Shown: positions 1-64,000 of the stretch, in pieces
Position numbering within the stretch: the first letter of the stretch is position 1
How the letters are laid out: every line of letters starts with the position of its first letter
Assembly (NCBI GenBank): GCA_951406725.2
Contig: OX597822.1
Location: 93,372,001-93,436,000 of the forward strand
Length of the DNA stretch: 64,000 bases
Source: Octopus vulgaris
Lineage: Eukaryota
Reading direction: 5' to 3'
Made by a program: the position numbers and the translations under genes
Notes under the pieces: model-generated
What the model saw: only the letters and a program-made list of their open reading frames with translations
The model's database searches: none
Told to the model about the DNA's origin: nothing

Positions 1-72
1 CATGTGTGTGTTTATGTGTGTGTATATATATATATGCGCTGATATATATATGTATACATATTTGAATATATG

Positions 73-291
73 TTTCTTTATTACCCACAAGGGGCTAAAC
101 ATAGAGGGGACAAACAAGGACACAAAAAGGGATTAAGTCGATTTCATCGACCCCAGTGCGTAACTGGTACTTAATTTATCGACCTCGAAAGGATGAAAGG
201 CAAAGTCGACCTCGGCGGAATTTGAACTCAGAACGTAGCGACGGGCGAAATACCACGAAGCACTTCGCCCGGCGAGCTAACATCTCTGCCA
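73..291 (-). mobile_element. tRNA-derived SINE, family S1
   Basis: Reverse complement of the recurrent ...tggcagaatcgttagc...gagttcaaattcc...gcctttcatcctttcggggtcgataaattaagtacc...gtgtttagccccttgtgggt unit, with Pol III A/B-box-like motifs; at least 9 copies in the window. Confidence 0.85.
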
Positions 292-624
292 GAATATATG
301 TAAACATGAACATACAGACACACGTACTCACGTACATATATAACCTACTTACATAGATACACACGCACACATATCATATGTGCAATAATGGCCGGATCAA
401 TGGATGCATTTCTGTATGTGTGCACACGGGCACTTATGCATGCGTGTTTGTCTGTGTGTATGGACGGACGGATTTCGTCGCTTAGTGGAAATGTGCGGTA
501 TGATAAGTATATTTTGTGAATAGTTGTTGGCATGGCTCTGACCACGAGTAATTATGAAATTATGAACCGACACAGCAATTTCAGTTCTTATGACAGCAGA
601 TACTAACTCCTATTTTTGTAAGTG

Positions 625-826
<202 letters not shown>

Positions 827-878
827 CACATAAATAAATATATTTGTAACTTTAAAGATAAGGAAACACATATATACA

Positions 879-1022
879 TGCGTAGGAGTGGCTGCAGAAT
901 AAGTAGCTTGCTTACCAACCACATGGTTCCATGTTCAGTCCCACTGCGTAGCACCTTGGGCAAATGTCTTCTACTATAGCCTTGTGAGTGGATTTGGTTG
1001 AGAGGACTGAAAGAAACCCGTC

Positions 1023-1081
<59 letters not shown>

Positions 1082-1283
1082 GAATGGTTGTATACTGCCA
1101 ATCTAACGTGAACATCACCGCTTTTTAGCCCTAGGAAGAATCGACGCCTCCTGATGGCTTCCATGAGCTAAAAAGCGGTGGTGTAACCCCCTACTGTCAC
1201 GTTCACGTTAGATTGACGTATACAACCATTCTATCGCCCCACCACTGTACATATCTCTATGAGAGATTTAGAAATTTAATAGT

Positions 1284-1348
<65 letters not shown>

Positions 1349-1600
1349 CATATATATATATTATATGTATATATATGTGTGTGTATGTGTTTGTTTGCGT
1401 CTGTGTTTGTCCTCCCCCGCTCAACATCGCTTGACAACCGATGCACGTGCGTTTACGTCTCCGTAAGCTAGCGGTTCGGCAAAAGATACCGATAGAATAA
1501 GTACTAGGCTTATGAAGAATAAGTCCTGGGGTCGATTTGCTCGACTAAAGGTGGTGCTCCAGCATGGTCATAGTGAAATGACTGAAACAAGTAAAAGAAT
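879..1600 (+). mobile_element. tRNA-derived SINE, family S2 (head + internal (TA)n + 3' body), with a palindromic insert in its (TA)n
   Basis: Matches the uninterrupted copy at 33819-34220 (gcaggagtggctgtgtggtaag...gttcagtccc...accttgggcaa...cagcatggcc...aaatgactgaaacaagtaaaag). Confidence 0.85.
1079..1234. repeat. Fold-back (inverted) fragment of the structured element at 34925-35080
   Basis: atagaatggttgtatac...aatctaacgtgaac / gttcacgttagatt...gtatacaaccattctat and caccgctttttagc / gctaaaaagcggtg. Confidence 0.9.
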
Positions 1601-1704
1601 ATATATATAAACATATACTACAAAGATATATCTTGATATATGATTGATTGATTGATTCTAGTTTCAGCCTATGAGCTGTGGCCATGCTGGGGCACCGCCA
1701 TGTA

Positions 1705-2072
1705 TATTTTTTTTTACTTGTTTCAGTCATTTGACTGCGGCCATGCTGGAGCACCGCCTTTAGTCGAGCAAATCGACCCTGGGACTTATTCTTTGTTAGC
1801 CCAGTACTTATTCTATCGGTCTCTTTTGCCGAACCGCTAATGACGGGGACGTAAACACACCATCATCGGTTGTCAAGCAATGCTAGGGGGACAAACACAC
1901 ACACACAAACACACACACATACACATACACACATATATATATATATACATATATACGACAGGCTTCTTTCAGTTTCCGTCTACCAAATCCACTCACAAGG
2001 CATTGGTCGGCCCGGGGCTATAGCAGAAGACACTTGCCCAAGATGCCACGCAGTGGGACTGAACCCGGAACC
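1705..2072 (-). mobile_element. SINE S2, 5'-truncated
   Basis: Reverse complement of 33819-34220. Confidence 0.85.
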
Positions 2073-2323
2073 ATATTTATTTATTCTTATAATTATAATA
2101 AATAAATTTTGCTGATGATTGTCAATTGAATCTTTTCTCCATTTTCTTCCTTGCCTTATATAAATTCTGGATAAAATTTTGCTTACCTCCACTGGTACCT
2201 ATTATTCAACTGTACTATTGCCTTGCAACAGTAAGTTTTGAATGTAAACAGGTATCTCTCCAGTAGTACATTGAATATTTATAATCCCTTAGCTGGTTGC
2301 ATAACCTCTAACTCCTATATACT

Positions 2324-2910
<587 letters not shown>

Positions 2911-3253
2911 ACGTACGACCATATGCATGTATGTATGCATCTATGTATCTATATATACACTAGTTTATTTAACTTTTTAACATTTATTAGTCATGTACGT
3001 ATTCAGTTAACGATGGACTAATCGACTATTTAATTAGTCGCACGATTAATTCATCAATCAGCTGGTTTGTTTTAGAATCATTTCGTCGGCATTAGTGACC
3101 TCATCAATGGACTGATCTCGTTACTCCATGTCGACAAACAACAAATAAATGATAATATGTTTATCTGCAGAAATGTATGTATGTTTATGTGTCTGCGTTC
3201 ATGTATACATTTCTTACTGTGTGTGTGTGTGTGTGTGTGTATGTGTGTGTTTG

Positions 3254-3287
<34 letters not shown>

Positions 3288-3393
3288 GGTGTGTGTACAT
3301 ATATATAAACATACATAGATATATATTTTATATGCATACATATTTATATACATATACATATATATATATACATATACATATACATACATATAC

Positions 3394-3427
<34 letters not shown>

Positions 3428-3489
3428 GTATATATATGTATATATATATATATATATATATGTACATACACACACACACACATACACAT

Positions 3490-3539
<50 letters not shown>

Positions 3540-4092
3540 TTGAATGTTTATATATACACAAGTATATGTGTGTATATATATGCATATATAAATATATATA
3601 TATATGTTTGAATGTATTATCTGTATACCGTGTATAATGAGGTGTTATTCCCTTAAAATGATCATTTCTACTGTTGTCACAAGACTTGATATTTTGGTTA
3701 GAGGGTGTTAGTTGATTACACCGACCTCAGTGCTCGACTGGTATTTGTTAAATCGACTCCGTAAGGAAGAAAATATTGTAATTCCCGTAAAATGTGTGCT
3801 TTTTCTTTTAAACGGAAGTTTGGAAAATATCCAATTCATTCTATGTTACTGAAGAAAAAGCGAAAAATAATTATTGAATACAAACTAGAGGCATAGGCTT
3901 GGGCGTGTAGTTAAGAAACTCGCTTTGCAACCGCATGTCTTCTCCTGTAGCCATTGGCCGACCAATACCTTGTGAGTGAATTTGGTAGACGGATACTGTG
4001 CGGAAGCCCGTCGTATATATATATATTATATATTCTAAAATACGCACGCACGCATATTGTTTGCATACATTTATATATACATATATATATAT

Positions 4093-4183
<91 letters not shown>

Positions 4184-4399
4184 AATATATATATGTATGT
4201 ACATACATATATATATTGATATGCATATATATATATATGGTAAGCGGACGCTAAACGATGATGATGATGATGATATATATACATATACATACATACCTAC
4301 ATACATGCATACACACACACACACACACACGCACATATATATATATACATACATACATAAATATATATTATATTATATTATATTATAGTGTATCTTATA

Positions 4400-4439
<40 letters not shown>

Positions 4440-4661
4440 GTATACATATACACACAAAGGTATATTTGGTCTAGTAGCAATGCAACCGATTTTTATTATA
4501 CGATTTTTCCTTATTTCCCGTTCTTCTTTTTCTTGTTTCACTTCTTTCTTCCTTTAACTTTCCAAAATAGATCGAAACATCGCAGATACTTCCACTTCCC
4601 CAATCTTTCATTCGTTTTACTTTGTCTTCTGTATGGGTAATTTCGTCGTAAAACTTAACCC

Positions 4662-4782
<121 letters not shown>

Positions 4783-5307
4783 CATCTATCTATATGGTGA
4801 AAGAATGTATCTGGTGGACGCGTCTGAAAGGATTAGAGACAAACACTTTCCTCTCTGGTTAATCTCTCTTCAACTTCTTCAAGTATCACTTGAAAAGGAA
4901 AGTGAGAGTAGAGAGGCAAGTTTTGTCTAGTGAATGTTTCAAAAAAAAAAGATGGGTGAATGTAGCCATGATGGCATGTATGAATGACGAAGCCACCTTG
5001 AGCATAATCCTATGAACCCGGAAAAATTTAAAACAGAGAGTTATTTACTTGCAAATAAATGTCTTAACATGTGACATTAATGACCGAGGTTACCGTGGTC
5101 TTTTTCGTAGGCTTTTATTTTCGTGGATAAACCTTATCTGCTTCTCTCTTTACACTTTACATCATGACATTTCTGTGATACACGATCCCTATTGATCGTT
5201 TTTTTCTTTTCTTTTCTTTTCGTTTTTCTTTTATGTATATAGCTGTATCTATATAGCTGTGTGTATATATGTATGTATTTATGTATGCTTGTATGCATGC
5301 ATATATT

Positions 5308-5394
<87 letters not shown>

Positions 5395-5404
5395 GTCTGT
5401 CTGT

Positions 5405-5437
<33 letters not shown>

Positions 5438-5474
5438 TGTCTGTCTGTCTGTCCATCGATCCGTCCATCGATCC

Positions 5475-5555
<81 letters not shown>

Positions 5556-6040
5556 GTTAGCTGGCTATCTAGTCAGCTACATATGTATGTATGTATGTAT
5601 GTATGCATGGAAACAAAGGATTGGTTTAAAATTTTACGACAATTATTTCGCTGGAAATTTTTACTTAGTGCAGTTGTAATACAGTATCATACACTACGTC
5701 ACACATTACGTAATTTTCCCATGCTTATCAGTAAAATTTAAAACCATTCGTTTTCTTACTGTTATTGCTTCATGCCACACTTGAATTTTCATTGAATTAC
5801 AAGTAAACGACTGGAATTGGAAGTAACAAATGAACATTGAATGGTCTACGATGCTGCATTTAAACTAATAATGGATTACTTCACTTTGTATTTTGCGTAG
5901 TAACTCTGCCTAGCCAGTTGGTGGCGTACTACTAGTTCCTATGTCTTGATGATTTATGAAATCACAGGTACACCCACACATGCACACACATACACACACA
6001 CACACACACACACGCACGCACATGTATGCATGTATGCATA

Positions 6041-6677
6041 CAGGGACGGTTTTCAACCAATTATATTTTTTTTAAAATTGGGCCCCGCATCAAGAGAGCC
6101 CCACGCCAAGAGAGGGCCCCACGCCAAGAGAGGGCTCCGCGTCAAGAGAGGGCTCGGCGTCAAGGGCACACGAACCGTGGACGCTATGATGAAATAAACA
6201 TTTCCTTACGTTTATAGTGTTTCGAAGATTTACTGAACAATGCACATAACAGCTGCATCAGGTGAAAGAAGTTTTCCAAAACTAAAACAGATTAAAACAT
6301 ACCTACAGTCAACAATTTCGCAAGATAGACATTGGGGATAACTATTTGTCGAAAATGACATAACAAAAACCGTTGACTTCGAAAGGTTTTCGAAAGACGT
6401 CTCAGCTAAAATCTCAAGAAAAGTATATCTTTACTAGGCCTATCCACAAACAGCATGTCAGCAACTATCTTGACGTGTAGTAAAACATTAAAACTTTCAT
6501 ATGGGCCTTTTTTTTTTTTTTTTGTATATCATTGTGGCTAATGGTGGAGTTTCAAACCCTCAACGGTTTTTGCCATGACTGGCGTACAACACGAAGTATA
6601 AAACATTTAATTTTCAGCTTTTGTAGAGTAGAAGGCCCCATTAACAATTCTCTACTTGGGCTCCGCACTTCCTAGAG
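6041..6677 (+). mobile_element. Internally deleted hAT transposon relic with 18-bp subterminal repeats
   Basis: 6240-6330 translates MHITAASGERSFPKLKQIKTYLQSTISQDR (hAT C-terminal dimerisation motif); caagagagggccccacgc repeated about 4 times at 6090-6165. Confidence 0.75.
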
Positions 6678-6952
6678 TATATATGCATGCACTCACACAT
6701 ATCACACAGACACTCACATATAAACACACGCTCGAACAAATTTGTAATGTTTATGCAAGAAGTGTGTAGAGTCTATATAAATGTATTTACATGAAATAAT
6801 CGGGGATTCCACACTGAAGCATGGTTCTTTTTGTTTGCTGGACCGTAACTGTCACCGCTTTTGTGGGGTACGGTTGACTGGACGAACAAAACCATCGTTT
6901 TCAGGGGGTACTCCCTGCTAAGCCGAAACTTAACACACGCGCGCACACATAC

Positions 6953-7015
<63 letters not shown>

Positions 7016-7078
7016 CACATACATACATACACACACACATACACAACGTACCTGCCTAGACACAGACATGCCTTTTGA

Positions 7079-7129
<51 letters not shown>

Positions 7130-7149
7130 TATATGTATACATACATATA

Positions 7150-7520
7150 CAGGCATACCTCACCCTACGTCGTTAGTTGGTTCCAGGAGACGCGACTGAA
7201 GTCGAAAAACGACTTAAGTCGAATTGACTCCGTCTGTAGGCTACGCTAGGCCGAATTTACTTGTCTCTAGGCTAAACCAGTAATAACCATTCCCATTTCT
7301 ATACTTTATGAATGCATTTTCAATAAAACATGGTGAAATAAAAGCTTCTTTTATTTCTGTAAAAATTCTGTAATTATTATTATTTTGCAATAGAAAAAAA
7401 ATTAAACTAAATTATTTTAAGTTTACCAAAGTCGAGTAAAATGACTTATCTCAATTTTTTTTTACATATATTATTTTTGAAAACTGACGTGTAATCGAGA
7501 AATACTTAAGCCGACCATGC

Positions 7521-7523
<3 letters not shown>
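7150..7523. mobile_element. Tigger/pogo-like MITE
   Basis: TA|caggcata ... catgcctg|TA termini. Confidence 0.65.
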
Positions 7524-7615
<92 letters not shown>

Positions 7616-7774
7616 TGTATAAATATATATATGTATGTGTGTGTGTATTTGGAGAGAAAATTCTTTTTCTCAAAGAGTTAATGGTTCTTTTTTCAATCTT
7701 AACTCTTTGAGAAAAAAATCTTCTCTCCAAATATTATAAGTGTATCAAGGAATTTCCAAACCACTCCAAATATA

Positions 7775-8160
7775 CATGGCTGTGTGGTAAGAATCTTGCT
7801 TCCCAACCAGGTGCTTTCAGGTTCAGATCCACTGCGTGGTACATTGGGCAGCTATTTCTACTATAGCCTCGGACTGACCAAAGCGTTGTGAGTGGATTTA
7901 ATAGACGGAAACTGAAAGAAGTCTGTAGCTTATATATGTATATATACATGTGTGTGTGTGTGTGCTTGTGTGAGCGCGTGTCTGTATTTGTGCCCACGAC
8001 CGCTTCACAATCGGTGTTGATGTGTTTACGTCCTCGTAACATAGCGGTTCGACAAGAAAGGTGAATAGAATAAGTATATGGCTTAAAAACGTCCTGTTCG
8101 ACTAAAGGCGGTGCTCCATCATGGCCACGGTCAAATGATTGAAACAAGTAAAAGAATAAA
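7775..8160 (+). mobile_element. SINE S2 (diverged)
   Basis: Similarity to 33819-34220. Confidence 0.8.
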
Positions 8161-8189
8161 AGAATATATATATATGTATGTATATATTA

Positions 8190-8226
<37 letters not shown>

Positions 8227-8263
8227 GTATATATATATGTATATATATGTGTATGTATGTATG

Positions 8264-9115
<852 letters not shown>

Positions 9116-9223
9116 TAACGATCATTGTGAAAGTGACTGTGTTTTACCAGTAAGCTACCAGGTGTAAACTTTTCATTTTATTATCCAATATATGTATATA
9201 TATATATATTATATATATGTATG

Positions 9224-9300
<77 letters not shown>

Positions 9301-9448
9301 AGTATATATATATATGTATGTATGTATGTATATATATATATATATATATGCATATATGAGTACAGAACGTCACCAACTGTAAACAAAATGAAATACGAAA
9401 AAATCTGACCTGGTGCCAAAATTTGAAACTAATATTACATAATATGGT

Positions 9449-9499
<51 letters not shown>

Positions 9500-9623
9500 G
9501 ATTATTTAAGAAAACATTGGTAGGGAATTTCTTTCTAGAACCATCTATCTATATAGTTTTCTTATAGTAAAGAGGTTTTTCGTACACGAAGAAAACAAAC
9601 GAAACTTTCCTGATTTCAGTTTT

Positions 9624-9662
<39 letters not shown>

Positions 9663-9671
9663 TCACTCTCC

Positions 9672-9709
<38 letters not shown>

Positions 9710-9710
9710 A

Positions 9711-9742
<32 letters not shown>

Positions 9743-10115
9743 ACTCCCTCCTCCTCACACGGAAAGCGCTTATATGTCTCAAGTCAGACGTAATGTTTCT
9801 TTTTCGGAATTTACATACTAATGTATATGTATATATATATATATATATACTGCATCTATTTTTATTAATGTATATACTTTTAACTTTAATGCTACACTGT
9901 ATTCTTAATTTTTAATGAATTCATTATGTTTTAAATATGATAAATTTCTCTGTAAGTCCTTCCCTAAAGGTATTCTGACTTGTAGTAATTAACTAAATTG
10001 ATTTAGATAAATTAAATCAAATTTGGTGGATTTTATTCTGCAAGTGATGAATTGAAACAATTGTGGGTCTTATCAATGTATTAATAAACTTTTATTAATC
10101 TTCTCTCTTGGTCTT

Positions 10116-10161
<46 letters not shown>

Positions 10162-10190
10162 TACATACACATATACATATACAGACATAC

Positions 10191-10232
<42 letters not shown>

Positions 10233-10329
10233 GTATATACATATTCATATATATACATGTAGACATACGTGTATGTATATATATATATAAATATAAATAT
10301 ATACGTATGTCTGAATGTGAGTCTGTATA

Positions 10330-10370
<41 letters not shown>

Positions 10371-10534
10371 GGTCCCGGGTTGATTCGGGGTTAACCACAG
10401 TAAGTAAGGTACTCAATACATAGCAGAGTAAAATTAATTTATTATATAGAAATACAGGACTAGTACTGTTTCATTCAAGAGAAATCTTCAGGAAGAAGAT
10501 TGAATGAAACAGTACTAGTCCTATAAACTCCTTC

Positions 10535-10596
<62 letters not shown>

Positions 10597-10885
10597 GTAT
10601 GTGTGTGTGTGTGTGTGTGCATGTAAGACGCACGTACATATGTATGTATATATGTATGTATGTATGCATGTGTGAATGTGTACGTATAATACTTCACAAA
10701 TGCATCATGTCTCCATTTTCATGTGTCGTTTCCTGGATAGGTCTGAATATATTATTTTGAATTACATACGTATACACTTATATACATACATACTTATATA
10801 CGTACATAAATACATACAAACATACATATGCTGATATATCCGTACACACGCTCATACAGACATACATACACACACTCACACACAT

Positions 10886-10998
<113 letters not shown>

Positions 10999-11175
10999 AA
11001 AATGGAGAAACACATTAGTTGGTTTACCAACTTTAGAATATTAGAATGTTGTCTTATCTAATTAACAAAACTACAACCATAATAACATACATATGTACAG
11101 TATAAATTTCAATACATTTAAGATAAAAATACAAGTACTTATTAAAAAAATAATATAAATTGTTAGAATCATTAA

Positions 11176-11304
11176 AACCACTTACAGCTGTTTCAGCCTA
11201 TGGAAAAAAAGTAATTTTTTGTGCCTATACTTGTCAATTATATTGAGGTTGCAGTCAGTTAAAAATGGGGTATTTATATATATCCATAGGCCTCGTCAGA
11301 GATT
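11176..11304 (-). ncRNA. Minimal type-I hammerhead ribozyme motif
   Basis: CUGACGA-ggccuaugga...uccauaggcu-GAAAC-agcu-GUA; 10-bp stem II, palindromic stem III, weak stem I. Confidence 0.75.
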
Positions 11305-11590
11305 ATAAAGTACTTTCGAAATATAAATATATACATGAAACAGGATACACGTACAATTTAATAGACATATAAATATAAATATATATCCATATATACATAC
11401 ATATATATATATAGATAAGCAAAATATATACACCTATACATGTACATAAATAGGCACAATTAAACATACGTACAAGTTTATAGAGAATAAATCATATACA
11501 TATATATACATATATACTGGAATATACATATACATCCATATTCATGAATACACATATAATATTTAATTATTACTATCATAATCATCATCA

Positions 11591-11669
<79 letters not shown>

Positions 11670-11694
11670 CATTATTATTATTTATGTATTCGTT

Positions 11695-14530
11695 TCATTA
11701 TCATGCAAACGTCGAAGTTATCCAATCCATCAGTCGTAGTGGTTCTGGTGGATATTTATTTTCCTTCTCACAGATCCTACACCCTCCTATCTTCTCGGCA
11801 ATTTGCTTGGTAAGGCCTGGCCACCAAACATTGTCACGCACCAGTGCTCGGCATTTGACGATACCTTGGTGTCCTTCATGTAGACGATCCAATATATCTT
11901 TTTGGAGGTCTGCTGAGATGATGAGTCGGCCCTGATACAGTGAGAGTACCTGATAAACTGTTAGGTACTTGAGTACAAACCGGTAGGCTCTCAATTCCGG
12001 ATTTTGTGTGGCTGCTTCAGGCCAGTGGTCCATCTTGTTGAAATTGATAACTTGACCACAGATTTTATCAGTGCTTTGTTTCTGCCTGATTTTCTCCAGT
12101 CGTTTGTCACTCACGGAGATGTTCTCTATGATAGAACGGACGAATATGTCTGTCTCTGTCTCCTGCTGGAACTCTTGTTTCGGTGGTACGCTGCCAGAAG
12201 CCCTGGATAGGGTGCCTGCTGTAATGAGATTCTTCCCTGCGGTGTTGGTGATCTTGTAGGTGTATCTCATTAAGAGCATGCGGAAACGCTGGATTCTTGG
12301 AGTCAACGCATCGAGTTTAGTCTTTAGCAGTGGTAGTAGAGGTTTGTGATCTGTTTCTGTCTAGAACTTTGGTAGTCCTATTAAGAAGTCAGCAAACTTC
12401 TCACAACACCGCTGCTAATGCTTCCTTCGCAATCTGGGCATATCTCTGCCCTGTATCAGTGAGTGATATCGATGCATAGAATACATGTCTCCAGCTATCT
12501 CCTTCCTTCTGAAGAAGTACTCCACCCAAGCCAAAAGACGATGCATCTGCTGAGACCCTTGTTGGTTTGTCAGCACTATAATGCATCAGTACTGGTGTAG
12601 AGCTCAGTTTTTTTTCAGAGTCCGAAACACTGTTTCTTGAGACTGGTCCCATGTCCATGTAATTTCTGTTTTTTTAGTAGATCCTGAAGTGGCTTAATGT
12701 CTCTGCTAAATTCTCAGCGAATTTGCCAACCTGATTTACCATACCGAGCAACCTTCTTAGCTCAGATACATTTTGTGGTCTGGTCAATTCCTTTATTGCT
12801 TTTACTTTCCCAGGATCTACTTGGATTCCTTCTTTGGATATTATATGACCCATAAATTTCACATCACTAGCACAGAATAAACACATTTCATTTAGTGTTA
12901 GCCCTGCTGCTTTCATTCTTTGTAGTACCTTTTGTACCCTCTGGTCGTGCTCTTGTGTTTTTCCACTGATGACCCCTGGTATTCCTGACACAATCTGTGG
13001 AAAATTTCTGGTTCATAGCATATTCCGAAAGGTAACAGTAAATAATAGAAACACGCATACGGTGTGATGAAAGTGGTAAGTTCCTGTGAGTCTTCATGCA
13101 GAACTTGGCTCCTTCAAGTTCAGCAACAAGTTGATCAGTTGAAGGAAGTGGAAAATTTTTCCTTTTTCACACTTTCGTTTAATTTAGTGTAGTCGACACA
13201 AATCTGACTCTTCCATCTTTTTTGGGGCCGCTACAATGGGAACACACCAGTCTGTCGGGAACTCCACTGGACGGATAATTTTCTCTTTTTCCATTCGCTT
13301 TAACTCTTTCTGAACTTTCTTCTTCATGGGAAGTGGTAGTCGTCCGGGGGCACTGATTGAGAAAGGTTGAGCTGTTTCATTCAAGTGAATTTTGTATACA
13401 TGCCTCAATTTCCTTAGGCCTGTAAACACACTGGAGAAGTCTTTTTTGTATTGAAGAGCTTCACTTTTCATCACATTGATTTTACTTAATAGATTGAGAG
13501 CTTTGATTGCTGGTCCACCTAATAATGGTTAGTTAGTTAGTTAGTTAGTTAATTTGGCTCAAAAGCAAATAGCAAGGCCATGTAGGGGGACATAAAGTTA
13601 AGTACGGGGTGGTGTTCATGTAAAGAGTTCAGGCCACTTGTGGTCAAGGGAGACTTTGAACCGAGCGGTCGTCGGCATCTTCACCATCTCGTCTGGCAGC
13701 TTATTCCACGGATCCGCAACCCGGACGGAGAAAGCTCCTCTCCTTCGATTGAGATGAAATCGTCGCAGGTAGAGCTTTTCGGAGTGACCCCGCAGCCGAC
13801 GCTCTGGAGCAGGAGTGAAGAACAGCTCTTTCGAGAGGTTACACTTTCCGCTTATGATGTTGTGGGCGAGAATGAGATCACCACGGCGGCGGCGTTTTTC
13901 TAGAGAATAAAGGTCGAGCGTCCTCAGCCTTTCTTCATAAGACAAATGTTTGAGACCAAGAACCATGCGGGTAGCCAGCTTCTGGACCCTTTCGAGATGC
14001 TGTATGTCTTTGAGGAGATAAGGAGAAGAGGCTTGAATCCCGTACTCCAATATGGGTTCAGCTAAGTCTTGTACAACGTACAGTTCCTGTTGCGACGTTG
14101 CTTTCCCATAACTCAATGTGGCATCTACGCGTCCAAGTACTTTAGTTTGTGTTGACCTGGTCTATATAACCTTTTGTTTATAGGTTTTATTTTTAATATT
14201 GTAGAATTCTTCCTGAAGAACTGATCAGGTACTACTGTCACATCTGCGCCAGTATCCAGTCTAAATTCGACAATTATGCTGCAGACTTTGGTGGTGACTT
14301 CTATTTTTGCTTGCCATTCTATCTTATTGTCTTCACAAACTGCATTTATATTTTCCGAAGAAACATAACCTAAGAAATGATGTCCTTCCTCTTAAACTCT
14401 CCTAACTCTTGAAAAATTCCTGCAAACAGTTGCGTAGTGTCCTATTTTCGAACACCCTCTGCATCTTGTTGCACTTTCTCTTAGGCATCTTCTTTTTATG
14501 TTGATACCCTTTTTAATTATTTGGTCCTGT
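11695..14530 (-). mobile_element. Decayed Ty3/Gypsy gag-pol (CCHC knuckle, protease, RT, RNase H, integrase Zn finger); no LTRs seen
   Basis: CRGCSKIGHYATVC (~14420-14465), FRLDTGADVTV (~14250-14285), VSADASSFGLGGVLLQ, LHEGHQGIVKCR...VWWPG...CRIC; many frameshifts. Confidence 0.92.
13526..14056 (-). mobile_element. 3' fragment of CR1/L2-type LINE with (TAAC)n tail, inserted in the Gypsy
   Basis: Nearly identical to 28960-29490; the Gypsy frame resumes across it (LAEP|LLGGPA). Confidence 0.93.
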
Positions 14531-14731
14531 GACACGGTTTCATTGTGGATCTGTTATTATTGATTTATAAACAATTCATATCTATGTATACGAGTGTCTT
14601 CAGAGCCTTGGTTCAAAAGACAGAGGAAATTCCATATAAAAGAACTGCCAGATTGGTTATAGATCTTAGATTATATTATATTATAATGTAAATAAGTCGC
14701 TAGAATGTCAATTGTATTTCTCTATTTAATT

Positions 14732-14814
<83 letters not shown>

Positions 14815-14900
14815 CAATAATAAATCTCTGAGCTAGGTATAAACAGTAGCTGCACGACAATGTGAAGTATATTTGCTACTTAAATGTGGCTAACCACTAA

Positions 14901-15008
14901 GGGTGGATGCTACAGCAGCTTGTAGCCCCAGGAGAACATCTTCTCCGGCTGGCTATTGACACACTTTCTGTGCCCTATCAGTATTTGCAAAGGGAAGCCA
15001 TCCTTCCC
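14901..15008 (-). ncRNA. Unassigned multi-stem motif, copy B
   Basis: Shares junction sequences and helices with 34969-35080 and 44070-44171; strand inferred from G-U pairs. Confidence 0.5.
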
Positions 15009-15035
15009 ATCATCGACCTAACGTGATACGCACGT

Positions 15036-16253
15036 ACCTGAGGATCATCAAATCTTTCCATGATGATATGCAAGGCACCATACAGCACAATGGTTTAACA
15101 TCAACCGCCTTCCAAATAAAAAACGGGGTAAAGCAAGGTTGTGCCCTTGCTCCTACATTATTTGGCATCTTCTTCTCACTGCTGCTGTCACATGCCTTTC
15201 AGACATCAGATGATGGAGTGTTTCTGCACAGTAGAAGTGACGGGAAACTGTTCAATCTCTCGTGTCTGCGTGTCAAGACCAAAATCAGAAGCGTCCTGAT
15301 CAAGGAGGTGCTATTTGCTAATGATGCCGCTCTGGTATCACACACAGAAGAAGCCCTACAAAGGCTCATCAACTGTTTTGAGCAAGCATATAGCGACTTT
15401 GGCTTAGTTATCAGCCTCAAGAAGACCAATATCATGGTTCAGGCTACATCGGACATCCCAAACATACATATTGGAGACTACAGACTACAGGAGGTGGAGA
15501 AGTTTACCTATCTTAGCTCTACCGTAACCTACAACCTATCCCTTGATGCTGAGCTCAATATACGCATTGGCAAGGCAGCTGCTGTGATGGCCCAACTCTC
15601 CAAACGGGCATGGGACAACAATAAGCTGACCAAGACCACAAAAATGAAGATTTACCAGGCATGTGTACTTAGCACTCTAATGTATGAAAGTGAGACTTGG
15701 ACGCCATACACACGCCAACAGCGTCGCCTGAATATCTTTCACCTGCGCTGCCTCCGGGAAATCCTTCGCATCAAATGGCAGAATCATGTCCGCAACAAAG
15801 ATGTCCTCATGCAAGCAGGAATATCAAGCATGTTTGCACTCCTCACACAAAGACGTGTGAGATGGCTTGGACATGTTAGCCGTATGGAAGATGGCAGAAT
15901 CCCCAAGGACATACTCTACGGAGAGCTTGCTAGGGGCACTAGGTCTGTGGGAAGACCGTTCTTACGATACAAGGATGTTTGCAAAAAGCACATGAATGCC
16001 TGCAACATCAATATTACCAACTGGGAAGCAGTTGCCAGCAACCGTGGAGATTGGCGATGTACCGTAAAAGAGGGAACACAACGAGTGATATAGAGAGAGA
16101 GGAGAAATGGAGAACAAGAAAAGACGTCAACAAGAAAGTATGACATTACAACCAGCCAGGCAAAGTCTTCGCTACATTTGCGGCACGTGCCAAAGGGAGT
16201 GTTTGTCCAGGATAGGACTACACAGCCACAGCAGGAGATGTATTAGGACATGA
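15036..16253 (+). pseudogene. 5'-truncated RTE-clade LINE reverse transcriptase
   Basis: GVKQGCALAPTLF; LFANDAAL (catalytic D changed to N); RVRWLGHVSRM; premature stop at 16093, then C-terminal CGTCQRECLSRIGLHSH zinc finger. Confidence 0.92.
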
Positions 16254-16544
16254 AATGTAAAAGCCTGACTAGATTATTTTATGACAGGAACTGAAACAAA
16301 TCAATCGTATATATATGTATATATGTAAGTGTGTGTGTGTCTTTCTCTCTGTGTTTCACCCTCATCACTGCTTCACAACTGCTGTTCATTTATTTACATC
16401 CACTTAACTTACTGGTTTCACAAGAACAAACTAATACAATAAGTACCAGGCTTATCAAATTAAAAAGCATTAGGCTGTCTCATATTTTTGGTTGCCCAAT
16501 CAGTTGTATCTATCAATTTATCTTTGTATGTGTGTGTGTGTGTA

Positions 16545-18002
<1,458 letters not shown>

Positions 18003-18016
18003 TATACATGCACACA

Positions 18017-18080
<64 letters not shown>

Positions 18081-18305
18081 TATGCAATACAAATGTATTA
18101 CTTTTCAGTAAAGTATAGCCCCATAAGGGTAAAATTATACATATAAAAGTAGATATATGGTACAACAATAGCAATCGATATAAATACGACGCTATTGTAT
18201 AGCTTCACTGCGTATATACAAGCAAAGACGTGTGTGTGCAACAAACATGAAAAAAATTGTCTTACCTCTAGGAAGAACATTCAATAAATGGACAACCTAG
18301 AATCG

Positions 18306-18385
18306 GGTAACGCAGGACCGGTTTCAAACTCTTCAAATACTTTTGACAACGTAAAATTGATTAGTCTTCATCAGCTGCATTTACC
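18306..18385 (-). ncRNA. Minimal type-I hammerhead ribozyme, intact core
   Basis: gguaaaugcag-CUGAUGA-agacu...aguuu-GAAAC-cg-GUC-cugcguuacc: 10-bp stem I with one bulge, 5-bp stem II, ACCGGU palindrome. Confidence 0.88.
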
Positions 18386-18590
18386 TAGACAAAATTTCAA
18401 ATGTTGCCACATCAATGCCAGTATACTCGTGTGAAAGCCAAAACGTTTAACAGAACGAGAACAGTGAAGAAGTTTCAATGAAAATAGTAATGCAATACAA
18501 ATGTATTACTTTCCAGTAAAGGATAGCGTCGTATTTATATCGATTGCTATTTTCAAGTAAATATTGGTGCCTTGTTGTACCGTTTATCTA

Positions 18591-18671
<81 letters not shown>

Positions 18672-18681
18672 TATATATATA

Positions 18682-18710
18682 TATACATTGTATATGTATT
18701 TGCACACGTA

Positions 18711-18792
<82 letters not shown>

Positions 18793-18864
18793 GATAAGCA
18801 AGCTTGCTAGATAGAAGAGTGGGTGACAATGTATTCATAGATAGCTAGCTACATAGACAGGCTG

Positions 18865-18934
<70 letters not shown>

Positions 18935-19045
18935 GCCTACATTGTCACTCACTCTTCTATCTAGCAAGCTTGCCTATCAAGATAGGTAGATAGATAGATA
19001 GATAGATAGATAGATATACATGTGCAAATACATATACAATGTATA
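18682..19045. repeat. Inverted duplication including a (TCTA)n tract
   Basis: Arms 18682-18833 and 18938-19045 are reverse complements apart from microsatellite length and a few substitutions. Confidence 0.9.
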
Positions 19046-19072
19046 CGTATATATATATATATATATATATAT

Positions 19073-19116
<44 letters not shown>

Positions 19117-19499
19117 ATAGGCAAACAGGCAGGTTATGATGGGAATCGACCCAACTATGAATATAGTCATTGCTTGTTAATGAGTTCAATGTGGAAACCT
19201 GACATTTGCCATTGTGAACAGCCGTGTCCTCCCTCAGTACCCTCCATAGAAGAAAAAAAGACGTTTATTACATGATTGGCAGGTTTATTTCCTTTCAGGT
19301 GGCCAACATATATTATTCAGAAGCCCAGCCTGAGGAAGACACATATTTAGTTATCTGTTGAATATTTGAAGGGATTATAGATACCTGTGAGGGTTCCATG
19401 GGGTATCTCTGGGGTTAACTAGCCCTACGTTTCGCTTTCTTTTTTAAGGTTTGCTTTTATAATGCGATTCGTTTTTAACATGCTGGGGCTATTGAAATA

Positions 19500-19543
19500 T
19501 TGTGTGTGCGTGTGTGTGTGTATGTGTGTGTTGGTGTGTGTAT

Positions 19544-19594
<51 letters not shown>

Positions 19595-19861
19595 AACATA
19601 TAGGTATATATGCATACACACATGCAGATACACACACATATTTATATATATATAAGTATATATGTTTGTGTGTGTGTATGTGTGTGTGTGTGCGCGTGTG
19701 TGTTGGTGTGTGTGTGGATATATATATATATACATAAACATATAGGTATATATGTATACACACATGCAGACACACACACATATTTATATATATATATAAG
19801 TATATATGTTTGTGTGTGTGTATGTGTGTGTGTGCGCGCGTGTGTGTTGGTGTGTGTGTGG

Positions 19862-19892
<31 letters not shown>

Positions 19893-19980
19893 AACATATA
19901 GGTATATATGTATACACACATGCAGACACACACACATATTTATATATATATAAGTATATATTTGTGTGTGTGTGTGTGTG
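19500..19980. repeat. Three tandem copies of a ~135-150 bp compound-microsatellite unit
   Basis: gttggtgtgtgt..ggata(ta)n cataaacatataggtatatatg..catgcaga..cacatattta(ta)n agtatatat occurs three times. Confidence 0.9.
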
Positions 19981-20349
19981 TTGCAAAAATAAAAAAGAAA
20001 CACGAGGACGAGGTAAAAGCCAAAAAGAAACTCTATGTATTATGTTTACGTTCAGTAAAACTGGAAGAAAGCCTTTTACGCTTCGAATATACGCTCTTCT
20101 ACACAAAGGATATAGGAGGAGAGAAAAAAATAGAGATAGGAGAGCACCAGCGCACGCGCACAATGACACTCACATGCACGCAATCACGTGTTTATATTTT
20201 GGTCTTTTCTGTCTCTTGCTACTCTGGAATTCCATATGTGCCTTCAGAGGTCTTTTCTCAATGTTTTGCCTCTTGTTCTTCCCTTTTTTATGTCCTCCCC
20301 GAACATCTTACTCATGACCCTACGATAGGGTCATGAGTAAGATGTGTGT

Positions 20350-20396
<47 letters not shown>

Positions 20397-20488
20397 AAGG
20401 GAAAGTTTACGAAAATAAACAAAAGACGAAGGCAGGTGGTGTACAAACAAACAGATGTATTAGTATAGCGCTCAGGAATAGAAAAAAG

Positions 20489-20526
20489 TCTTTTACGTTT
20501 CGAGCCTACGCTCTTCTACAGAAAGA
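20489..20526 (-). ncRNA. Ultra-minimal hammerhead-like motif (variant core)
   Basis: ucuuu-CUGUAGA-a-gagc-guag-gcuc-GAAAC-GUA-aaaga; decayed second copy at ~20072-20109. Confidence 0.65.
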
Positions 20527-21198
20527 TACACAGAAAAAAACAAGGAGAGAAACAAGGAGAGAAAAAAAAATGTGCATAGTAGCTAACGATCTATCATGGC
20601 GTCTTTGGTACGTAAATGTCGAACGATAGAAATGAGTGCTCAACACCGCATTGGTGGATGTAATTTCTTTATTTGTGAATTAAGGCTACTGTTTGTTTCG
20701 TGTTAAGAAAAGTAGTACAATATCCTAGTGGCTTAACAATTTTTCAAGCTGATCATATGGAGAAAGGTGTTCATCTCCATTTTGGAAAACAGTCTCGCTT
20801 CGTCCACGGGATTTCTCGTAAATTCGCGTAAATAAAACAATGAATCAAGGCACGTTACTCTTGAGTGGCATCTTTTGGATTCATATCTCCATTGAATTTG
20901 TCTTTTGGGCAAAATATTTTGTGATCAATTTGCATTATTTTGCGTTTTGTTTTTGTTTTGAGCATGGTGTTCTTATACCTTTGTGCTGAAGTAGTTCGTC
21001 ATTGGGGCATATTTCTTCTTTGTGTGAAGTTTGTGTGCTATGTGCGTTCACATTTAGGAAAGGGGCTATCCTTGTAGGGTTACCCTAGCGTATAGGAGCA
21101 CTTCTTTAAATATTTGAGTGTAAAATATTGTGTAAAATATTGTTTGTTTATGCAGGGAGAGGAGGTCTCATCTCTAATGTTTAGGATGTTATCTGTTG

Positions 21199-21278
<80 letters not shown>

Positions 21279-21713
21279 TACGGATATATGCCTTCCTATA
21301 TACATGCAAAAACGTATCTGTCTACCTGTATATGTGTGTGCACGCACTTGTATGTGTGTGCTCGTATGTTTTTTTTTTTAAATTAAAACTAATCCCACGT
21401 GTACCCCACGGACCTTCTCTCTATGAAGAACAAGTTAATAACTTACCTTCTTTGCTGAAAATACAGGAATATAACGCTTGATAAGTCCCTCGCTCTTTTA
21501 TGATTGGTTACGTGAAATTCTGAGTAACGGTTTGTGAAGTGTTTTCAGCTTCAACAAAACATAACGTATAAAAAGAGACAGGTCACTAAACGCAAAGATA
21601 GACAGATAGATAGATAGGGATAGAGTACAAATTCAAAGTGGGTTATAGTCCTCCGACGTCTATCTTTAGCATATAGGTGCTGTACTTTCAGTGCCCTTAA
21701 TTATAATTATAAT

Positions 21714-21773
<60 letters not shown>

Positions 21774-21914
21774 ACTGTCCACTTTTCGTGTTCAGTCCTT
21801 AATTGTAGTATATATATATATATATATATATAACGTAGGGGGTATTAGCCATCTGAATGTGGCTAGCATATATATATATATATAATCAAAATAAGCAACA
21901 AGAATGACTCCTGT

Positions 21915-22005
21915 AATTTGGTACAATTGTTTCGCACTACATCATTTTATTAAATGTTGTAAGTATTGCAACAGATTTTAGATGGTGAGTACTTATCAGC
22001 CAATT
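21915..22005 (-). ncRNA. Minimal hammerhead motif with G8A change
   Basis: aauugg-CUGAUAA-guacu...agugc-GAAAC-aauu-GUA-ccaaauu. Confidence 0.72.
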
Positions 22006-22179
22006 ATAGAGGTTTTCCATTAATACAAAAGTTTTCAAATCAAGTGGCAACATTATAGATAAGGTAGATATACAGACAAAGATGTAGATTTAAATTTTAA
22101 GAACATATGAGGTAGTGAAGACCAACCACTGACTGACCAAGCTATCTTATATATATATATAATAATATAATAATAATAA

Positions 22180-22245
<66 letters not shown>

Positions 22246-22574
22246 TAATAAAATATTAGGGAATAAATCCAAACTTACAGGGAAAAATCAGATTTAGGAT
22301 TGAATCCAATTTTATAGTAAAATATTATATTATATTAAATTAGAGATAAAACCACCATTAGGCAAATCATACAATGAAAAACTTAAGCCAATACATAAGA
22401 TTAATTAATTTATATTATTTAAATATATATCAAAATTATTAAAAAAGATAATTAATATAGCACTACGATCGTTTCATGGCTGTTCAATTAGTTCATTAGT
22501 GTTCTTTCAAGCTTATTAACGCTTAACTTAATAAACTGTCCGTTGGTCTTAATTGTTTCATTGCATTAATGAAC

Positions 22575-22748
22575 AAACTGGCATTCCGTCTGTTGCGATG
22601 ACGAGGGTTCAAGTTGATCCACTCAACAGAACGGCATGCCCGCGACATTAAACAAAGCGAGAAATAAAGAACACAATGCTCCACCTTGCATCGAACTCAC
22701 GACATTACGATCCGGAGACGAATACTCTTAACCACTAAGCCATGCGAA
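22575..22748 (-). mobile_element. Decayed SINE S4 with RTE-like tail
   Basis: Related to 37493-37778. Confidence 0.6.
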
Positions 22749-22905
22749 CAAACAAGGTGTTTTTAAAGGCGAATCATGACTCGCTGTGATTCAGACTCTT
22801 CGGAATCCACATGAAAATTTAGATACAAAAAGAGCAGCAGCAGCACAAGGTCTTTTACCCGTTCTCTGTGATTTTGCTTCTCTCTGTTACCTGTACTTCT
22901 GGTAT

Positions 22906-23294
22906 AGTGGAGGCGCAATGGCCCAGTGGTTAGGGCAGCGGACTCGCGGTCATAGGATCGCGGTTTCGATTCCCAGACCGGGCGTTGTGAGTGTTTATTG
23001 AGCGAAAACACCTAAAGCTCCACGAGGCTCCGGCAGGGATGGTGGTGATCCCTGCTGTACTACTCTTTCACCACAACTTTCTCTCACTCTTTCTCCTGTT
23101 TCTGTTGTACCTGTATTTCAAAGGGCCGGTCTTGTCACTCTCTGTGTCACGCTGAATATCCCCGAGAACTACGTTAAGGGTACACGTGTCTGTGGAGTGC
23201 TCAGCCACTTACACGCTAATTTCACAAGCAGGCTGTTCCGTTGATTCGGATCAACCGGAACCCTCGTCGTCGTAACCGACGGAGTACTTCCATC
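22906..23294 (+). mobile_element. tRNA(Arg)-like SINE S3, tail type 1, 11-bp TSD
   Basis: ggaggcgcaatggcccagtggttagggcagcggactcgcg...tttcgattccc; TSD acttctggtat at 22895-22905 and 23295-23305. Confidence 0.9.
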
Positions 23295-23559
23295 ACTTCT
23301 GGTATGATGTACTTCAGGTGGTTGGTTGAATTTACACCGCAGTAATTACAGACTATACGGGTGTTGCCCTCGACAAGGTAGTGCCGAAGCTGGAAGCACT
23401 AAGAGAGAAATTAGATACCAGAATCTACAATGAAACAAGCAGTTTCGAAATCAGGCGGATATGGAATTGCAGTAGAGAGAAGAGTTAGACTGAAGAGGAT
23501 AGCATGCAAATGATAGTGGACACACATTGCAAGAAGGATATGTTTAAGTATATTATCTT

Positions 23560-23752
23560 TTTTCAGTTTACTTCTTTCAGTCATTGGATTGCGGTCATGC
23601 ACCGTCTTGAAGGCTTCAGTCGAACAAATCGACACCGGTGCACTTTTTAAAAATCTGATACTTATTCTATCGGCCTCTTTTGTCGAACCGCTAAGTTACG
23701 GGGACATAAATGAATAAACCAATACCGGTTGCCTAGCGGTGCAGGGGACCAA

Positions 23753-23783
<31 letters not shown>

Positions 23784-23860
23784 ATGAGCCTTTTTCTGTT
23801 TTCGTCTATCAAATCCACTCATGAGGCTTTGATCGACCCGAGGTTTTAGTAGAAGACGCT
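23560..23860 (-). mobile_element. Diverged SINE S2
   Basis: Similarity to 33819-34220. Confidence 0.7.
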
Positions 23861-24358
23861 TCCATATTGTCTATAAGGAGAATTTCTTCTCTCGAGACAA
23901 CTTCTGCAGCGTATTGCCTTTCCACGTCCGAGTACATACGAAATGTTAACTATGACTGTACATAACTATATTTCATTCAACGCTGGTTAGTCCACGATAT
24001 ATATATATATATACCCCTTAACTTTGTCACTAATGTTTTTTAGTATAACACCTACGCTAATTCTATAAACAAGCCTGTCAATATAAATATTCTCCTGAAT
24101 TGAACTGAGACTGCCAGCCGCCACTGACCATTCAAAATACGACCATCAGGGCACTCCCAGATTCTCCCATCCCCCTTTCCCCACCAGCCTTCTTCCTCTA
24201 CTACCCTTCCAAGAACTCACAACGACCTCCGACACACAAGTGCAAACAAGGGAGTCAGAGAAAGGCAGAATGCCACTTAAATCTGAACACTACTATAGAA
24301 ATATTCTTTTAAAAAAACTTTTCTTCTAATTTTTCTAAATTTAATTATTTAATCGTTA

Positions 24359-24396
24359 CAGTTGAAAAGGTCTCAAAATGACCGAAACCGGTACTG
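24359..24396 (+). ncRNA. Minimal hammerhead with U3-A8 compensatory core
   Basis: cag-UUGAAAA-gguc-ucaaaau-gacc-GAAAC-cg-GUA-cug. Confidence 0.75.
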
Positions 24397-24448
24397 AAAT
24401 GTTCACTATAAAATTATTTTAGCATTTTCTATTTTTGACTTGTTTTTT

Positions 24449-24479
<31 letters not shown>

Positions 24480-24882
24480 GAGAGATAAATAAAGATAGAG
24501 AGACTGGTTGTTACATAGATACATACAAAGCTAGACAACAAAAGGGCAGGCAGACCGACACCTCGCTACTTGATACCACACACAAACATGTTTGTTGAGC
24601 TGCGTTAAATAATATTCAGTAGCTCTTTCTGCTATCGTTACATATATCGGAAACCAGCGTCATTCCAGCATGTCTATCACGTGTCTAGCTTTTACACACG
24701 TGATAGACAGACTCTCTGTTATCACTAAAGAAAACAAACAGAAACCGATCTTCAGAAACAGGTGCAATTGCGTGCGAGCAGACACATTGTGGGTGATAAA
24801 CATCACGCCGAAGTTTGAAACGGCATGAATGCGCGCGCGTGTGTGTGAGTCCGTCTGTCTGTCTGACTGTCTGTCTGTCTGA

Positions 24883-24916
<34 letters not shown>

Positions 24917-25184
24917 TTCACGCTCTCTCTCTCTCTCTCTCTCACGCTCTCTCTCTCTCTGCACTGGGTGAGTTGTGGTGTTGTGTGTTCTGGATTCTGG
25001 ATGCATTTTACTCAGTATTTTTTTTCAGTGTCGACGCCAGCAGCGGCGCTGGGTGACAGTGGTGGCGACGATAGGGTCGGGATGTTGTGGGGGGGGGGGT
25101 TACTAAAGGAAGTCGATGGGAAATCTTTTTTGAATGGGGTTTAAGTGATAATCCTTTTACCAGAAAGGCTGGATATCATTGCTA

Positions 25185-25215
<31 letters not shown>

Positions 25216-25367
25216 AACTACGTTTAGAAAAAGCAGTGTTTAGAATCTAAATTTTAGTGGAGACAGAAAGCAGCAATTGTATAGGCCCCAAGGAAATGGA
25301 ATATGGGTCGTTTAAACTTTTCCTCTGGTGTTATATTCATATTTGAGTAAGTACGCGCACACACGCG

Positions 25368-25420
<53 letters not shown>

Positions 25421-25762
25421 ACACACACACACACACACGCAATAAACATATCTATCCATTCCACTCAACCTATTGAATTCTATATCAGATAATGTTTGTA
25501 CCACTTAAAATATATATTTTTATATACTTTGCGACATACAAACACATATAAACATGCACATACTCACACAGATTTACACACACACACATACATACACGTG
25601 CATACGTACACACGTAAACAAACAAAACTAGACAGATACATGTGTTGATACATGGATAAATACTGTCAGAGCTTCCAAATTTACTCAAACTCTCCTTCAT
25701 AACCAAGAATTTCTACAACATTTTTGCTATCTAAAGACCCATTATTATCATTATTATTAAGT

Positions 25763-26068
25763 AAGCCAGCGAGTTGGCAGAATAGTTATTGCGCCGGAAA
25801 AAAATGCTTAGCGGCATTTCTTCCGACTTTCCGTTCTGAGTGCAAATACCACCGAGGTCAACTCTACAGAATCGTTAGCATACCAGGCAGAATGCTTAGC
25901 GGTGTTTTTCTGAATTCTGAGTTCAAATTCCACGAGGTTGACTTTACCCATTATCCTTTCGGGGTCGATAAAATAAGTACCAGTTGAACACTGGGGTCGA
26001 TGTAATCGACTCCTCCCCTCCACCAACATTGCTGCCCTTGTGGTAAAATTTGAAACCATTATTATTAC

Positions 26069-26113
<45 letters not shown>

Positions 26114-26326
26114 GGCGGCGAGCAAGTAGAATCGTTAGCACTCCGAGCAAATGGCTTACAGGTATTTCGCCCGTCTTTACGTTTTGAACTCAAACCCCGC
26201 AGAGGTTGACTTTGCCTTTTATCCTTTAGGGGTCGATAAAATAAGTACCAGTTGAACATTGGACTTGATGTAATCGACTCATCCCCTCCCCTCAAAACTG
26301 CTGCCCTGGTGGCAAAATTTGAAACT
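25763..26326 (+). mobile_element. Two tandem SINE S1 variants separated by (ATT)n; the first has a duplicated head
   Basis: Similarity to 44501-44732. Confidence 0.8.
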
Positions 26327-26369
26327 TTTATTATCTTTTGTTATGAAAACTCTCAGCTTATCTTGTTAG

Positions 26370-26770
26370 GTATGATGAAAGTGTCAGCAGCCCACATCCA
26401 ACAGACTAAGGTGACACTTGTTTAATAGTCCTGCTTCAAGAACCCTGCGGAGAACCCTTGCTGTTCCAAGCAATGCTGGTTTCTGTAGGTGTTCTATCTT
26501 TACATTTATACCAATCTTTTTTGAGCCACGTTGGTGGTTGGGTGCTGATACTTCCAAGCGCGCCAATCCCTATTGGTATCACGTCCATTTTCTTCATTGC
26601 CGATAATTTGCGTACTTCCCACTTCAATTCATCTGAGTTGTTCACTTTTTCTTCTTTCTCTTCAATACTGTATATCACTTATCAGGCATGTCTTTTCTTT
26701 TCTGCTCACCACAGCAATGTCATGTTTCCGATGTTTAATCTGATGGTGACACTGAATCTTCATTCTCAGT
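26370..26770 (-). pseudogene. 3' end of an RLE-type (R4/NeSL-like) non-LTR retrotransposon
   Basis: HRKHDIAVVSRKEKTCLISDI (PD..D motif region); EEK...ELKWEVRKL...VIPIGIGALG; LQKPALLGTARVLRRVL. Confidence 0.8.
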
Positions 26771-26828
26771 AACTCCTGCTGGGATATGGTCATCATGACT
26801 ACCCCTCTGACAAGGGTACACAAAGTAT

Positions 26829-29402
26829 ATGCAGCACAAACCGTCCTGCGGTATTCTACCCACAAATGCTCAACCTACAACCAAATTCGATGCCGTCTAT
26901 TGCAAGCTGAGCCTATCTGAGTTTTGCCTGCCCGTGTTGGCTGTCTACAGGCCGCCTCTAGCCGACCCCCAGGACGATGCTCATCTACTCGAAGCGATAA
27001 GATTCGTTTCAGCTTCGCATGACTGCTTGGTACTAGGCGACTTCAACGCTCCCACGATCGATTGGCCCGCATCAATTTGTACAACATCTTCCCGGTTCGG
27101 CCAGGCCCTTCTTGACGTGGCTGAAGATTGTTTTCTATCGCAACATGTTGAATATCCGACAAGACATCGGTCTGGGCAGCAGCCATCTATGCTAGATCTG
27201 GTATTCTCCCGCTATCCAAGATCAGTGTCAGACGTATCTGTGTGCGCCCCTCTTGCCAAGAGTGATCATGCGGTCCTGAAGTTCGTCATGCACACAACTT
27301 TTTCCACGCCCACGATTACTTCGCTGCCACGTAGAGTCTTCTCTGCAATTAATCTTGAAATTCTAACCGAGGCTTCCGCGCTTCTGGACTGGCGTTCCCT
27401 GATGACGTTGTCCTCAGTTGACGAACTATGGTCATCCCTCAAAGCATATGTAATCTGTTTGACTGACCAGGCAGTTCCCGTTGGACTTCCCAAGAGGAAG
27501 AAACACAAGCCCTGGGTGACGAAGAAGGTTAAACGAGAACGTCGACTCAGAGATATTGCTTGGGCTGAATTCAAAAATCTGGATTCGACTGCAGCTTTTG
27601 AGGTGTACAAAACTCAACGAGACCGAGCCGTGAAAATTGAAAAGAAAGAACGCTTCAGTTATGAATACAAAATCGCGGCAAATGCCAGTAGCAATCCAAA
27701 AACCTTCTTTGCCCATGTCCAGCGGAATTCCCGCTTGAACAACCAGATTGCAACGTTGGTAGACTCAACAGGCGTATCGATTGAGGACCCTTATCAACAG
27801 AGTCAATTATTTGCCGAGGCTTTTTCAACTATTTTCAAACAAGATGATGGTCGTGAATCCCCTCCATTTGATAGATCGGTACCTCCAATGCTTCGATTGA
27901 TCATCACGCGGGAGCAAGTCAAACGTGTTATTCAAGGCCTCGATGTCAACAAGGGTCACGGCCCTGACGGCATACACCCACGGGTTATCAAAGCGTTGGC
28001 TCCGGTCATCTGCGAGCCCTTTACACGACTATTCAATATGTCATTGGCGACGGGTGTTTTACCTGCAGACTGGAGAACAGCGATAATCTGCCCAATTTTC
28101 AAGAAAGGGAGCCGCGAAGACCCGCTTAACTACCGACCGGTTTCCCTTACATCAATAATCAGCAAGATGTTCGAAACCATCCTTAAGAAAAGTATGATGC
28201 TCCACCTCCTAAACACAGCCTCGATCACTGATTCCCAACACGGCTTCGTGCCGAAGAGATCATGCTTGAGCAACTTACTAGTAATGGAAGAATTGGTGAC
28301 GCGCATCCTCGATGATAGTGATGCTGTTGACATCGTTTTATTGGACTTTGCCAAAGCTTTTGACTCGGTAAACCACCGCCTACTACTTGTCAAGCTTCAA
28401 GCATATAGTTTCCATCCGGATATTGTACGATGGGTTGGTGCCTTCCTCTCAGATCGCTCCTTCCAAGTTCAAGTTAATGGTTCGCGGTCCGACGTCTCCA
28501 GTGCGAGCAGTGGCGTGCCTCAAGGTTCAGTGCTTGGGCCCTTGTTGTTCTTAGTCTTCATAAATGACTTGCCCGACGACCTCACGCAACACACCCTTCT
28601 ATTTGCCGACGATATCAAACTGGTCGCTCCTCGCGGTAGTATAGAGGATCTTCGTCGATGCCTCCACCAAATTTGGAAGTGGTCTAACGATTGGGACCTG
28701 TGTCTGAACGTGTCAAAGTGCTGTCATCTGCCTGTCGGCTCTACTCCTGCAACTCAACTTGATTTCCAGCTGGGTCGTCTGCTGCTGGAGAGGACCGATC
28801 AGGTAAAGGACCTGGGTATCTTGGTGGATTCCTCCTTTTCGCCTTCGGCCCAGTGCGTCCATGCTGCCAACAAAGCGCGCGGAATTCTGTTTTTGATTCG
28901 ACGGTCATTCGGAATGCTCACAGCAGCCATATTCCTGCCACTCTATGTCACGCTGGTGAGACCCATATTGGAGTATGGGATTCAAGCCTCTTCTCCTTAT
29001 CTCCTCAAAGACATACAGCACCTCGAAAGAGTCCAGAGGCTGGCTACCCGCATGGTTCATGGTCTCAAAAATTTGTCCTACGAAGAAAGGCTGAGGACGC
29101 TCGACCTTTGTTCTCTTGAAAAACGCCGCCGCCGTGGTGATCTCATTCTCGCCCACAACATCATAAGCGGGAAGTGTAACCTCTCGAAAGAGCTGTTCTT
29201 CACTCCTGCTCCAGAGCGTCGGCTGCGGGGTCATTCCGAAAAGCTCTACCTGCGACGATTTCATCTCAATCGAAGGAGAGGAGCTTTCTCCGTCCGGGTT
29301 GCGGATCCGTGGAACAAGCTGCCAGACGAGATGGTGAAGATGCCGACGACTGCTTTGTTCAAAGCCTCCCTGGACCTCAAGTGGCCTGAACTCTTTACAT
29401 GA
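26829..29402 (+). CDS. CR1/L2-type LINE ORF2 (partial APE endonuclease + reverse transcriptase), open frame, 5'-truncated
   Basis: VYRPP, LGDFN, LDLVF, SDH (endonuclease); NYRPVSLTS, QHGF, DFAKAFD, GVPQGSVLGP, FADD (RT). The first endonuclease motifs are missing and the ATG appears to come from flanking sequence. Confidence 0.93.
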   Translation: MQHKPSCGILPTNAQPTTKFDAVYCKLSLSEFCLPVLAVYRPPLADPQDDAHLLEAIRFVSASHDCLVLGDFNAPTIDWPASICTTSSRFGQALLDVAEDCFLSQHVEYPTRHRSGQQPSMLDLVFSRYPRSVSDVSVCAPLAKSDHAVLKFVMHTTFSTPTITSLPRRVFSAINLEILTEASALLDWRSLMTLSSVDELWSSLKAYVICLTDQAVPVGLPKRKKHKPWVTKKVKRERRLRDIAWAEFKNLDSTAAFEVYKTQRDRAVKIEKKERFSYEYKIAANASSNPKTFFAHVQRNSRLNNQIATLVDSTGVSIEDPYQQSQLFAEAFSTIFKQDDGRESPPFDRSVPPMLRLIITREQVKRVIQGLDVNKGHGPDGIHPRVIKALAPVICEPFTRLFNMSLATGVLPADWRTAIICPIFKKGSREDPLNYRPVSLTSIISKMFETILKKSMMLHLLNTASITDSQHGFVPKRSCLSNLLVMEELVTRILDDSDAVDIVLLDFAKAFDSVNHRLLLVKLQAYSFHPDIVRWVGAFLSDRSFQVQVNGSRSDVSSASSGVPQGSVLGPLLFLVFINDLPDDLTQHTLLFADDIKLVAPRGSIEDLRRCLHQIWKWSNDWDLCLNVSKCCHLPVGSTPATQLDFQLGRLLLERTDQVKDLGILVDSSFSPSAQCVHAANKARGILFLIRRSFGMLTAAIFLPLYVTLVRPILEYGIQASSPYLLKDIQHLERVQRLATRMVHGLKNLSYEERLRTLDLCSLEKRRRRGDLILAHNIISGKCNLSKELFFTPAPERRLRGHSEKLYLRRFHLNRRRGAFSVRVADPWNKLPDEMVKMPTTALFKASLDLKWPELFT

Positions 29403-29490
29403 ACACCACCCTGTACTTAACTCCATGTCCCCCTACATGGCCTTGCTATTTGCTTTTGAGCCAAATTAACTAACTAACTAACTAACTAAC
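26843..29490 (+). mobile_element. Young CR1/L2-type LINE with (TAAC)n tail
   Basis: Short 3'UTR plus (TAAC)6; AACC at both junctions. Confidence 0.92.
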
Positions 29491-29772
29491 CACGTGTGCA
29501 CGACGTGGTGATCTCATATTAAGATAAACAGCGCATGACCTTGCAGGTGGGGCCCAGTTAGAATTTTCTCATCCCGCTCAAAAGGACCCTCAATAAGGTT
29601 TATCTAAGGATGATGAACGAAACACCCATGTTTCCAGAGGTGAATTATTCAAACCCCAACGCATTCCTCTCAACACATGGCTCTCCCACTACTTCTGCTC
29701 GTGATCAGAGATTCACATATCCTCAGCCATCAAGGGACATGCTCAACTGGTTACGGTCAAGCAACTGACAAG

Positions 29773-29883
<111 letters not shown>

Positions 29884-29888
29884 TATTA

Positions 29889-30035
29889 AGACAGCGAGTT
29901 GGCAGAATCCTTAGTACGCCGGGCAAAATGCTTAGCGACATTTCGTCCGTCTTTTACGTTCTGAGTTCAAGTTCTGAGGAGGTCGACTTTGCCTTTCATC
30001 CTTTCGGGGTTGCTAAAATAAGTGCCAGTCGAGTA
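29889..30035 (+). mobile_element. SINE S1 5' part; its tail resumes at ~33408-33460 after the MULE
   Basis: S1 head and body end at ...agtgccagtcgagtac; tail-like cccctccctaaaatttcaggtcttgtg follows the right TIR. Confidence 0.75.
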
Positions 30036-30345
30036 CGGTTCCAGTACATTTGGCCTACGGACATTTGACCGAACGGACATATGATCTACGAACATTTGAC
30101 CGCCAGATATGAAATTTTTAATTGCTTATTTTTATTTCTAATTTGAAAAAAAGTAATAAATAGGATAAAAAGATAAAATCATTGCATATAAATTTTTGGA
30201 AAATTTACTGAAGGATAAAAATATTAATTTTAATTGTTTTATTAAAATTGTTTTATTAAAATTTGGTATAAACAACAATGTTTAAAAAGAATAAAAATAA
30301 CATCTTTGCATAATACAAACACACACACACACACACACACGCACG

Positions 30346-30406
<61 letters not shown>

Positions 30407-31237
30407 TGTTTTTATATTTAGTAAACGATAAGATGTATTACATTGCATTTATTTTAATTATAATGTAATTACTTTATTTTAAAAAAATAAAAAGGAAAAA
30501 ATAATTTAAAGACTGTGGGCAATTGCTCTTAAGAAATTAATCCTGGTATACTCCTAATATTTACCAATGATAGACTTCAGTCTTGCGTCTAAGATCTGGC
30601 ACTTCTTCAGTTTCCTCAATTCCACGTCTGCTGCTACTTGCTCATACATCAACTCCCAATCAGACGGCTCTCTTCTTATTTTTGAAATCAGACAGCAAAC
30701 GGTGGGATGACTGATTGCCATTATCTGATTAAACCCTCTGTACCATCCTTCTAGAGAGTTTGTTGTCTGTGGAAAGCCTTGTGTGCTTCTCTAATATGTT
30801 CCACATATTGAGTGTAAACGCTGGTCTCCCTCTTCTCTTCACAGTAGCAAAGAAACTCAAATAGGATTCCATCAGTTTCTTCATCTAGTGATGCGACAAA
30901 TTCGGTGAAGCGTTCAGCAACGGCACTGACAACACAAATGCTAAAGCTTGAATAGACTTGACAATGAGTACACTTCTTGGATTATTATACCAAGTCTGTA
31001 GTCCTAAGCTCTATAATTGTCTCCATATGCGCTGGGCGAAATGGAACAAGCATCCATAAATGCTTGCGTTTGAGAAACATGCACCGCTATGCTATTAATA
31101 GCTGTCCTTTCATAGTCAATCCTAATTGAAACTGGATTAAGATCTTGTCTCGCTTGAGAGTGTTAAAAGTCAAATCATGAGTTGCTTGGTTTTCGTTCTT
31201 TGCGATGCAGTATACTAAGGGAATTGTATTACTCTTA

Positions 31238-31446
31238 GAGCTGAAAAAAGAAGTAATTTCTACTCTTCTCCTCTGGAAGCCATCTACTCGCAATACCAGA
31301 GGGCGCACACTCTCCTACCCTGATGTAATCTCCAGGGATACAGGCAACCAGCAACAGGACCTCCGTAATGCTATGATGGACCGTGAAGTCTGGCGTAACA
31401 TAGTAAATTCCATTGTCTCGACCACGGTCGAACAATGATGATGATG
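31238..31446 (+). mobile_element. RTE-type LINE 3' fragment with (TGA)n tail and 10-bp TSD
   Basis: TSD attactctta at 31228-31237 and 31447-31456; LLWKP...RGRTLSYPD...MMDREVWR. Confidence 0.88.
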
Positions 31447-31765
31447 ATTACTCTTATCCAATATAACATGTATTGTATATAGCTGAAAGCTAACTGGCGC
31501 AGAATCAAAAGTCCCATCATGCACCCAGTTGTCTTTGGAAACAAGAAGCTGTAAGCTCCGGGGCGTTGATATAATTTGCGGGTTATCACTTTCGGGGATG
31601 ACAAAGTCTTCTCCTCTCATTGATTTCCGTAAGTCGTCAGTTAAAACATCCCTGTCCAGTGCCGTGCCGTGCGTTGTCTTAAGAAGAGTACCTGCGGCAT
31701 CGAATGGGTATTAACTGGCGCAGCTTTCTACAATTGCCGATGTCACTTCCTCTGACTGTCTAGAT

Positions 31766-32593
31766 CAGTGTTTCCCAACCTTTTTTCCCGGCGCCCCACT
31801 TTTTCATAGCAAAAGTTTTTACGCCCCACCTTTTCCCATGTCCACTCACATTTACAAGTACATGTGGGCCTACTTACAATTGAAAAAAAATCAAAAATTA
31901 AAAAATTGTAATACAGTTTTTAAGAATATTGAGATAGCAGGTTTAATCAGTTGCTCTCCAATAGTGTGATTCTTTCCATGTTTTGCTATAAGCAAGGAGA
32001 TTTCGTAGCTGGCTTCAAGGGCACGAGTATGAGGCGCTTGTTTTGCATGAAATAGTGAAGTGAGTTTTGTTCGGTTTTTAAATTTTTCTTTCAATGATTT
32101 GAAGTATTCCAAATCTAAATTAGAATTATTAGGATGTCTTACCTTTAAGTGCGCTTCCAGCCTACCTGCCTTCATTGACTCATTGCTCATCGTCTGATTA
32201 CATAATAAGCAAAACGGTTTACGTTCATCATGCTCATCAGGAATGAATCCAAACTTCAAAAACTCCACCGCGTATTGACGAGTCTTCTTCTTGTTTGGTT
32301 TGCTCATTTTCAATAGGGCTAACAAAAGACTAATTGAGGCAAACTAATTGAGGCAATTGATTGGCTTATCTGAATAGTAAGTTTATTGCTCAGTGCGGGA
32401 TCTTCTTTGTCTCGCTGGGGTGCGAGAGTTTCCGATGTGGAGGCTTCAAAGGAAAGACGGAATCTAAGGTTGTGCCCGCGATGACCGCTCGTCATGTACA
32501 AATATTTTCACAGCCCACGTCTATGCCCCGCGCCCCACCTGAATTTTCTCAGGCCCCACCAGTGGGGCGTACGCCCCACCTTGGGAATCACTG
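31766..32593 (-). mobile_element. Deleted hAT-Charlie/Buster element encoding an N-terminal BED finger (ORF 31891-32325)
   Basis: TIRs cagtgtttcccaa / ttgggaatcactg; 8-bp TSD gtctagat/gtctacat; KKKTRQY..EFLKFGF...PFCLLC...SNESMK...HLK..H. Confidence 0.92.
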
Positions 32594-33471
32594 GTCTACA
32601 TCATTCTTTAATTTTCTGCACTGTTTTCAATGACACGTTGCGTCCAGCATTAGGGAGATGTGAATGATTACTTGCTTCTTGAAAAACGTCGTCTCTTGTT
32701 TGTTTTTTACTCTCCCTACAGTTTATTTTGCGTTCGCATCACAAATATGTTACAATGCCTTTTCGTTTGTCAACGATGTATGCGTAGCCGTCAAACAAAA
32801 GCTTTTTTCCTCCTTTTGTCGTTGGTATTATTTCCATGATCTTTAAAACAAAATATTCATCTCAGGCAACACTACTACCACAGAAGAAGTAACCATTATT
32901 TACAGACAACGCCGGTAATTGCACACAGATCACAAAGTAAAATGAAATATAAACTATAACTAGAATAATGTAAACAAGTGTAAAAAACAGTCACTTCACA
33001 ACGCCTTACGACTTCTGAATAGCGACTGCATTGTCGTCCACACAAGCTAGATAACTTTGGTTTGGTTTAGGCTAGCTAAATAGTTTGAATAAAATTTGAA
33101 TAAAATGATTACATTAAATTAATATTTTTATACTTCAGTAAATTTGCCAAAAATTTATATGCAATGATTTTATCGTTTTATCTTACTTATTCATATTTTC
33201 AAATTAGAAGTAAAAATACACAATTAAAAATTTCATTCGGCCAAATGTCCGCTAATCCATGTGTCCGCTTGGCCAAAATGTCCGTCGATCATATGTCCGA
33301 TCGGCCAAGTGTCCTTCGGTCAAATGTTCGCTCGGCCAATTGTTCGTTGCCAAATGTCTGCCTGGCCAAATGTCCGCACGGTCAAATATCTGTCGGCCAA
33401 ATGTCCGATTTGTCCCCTCCCTAAAATTTCAGGTCTTGTGTCTGCTGTAGAAAAGATTATCATCATTGATA

Positions 33472-33697
33472 ATGCGGTGAGCTGGCAGAATTGTTAGCGT
33501 ATGAGACAAAATACCGTTCAGCATTTTGTCCGTCTTTACGTTTTGGGCTCAAATTCTACGGAGATCGATTTTGCTTTTCATCCTTTCGAGTCATCAAAAT
33601 AAGTATTTAAAAAAAGTACTTGCTGAACTCTGGGGTTGATGCAATCGGTCTCCCTCTCCCCGTAAAACTGCAAGCTTGTGCCGAAATTTGAAGCCAT
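33472..33697 (+). mobile_element. Diverged SINE S1
   Basis: Similarity to other S1 copies. Confidence 0.75.
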
Positions 33698-33818
33698 TGT
33701 TATCATTACTATATCACTGCCTGCATCACAAAATGTTTACGAAATTTGATTAAAGTTTCCCTTTGAGATTTGTGGAAAGGTGAATGGCACATTTCTGCCA
33801 AGTATTTCTGATCAATCA

Positions 33819-34220
33819 GGCGCAGGAGTGGCTGTGTGGTAAGTAGCTTGTTTACCAACCACATGGTTCCAGGTTCAGTCCCACTGCGTGGCACCTTGGG
33901 CAAGTCTCTTCTACTATAGCCTCGGGCCGACCAAAGTCTTGTGAGTGGATTTGGTAGACGGAAACTGATAGAAGCCCGTCGTATGTATATATATATATGT
34001 ATATGTGCGTGTATGTTTGTGTGTCTGTGTTTGTCCCCCCAACATCGCTTGACAACTGATGCTGGTGAGTTTACGTCCCCGTCACTTAGCGGTTCGGCAA
34101 AAGAGACCGATAGAATAAGTACTGGGCTTACAAAAGAATAAGTCCCGGGATCGAGTTGCTCAATTAAAGGTGGTGCTCCAGCATGGCCGCAGTCAAATGA
34201 CTGAAACAAGTAAAAAAAAA
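33819..34220 (+). mobile_element. Full-length SINE S2
   Basis: tRNA-like head, internal (TA)n/(TG)n, 3' stem-loop and A-rich tail. Confidence 0.9.
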
Positions 34221-34479
34221 AATCATTTTACGGAAGTGGAGCAGAAGAGAATTATTCAGCTTTTGACTGATCCATTACAATTACTAAAGCCCCAACAAAA
34301 GGTAGGCAAATTTGCTATAAAATTGAAACGCAGACCAAGTCTGCAATAGCGTATTATATAGTTGTAGCAATTGAACGAACTATCATGAAGATTGGTGCGG
34401 TATATCGAAGAGTTACTCTTAGAAATCGAATTTAAATCTTAGATTTCATCTACCAATTACAGCCCGCCACTTCTCTTCA

Positions 34480-34720
34480 AATGATATCCATCTGCAGATC
34501 AAGACAACAAAATTATGTTTGCCGATTTGAAAGTCTCGTCAAAATAAGTTGAAAAAGCGAATATCTATAGTAAATTAATGCAGAACTTACAGGTCTTGTA
34601 TCCTGGATGTAGATTCTCATTCGTACTTATTGTAAGGTGCATGGGTTGTGTAACAACAGATTTGTAATAAAAACCCTGAAAATATTGGTGTTTTCGAAAT
34701 TTTTAGAGCTGTCTTCATTC
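34480..34720 (+). pseudogene. Old RLE-type LINE C-terminal relic
   Basis: EKANIYSKLMQNLQVLYPGCRFSFVLIV resembles the RLE C-terminus. Confidence 0.45.
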
Positions 34721-34968
34721 AAATAAATATTGTCAATTTGTTAGCAGCAACTTGGATTCTGTCAGAGACATAAATTTCAAAGACATACACACATGCAAAC
34801 TACAATACATTTGCAGTACTGCCACTTGGCTGGTCTGGAGAGTAATTTCCTCCATAGTAATTAAAATATCAAAACAATTTCCTGACATCCAGTGGTGGAA
34901 GTTTTAACGAAAATAGTGATATTGATAGAATGGTTGTATACTGTCAATCTAACGTGAACGTGACAGTA

Positions 34969-35080
34969 GGGGGTTACACCACCGCTGTTTAGCCCTAGGA
35001 AGCATCGACGCTTCCTGCTGGCTTCGACACATTTTTCCTGTGTCCTTATATACATTTACGAAGGGGAGATAAACACCCCC
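34969..35080 (-). ncRNA. Unassigned multi-stem motif, copy A
   Basis: On +: ggggg..accgctgtttagcc[taggaagc-atcgac-gcttcctg]ggct tc gacac..gtgtc ctt..acgaagggg..ccccc. Confidence 0.5.
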
Positions 35081-35427
35081 AGCAGCCAGGCGTTATTGAG
35101 AAAATAAGAGTAGGCTTCAGATGTATCCAGTTGAGCCTAGATAGCCTTTGAATGTGAATTTGATATCAGTCAGATAACATCTGATAAACAACAATAGCAA
35201 GACTCACATACACTCAGACTCAGATGTGTTTTCTTCCATCGGCAATGAAGTCCTCAGGTAAAATTCGATTCCCAATGATATTGTACACGACTTTAGAATT
35301 CTTCTTTACCTTACCATGCTGTCAAACATTTTCCTAATTTTCAAACGTCATTCACGCAGTTAATCAATAATGTCAATCAACCAATACTCGTTATAATATT
35401 CAAAGTTTTTGTTATATTTATATTCAA

Positions 35428-35804
35428 CTAGCAGTATCGCCCGGCGTTGCTCGGGTTTGTAAGGGAAATAACTATAAAGCATTTTCAGAGAGTTATAGTA
35501 AAAAAATGGAAAAAAAATGATGGTAATTTTTTTTTTAAATCGTTGACTCATCGTGGACATTTTTAGAGAGTTACTTCCCTTATGTAATAGCGAAAAAAAT
35601 GCATTAAAATGGAAAAAAATTATGGTAAATTTTTTTTTTAAATCGTAGACTCATCGTAGACGCGCGCTAATACCCAGAAGGGCTCGATATGAATCACGAC
35701 TATAAGATACCCGGTTTTGGTCAAACTGCACCGCAAAATGTGGGAGTACTTAGGAATCTAAATCGTAGGAGACAGACACACAATTTCACTTTTATATATA
35801 AAGA
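35428..35804 (-). mobile_element. Non-autonomous Helitron
   Basis: Minus strand A|TC...cccgagcaacgccggg hairpin...CTAG|T, no TSD; internal direct repeat. Confidence 0.85.
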
Positions 35805-36167
35805 TATGTAGAAAATGTTATGCCCTGCTTTTGATAATCGTCCGAAGATCGACGAAGGCAAAACGCGGAGTAAGAACATTTTTCAGCTACCAATATATGT
35901 ATTCTTACTTTGCCTATTGAGTACTTCTTTCCTTCTTATTGTGTAGACTAATGCGCACTCAAATATGAAAATACAAACACACACATACATGTACATACAA
36001 ATATATGCTCACGCATACACACACGCGCACACACGAACACACATACTCGAACACATATATAAATGTGTGTATATGTACGCACGCATGCATGGATTCATGA
36101 ATTTATGTATGACTCACACCCACACCCATGCATAAAAGAATACGTATATAAAAGTATAGATTATGTA

Positions 36168-36216
<49 letters not shown>

Positions 36217-36303
36217 GGCGGTGCCCCAGCATGGCCACAGCTCATAGGCTGGAACTGGAATCAATCAATCAATCATATATATATATATAATATATATATA
36301 TAT

Positions 36304-36337
<34 letters not shown>

Positions 36338-36342
36338 TATAC

Positions 36343-36383
<41 letters not shown>

Positions 36384-36393
36384 TTCATAAGCT

Positions 36394-36438
<45 letters not shown>

Positions 36439-36553
36439 TATATGTGTATATATCTATATATATATATATATATATATATGTTTATATATATATATATATA
36501 TATGTTTCTACACATATATTTCTGCGCTTATATATGTAAGTGTGTGTATCTGT

Positions 36554-36589
<36 letters not shown>

Positions 36590-37344
36590 TATGCATGTGT
36601 GTTTGAAATTTGTATGGCATATGTTGATCTACAAGTCTTATCTTCCGATCTTGATTCCAACCCATTTTCCCGCTCCGCCATAAAAAAAAGTTTATTAACC
36701 ACGGTTAGTTTAGCACTGAAAACTCCGGTTCCAGTTCAGTGGCGGCGGTTCCAGATAAGTGCCTCTGTCAGAAGCCATGCTATTAAGACGGTTCTGAGAA
36801 ACCCCTTTTCTGCCATTCTAAATGAATGTTATAAATTTTAACAGGAAGATCTGTTGATATACCACTGTTGTTTGTAGGTCGTCCTTGACACAACCTTCTG
36901 TAACCGCCAGTCTATTATTTATGATGTATTTCATAGATATCGTCAGTTCCACGTCAAAATACCGCGCGCGCACACACCGAAATACCTACACACGCGCGCG
37001 CATATGTGTGTATGTACATACACACACATGTGTTTGTATATATATTATATATGAATGTATAGATAGATAAATACATATAACTGTATATATATATATAATA
37101 AACTTACAAATAAATAAAACATGCATATATACATACATATATGTACGTACCTACCTCTACATGTATATATACATGCACATATCTATATATATATATATAT
37201 ATATTATGTTAAATTAGAGATAAAACCACTATTAGGCAAATCAAACAATGAAAAACTTAAGCCAATACATAAAATTAATTAATTTATATTATTTTAAATA
37301 TATATCAAAAGTATTAAAAGTTTAATAATAGATAATGAGTAAAA

Positions 37345-37413
37345 CACTACGATCGTTTCATGGCTGTCCAATTCGTAATAATTCGAGTTATGGTTACAGT
37401 CAATCTTCAGGTA
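37345..37413 (-). ncRNA. Minimal hammerhead motif (decayed stem II); truncated sister at 22330-22490
   Basis: uac-CUGAAGA-uugacugu...acagccau-GAAAC-gauc-GUA-gug. Confidence 0.7.
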
Positions 37414-37438
37414 ATTGAAATATCTAAAATATAATATA

Positions 37439-37492
<54 letters not shown>

Positions 37493-37494
<2 letters not shown>

Positions 37495-37776
37495 AGCACT
37501 CCGTCGGTTGCGACGACTAGGGTCCCAGCTGAACGATCAACGGAACAGCTTGCTCATGAAATTAACGTGTAAGTAGCTGAGTATTCCGCAAACAAGTGTA
37601 CCCTTAACTTAGTTCTCGGGGGAGATTCAGCGTAACACAGTGTGTGACAAGACAGGTACTACTCATTTTTGCCAGCTGAGTTGACTGGAGCAACGTGAAA
37701 TAAAGTGTCTTGCTCAAGGACACAACGCACAGCCAGGATTTGAACATCCCGACCTTACGATCACGAGCTGAATACT

Positions 37777-37778
<2 letters not shown>
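37493..37778 (-). mobile_element. SINE S4 (gtgtccttgagcaagacactt central domain, RTE-like tail)
   Basis: B-box gttcaaatcc; tail shared with the S3 copy at 22906. Confidence 0.75.
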
Positions 37779-37847
<69 letters not shown>

Positions 37848-37856
37848 GTATGTATG

Positions 37857-37901
<45 letters not shown>

Positions 37902-37907
37902 CATGCA

Positions 37908-39126
37908 GCATCATCATTTAACGTCCATTGTCCATGCTGGCATGGGTTGGACGGTTTGATCAGAGCTGACAAGCTGTAGGCCTGCACCAGACTACAGTCT
38001 AATTTGGCCTTTGTTTCTACGAATGGATGCCCTTCCCAACGCCAACTACCTTAGAGAGTGTGCTGGGTGCTTTTACGTAGCATGGATTGGGCGCTTTTAA
38101 GTGGGTCCGCATGACCGCTTTTACCTGACGACGTACGAGCGCTTTTACGTGGCACCGCACGGGCGCTTTTTACGTGACACCGGCACAGGACGCTTGCAAG
38201 TAAATCCTCACCACCGGGAGGACCGCTGTTAACACTTCTGTTGCGGAATGCCAGTCTTCTTGAGTACAGCAAGGTGTCAGGTATCTTGGTCCTATGTCAT
38301 CTCGCCTGAAAGGTTCAAAGTCCTGAGGTCGTTCTTCAGTGCTTCGTCCCATGTCTTCCTGAGTCTCCCACGTCCACATGCTCCATCTACTTTGAGAGAT
38401 TGGTACTTCTTTATGGAGCTGTTGACATCCATCTGCATCACATGACCAAACCAGCGCAGTCTTCTCTCTTCCACACAACAACTAATTCTTCTCATGCCTA
38501 CTTTATCTCTCAAAGCACTAGCATTCTGTCGAAAATGTACACTTACATTACACATCCAGTGGAGCATACTAGCCTCATTTCTTTCTAACCTTAGCAGGTC
38601 CTTAGCATTCAGGGATCACGTTTCACTACCATGTAGAATTGCAGTCTGTATACAGATAATCTTCTTTTCACTCGGAGAGAGAAACCTTTTGTGGCCAAGA
38701 GAGGTAACAGCTCTGTGAATTTCCTCCATCCTATTCTTATTCTAGTTAGCATACTCTCCATGCATCAACCGCCACAACTAATTTGGTCCGCTAGGTAGCA
38801 GAAATTAGCTTATACCTCTAATGAACCACCAAAGCATTTCAGAGAATCAATTTCCCCGAGTCTCTGTAGGTTTATGGATCTTGTGTATCTTCCACATACG
38901 AACACTACCTTCTCTGACAATCTTCATATTAATCCACTGCACCTCTTGTGTGTCCATTAGCTTACATTGTATGGAGTTTCTACTTACACCTTTCCTACAA
39001 ATCGAACAGGGCTACCTAAGTGAAATGGGTAGAGTCCTGTCAATTTTCTTGCTTACGAGGACTTAAGTTTTTGCAAAGTTAACCTTAAGGCCCTTAGATT
39101 CCAGGTTTTGCTTCCATACCTGGAAT
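37908..39126 (-). pseudogene. RTE-clade LINE 3' portion
   Basis: ERRLRWFGHV...GRGRLRKTWDE; NLESKGLKVN; (TGA)n tail at ~37910. Confidence 0.85.
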
Positions 39127-39180
39127 AGCATGTTCTAGGATTTAACAATCCTTACATGTAATTTTGTCTAATTTTGCCAA

Positions 39181-39270
39181 ATATTTCCCTGATGAGATTC
39201 ATACTATAAATATGAATTTTTTAAAAATTCATTATTGGGTATGAATCGAAACAATTTGTAGGATTAATAT
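39181..39270 (+). ncRNA. Minimal type-I hammerhead ribozyme, intact core
   Basis: auauuucc-CUGAUGA-gauucauac...guaugaauc-GAAAC-aauuu-GUA-ggauuaauau; perfect 9-bp stem II. Confidence 0.88.
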
Positions 39271-39436
39271 TTGTATTTCTAATCATATCATATTATTATT
39301 GTAATGTAATATGTAAATAAATTATATTTAAAATATGTTAATCGTAAATCTCCATTTTCTTTTAATTTTTGTACATTGAATATATACCCTTTTGGGTTGT
39401 GAAAAGTCTTTCTCGGCCATATTGGTTATTTCTCCA

Positions 39437-39552
<116 letters not shown>

Positions 39553-39564
39553 ATATATGTATAT

Positions 39565-39626
<62 letters not shown>

Positions 39627-39659
39627 ACATACATACATACACGCATATATATGTATTTA

Positions 39660-39951
39660 TCTTTCTTTGCTTCATTCAGTCATTGGACTGCGGCCATACT
39701 GGTGAGGCAACTTCAAGGTCTTAGTCAAACAAATGGACCTCACTTCAATCGGCCCTTTTTGCGGAACCGTTAAGGCCTTCTTCCTGTTTCCGTATACCAA
39801 ATCTACTTACAAGACTTTGGCCGGTCTGAGACTATAGTAGTAGACACTTACCCTAGGTGCCACGCAGTGGGACTGAACCTGTAATGGGCCTGAACCCGGA
39901 ACCATGTGGTAGGGAATCAATTTTCTTACTACACACAACAACGCCTGCGCC
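39660..39951 (-). mobile_element. Deleted SINE S2
   Basis: Similarity to 33819-34220. Confidence 0.7.
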
Positions 39952-40240
39952 TCTACGCTGCCATAGAAAAATATTAATAGAAAATACATCCATCCTTTAT
40001 TGGATTACTTACACAAATAGACGATAAATTATGGAAGTAATACTAATATCAAAACCTAAAGCTATAATTAGAATATAAATGTAAGTCTGATGATATAGAA
40101 TTTTAACGCTTTAACGGTCAACTTCTGGCGCGAAAGTCTTCCACTCTATATTAATGCAGCACAGAAGCGATGATCACTCCATATCCCGAAAGTGAGGGTG
40201 AGATAGGGAGGAAACGTCCATAAAGATGAATTTGGGGATC

Positions 40241-40562
40241 CAGGAGCTCTCAACCAGTTTTTAAAATCTGATTACTATTTTATTCAAGTGGAGCTCCATA
40301 GCTATTCCATGTTTAAAAACTAGTTTTATTGAAACTTTATTCAAAATTTCTGTTTTGTTTTTCACACAAAATGTTAGAGAAAGAAATCCAGCTGTTTCTT
40401 GCAATACATGCCTATACATACATCAAAAGCAAAATGTTTTCAGAGGCCCTTAAAATACTGATGTGGATTCCCAATTTACTATTTTGCTTCGTAGACCCCC
40501 CCCCCCCACCAAATCTTATATGGGCCTTGAGGGGCCATATAGACCCCGGTTGAGAACCACTG
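40241..40562. mobile_element. hAT-type MITE
   Basis: caggagctctcaacc ... ggttgagaaccactg; TSD not evident. Confidence 0.6.
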
Positions 40563-40640
40563 TTCTAAAACAATAAGAATCTCATACGTAGATACGAACA
40601 AACGTTAATAAAAATATTAACTTCCAGCATAGTCGTGTTT

Positions 40641-40704
<64 letters not shown>

Positions 40705-40870
40705 CCTACATACATGTCTGTCTGTCTGTCTGTCTGTCAATCTGTGTATGTGTTTGTATTATTAATCACCAAAAGTTACAGAGTGACTCAAGGCCGAGAG
40801 TTTTGTGCATCGTATGTTTAACAAATATGTGCATACGTATATTAGGACATATAACATAAACATATACATT

Positions 40871-40954
<84 letters not shown>

Positions 40955-41711
40955 TATAACACACGCGCGCATATATATATGCACACATAAATACACATAC
41001 ATAGATTCACACTTACATAGACATATATATGTAAAGTAAAAGAATATCCCTCTATATATTTATATAAATGTATGTATGTGTATATGTATGTATGATGCAT
41101 GTATGTATACATGCATACACGTACGTATGTATGTATGTATGTATGTATGTATGTATGTATGTACATGTGCGTGCGTTCCATTTACTATTTATAATTCTAC
41201 TCTAGAAACTCGTTTAAGATCTGTATATATATTCTTGAGATTGGTGGCAGCAGCGGCCTGTATTGTGATTCTACTGGAGGTGTGGTTATGTTTTTGTAAT
41301 TGATGGTGGTGGTTGTGGTGGCGGTGGTGGCAAGTTGGTGATGTCGGTGAGAGTGTGTTGGTGTTGTTGTTGGTGATGGGGTGATGATGATGTTGGTGGA
41401 GGTGTGGCAATGTCGGTAGGAAGAAAGGAGCGATTCGTAAGAAAACGTTCCAAAAAGCAGGCAATCAGATTAGTGGTGAAGGATCTTGTCAGAAAGGGCG
41501 TTTATCTTAGCATCAATTTTAAGGGTTTGGGGGCACCCTACTACTTTCATTATCTCCGGCAGTAGCTATGACGTCGTCAACAAAAAAAAAACAGCAACAG
41601 TAATATCAACTATAACAATATTAATGTAGCCCTGCCCCCACCAGATGTAGGAAACTACGCTGTTTATTCATTATGACAAGTAGCAAGGTGGGGGTGGAAT
41701 GGCGTTGGTTG

Positions 41712-41728
41712 TGGTGGGGTAGTAGTTC

Positions 41729-41759
<31 letters not shown>

Positions 41760-41965
41760 GGTGGTCGTCGTCGTCGTCGTGGTAGCGGTGATAGTAGTAG
41801 TAGTAGTAGTGGTGGTGGTGGTGGTGGTCGTGGTCGTCGTCGTCGTGGTGGTAGCGGTGATGGTTGTAGTAGTAGTAGTAGTAGTAATAGTGATGGTTGT
41901 GGTGGTGGTAGTGGTGGTGGTGGTAGTGGTGGTGGTGGTGGTGGTGGTGGTGGTGATGGCAGCGG
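41712..41965. repeat. (GTA/GTG/GTC)n triplet microsatellite
   Basis: Direct reading. Confidence 0.95.
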
Positions 41966-42237
41966 TGAGTATTGTGGTGCTCATTATGGTATTGTAGTTG
42001 TTACTGCTGTTTAACTCCTAGGTCGGATCTGGATGAGTAAATTCTATGACAAACGGCATTGTCACCACGATCAAGATAAGATGGTCAAGGTAGTAATGGT
42101 GGTCAACGTGGTAATAGTGGTGGTCACGGTGGTTTTGGTATATACACATATACGTGCATACATACACGCATGTCTATCTATCTGTCAACCTGTTTGTTAC
42201 AAACACAGACGCAGACACGCGCACGCGCGCATATCTA

Positions 42238-42268
<31 letters not shown>

Positions 42269-42269
42269 T

Positions 42270-42318
<49 letters not shown>

Positions 42319-42381
42319 CCGCGTGTATACCGTTGGCGATTTTTTTCCTCTGTCTTCCCTTCTCTGGATCTTTCCTTCTAT

Positions 42382-42416
42382 GTTTCCGACGAAGAGCTCC
42401 GCTCGAAACGTTGAAC
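42382..42416 (+). ncRNA. Ultra-minimal hammerhead-like motif (variant core)
   Basis: guuu-CCGACGA-a-gagc-ucc-gcuc-GAAAC-GUU-gaac; same architecture as 20489-20526. Confidence 0.62.
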
Positions 42417-42546
42417 CCTCTTTCTTTCCTTCTTTCCTGAGCGTCCAATAATACTATATTTGTTCCACATCCTCGCGTTGTTGTGTTTTTTTGTGCTTTC
42501 ATGTTTGGATTAACTATATATATATATATATATGTGTGTTTATATA

Positions 42547-42709
42547 AGACGGGCTTCTTTCAGTTTCTATCTACTAAATCCACTCACACGGCTTTGATCG
42601 GCCCGAGGCTATAGTAGAAGACACATGACCAAGGTGCCACGCACTGAGACTTAACCTGGAACCATGTGGGTGAGAAACAAACTTCTTACCACATAGCCAC
42701 ATCTTCGCC
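42547..42709 (-). mobile_element. SINE S2 head
   Basis: Reverse complement of 33819-33980. Confidence 0.8.
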
Positions 42710-43352
42710 TCTCACTGTAAGTTAATATCATCAGGTGTATGTTACTATTTTAAAGGTGAGTCCCTATTTGAAATCGTACGCCAGTATCACAAAGAAGTGG
42801 AGCTCTCTGTCGGTCTAAGGTAATACTAGAAGGATGAGGCCCTTTCTGTCACTGTAAGTTAATATTATAAATCTAATGAAGGTGTGACACTGTCCCTCAT
42901 TGCAATTTAGTCCAGTGATGGTGTTGCCCTTTTTCTCATTGTAAGTCTATCTAACGGGGACGTGGCCCTCTCTGTCATTATAAACCAGTATTATAAAGAT
43001 GTGGCCATTTCTGTGATTGTAAATTAATATCATAAAAATATGGTCCTTTCTGTCACTATAAGTCAATTTTATAAAGACGTTGACCCCTTCATTGTCATTT
43101 AATCTAGTGAAGATGTGGCCCTTTTTTCTCATTGTAAGTTAATGTAATGAAAGCGTAGCCCTTTCTCTCATTTCAAGTTAATCTAATGAAGACGTGGCAC
43201 TTTCTGTCACTATAAGTTAATATTATAAAGATGTGTCCCCTTTCTGTCATTGTAAGTTAATATTATATAAAGATGTGGCCCTTTCTATCATCGTTATTTA
43301 ATCTAATGAAGATGTAACCCCTTCTGTCATTGTAAACTAATCTGGTAAAGAC
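42705..43352. repeat. Diverged ~40-42 bp minisatellite, about 15 copies
   Basis: gtggccctttctgtcattgtaagttaat(attataa/ctaatga)agat unit. Confidence 0.88.
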
Positions 43353-43543
43353 ACGTAGATGAAGTATGTCTAATATTTTATCTATGTTTTGTCTGATTTT
43401 ATTTCTCACCGTCATGGCTGTTAATTTTATTTACACATGGATAAATATCTTATTTGTCAATTTTCTCTCTCTCTCTTACTCTTATTATCATCTCTCTATT
43501 TTTTCATTCCTTGTATATGTATCTGTTTGTCTATCAATGTTTC

Positions 43544-43574
<31 letters not shown>

Positions 43575-43808
43575 TGTATGTATGTATGTATGTATGCATG
43601 CATGCATGCATGCATGTATGTATGCATGCATGTATGCATGTATGTATGTATGTATGTATGTATGTATGTATGCATGCATGTATGTATGTATGTATGCATG
43701 CATGCATGCATGCATGTATGTATGTTGGTAAGTGGTTAGGTAGGTAGGAATCTATATATCTGTCTGTCAGTCTGACTGTCTGTCTGTCTGGCTGGCTGTC
43801 TGGCTGTA

Positions 43809-43847
<39 letters not shown>

Positions 43848-43899
43848 ATATATATCAATAATAATTCTCTAAAAGGAATATAGACAGTAACTGCTCGAC

Positions 43900-44221
43900 A
43901 ACATAAGGGACTAAAGCCATCTGAATATGGCTAGGGACAGGGCAGGGTGGTGGGGGTGTTACTGTTGCATTTCAGGCGAACATCGACGTCACCAGAAAGG
44001 CTCGACACCGTCACGGTGCCCTAAACCTGCAAAGGGAGGTAATTCCCCGATGAAGCGGAAACCACACACGGGGAATTACCTCCCTTTGCAGGTTTAGGGC
44101 ACCGTGACGGTGTCGAGCCTTTCTGGTGACGTCGATGTTCGCCTGGGGCTAAATGCAACAGTAACACCCCCACCACCCTGCCCTGTCCCTAGCCATATTC
44201 AGATGGCTTTAGTCCCTTATG

Positions 44222-44223
<2 letters not shown>
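43900..44223. repeat. Near-perfect ~150-bp-arm palindrome carrying unassigned motif copy C in both arms
   Basis: 43900-44048 is the reverse complement of 44070-44223 apart from a 5-nt indel; 21-nt spacer; abuts (TA)n. Confidence 0.95.
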
Positions 44224-44266
<43 letters not shown>

Positions 44267-44500
44267 TCTTTCAACCTGTCTGTCTGACTATTGATATAAC
44301 CACATGTCTAAAACATCGACAAGTTGGGTATCCACGCGTTGTTGCTCGATCCTCTGAAAATAAGCAATAAAGCCACCATCAAATCACCCCTGAGAAAAAA
44401 TAAAACAAAAATATATATTAGATAATGTCATGGATGTATACGTTGTAGTCGAACGAAAAATAGAGCACTGCGAATGTGTTTAGCTATAGAACTAGTAGAA

Positions 44501-44732
44501 AGGCGGCTAGCTGGCAGAATCGTTAGCATGCCGGGCGAAAGGCATAGCCGTATTTCGTCTGCCGTTACGTTCTGGGTTCAAATTCCGCCGAGGTCGACTT
44601 TGCCTTTCATCCTTTCGGGGTCAATAAATTAAGTACAAGTTACGCACTGAGGTCGATGTAATCGACTTAATCCGTTTGTCTGTCCTTGTTTGTCCCCTCT
44701 GTGTTTAGCCCCTTGTGGGTAGTAAAGAAATA
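44501..44732 (+). mobile_element. Full-length SINE S1
   Basis: Consensus-like copy. Confidence 0.9.
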
Positions 44733-44741
44733 TCTAGAACT

Positions 44742-45044
44742 AGTGGAGGCACATGGCCTTAGTGGTTAGAGCAGCGGACTCGCGGTCGAGGGATCGCGGG
44801 TTCGAATCTCGGACCGGGCGATGTGTGTGTTTATGAGTGAAACACCTAAGCTCCACGCGGCTCCGGCAGAAGGTAATGGCGAACTTCTGCTTACTCTTTC
44901 GCCACAACTTTCTCTCACTCTTTCCTCCTGCATCTTGCAGTTCACCTGCGACGGACTGGCGTCCCGTCCAGGTGGGGAACCTATACGCCAAGGAAACCGA
45001 GAAACTGGCCCTTATGAGCCAGACATGGCTCGAGAAGGAACAAA
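44742..45044 (+). mobile_element. SINE S3, tail type 2
   Basis: tRNA(Arg)-like head with ggttcgaatct; tagctatagaacta duplicated at 44481 and 45045. Confidence 0.88.
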
Positions 45045-45856
45045 TAGCTATAGAACTACTCGAGTAGGTTTGATCTAAGATTATACATCAAAAGCAACAA
45101 TTTGAAACCTTGACGACATATAGTACTCTTACAGTTCCCTGTAACCTACAATAATCCAGTAACAGTCAGGTTTCTAATAGAAGCAACAAAACTGCAAAAA
45201 TCAAGGAAAAAATACCCAGCTCTGATGCTGAGGTAGAATAGCTCTCTCTTTTACTCTCTCTCTCTGTCTCTGTCCATGTCTCTCTGTACAGCGCACACAC
45301 TTTTACCATCTCCTTCCCACAGTGCCACAGAATCATCCCCTTCCCACAACACGACAGATTTTTTACACTACAGGAATTTATCGTTATTACTTTCATATAC
45401 TGGATGTTTCAGGGAAATTTTTTCCGAAGTTCATCACAAATCAAATAGAAGCCCGTTGAGTGTGCCATATCTTTGCCATCATTGCTGCAGCACGATACAT
45501 TTTACTTCACTTTTTTCCTAACTCTACAATAGAATCTTACATCTGTTATGGTTGAAACAGATTTAAGATTTCTGCAATATGATATATTTCTAAAGGAAGA
45601 GATACATAACAAGATACATTATCCCATTTTTATTGCTTAATAAAGCGAAAGGGAAAGGCAGTGCCCATGCTGCTTTTCGGATACTTTAGGGTGTAACAGA
45701 GTGTCCTATAAAGGCTTCCATGGGCCATGTGGTGGTGTCTGAGTGGGCAAGAGATTAAGTTTTCTTGTGAATCACCACCTAGCAATTTTATAATGCCATA
45801 CCACCTAAAAAAATCGCATTTTGCTAGTATCTAACAACCTTTTTACGTATTCTACC

Positions 45857-45922
<66 letters not shown>

Positions 45923-45963
45923 ATATCTATCTATATATATATATATATATATATATATCTGTC

Positions 45964-45994
<31 letters not shown>

Positions 45995-46177
45995 AGTTTG
46001 CCTGTGAGTCTGTCCGTCCGTCCGTCCGTCTATTTATCTATCTATACACATATGTGTGTGTGTGTGTGTGTGTTTGTCTTCAGACGTAAGCGCACGGAGA
46101 CATACAACTTACAGTAATGTACGTACGCACATTATATTTAAAACATCCATTCATCTATCAATCCCTACATACATTCT

Positions 46178-46216
<39 letters not shown>

Positions 46217-46305
46217 ATGTGTGCGTGTGTGTGCGCGCGCGTGTATGTAGGTACGCATATACATGCAAGCACTCACATGTAAGCGTATATTTGTATACAA
46301 ACATA

Positions 46306-46340
<35 letters not shown>

Positions 46341-46964
46341 GCACGCACACGTACATGTTTGTATACATACGTGAACAGTTGTTTGACTAAGTTTAAACTT
46401 AATCTAAAACTCTGAGACCAATTACAAGTACCATTTCCTCCCAGACTGTCTGTGGGTTCACCTGGGGGCAAATGCAACAAGACTTCAAAGCACACTTTCC
46501 TTCTAAAGTTTCAACTACTGTATACCAATATATATACATAAATGGTTATCGTAAACACATTCTCCCTTAGCAATCCCTTACTCTCAAATCGCCTTCAATA
46601 TTTCGTTAAAGCGAGCTCCTCAATATGTATGTAATAATAAAGTGTCTGTTTATCTTATTGGCTGCTTGTTGTTAGATCTCGTTTGATAGTATCTCTGTAA
46701 TGTTCTAGGGTGGTGGCACTAACATAAGTCTCTGTTCTGCTAGTACTAGATTCTAGGTTAGTGATGTAATTGTATCATTCTGTATACATTAATAACTCAA
46801 GGTTCTCAGGGTATGGTATGCATATTCGAAATATATTGGGTATATATCACCACACATGCATTGAAAATCATGAAATAATGATTTAATATTTTCATTTATA
46901 ATCAACATATTGATTGCAATTTACTCCAGTTAATTTTAAATGATCTCATTAAGTTACTATCGTG

Positions 46965-47860
46965 ACTAAGGTTTCTCAACACTCCCGGGAACGATGAAAC
47001 AAAAATCTCGGATCCCAGGGAATAAAAACTTAATTTTTATTTTTTCGTTTCTATTCTAAGTCTCTTATTTAATGCTATAAAGTTTTGGAAACTAGCAAGT
47101 AAAAGTTACGAATTTTAAAAAAATTATTCCATGCAAAAATGTATTTCATAGAAAACTGTACCGATTTACGAAAAAAAAAAAGGAAAAAAAAATGAAACTT
47201 TTTCTGGATAGCAAAATAATATTTAAACCAGATTGATAGTTATTGTCTCATATATTGTTGATGGCGTTATCACCCAAATTGATCGAGGTTTTGTTATATA
47301 GAGTTCTACACTAACAAAGGATATCTGAGATTCGATAGAAGTTGGAGAAATGTATTGAGGGCAAAGAACAGTTTCTGTAAGTTTAAAAGTTCTATGTCCA
47401 GTAATTTCAAATATTTTCCTCTCTTTGACAATGGTTTTTGGATCATAAGACGTTTGAAGGAGATCTTGATTGACTGATCAACAACTTTGATAATGGCAAC
47501 ATTTAATCCTTGTATCAGAGACGATTCTTTTGATGGAATGGATATTTCATGGGTTTAGATTCAAAATGGGAAGTTGCGGATTCTTCAGAGAAAAAGATGG
47601 ATGTTTTTTATTGATGATATTTTGCGATGGATTTTCTAGCTGCAAAATTATGAGTCAAATGTATCCAAAATTATAGAAGGACTAAAGTGTTGGCCGACAT
47701 TTTCCTTTTTCAATAATAATAATGACTTCGTTTGATTTCCATTTTCTTTATACCTGTGTAACGAGACCTCTTCTAAGCTTTGAACTATATAGCTTTCAAA
47801 TATTCCAAGTTTAGAACTACGACCTATTGTATTCTTATGAAAAGAAATGTATTAGAAGCA
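46965..47860 (-). mobile_element. Old hAT transposase relic
   Basis: SPTSIESQISFVSVELYITKPRS-like dimerisation remnant near 47270-47350. Confidence 0.45.
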
Positions 47861-47873
47861 TTAACGCCTACAT

Positions 47874-48098
47874 CTGTGGTTCTCAACTGGGGTCCACATT
47901 TCCCTTGGGGGTCCAGATAAGATTTCGTTAAATTTATGTGCGATAAATTGGTTATACTTCAGCAATACACAAAATATCTGAACAACTTTTTCATAGTTCT
48001 AACAAATATTTAATTATAAAAATGCAGTAGAATTATTTTTTATGTAAACATCGAATAGCTATGAAGGAATCAAAGGGTCAAATGGTTGAGAAACACTG
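47874..48098. mobile_element. hAT-Charlie MITE with perfect 8-bp TSD
   Basis: gcctacat|ctgtggttctcaac ... gttgagaaacactg|gcctacat. Confidence 0.88.
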
Positions 48099-49046
48099 GC
48101 CTACATGAATATGGCTCAATCAATCAGTATTCGTCGACTCAAAGTGGTTGACGCGACAAATTTCAATGAAAGTGAGCGAGTTTTCCCGTCAAACAATTTG
48201 ACTCTAGAAAGGTAGGTTACAGTTTTAAAAAGCTGGCAATTTTAACCTCAGGTCACAGCTACTCAGCTGTCTCAAGAAATATATGACTCTTGGCTCAGCG
48301 AGTTGTTCTCCCACCTCTTTCATGTTCCTCTTTAACATACTCATGTCGTATTCGATAAATAGTACCAACCTTGAACTGTAATGTCGAATCATACACACAC
48401 TGATTATTTGCAGCGACTTAAATTTCTTCTACTTATTTCGTCTACAATAACTATAAACTATTTTCATAATGTTATTGCAGAAGGCTCCTGGCTATTATTT
48501 TTGTTGTTTTATGAACGTTATTCCGTTTACTTTTTTTATATAACAAAGAAGGTTAAAATATCTGAATACTCAAATATTTGTGAAGTCATTATCTTCATAT
48601 ACAGCATACCTAATATTGTGAACTACCAACGAAGAAATAGGACTATCACTCTTATCCACACTAAGCCAGTAATTCTATGATGGGGCTATCACACAATCTC
48701 ATTTATCATGCCAGTAAAGCTTCCTCGTTTTGTAATGTATATTTCTTGCCAAATATTTCAACACCTTCCTTTTATTGAAACTTTTCATATTGGAGCTTCC
48801 GGCGCGAATGCCAAGCAGTACAGCATGTCGTTTTCAAATTTTTGGCAGATTGAATTGCGTCAGGGTGCTGTTTTTCTCATAGACGGTGCTCGACTGCCCC
48901 TACTATAGTGTGTAGTCATCAAAATCAAAAACAAACAATGTGCAAATGCGAAATAAAAAATATTAAATGGCGACAATTTACTCATCGTATTCTGTATGTA
49001 TATATGTGTGTGTGTGTATATGTATATATATATATATATATGTATG

Positions 49047-49084
<38 letters not shown>

Positions 49085-50058
49085 TACACACAATGATGTG
49101 TATATTGTTTAGCTCGATGGATAAAGGGAAGTTAATGTCTCTAGTTTTTTGTCGGAGAAGGAGCAAAAACAAAACAAAAAATATCACCAGCCTTATTAAT
49201 TGATATATTTATCCTTTATGTACCTCACACGACAACTGGTTTAACAAGTGGCTTCGTTAGGCAGGCTGACGATAGCATATATTACCCAGTAAATATTTAT
49301 ATATGAAAAGGAATTTAAAAAATAGTTCTCTCATTTGGGAACAAAATTCTTTCTTTCTCTCGTGTTACCTCTTGTAATCAATGGCTAAATCCGAGCCTTC
49401 ACCTTACGAACACCGACAAACGACGTAGATATTGTTATCTCATACATGTCTCATACAGTCCTTCTGTTGTTTTCTCACTGGATAAACCAACAGATTTTCC
49501 TGTTTACAAATGCAAGCAACAGAACGATTTTTGCTTTCTATGAAACAAATCTGGTAACCTTATATTTGTTTAGTTACACTGACTCTCATTATTTCATCTC
49601 CCTTTCTCTTCTATGTTATTTAATATCATTAATTTTCTTCTAATTTACAGTGTTGTGTGTGTGTGTGTACGTGTGTGTGTGTGTGTGTGTGTGTACGTGT
49701 GTGTGTGTGTGTGTGTGTGTGTGAGTGTGAGTGTGTGTGTGTGTGTGTGTGAGTGTGTGTGTGTGTGTGTGCGTGTGCATGTTTTCGGCGTTGACATTAA
49801 CCTCAGCAACTTCTTCCACCGCCATTTTATCATCAAACGCTGGGAAACACACGCATAATTGTCGTCTGCTATTAAATGCTGCAAGATACGCCTTAATACC
49901 ATTATTTTTTTAACTGATTTTTCTGTGAGTCTGTAGAAACCACTGCTAATATTTATTCTATTCATCCCTCCCCTATCTGTTGAGACTTATCTAAAACACC
50001 ACAAGTATTCTATTTCCGTATTATCTGTTCACATAATAGTCAGTTTCTGATATATTCA

Positions 50059-50102
<44 letters not shown>

Positions 50103-50109
50103 TATATAC

Positions 50110-50180
<71 letters not shown>

Positions 50181-50544
50181 TGTACTATTTTTTTTCGTTG
50201 TTTATGAAAAATGTCCATTTCCTTGGTTTTGTGTTTATGTTTTCGTTTCTCATTGTGTTCGACATTTTTTTTGGTGTCCTGTACCCATATATGCATGTAT
50301 ATATACATATAGATGTAATGTAGGTACGTACATATATGTATATATGCATATGTTTTATTTTGTTATTATATATATATATATATATATTCATATGTATGTG
50401 TGTGTATATACATATATATTTACACTCATGCATGCAGACGCATACGCACACATGCATAGAGTTGGATTTCTCATAATTTTCTGTTTATACCATGTGTGAC
50501 GATCTCGGTGCTTCATCAAATTTGTATTATTTCAAGTCTTTCTA

Positions 50545-50773
50545 ATTTTGGTACAAGCCCACCAAGTTTGAAGGGAATGGGCAAGGAAATTACTTCGACC
50601 TCGGTATTTGACTTGGTGGAGGAGGGGTTAAGTCGACTGGTATATATTTTATCGAACCCGAAAGGATGAAAAGCAAAGTCGACCTCAGCAGCATTCGAAG
50701 TCAGAACGTAAAGATGAACGAAATGCCGCTAAGCATTTTGCCCGGCATGCTAACGGTTCCACCAGCTCGCCGC
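50545..50773 (-). mobile_element. SINE S1 variant
   Basis: Similarity to other S1 copies. Confidence 0.78.
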
Positions 50774-51634
50774 GTTAGTTTTTGTATAATAACTATATTA
50801 TCCCAAGCCAAAATTTGAAGGCACTATTTTGTCTTCGTGTATCTTAAGTTTAGCAACCTAGCTTCTTGCTAAATTATACATTATACTATACATTATAAAT
50901 TATGCATTATATATGTATAAATTATATATTATATATTAATTTTATACGTTATGAATTATACATTATATATTAATTTCAAAATGCTGATTTTTGCCAATTT
51001 TTTCGCAGATTCGTATTCCCCGTAGCCGAAAACGGGGGTTTATGTAGAAAAAAAAAAATTCAAAAAGAGGTGTTTTTTTGGGCGGGTACAAAAGGAAGTC
51101 CTCGTTCACGTTTTAATGCTATCGTGATAGATTTCTCTTTTTGTTATTTGTGATTCAGTTAAGAGCTTACATGTTAGAAAATCAATCAACTAATACTTTT
51201 CAAATTAATTGAAAGTTAAGTTTCAATAATCTTTTATCGATTTCATTAATAAAAAGGACAAGACTATGATTGACAAACAGTAATTTTAAGATTTCCAACA
51301 GATAAAAGAAATTTGTTTTGAAATCAAGGCAACGTTATTCATGTGTTTACGCTGCTGTTTAACCCTTGGTCAAGGAGGGTGTGTTCATGTTCAGAAACTT
51401 TCCAATCATGGCCACCCTGTTTTCAGCAGACTCTGTGGCACAGAGAAAAGAACACTAATAGCAAAATAAGTAAATAAAATATAAGCAAAATGGGTACGTG
51501 ACTTACTGTTATATAAACATACATGCATACAAATGCAAATATATATATGTAAATATTTATGTATACAGGGATAGAATAGATATCTACATATATATGTGTA
51601 TATGTTATATTCTTTTACTTGTTTCAGTCAGTTG

Positions 51635-52585
51635 ACTCTGATCGTTCTGATAAAAGAACACCTGAATTTGTTGGTGAGATCCAGGCCATGGTTGACAACA
51701 ATTCCCTCCAAGTCAATCAGATCCATCGACAGGGATATGAGAGTATCTGAGTTTCTTATCAGGCAGGTAGTGCATGAAGACGTTCGGTATTGCTCATACA
51801 AGATGAGAAAGGTCCAATTTTTATCCCAAGCCATCAAGGACAAGCGGAAAGACCGCGCTACGAAGCTTTTGAACAAACTCAAGCACCCTCTCCAACCGAA
51901 CCTGCTTTGATTTTTCTCAGACAAGAAAATTTTCTGCCAGATGGTTTGCCGTAACCCCCAAACATGTACCGAGAGTGATAAAAATCAAAAATCCAGTCAA
52001 CATCATGGTGTTTGGAGTGATCACTAAGTGATGGCGACGTTAGGTCTCCATTCGTCTTCCCACACGTCCTGAGACTCAACACGGAGACCAACATGAAGTG
52101 GTTGGAGGGGGTAGTGCTACACTAGATCAAGAGAGTGGATGCTGGAAGACATCATGTCTGAAAACAGGACTCTGCACCATGCCACACAAACAGGAGAACC
52201 CAGTCATGGCTGTCAGACAATTTCTGCGACCACATCTCCCGTAACAACTGGCCATCTAACTCCCCAGACGGCAACCCCCTTGATTATTATGTGTGGGGCA
52301 CAGTTGAGCGAGAGACCAAAAAAAAAAAAAACTCCTTCTAACACCAAAGATGAACTGAAGGCGAGGATTATAACAGCATTCAGCAACTTAAACAAGGAGG
52401 CCATCCAGAAGATTTGCAGGAGATTCTGAAGTAGTGTAGATGAAGTCAATGGCGATTTTATTGAATAAGTTTACTCTTTAGTATTTCAAGATATTTTTAT
52501 ACAATTTGATAAGTATAGCTGTTAAAATGAGATGTTAACGTTATTTTCCTTTTTGCGTAATTTAGACAATTTATTCACCACAACC
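51635..52585 (+). mobile_element. Decayed DD37D (maT) Tc1/mariner transposon, 3' part
   Basis: QDSAPCH...WPSNSPDGNPLDYYVWG at 52165-52300; 37 residues between the two Asp (hand count); stops and frameshifts. Confidence 0.85.
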
Positions 52586-52698
52586 TCTCTCTAAATACAC
52601 ACACACACACACACACATATATATAGTATATAGATATATATCATATGAGTGTGAAAGGGTGTGCGGTCCCAGGCTGCTTGTTTGAATATATCTAATAA

Positions 52699-53101
52699 TA
52701 ATAATAACAACAATACCAGGATGGAATTTATTAATATTTAATACATCGCTACGTATGTTTCCACAGCTCATATGATTTTGACATCAGAGTCGATATCCTT
52801 GGGATTATCCGTGGGCATCATCATTGATCGATTTCATCAGGCGATACTATATAATTGGATGAATCATACAGGAATGTTTGCCAGTATGTTAAGAAGGGAT
52901 ACACATTACTCTGTGATTCATCCAACTATACAGTATCGCCTGATGAAATGAATCAATGATGATACCCACGGATAATACGGACTCTACTGTACTAATCCCA
53001 AGGGTATCGACTCTGATGTCAAAATCATGTGCTCTGTGGAAACGTACGTAGCGATATATTAAATATGAATAAATTCCATCCTGGTATTATTGTTATTATT
53101 A
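52699..53101. repeat. ~170-190-bp-arm inverted repeat with a hammerhead-like motif in each arm
   Basis: 52699-52866 vs 52914-53101. Confidence 0.92.
52934..53056 (+). ncRNA. Hammerhead-like motif with atypical expanded domain II
   Basis: uaucgc-CUGAUGA-(92 nt)-GAAAC-guac-GUA-gcgaua; mirror copy on the minus strand at ~52744-52846. Confidence 0.68.
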
Positions 53102-53125
53102 TATTTGTCCCACATTATATTGGTA

Positions 53126-54417
53126 CGAGGGGCGTTCAATAAGTAATGCCCCTGACCCACTTTCCATAGCAGTAGAGCAACGAAACTTGGCACAGTTATT
53201 AGTCTTTTTCTGCATAGGAACCACCCAGAGTTATGCATTTCTCCCCTCGTTTGATGCAGCTCTGGAGACCGTTTTTGTAGAAGACCCCAGCTTGGTCCTC
53301 CAACCACGACGTGACTTCAGAAATCAAGGCTGCATCATCTGGGAAACGCTTTCCTTTCAAAAACAACTTCATGGCAGGGGAGAGGTGAAAATCAGAGGGT
53401 GCAAGGTCAGGAGAGTAGGGGGGATGGGGGAGGAGTTCATAGCCACACGCTTGTGCTTCTGATCTGGCGACACGCGAGTTGTGGACCGGAGCGTTGTCCT
53501 GCAGGAGGAGGATGCCTTTACTGATCTTGCCCCGCCTCTTGATTTTGATAGCTTCTCTTAATTTCCTCAAAAGTGAAGCATAATAGGCTCCTGTAATTGT
53601 GGTACCCTTTGCCAGGAAATCTGTCATCACTACTCCGTCCTGGTCCCAGAAGACTGTGAGCATGACCCTGCCAGCGGAGGGCTGCACCCTTGCCTTCTTT
53701 GGAGGAGGTGAGTCACGGTGCTTCCACTGCATTGACTGGGCTTTGGTCTTTGGATCATGGTGATGGACCCAGGTTTCATCCTGTGTAATCAGTCTTTTGA
53801 AAAAATTTGACTCATCTTCTTGGCACATCTCCAAATTCATCCTCGAGCACTTGACGCGTTCTTGCTTCTGGAAAGGTGTGAGCAACCTGGGAATCCATCT
53901 GGCAGACACCTTTTGCATATGCAAATGGTCATGAATGATAGTTTCCACAGACTCGGTACTAATCTTGACCTCATGGGCTATTTGGCGAATAGTTATGCGT
54001 CGGTCTTCCAAAATGGCAGCCTCAACTTGACGGACAGATGCCTCATCAATGGCAGAAGGGGGCGACCACATCTGGGAGCTGTTTCCACAGAGTTCCGACC
54101 ATGTTTGAATTCACGATGCCAGCGTTTTACAAGGTCATATGATGGGGCATCATCACCATAAGTTACTTTCATTTCATCAAAAGTCTCCTGTGGTGTGCGT
54201 CCTTTCAAATACAAAAACCGGATCACTGCTTGACACTCAACAGGCTCCATTTCAGACTTGACTCAGTTTAAACACCTGTAAATCAGAAACCACAATTAGT
54301 TCAGAGCTGTAATTTGCTACTTCATCTATAGAGATATCAATACTTGCACATGCAAAATTTCAGCTAGATCAAATAACTGCAAGTGGGACAGGAGCATTAC
54401 TTATTGAACGTCCCTCG
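53126..54417 (-). mobile_element. Full-length mariner (DD34D-type) transposon; transposase split by one frameshift
   Basis: TA TSDs; TIRs cgaggggcgttcaataagtaatgc; WIPRLL, TQDETW, QDNAPVH, YSPDLAPSD in ORFs 53993-54250 and 53199-54071. Confidence 0.96.
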
Positions 54418-54581
54418 TATAGCCATTATGCAACCAAGAAAATCTGATTCACCAGTCTGTATTATTAAACAGTAGCCAGCATGATAAAATATGACCTTTA
54501 TTTTCAAACCCCTAACATTACCTAAGGGAATTTAAAAGATATATAAGTGTGTACATACATGCTCGAACATATATATATATA

Positions 54582-55686
<1,105 letters not shown>

Positions 55687-55893
55687 TACATGCGTACACA
55701 CAAACACATACTCGCGTGCGCACACACACATATTTCATTGTGTAAGTTTAGGAACTAATAATTATGTCAAAATCAAAATGAAGGACAGGAAGCACAGTGC
55801 TGAGTTAAGATATTTATTGACAGTAATCTGGCGAGTAATCCTAGCAGATTCCTGGCTATATAACAGAATAGGACACTACATAATATTTGTCAT

Positions 55894-55949
<56 letters not shown>

Positions 55950-56339
55950 CATTCACTCGCACGCACGTACACACACACGCACACACACACACACACATTT
56001 ACATATATATACTATACACGCACACACACACATACAAACACACACCAACAGATATACATACACAATATACACCTATCCGCGCACGCACACATACACATAA
56101 ACACATACAAACGCACACATACACGCACACACATACACGTACATACGTACACACTCACACAAATGAACCCACACATACATCCCTACACACACACACATAT
56201 ATGGGGGTGGTGTTTGTGTATGTTTGTTGGAGGTGTAAACTTATAGGAACTAAACGAAGTTCACCTTAATTCAACTTAATTGAAGTAAAACTCATAAATA
56301 GGTTCATGTATAAATATGATTAATTATAATTAATTCTGC

Positions 56340-58500
56340 GTTACGACATTCGCCCTTAATGAAGAAAGAAAAGAAACAAACAAATCACAGAATAAATAAG
56401 TTTTAATAAATACAACACGTCTTTATACGTATTTCCTCCACTGATGGCGATGACAAGTATTGCTTTCCCAATTGCGTTCAACGAGAGCTTTACACAATTC
56501 TTCAATTCTTTATACAGATGATTGCAACTTATTAGCTCATAAAGATATGCAAGTTCTCATGCAAGATTAATAGACTTGGCATTAGCCTGGACAAGACCGT
56601 TGCAATGTTCCAACCTGCGCAAGGAACCCCATATGTGAAGACATCAATCTTTGTTGAAGGAACAGTACTGAAAGTAGTAGGTAAGTGTTGTAGAAAACTA
56701 GTAATAATGGTACACTCCTCACACGTGACGAATGGCATAACCTTGTCAATATAAGTAGAGAGATGTACTGGTTAACGTAGTAGGCGGTCAGAGATAGTCG
56801 TGTCTTACTGGTTTTACTAAGTATACTGTAAACCGAAGTGGGCATTATAAAATCCAACATTAAAGGGATTATAACAGTGGCGGCGAGGATAAACCAATTC
56901 ACGTGGAGTTAATAGAATCTCGAAGAGGAGTTTTTACACAGGGATTAACAGCCGGAAAGAACTAGAATTCTCGCAAAACTGTGACAAAACTAGGATGTAA
57001 CCCTACAGTATGTGTCAGAAAAATGTGAAAGGATAGTAAAATTAAGACACGACACAAGAAATTGAACGTAAAGATTGTTTCCAAGTAAAGCCAGTGCGAA
57101 ATTGTCAGAACAGATAAAGTGGTTTCTAAAAAACACAACATAAATCAGGAAATAAACCCATGTTTTGCATATGAAGGTATATACTTGAGGAAAAAATAAC
57201 CCATTTAAAAAAGCGGAGTGATTTCGTTGTGGTAATACAGGACATATAAAGACGCACTGTGGAACTAAGATGACAAAACGCCAGAACAAAGAAAAAACAA
57301 TAAATAGTATGTCACCAGAGGAAACTGATAATATAATGATGAGGAGATTCATGAAGGTGAAAATCAGAAGCACAAGTATTAAAATGCTATTAGATACTAG
57401 TAGAGATATCACAATTATAAAGGAAAAAAAACTCGGAAATATATCGGCAAGCCGAAATTAAGTAAATCTAAAAAGGTAGCACATGGTGTTACGGGAATAA
57501 GATTATATTTTTTCGGTGAATCCATATGTAATGTAACATTTCGAGGTCAAACGAAAAAGGTGAAGATATATGTGTTAAAAAGTTCACTTAATTTATTCGG
57601 CACAGAATTGATGGAACTATTCAAAGTGTGGAATACGCCCATAAATGTTTTGTATGAAAGTATAGTCGGTTCACTCAAAGGTCCAAATACGGCTGAGAGA
57701 CTGAAACAAAAAAATTGTAGTAAAACAGAGTGGAACACCTGTATGTAAGCCAAAACGAAATGAAAAATTGCCCACGATAAAAAGTAAACATTGTTCAAAA
57801 AGATGTTTTGTCGTCGAGATTATTCATCGATTTCGCCGGTCCTGTAAACGGTTCATACTACTTAGTGGTAGGTGACAGTTTCTCGAAATGACCTGAAATT
57901 TGCAAGTGTGAAAAACCAACCTCCACAACTGTGATAAATGTTTTACACGAATTGTTTGCAAGATTTGGCATCTCAGACAAAATAGTGTCTACACAATTTT
58001 GTGTAGCGAATTTTAAAAATTTTGTGAAACGTTCGCGGTAGAACATATGACTACGGCGCCATACTATTCCAGATCTAATGGACAAGCAGAACGCTTTGTC
58101 GATACCTTCAAAAGAGTCCTTAGAAAATCGAATAAGGAAGTCACGGATGAGGTAGCTCTACAACAATTTTTAAGAGTGTACCGTGTGACACCAAATCCGA
58201 ATACACCAGCAGGTATCTCACCAGCGGAGCTGATGTTTGCAAGGAAAGTAAAATCAGTCTTTGATAGATTGCTACCGAGCAAGAAAAGAAAAAGTGCCAG
58301 GAAAAACATTACAAAATATTTTAAAGTTGGTGAAAAGGTGTGTATGAGGGCATACAAGAATGGAAAGCAGAGTTGGGAAGATGGCGTAATTACCAAATCC
58401 ATAGGTAAAATGATGTATTGGGTAGAAAAAGCATACAAAAGAGACACAGGAACCAACTGAAAAAGAGATTCGTGGAAAGCGAACCAAAGAAGTTGGACGA
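56340..58500 (+). mobile_element. Decayed, internally deleted Gypsy (probable LTR end and PBS, gag knuckle, protease, integrase; RT missing)
   Basis: ataaCA-g-TGGcggcgagg at 56871-56888; MLLDTSRDIT; IDFAGPVNGSYYLVV; PYYSRSNGQAERFVDTFK. 5' boundary uncertain. Confidence 0.82.
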
Positions 58501-58544
58501 ACCGACTGTTTCGTCGGTGCTTTGAAGTTAGCGAAAATACAAAT

Positions 58545-59470
58545 CTAACCCTTCATGAGTTTTGGAAGGAGCACTATAACATTGTTAACTACCTGAAAAT
58601 TATCGATATGGCCTGGCAGGGTGCAACGAGGAGAACGCTGTATTCTGCATGGGGGAAGCTGAGACCTGACTGCGTACCCCAAAGAGACTTTGCGGAGTTT
58701 GAGTCTGAGACACCTGTAGTCGCGAAGATGGTGTCTCTTGGCCAGTCCATGGGCCTCGAGGTTGACGATGGTGACATTAACGATTACATCGAGGAATACT
58801 CAAAGAAGCTGATGACAGATGAACTCCTGCAGCTTCAAGAGTAGCAACATTTGGATGCGGTGGAAGAGATTGTTTCCCCGGAGGAGGACAGTGTAGCGGA
58901 GAAGGCTATCTCTATGAGTGACATAAAGGCAGTAGTGACAAAGTGGTAGTATGTTTCTGAATTTGGAGAAAAAATATCACCCTGAAAAGTATCTACAGGT
59001 CGTGCAGCTTTTTTGTAATTTAATGACACTACTCTGGTGCATTTTCTTAACATTCTGAAAGGCAGAAAAAAAGCAGTCTTCTCTTGATATGTTTCTAATG
59101 AAACGACCTGCAAGTGTGAGAAGTGAAGAAAGTGTGTCCAAAAAGCCTAAATTAAGTGAAATGAGAGAAAATGCCAGAAATTGTTCTTCCTGAAGTCTTA
59201 ATGGAAGGAGATTCTCCTTCCAAACAATAATCCTGCTTTTACCCGCTCCATCATCTTCCTCGCGCATAAATCGTCGCATTTTTTAGGTAATTGGGTTTCT
59301 GTTTCAAAACCCATAAAAAATGATTTGGGGATGTTTTATGTGGGGTTGGAACGAATTAATTATATTTTTAATTAATTTCAATGGGGGCAAATTGATTAGT
59401 GAAACGATTAATTCTTAAAACGAGCTCGGCCATGGAACGAATTAAACTGGTACGCGAGGTATTATCACTG
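58545..59470 (+). mobile_element. Tigger/pogo transposon 3' relic
   Basis: FWKEHYNIVNYLKIIDMAWQGATRRTLYSAWGKL; terminal ...cgaggt..cactg. Confidence 0.78.
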
Positions 59471-59736
59471 CACTGCCAAGTACTTCTTGCAACTTTTGTT
59501 ACACGATGTAATTCACGGTTCCTGGCAGCAACACTTGCTGGCAGCACCATTATTTAAACGGTAACCAGTCAACATTGGATAACAGGCTTATCAGACATCT
59601 TACTCAATGAAGTATTAACACACACACGCCCCCCCTCCACACACACACACACACATGTATGATATTGTGAACTGCTACAAGTACACAAAGTCAGAAACTT
59701 AAGTCACACAAGCGCATCTCCGTATGTCTGTGTATA

Positions 59737-59804
<68 letters not shown>

Positions 59805-59840
59805 TATATATGTATGTATGTATATGTATGTATGTATGTG

Positions 59841-59874
<34 letters not shown>

Positions 59875-60093
59875 TGTATGTATGTGCGTGTTTATATATA
59901 TATATACATACACACTCATACATACACACAAATACTTGCGTGTGTGTGTGTATATATATATGTATGTTTCCTTGTATGTGTGTGTGTATGTCTTATGTAT
60001 AGGTGTGTGTTTCCTGGTATATGTGTGTGTATGTATGTATGTATATATATATAAATATATATATATATACATACATACCTATACATGCATATA

Positions 60094-60131
<38 letters not shown>

Positions 60132-60697
60132 ATGGAGAGAGATGAGAGAGAGAGAGAAAGAGAGAGGGAGACAGAGATAGTGACTGAAAGAGAAGCAGAC
60201 AGATAGACAAACACAAATTATAAACATCGTATTACTGAAAGTTAAGAGTCATGTGAAAATGATTAAGAAATACATTGAAGCCAATGTTTTAAATAAATTT
60301 GTGTTCGATACATTAGACGAGCCATAGTTAAAGCGAAACCTTGGTCACAGACAATACTTTTAAAGAGCCGCACACACTAAAGTAACCACGCTTGATGCAT
60401 TTAATGTGAAAGTATGGTTTACTGAACTGGAATTTAGTGGAGAGATGTTAGTTTGAGCAGAAATGAAGAGTGATATCATTATCGTTGGTTTCATTTAATA
60501 TGGCAACTGTGTTTGGTGTTATTCAGCCAAGCAGTTCAAAATAAAGACATCTATTTAGATGGCGCATTTCGTTATTTCATTTCACTATCGTTATGGCGTG
60601 ATGTAGAATAGTTTGCTCGTCGTATAAATTTTGTGATTCGTTTTCGATTCTCTGCTAACTCTGTTTCATTTTTACATCTGTCGCTAAATGATTATCT

Positions 60698-61305
60698 ATT
60701 TCTTTACTACCCACAAGGGGCTAAATACGGAGAGGAGAAACAAGGACAGACAAACGGATATTAAGTCGATTATATCGACCCCAGTGCGTAACTGGTACTT
60801 ATTTAATCGACCCCTGAAAGGATGAAAGGCAAAGTCGACCTCGGCGGAATTTGAACTCAGAACGTCACGGCAGACGAAATACCTATTTCTTTATTACCCA
60901 GAAGGGGCTAAACACAGAGAGAAGACAAATAAGGACAGACAAACGGATTAAGTCGATTATATCGACCCTAGTGCGTAACTGGTACTTATTTAATCGACCC
61001 CGAAAAGATGAAAGGCAAAGTCGACCTCGGCGGAATTTGAACTTAGAACGTAACGGCAGACGAAATACCTATTTCTTTATTACCCACAAGGGGCTAAACA
61101 CAGAGAGAAGACAAACAAGGACAGACAAACGGATTAAGTCGATTATATCGACCCTAGTGCGTAACTGGTACTTATTTAATCGACCCCGAAAGGATGAAAG
61201 GCAAAGTCGACCTCGGCGGATTTGAACTCAGAACGTAACGGCAGACGAAATACCACTAAGCATTCCGTCCAGTGTGCTAACGATTCTGCCAGCTCGCCGC
61301 CTTCA
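60698..61305 (-). mobile_element. SINE S1 with its 3' ~186 bp triplicated, flanked by a single 19-bp TSD
   Basis: TSD tgtcgctaaatgattatct at 60679-60697 and 61306-61324. Confidence 0.92.
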
Positions 61306-61904
61306 TGTCGCTAAATGATTATCTTTTAATCTTTCATCAGTCATTAGACTGTGGTCATGCTGGGGCACAAAAACATCTTTTTTTCTTTTATAGGAGCAGG
61401 TGTGGTAGTGTGAATAAGAAGCTTGTTTCCCAACCATCTAGTCTCATCCATTATTTTATATGTGTGCTTCGATAATATACTATTCTAAAAAATAATTATT
61501 TCATTAATGAATTTGTTTTGCAAGATTTCTTATATGAAATCGGGTGTTGAAACAGATATTGTGATATTTATGGATGGTCATTTTTATATTTTTATTGTTG
61601 CCAAATAATGAACTAAACAGAACAAGAGGAAACACGTGGATAGAAGAGTCGCTGAGGAGGTCACAGATATGTGACGAAAGATTTCCAGACAATGAACATA
61701 AGATAAAATAAGAACTACAATAAACGAGTGAAGAACGAATATATAGTGCGTGTGTTTATTTGGCAAGAAAAAATGACCACCACGAATTATTTCATGTTCC
61801 CTAGAAACGTTTATAAATTTTTTATGACGATAACAATATTTATACAGACGCACACACATACATACATACATACATACATACATACATACATACATACATG
61901 CATA

Positions 61905-62552
61905 CATTGGTGACTGCCCCCTCGTTATCGAGTATGGCCACTGCACGAAGCTTAATCAATGTTGTTATCGTCCAATGCCTGTGCAAGAAGATATTTTTTA
62001 AAGTGAAGAAAGGCTGTGCACTGAGTCAATCCCACTCACTAAGCAACAGCAGCCATAATCCGAAAAGAAGAACAAGTCAACATCATCGGTAACCACTGAG
62101 CCGCAGGTTTTATGTCGGAGTTATCCCAGTTACCTGAGTTGCCTTCTTCTAGAAGGATGCCCTAACAAAGGCTAGGAGTCCTTCACTCCCAATGGTTTAA
62201 CCGCGCGATCGGGTATTCAGTCCGATTATTTCTATGTCCCCGCGCATGATACACCCTTAAAACATTTATTAGATGGCCGTTGACTCTCAAGAGTTCCTCC
62301 GCCCTTTGACGGGTTTTGTTTTTCATCCCGCAGGGTGTCCAATAAACAATAAACAACCTCATCATCAAGCAAGCTTGGTCGGGTCGTCGGCGACTAAACA
62401 TACATACATACATACATACATACATACATACATACATACATACATACATACATACATACATACATACATACATACATACGTACGTTAGGGCATCCTTCTA
62501 GGAGAAGGTAACTCAGGTAACTGGGATAACTCCGATATAAAACCTGCGGCTC
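61905..62552 (-). mobile_element. Probable non-coding RTE-derived element with an inverted 69-bp internal copy beyond (CATA)n
   Basis: gggcatccttctag(g/a)agaagg(c/t)aactc resembles RTE 5'UTRs (from memory); 62098-62166 is inverted at 62484-62552. Confidence 0.55.
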
Positions 62553-62994
62553 ATATATACATACATACGTACATACATACATACATACGTACATACATAC
62601 ATACGTACGTACGTACGTACGTACGTACATACATACATAGATAGATACATACATACATACATAGATACATACATACATGCATACATAAAAGGAATTTGCA
62701 AATCCAGTGCTCAAGATACATTTTTAGCTTCATACGTATTAATATTATTGGGGCAACAGGATACATACCCACCCGACTGGAACAAAGTATGGCTGAACTT
62801 GGGATTTTGGGGAGAGAATGCAAATTCTTAATTCATATTTTACAAATGATCACGATATCGGGAACTATAAACATCAGCAAGACCTTCTTAAGTTTTAAAG
62901 GATCATGGTTAAAAGAAGATACTTCCCTCCACAACCTTGGTACCAAGTAGGTGGCTGGTCGAAGTTTACTCTAGAGCTAAAGAGATAGAGAAGA

Positions 62995-63261
62995 ACATAC
63001 ATACACACATACACATACATACATACATACATACATACATACATACATACATGCATACATACATACATACACATACACATACATACATACATACATACAT
63101 ACATACACATACACATACATACATACATACATACATACATACATACATACATACACACATACATACATACATACACATACATACACACATACATACATAC
63201 ATATATATACATGCATGCATACATACACATACATACATACACACATACACATACATACATG

Positions 63262-63293
<32 letters not shown>

Positions 63294-63380
63294 CATACAT
63301 ACATACACACATACACATACATACATACATACAAACATACATACACATATATACATGCATGCATACATACATGCGTGCAT
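62995..63380. repeat. (CATA)n/(CA)n compound microsatellite
   Basis: Direct reading. Confidence 0.97.
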
Positions 63381-63587
63381 GTAATGGTAGACCCTCATAG
63401 TCCGAGAAAGACGGTTCTGCAATTTCCGGCTGAACATCCTGCACAAATGATTTACAAACATACATACATACAGACAGACAGACAGACAGACATACACACA
63501 CGTGCGTGCGCGCACACACACAGGAACACCTCCACCGCCGTCGCAGCCACCCCACCATAACTACTACTACTACTTCTACTACTACTT

Positions 63588-63619
<32 letters not shown>

Positions 63620-63910
63620 GCTGCTGCTGCTACTGCTGCTTGCTACCGCCGCCGCCACTACCACCACAGAGTAATAAAATTTGCTTCAGATTAAAACATT
63701 TCTTCATTAGAATCCGATTAAAATTCCACTGAGATGAAAAATTCCACTTGTATTTATTGTGGAGGAGGGAGGCCAGGGTAACAACGTCTGGCAGGAACGG
63801 AACTTTGAATTACAGGCCAGCTGGAGCAGTAATAAAATATTGCTTCAATCAAACTAAAAACTTCATGTTGTACTGCAAACATGATTGTTGTTGTTGTTGT
63901 TGTTGTTGTT

Positions 63911-64000
63911 AGTGAAGGCGCGTCGCTTAGTGGTTAGGGTATCAGCTAACGATTGCAAAGTCGTAAGTTCAATTCCGGACAACGCGTTGTGTCATTGAGA
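63911..64000 (+). mobile_element. tRNA-SINE head (S3/S4-like), runs off the window
   Basis: agtgaaggcgcgtcgcttagtggttaggg...gttcaattcc. Confidence 0.7.

Follow-up and report, generated by a model that had tools for sequence, protein, structure and literature searches.

The window analysed here is a 64,000-nt stretch of Octopus vulgaris DNA, AT-rich animal sequence that is dense in microsatellites. At positions 43900 to 44223 it contains a palindrome with a GC content of 54%, compared with 36% for the window as a whole, in agreement with the original description of it as GC-rich. Self-complementarity comparison places the left arm at 43900..44049 on the minus strand and the right arm at 44069..44223 on the plus strand, with a 19-nt spacer between them. 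The arms are exact reverse complements over 73 + 77 nt, in two blocks (43900-43972/44151-44223 and 43973-44049/44069-44145) that are each 100% complementary. Five bases in the right arm (44146-44150) are unpaired, and the corresponding deletion lies at 43972..43973 in the left arm. The palindrome had been described as free of substitutions and interrupted by this deletion only, and the assembly bears this out: the arm alignment comprises 150 bases with no substitution and one 5-nt gap. The 95% upper bound on arm divergence from 0 substitutions in 150 bases is about 2%.

The inserted unit is larger than the palindrome. The extent first proposed, 43900..44223, is correct for the arms, but the left copy continues through a 44-nt tail to 43856. 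This left copy (43856..44071, minus strand) is a 5'-truncated element end of 216 nt with a tail, and is represented among sequencing contigs by X2 record 10, X3 record 11 and X11 record 9. The right copy (44069..44223, plus strand) is a 5'-truncated end of 155 nt without a tail, and it stops at the same boundary as a related stump at 21832-21866. The tail (43856..43899, minus strand) is of the type found in Penelope-like elements (PLEs) and occurs on the left copy only. The target is a (TA)n microsatellite, seen at 43845..43855 on the left and at 44224..44263 on the right. The left copy meets it after the tail at 43856, and the right copy abuts it directly.

Contigs of four of 24 sequencing runs (X1, X2, X3 and X11) were compared with the element over the range 44015-44226, which takes in neither the tail nor the site of the deletion nor the flanks. 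At least half of the element's words are contained in 20 of the 24 runs, from eight studies and four organism labels; none of the 24 is recorded as RNA and all four compared runs are contigs. The element is matched by 948 X1 contigs, which indicates a high copy number. Contigs from X2 and X3 are identical to the element over 157 + 22 nt and one X11 contig over 57 + 122 nt, with no differing letter. These exact matches over about 180 nt come from contigs carrying three different organism labels. Because the arms have no substitutions and the contigs match letter for letter across three organism labels, the palindrome copy is young, as had been predicted. Among the 20 of 963 contig pieces listed (and 16 of 60 loose ends) none bridges the centre of the palindrome, and the 5-nt deletion is absent among the contig indels listed.

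Related copies and the marks of a Penelope-like element

Several related copies of the focal palindrome (A) are present in the window. Copy B (14812..15037, minus strand) belongs to a diverged lineage, 66% alike over the conserved motif described below, and has a tail. Copy C (34924..35082, minus strand) represents another diverged lineage and is a single copy without a tail. Both were recovered by a motif descriptor and by R1, a model of the motif. Palindrome D (1080..1288), found by R1 and by alignment, belongs to the C lineage and has the same layout of head-to-head copies with a tail on one arm, although its arms are diverged, unlike the identical arms of A. A 35-nt stump of a related family (21832..21866, minus strand), found by sequence comparison, ends at the no-tail boundary inside (TA)n. 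The same no-tail boundary recurs in copy C and in the direct arm of D. Uninverted single copies also exist, namely B, C and X11 record 9. Four of the five copies end in (TA)n (A, B, D and the stump); C does not.

The tail of A aligns with that of copy B at a score reached by none of 2000 shuffles, and with that of D at a score reached by 4 of 2000. It also appears as loose ends behind 44225 in three of the four runs compared (X1, with 10 contigs, X2 and X11). About 15 nt before the no-tail end there is a terminal hairpin (44191..44208, plus strand; predicted fold) that recurs in the 21832-21866 stump. By comparison with PMC11167929 it would be a candidate start region for reverse transcriptase (RT).

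In the literature, PLE insertions are recognised by an inverted 5'-truncated copy, by a tail of 30-40 nt on one side and by their (TA)n target (PMC8557442, PMC3846280, PMC8969392). The insertions of endonuclease-bearing PLEs (PMC3846280; PMC8557442) resemble the octopus palindrome in having a head-to-head inverted 5'-truncated copy, a 30-44-nt tail on one arm, a microsatellite target and an overlap at the joint. The octopus palindrome differs in being only about 370 bp long, in lacking a coding part, and in that its tail-bearing copy ends at a predicted hammerhead cut. Judged from such sequence features, membership of the PLEs is highly probable. In endonuclease-bearing PLEs a telomerase-like RT and a GIY-YIG endonuclease share one frame. 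No RT or GIY-YIG frame among the open reading frames in the window could be linked to the element copies, and upstream of copy C all three minus-strand frames are closed. Of the partial tandem that makes up a pLTR the window contains stumps only. Membership is therefore argued from RNA and DNA features. These features alone would not fix the clade, since the clades are told apart by protein motifs (DKT, CxC, CCHH and a linker Zn finger), and Hydra and Neptune are equally possible.

A preference for (TA)n is a feature of the Hydra, Neptune and Naiad clades (PMC8557442). The cephalopod Naiads (PMC8557442 File S5) share the (TA)n target, the tail and inverted copies with the octopus family. By eye, the 3' ends of Naiad_Ovul and Naiad_Obim also contain a GACAC/GUGUC hairpin, then GA and later a GGGGC block, in the same order as the conserved motif. 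The Naiads differ in lacking canonical hammerheads, and in cephalopods they have reportedly been inactive for a long time, in contrast to the young family of the octopus palindrome.

Three further observations concern these copies or sequences near them. Copy B stands head to head with a 5'-truncated LINE frame at 14960-16093 (plus strand), which we take to be RTE-like, and the pair (14812-16300) is bounded by (TA)n. The pair may be the joint of two cDNAs from different elements, or the result of a later insertion. A 24-nt match at 46456 is not recovered by R1 and is doubtful. At 8400-9117 three copies of one element end, inverted and direct, surround a (TA)n run; they contain a GACAC/GUGUC hairpin like that of the motif, and R1 misses them.

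A conserved motif of about 100 nt

The intact copy of the motif lies at 44070..44172 (plus strand) and was delimited by descriptor, alignment and folding. It comprises a closing stem of a G-run and a C-run (P1), the crossing helices CCCU/AGGG and UUGC/GCAA, a GRCAC/GUGUC hairpin and an AGCC/GGCU-based hairpin (P4). Copies A, B and C are all recovered by a single descriptor. R1 also detects the left arm and D, and picks up no other lineage within the window. Within the palindrome R1 finds 44070-44172 (plus strand) and 43951-44048 (minus strand), so the expectation that the motif is present twice was correct. The 5-nt deletion removes the 3' strand of the AGCC/GGCU helix at the base of P4 in the left copy, which was rightly thought to be broken.

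The motif lineages are about 66-73% alike and retain the helices. In the RNAalifold structure of three lineages, UUGC/GCAA closes two hairpins. By hand, CCCU/AGGG crosses the UUGC/GCAA helix in all three copies, and the G-run/C-run stem is able to close the unit. In the MAFFT alignment 7 of 22 pairs are changed on both sides, a count matched in 3 of 500 shuffles, but there are only three sequences and the structure was derived from the same ones. Two of the seven both-sides pairs reflect a shifted register, and by hand that helix is invariant. Read variants in family contigs contain GACAC/GUGUC alongside GGCAC/GUGUC. Single-sequence folding gives the two hairpins good support (0.76-0.99), as do these read variants, and the long-range helices reach at most 0.40. 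A competing fold in A and B consists of a 5' hairpin and a 3' URGGG/CCCYA stem. Copy A folds no better than its shuffles (z -0.53), and copy C folds equally well on the other strand (-2.90 vs -2.43).

The motif had been called unassigned, and this stands. It is conserved across three lineages, and no Rfam ribozyme family matches it up to E 10 in three scans (14, 1 and 4 matches); the 14 matches of the first are only miRNA-type hairpins below the gathering score. A scan of the whole window gave 457 Rfam matches, and the 150 listed are dominated by microsatellites. Scans of public collections returned 0, 0, 0 and 3 loci from viral sets, 4 from metagenomes, and 0 and 22 from prokaryote genomes. 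None of these 29 loci passes R1 at E 0.01 (the best reaches 0.02 and is without P4), and they were treated as chance matches. The metagenome scan was narrow because its search pattern matches copy A alone in the window and not B or C. The order of parts presumably fits none of the twister, hatchet, pistol and HDV-like ribozymes.

The palindrome centre and a predicted upstream hammerhead

Single contigs from X2, X3 and X11 carry the left-arm strand, run through 44050-44071 and then depart from the window sequence. In three of the four runs contigs thus connect 44050-44071 with the left-arm strand, which makes the spacer the 5' portion of the left, minus-strand copy and not a stretch leading into the right arm; the X1 pieces listed are uninformative on its strand. 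The two copies share a 3-nt overlap, CGG, at 44069..44071. The nearest CCG to the end of the left copy is at 44047, and the only other one is at 44008. The CGG/CCG overlap and the use of the nearest CCG explain the start of the right copy at the G-run.

The loose ends of X2, X3 and X11 past 44071 contain 30 letters, which on the element strand read A(U/C)GA, U, a 3-bp AGG/CCU helix II, U, GAAAC, palindromic CAUG and GU, to which the window adds C. The runs disagree at a single letter, the free N7. These letters fit hammerhead positions A6 to H17; C3 to G5 and the 5' strand of helix I lie beyond them. The base of helix II is U.U instead of the usual G-C, and a U.U at this place has been described in an axolotl hammerhead (PMC7229834). 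The family is thus predicted to carry a minimal type I hammerhead-type motif directly upstream of the left copy. The motif is absent from the window and was read from the loose ends of three runs, with the predicted cut, after GUC, between 44071 and 44070 on the minus strand. Its layout equals that of Hydra-clade hammerheads (PMC8557442 File S2) and of minimal dimer-type hammerheads (PMC4209133). Like the predicted octopus motif, the Hydra-clade and other minimal type I hammerheads of PLEs have a short helix II flanked by an extra U on each side and a palindromic helix III, lie with their site some 215 nt from the 3' end, and go with a preference for (TA)n; Hydra-1_Obim has a similar helix III. 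The downstream motif of about 100 nt was not seen by eye in two Hydra consensus ends or by word searches in the available supplement of PMC8557442.

It is somewhat more probable than otherwise that the left copy ends at the ribozyme cut, to judge by the predicted site. The joint permits four crossover positions, one of which is the predicted cut. By our own arithmetic the chance of such a coincidence is about 1.5% under a uniform model with 270-290 nt of known element length, and it is a single event. The end of copy B falls within a few bases of a look-alike site but retains 2-3 bases upstream of it and has no visible hammerhead. No second copy of the A-family hammerhead was found above chance in the window.

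The inversion had been described as beginning exactly at the 5' edge of the closing stem, and the right arm indeed starts one base before the G-run. This start is explained by microhomology, and a link to P1 finds no support. Of the two motif-bearing palindromes only one breaks at P1, and the sister at 1080-1288 joins through a 5-nt overlap. Since this joint lies inside P4, the result leans toward refuting the proposed link between P1 and the breakpoints. The suggestion of a processed RNA 5' end or an RT stop at P1 is retained in part: a processed end at the centre is possible, but it would be that of the left copy and would lie at the predicted hammerhead cut, some 22 nt upstream of the G-run. 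An RT stalled by the stem would be expected to stop on its 3' side and not at its 5' edge. The RNA originally proposed for testing, 44049-44223 (plus strand), fuses the antisense of the leader with the motif in sense orientation and does not correspond to any natural RNA of the element; its right-arm part, 44069-44223, is intact.

The spacer had been noted as faintly hammerhead-like. On the plus strand CCGAUGA..GAAAC has C at position 4, a 4-nt linker in place of helix II and no helix I partner, and neither the descriptor scan nor Rfam picks up this strand as a hammerhead. Because the spacer belongs to the left, minus-strand copy, this reading is on the strand opposite to the element RNA. A minus-polarity, viroid-like hammerhead was rejected, as helices I and II are lacking.

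In the element RNA the spacer is instead complementary to a hammerhead core. By a pairing test the anti-core segment (44047..44064, minus strand) is antisense to GAAAC (44062-44058) and then to CUGAUGA (44053-44047). All 12 of 12 pairs can form with the core, a result equalled in 4 of 5000 shuffles and 1 of 4740 tiles in a post hoc test that assumes the unseen CUG. Copy B scores 10/12 and copy C 11/12, the latter over a longer stretch. With the C at N7 in X11, one pair of the proposed lock is lost. Because the segment holds no mirror image of the variable helix II, a selected lock would be favoured over a relic inversion. An antisense leader that keeps the hammerhead off in intact monomers is a plausible candidate, at somewhat under even chances, from the complementarity observed. 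For plant retrozymes and viroids, blocking of the core by a complementary segment has been described, and most animal retrozymes are said to lack it (PMC7229834). The plant LTR retrozymes and hammerhead viroids differ in being circular RNAs.

Other hammerhead-like sequences were observed in the window. At 35226-35258 (minus strand), about 150-170 nt upstream of copy C, lies a decayed hammerhead-like motif whose helix II has 4 bp and in which A replaces G12. A minimal hammerhead-like motif at 42378-42420 (plus strand) has C for U at core position 4 and a 4-bp helix I, and a similar one occurs at 20521 (minus strand). A palindrome at 52698-53102, with arms 80% alike, has a hammerhead-like motif and a palindromic helix III near each outer end and belongs to a different PLE-like family. 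Two copies of a GAAAC-GATC-GTA hammerhead-like half at 22465-22479 and 37349-37363 (minus strand) represent another family.

Origin of the palindrome and of its parts

As a structure, the palindrome is what PLE insertion ordinarily leaves; these elements routinely insert as head-to-head pairs. It is probably a recent insertion of the 3' end (the pLTR part) of an endonuclease-bearing PLE into a (TA)n microsatellite, with one copy ending at the predicted hammerhead cut. In such an insertion the PLE protein would cut the (TA)n target on both strands, and the element RNA would be copied from two internal start sites. The tail-bearing cDNA, begun at the distal site, would run to the 5' end of the hammerhead-cut RNA and stop there. 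Its 3' CG(G) would pair with the nearest CCG (44047), where the tail-less copy would begin, and this second copy would end at the proximal start site. The 5-nt loss could go back to a slip during synthesis of one cDNA, or to a deletion that occurred afterwards. Two separately primed cDNAs stand at about even odds, slightly ahead of the fold-back of one cDNA, which is also quite conceivable. Two primed cDNAs account for the exact no-tail end, which is common to uninverted copies, and for the one-sided deletion. Fold-back accounts for the use of the nearest CCG, and the cDNA end alone is without a stable hairpin; self-priming on an antisense template has been proposed for joints of this kind (PMC3846280).

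The Anolis PLE Poseidon provides the closest experimental comparison for these parts (PMC11167929). In that element the tail is the stretch between two internal sites at which the RT starts. Both strands of the target undergo cutting and extension, and the region bound by the protein lies immediately 3' of the hammerhead. The octopus element would likewise have a hammerhead, a downstream RNA region and two internal RT start sites defining the tail. The Anolis system differs in having a coding binding region, for which the available text gives no structural model. Cleavage is dispensable for insertion in vitro, and no RNA-seq reads begin at the cut (PMC11167929). The octopus motif sits between the predicted hammerhead and the candidate RT start sites, where the Anolis binding region maps, and from this position it is guessed to be an RT-binding signal. 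With chances that we put at about even, the motif is a candidate cis-signal, a structure bound by the PLE RT-endonuclease.

Other explanations share part of this account. The insertion may be the same but the left end an ordinary truncation beside the helix III palindrome, with the hammerhead uninvolved and the motif a neutral folded UTR or promoter. This is a less likely reading, though one of some weight: there is one event only, with no clear repeat at D or B, palindromic helix III could stall or release the RT, the fold of copy A is unremarkable, and Anolis PLE hammerhead mutants insert normally in vitro (PMC11167929). It has to accommodate the coincidence calculated above under the uniform model, a joint that excludes the palindrome self-priming would likely use, and the retention of helices between lineages this far apart. 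A non-autonomous retrozyme or SINE-like RNA is unlikely, and would differ from the PLE reading only in whether the parent is autonomous. It would be a hammerhead-bounded monomer of 250-400 nt moved by a PLE protein, with the motif and anti-core forming part of a self-paired circular RNA. The element is short, GC-rich, structured and of high copy number (the 948 X1 contigs), no frame was found, blocked hammerheads are known in plant retrozymes and viroids (PMC7229834), and animal retrozymes derive from PLE pLTRs (bioRxiv 2026.07.22.740005). However, tandem monomers with a hammerhead were sought and none occur in the window, the hammerhead is of the minimal PLE type, and the tail and inverted copy are PLE features. 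A tRNA-derived SINE was rejected separately, with 0 ARAGORN genes in the window and no tRNA among the Rfam matches, a weak test for decayed heads.

The original view, that the motif is a self-cleaving ribozyme of an unlisted class or permutation whose 5' edge is a processed RNA end, appears improbable. In its favour, the fold is compact and multi-helical, with a pair of helices that cross, hairpins that covary and short single-stranded blocks that are conserved; retroelement ends are common sites for ribozymes, and the right copy does start at the 5' edge of the motif. The two pseudoknots of twister may be similar. Against this stand the lack of any Rfam ribozyme family up to E 10, the hammerhead that the element already has, the breakpoints of D inside the motif and the explanation of the right copy's start by microhomology; in addition, PMC10085705 found no promising further twister permutations. 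It is very improbable that the palindrome is a fold-back artefact of the library or the assembly, or a MITE-like DNA element. In favour of such readings, the arms are identical, and among the contigs listed the centre is unbridged and the deletion absent. Nevertheless there is no mirroring of the flanks, and the right arm stops where tail-less copies of the family naturally end. Private to the left arm are a deletion and, against X2 and X11, 1-2 substitutions in the tail. D has the same anatomy with diverged arms, and B, C and X11 record 9 are uninverted. A recent PLE insertion is the reading that we prefer.

Palindromic PLE stumps with tails and hammerheads are already known. In open sources, including the accessible parts of PMC11662667, PMC10085705 and bioRxiv 2026.07.22.740005, no report was found of the downstream motif, of an anti-core leader in PLEs or of inverted copies ending at the cut; subscription journals, Repbase and Dfam are outside this scope. 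The role of PLE hammerheads is regarded as an open question (PMC4209133, PMC8557442). In a young, abundant family with inverted copies ending at the cut, this role would be testable from genome data by counting where copies begin.

An RNA domain whose structure persists in diverged lineages of PLEs would be a first candidate cis-signal of the sister-group RT of telomerase. Telomerase binds the pseudoknot of its RNA, and the RT of PLEs is telomerase-related. We speculate, as an unlikely reading, that the 3' end of PLE RNA is a conserved switchable unit of about 270 nt made up of the hammerhead, the antisense lock and an RT-bound pseudoknotted three-way domain. The cut RNA would then be the template in vivo, recorded at each palindrome centre, and in the boldest form of this idea the domain would be a second ribozyme, of an undescribed kind.

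Other repeats in the window belong to different classes. An 863-codon open frame at 26811-29402 (plus strand) has endonuclease- and RT-like motifs and a near-identical 3' piece at 13616-14161; we take it to be a CR1/L2-type LINE. A 303-codon transposase-like frame, presumably mariner-like, lies at 53199-54110 (minus strand) between 39-nt inverted repeats at 53124-53162 and 54381-54419. Just upstream of the palindrome, 42700-43360 is a decayed tandem array with a 39-nt unit.
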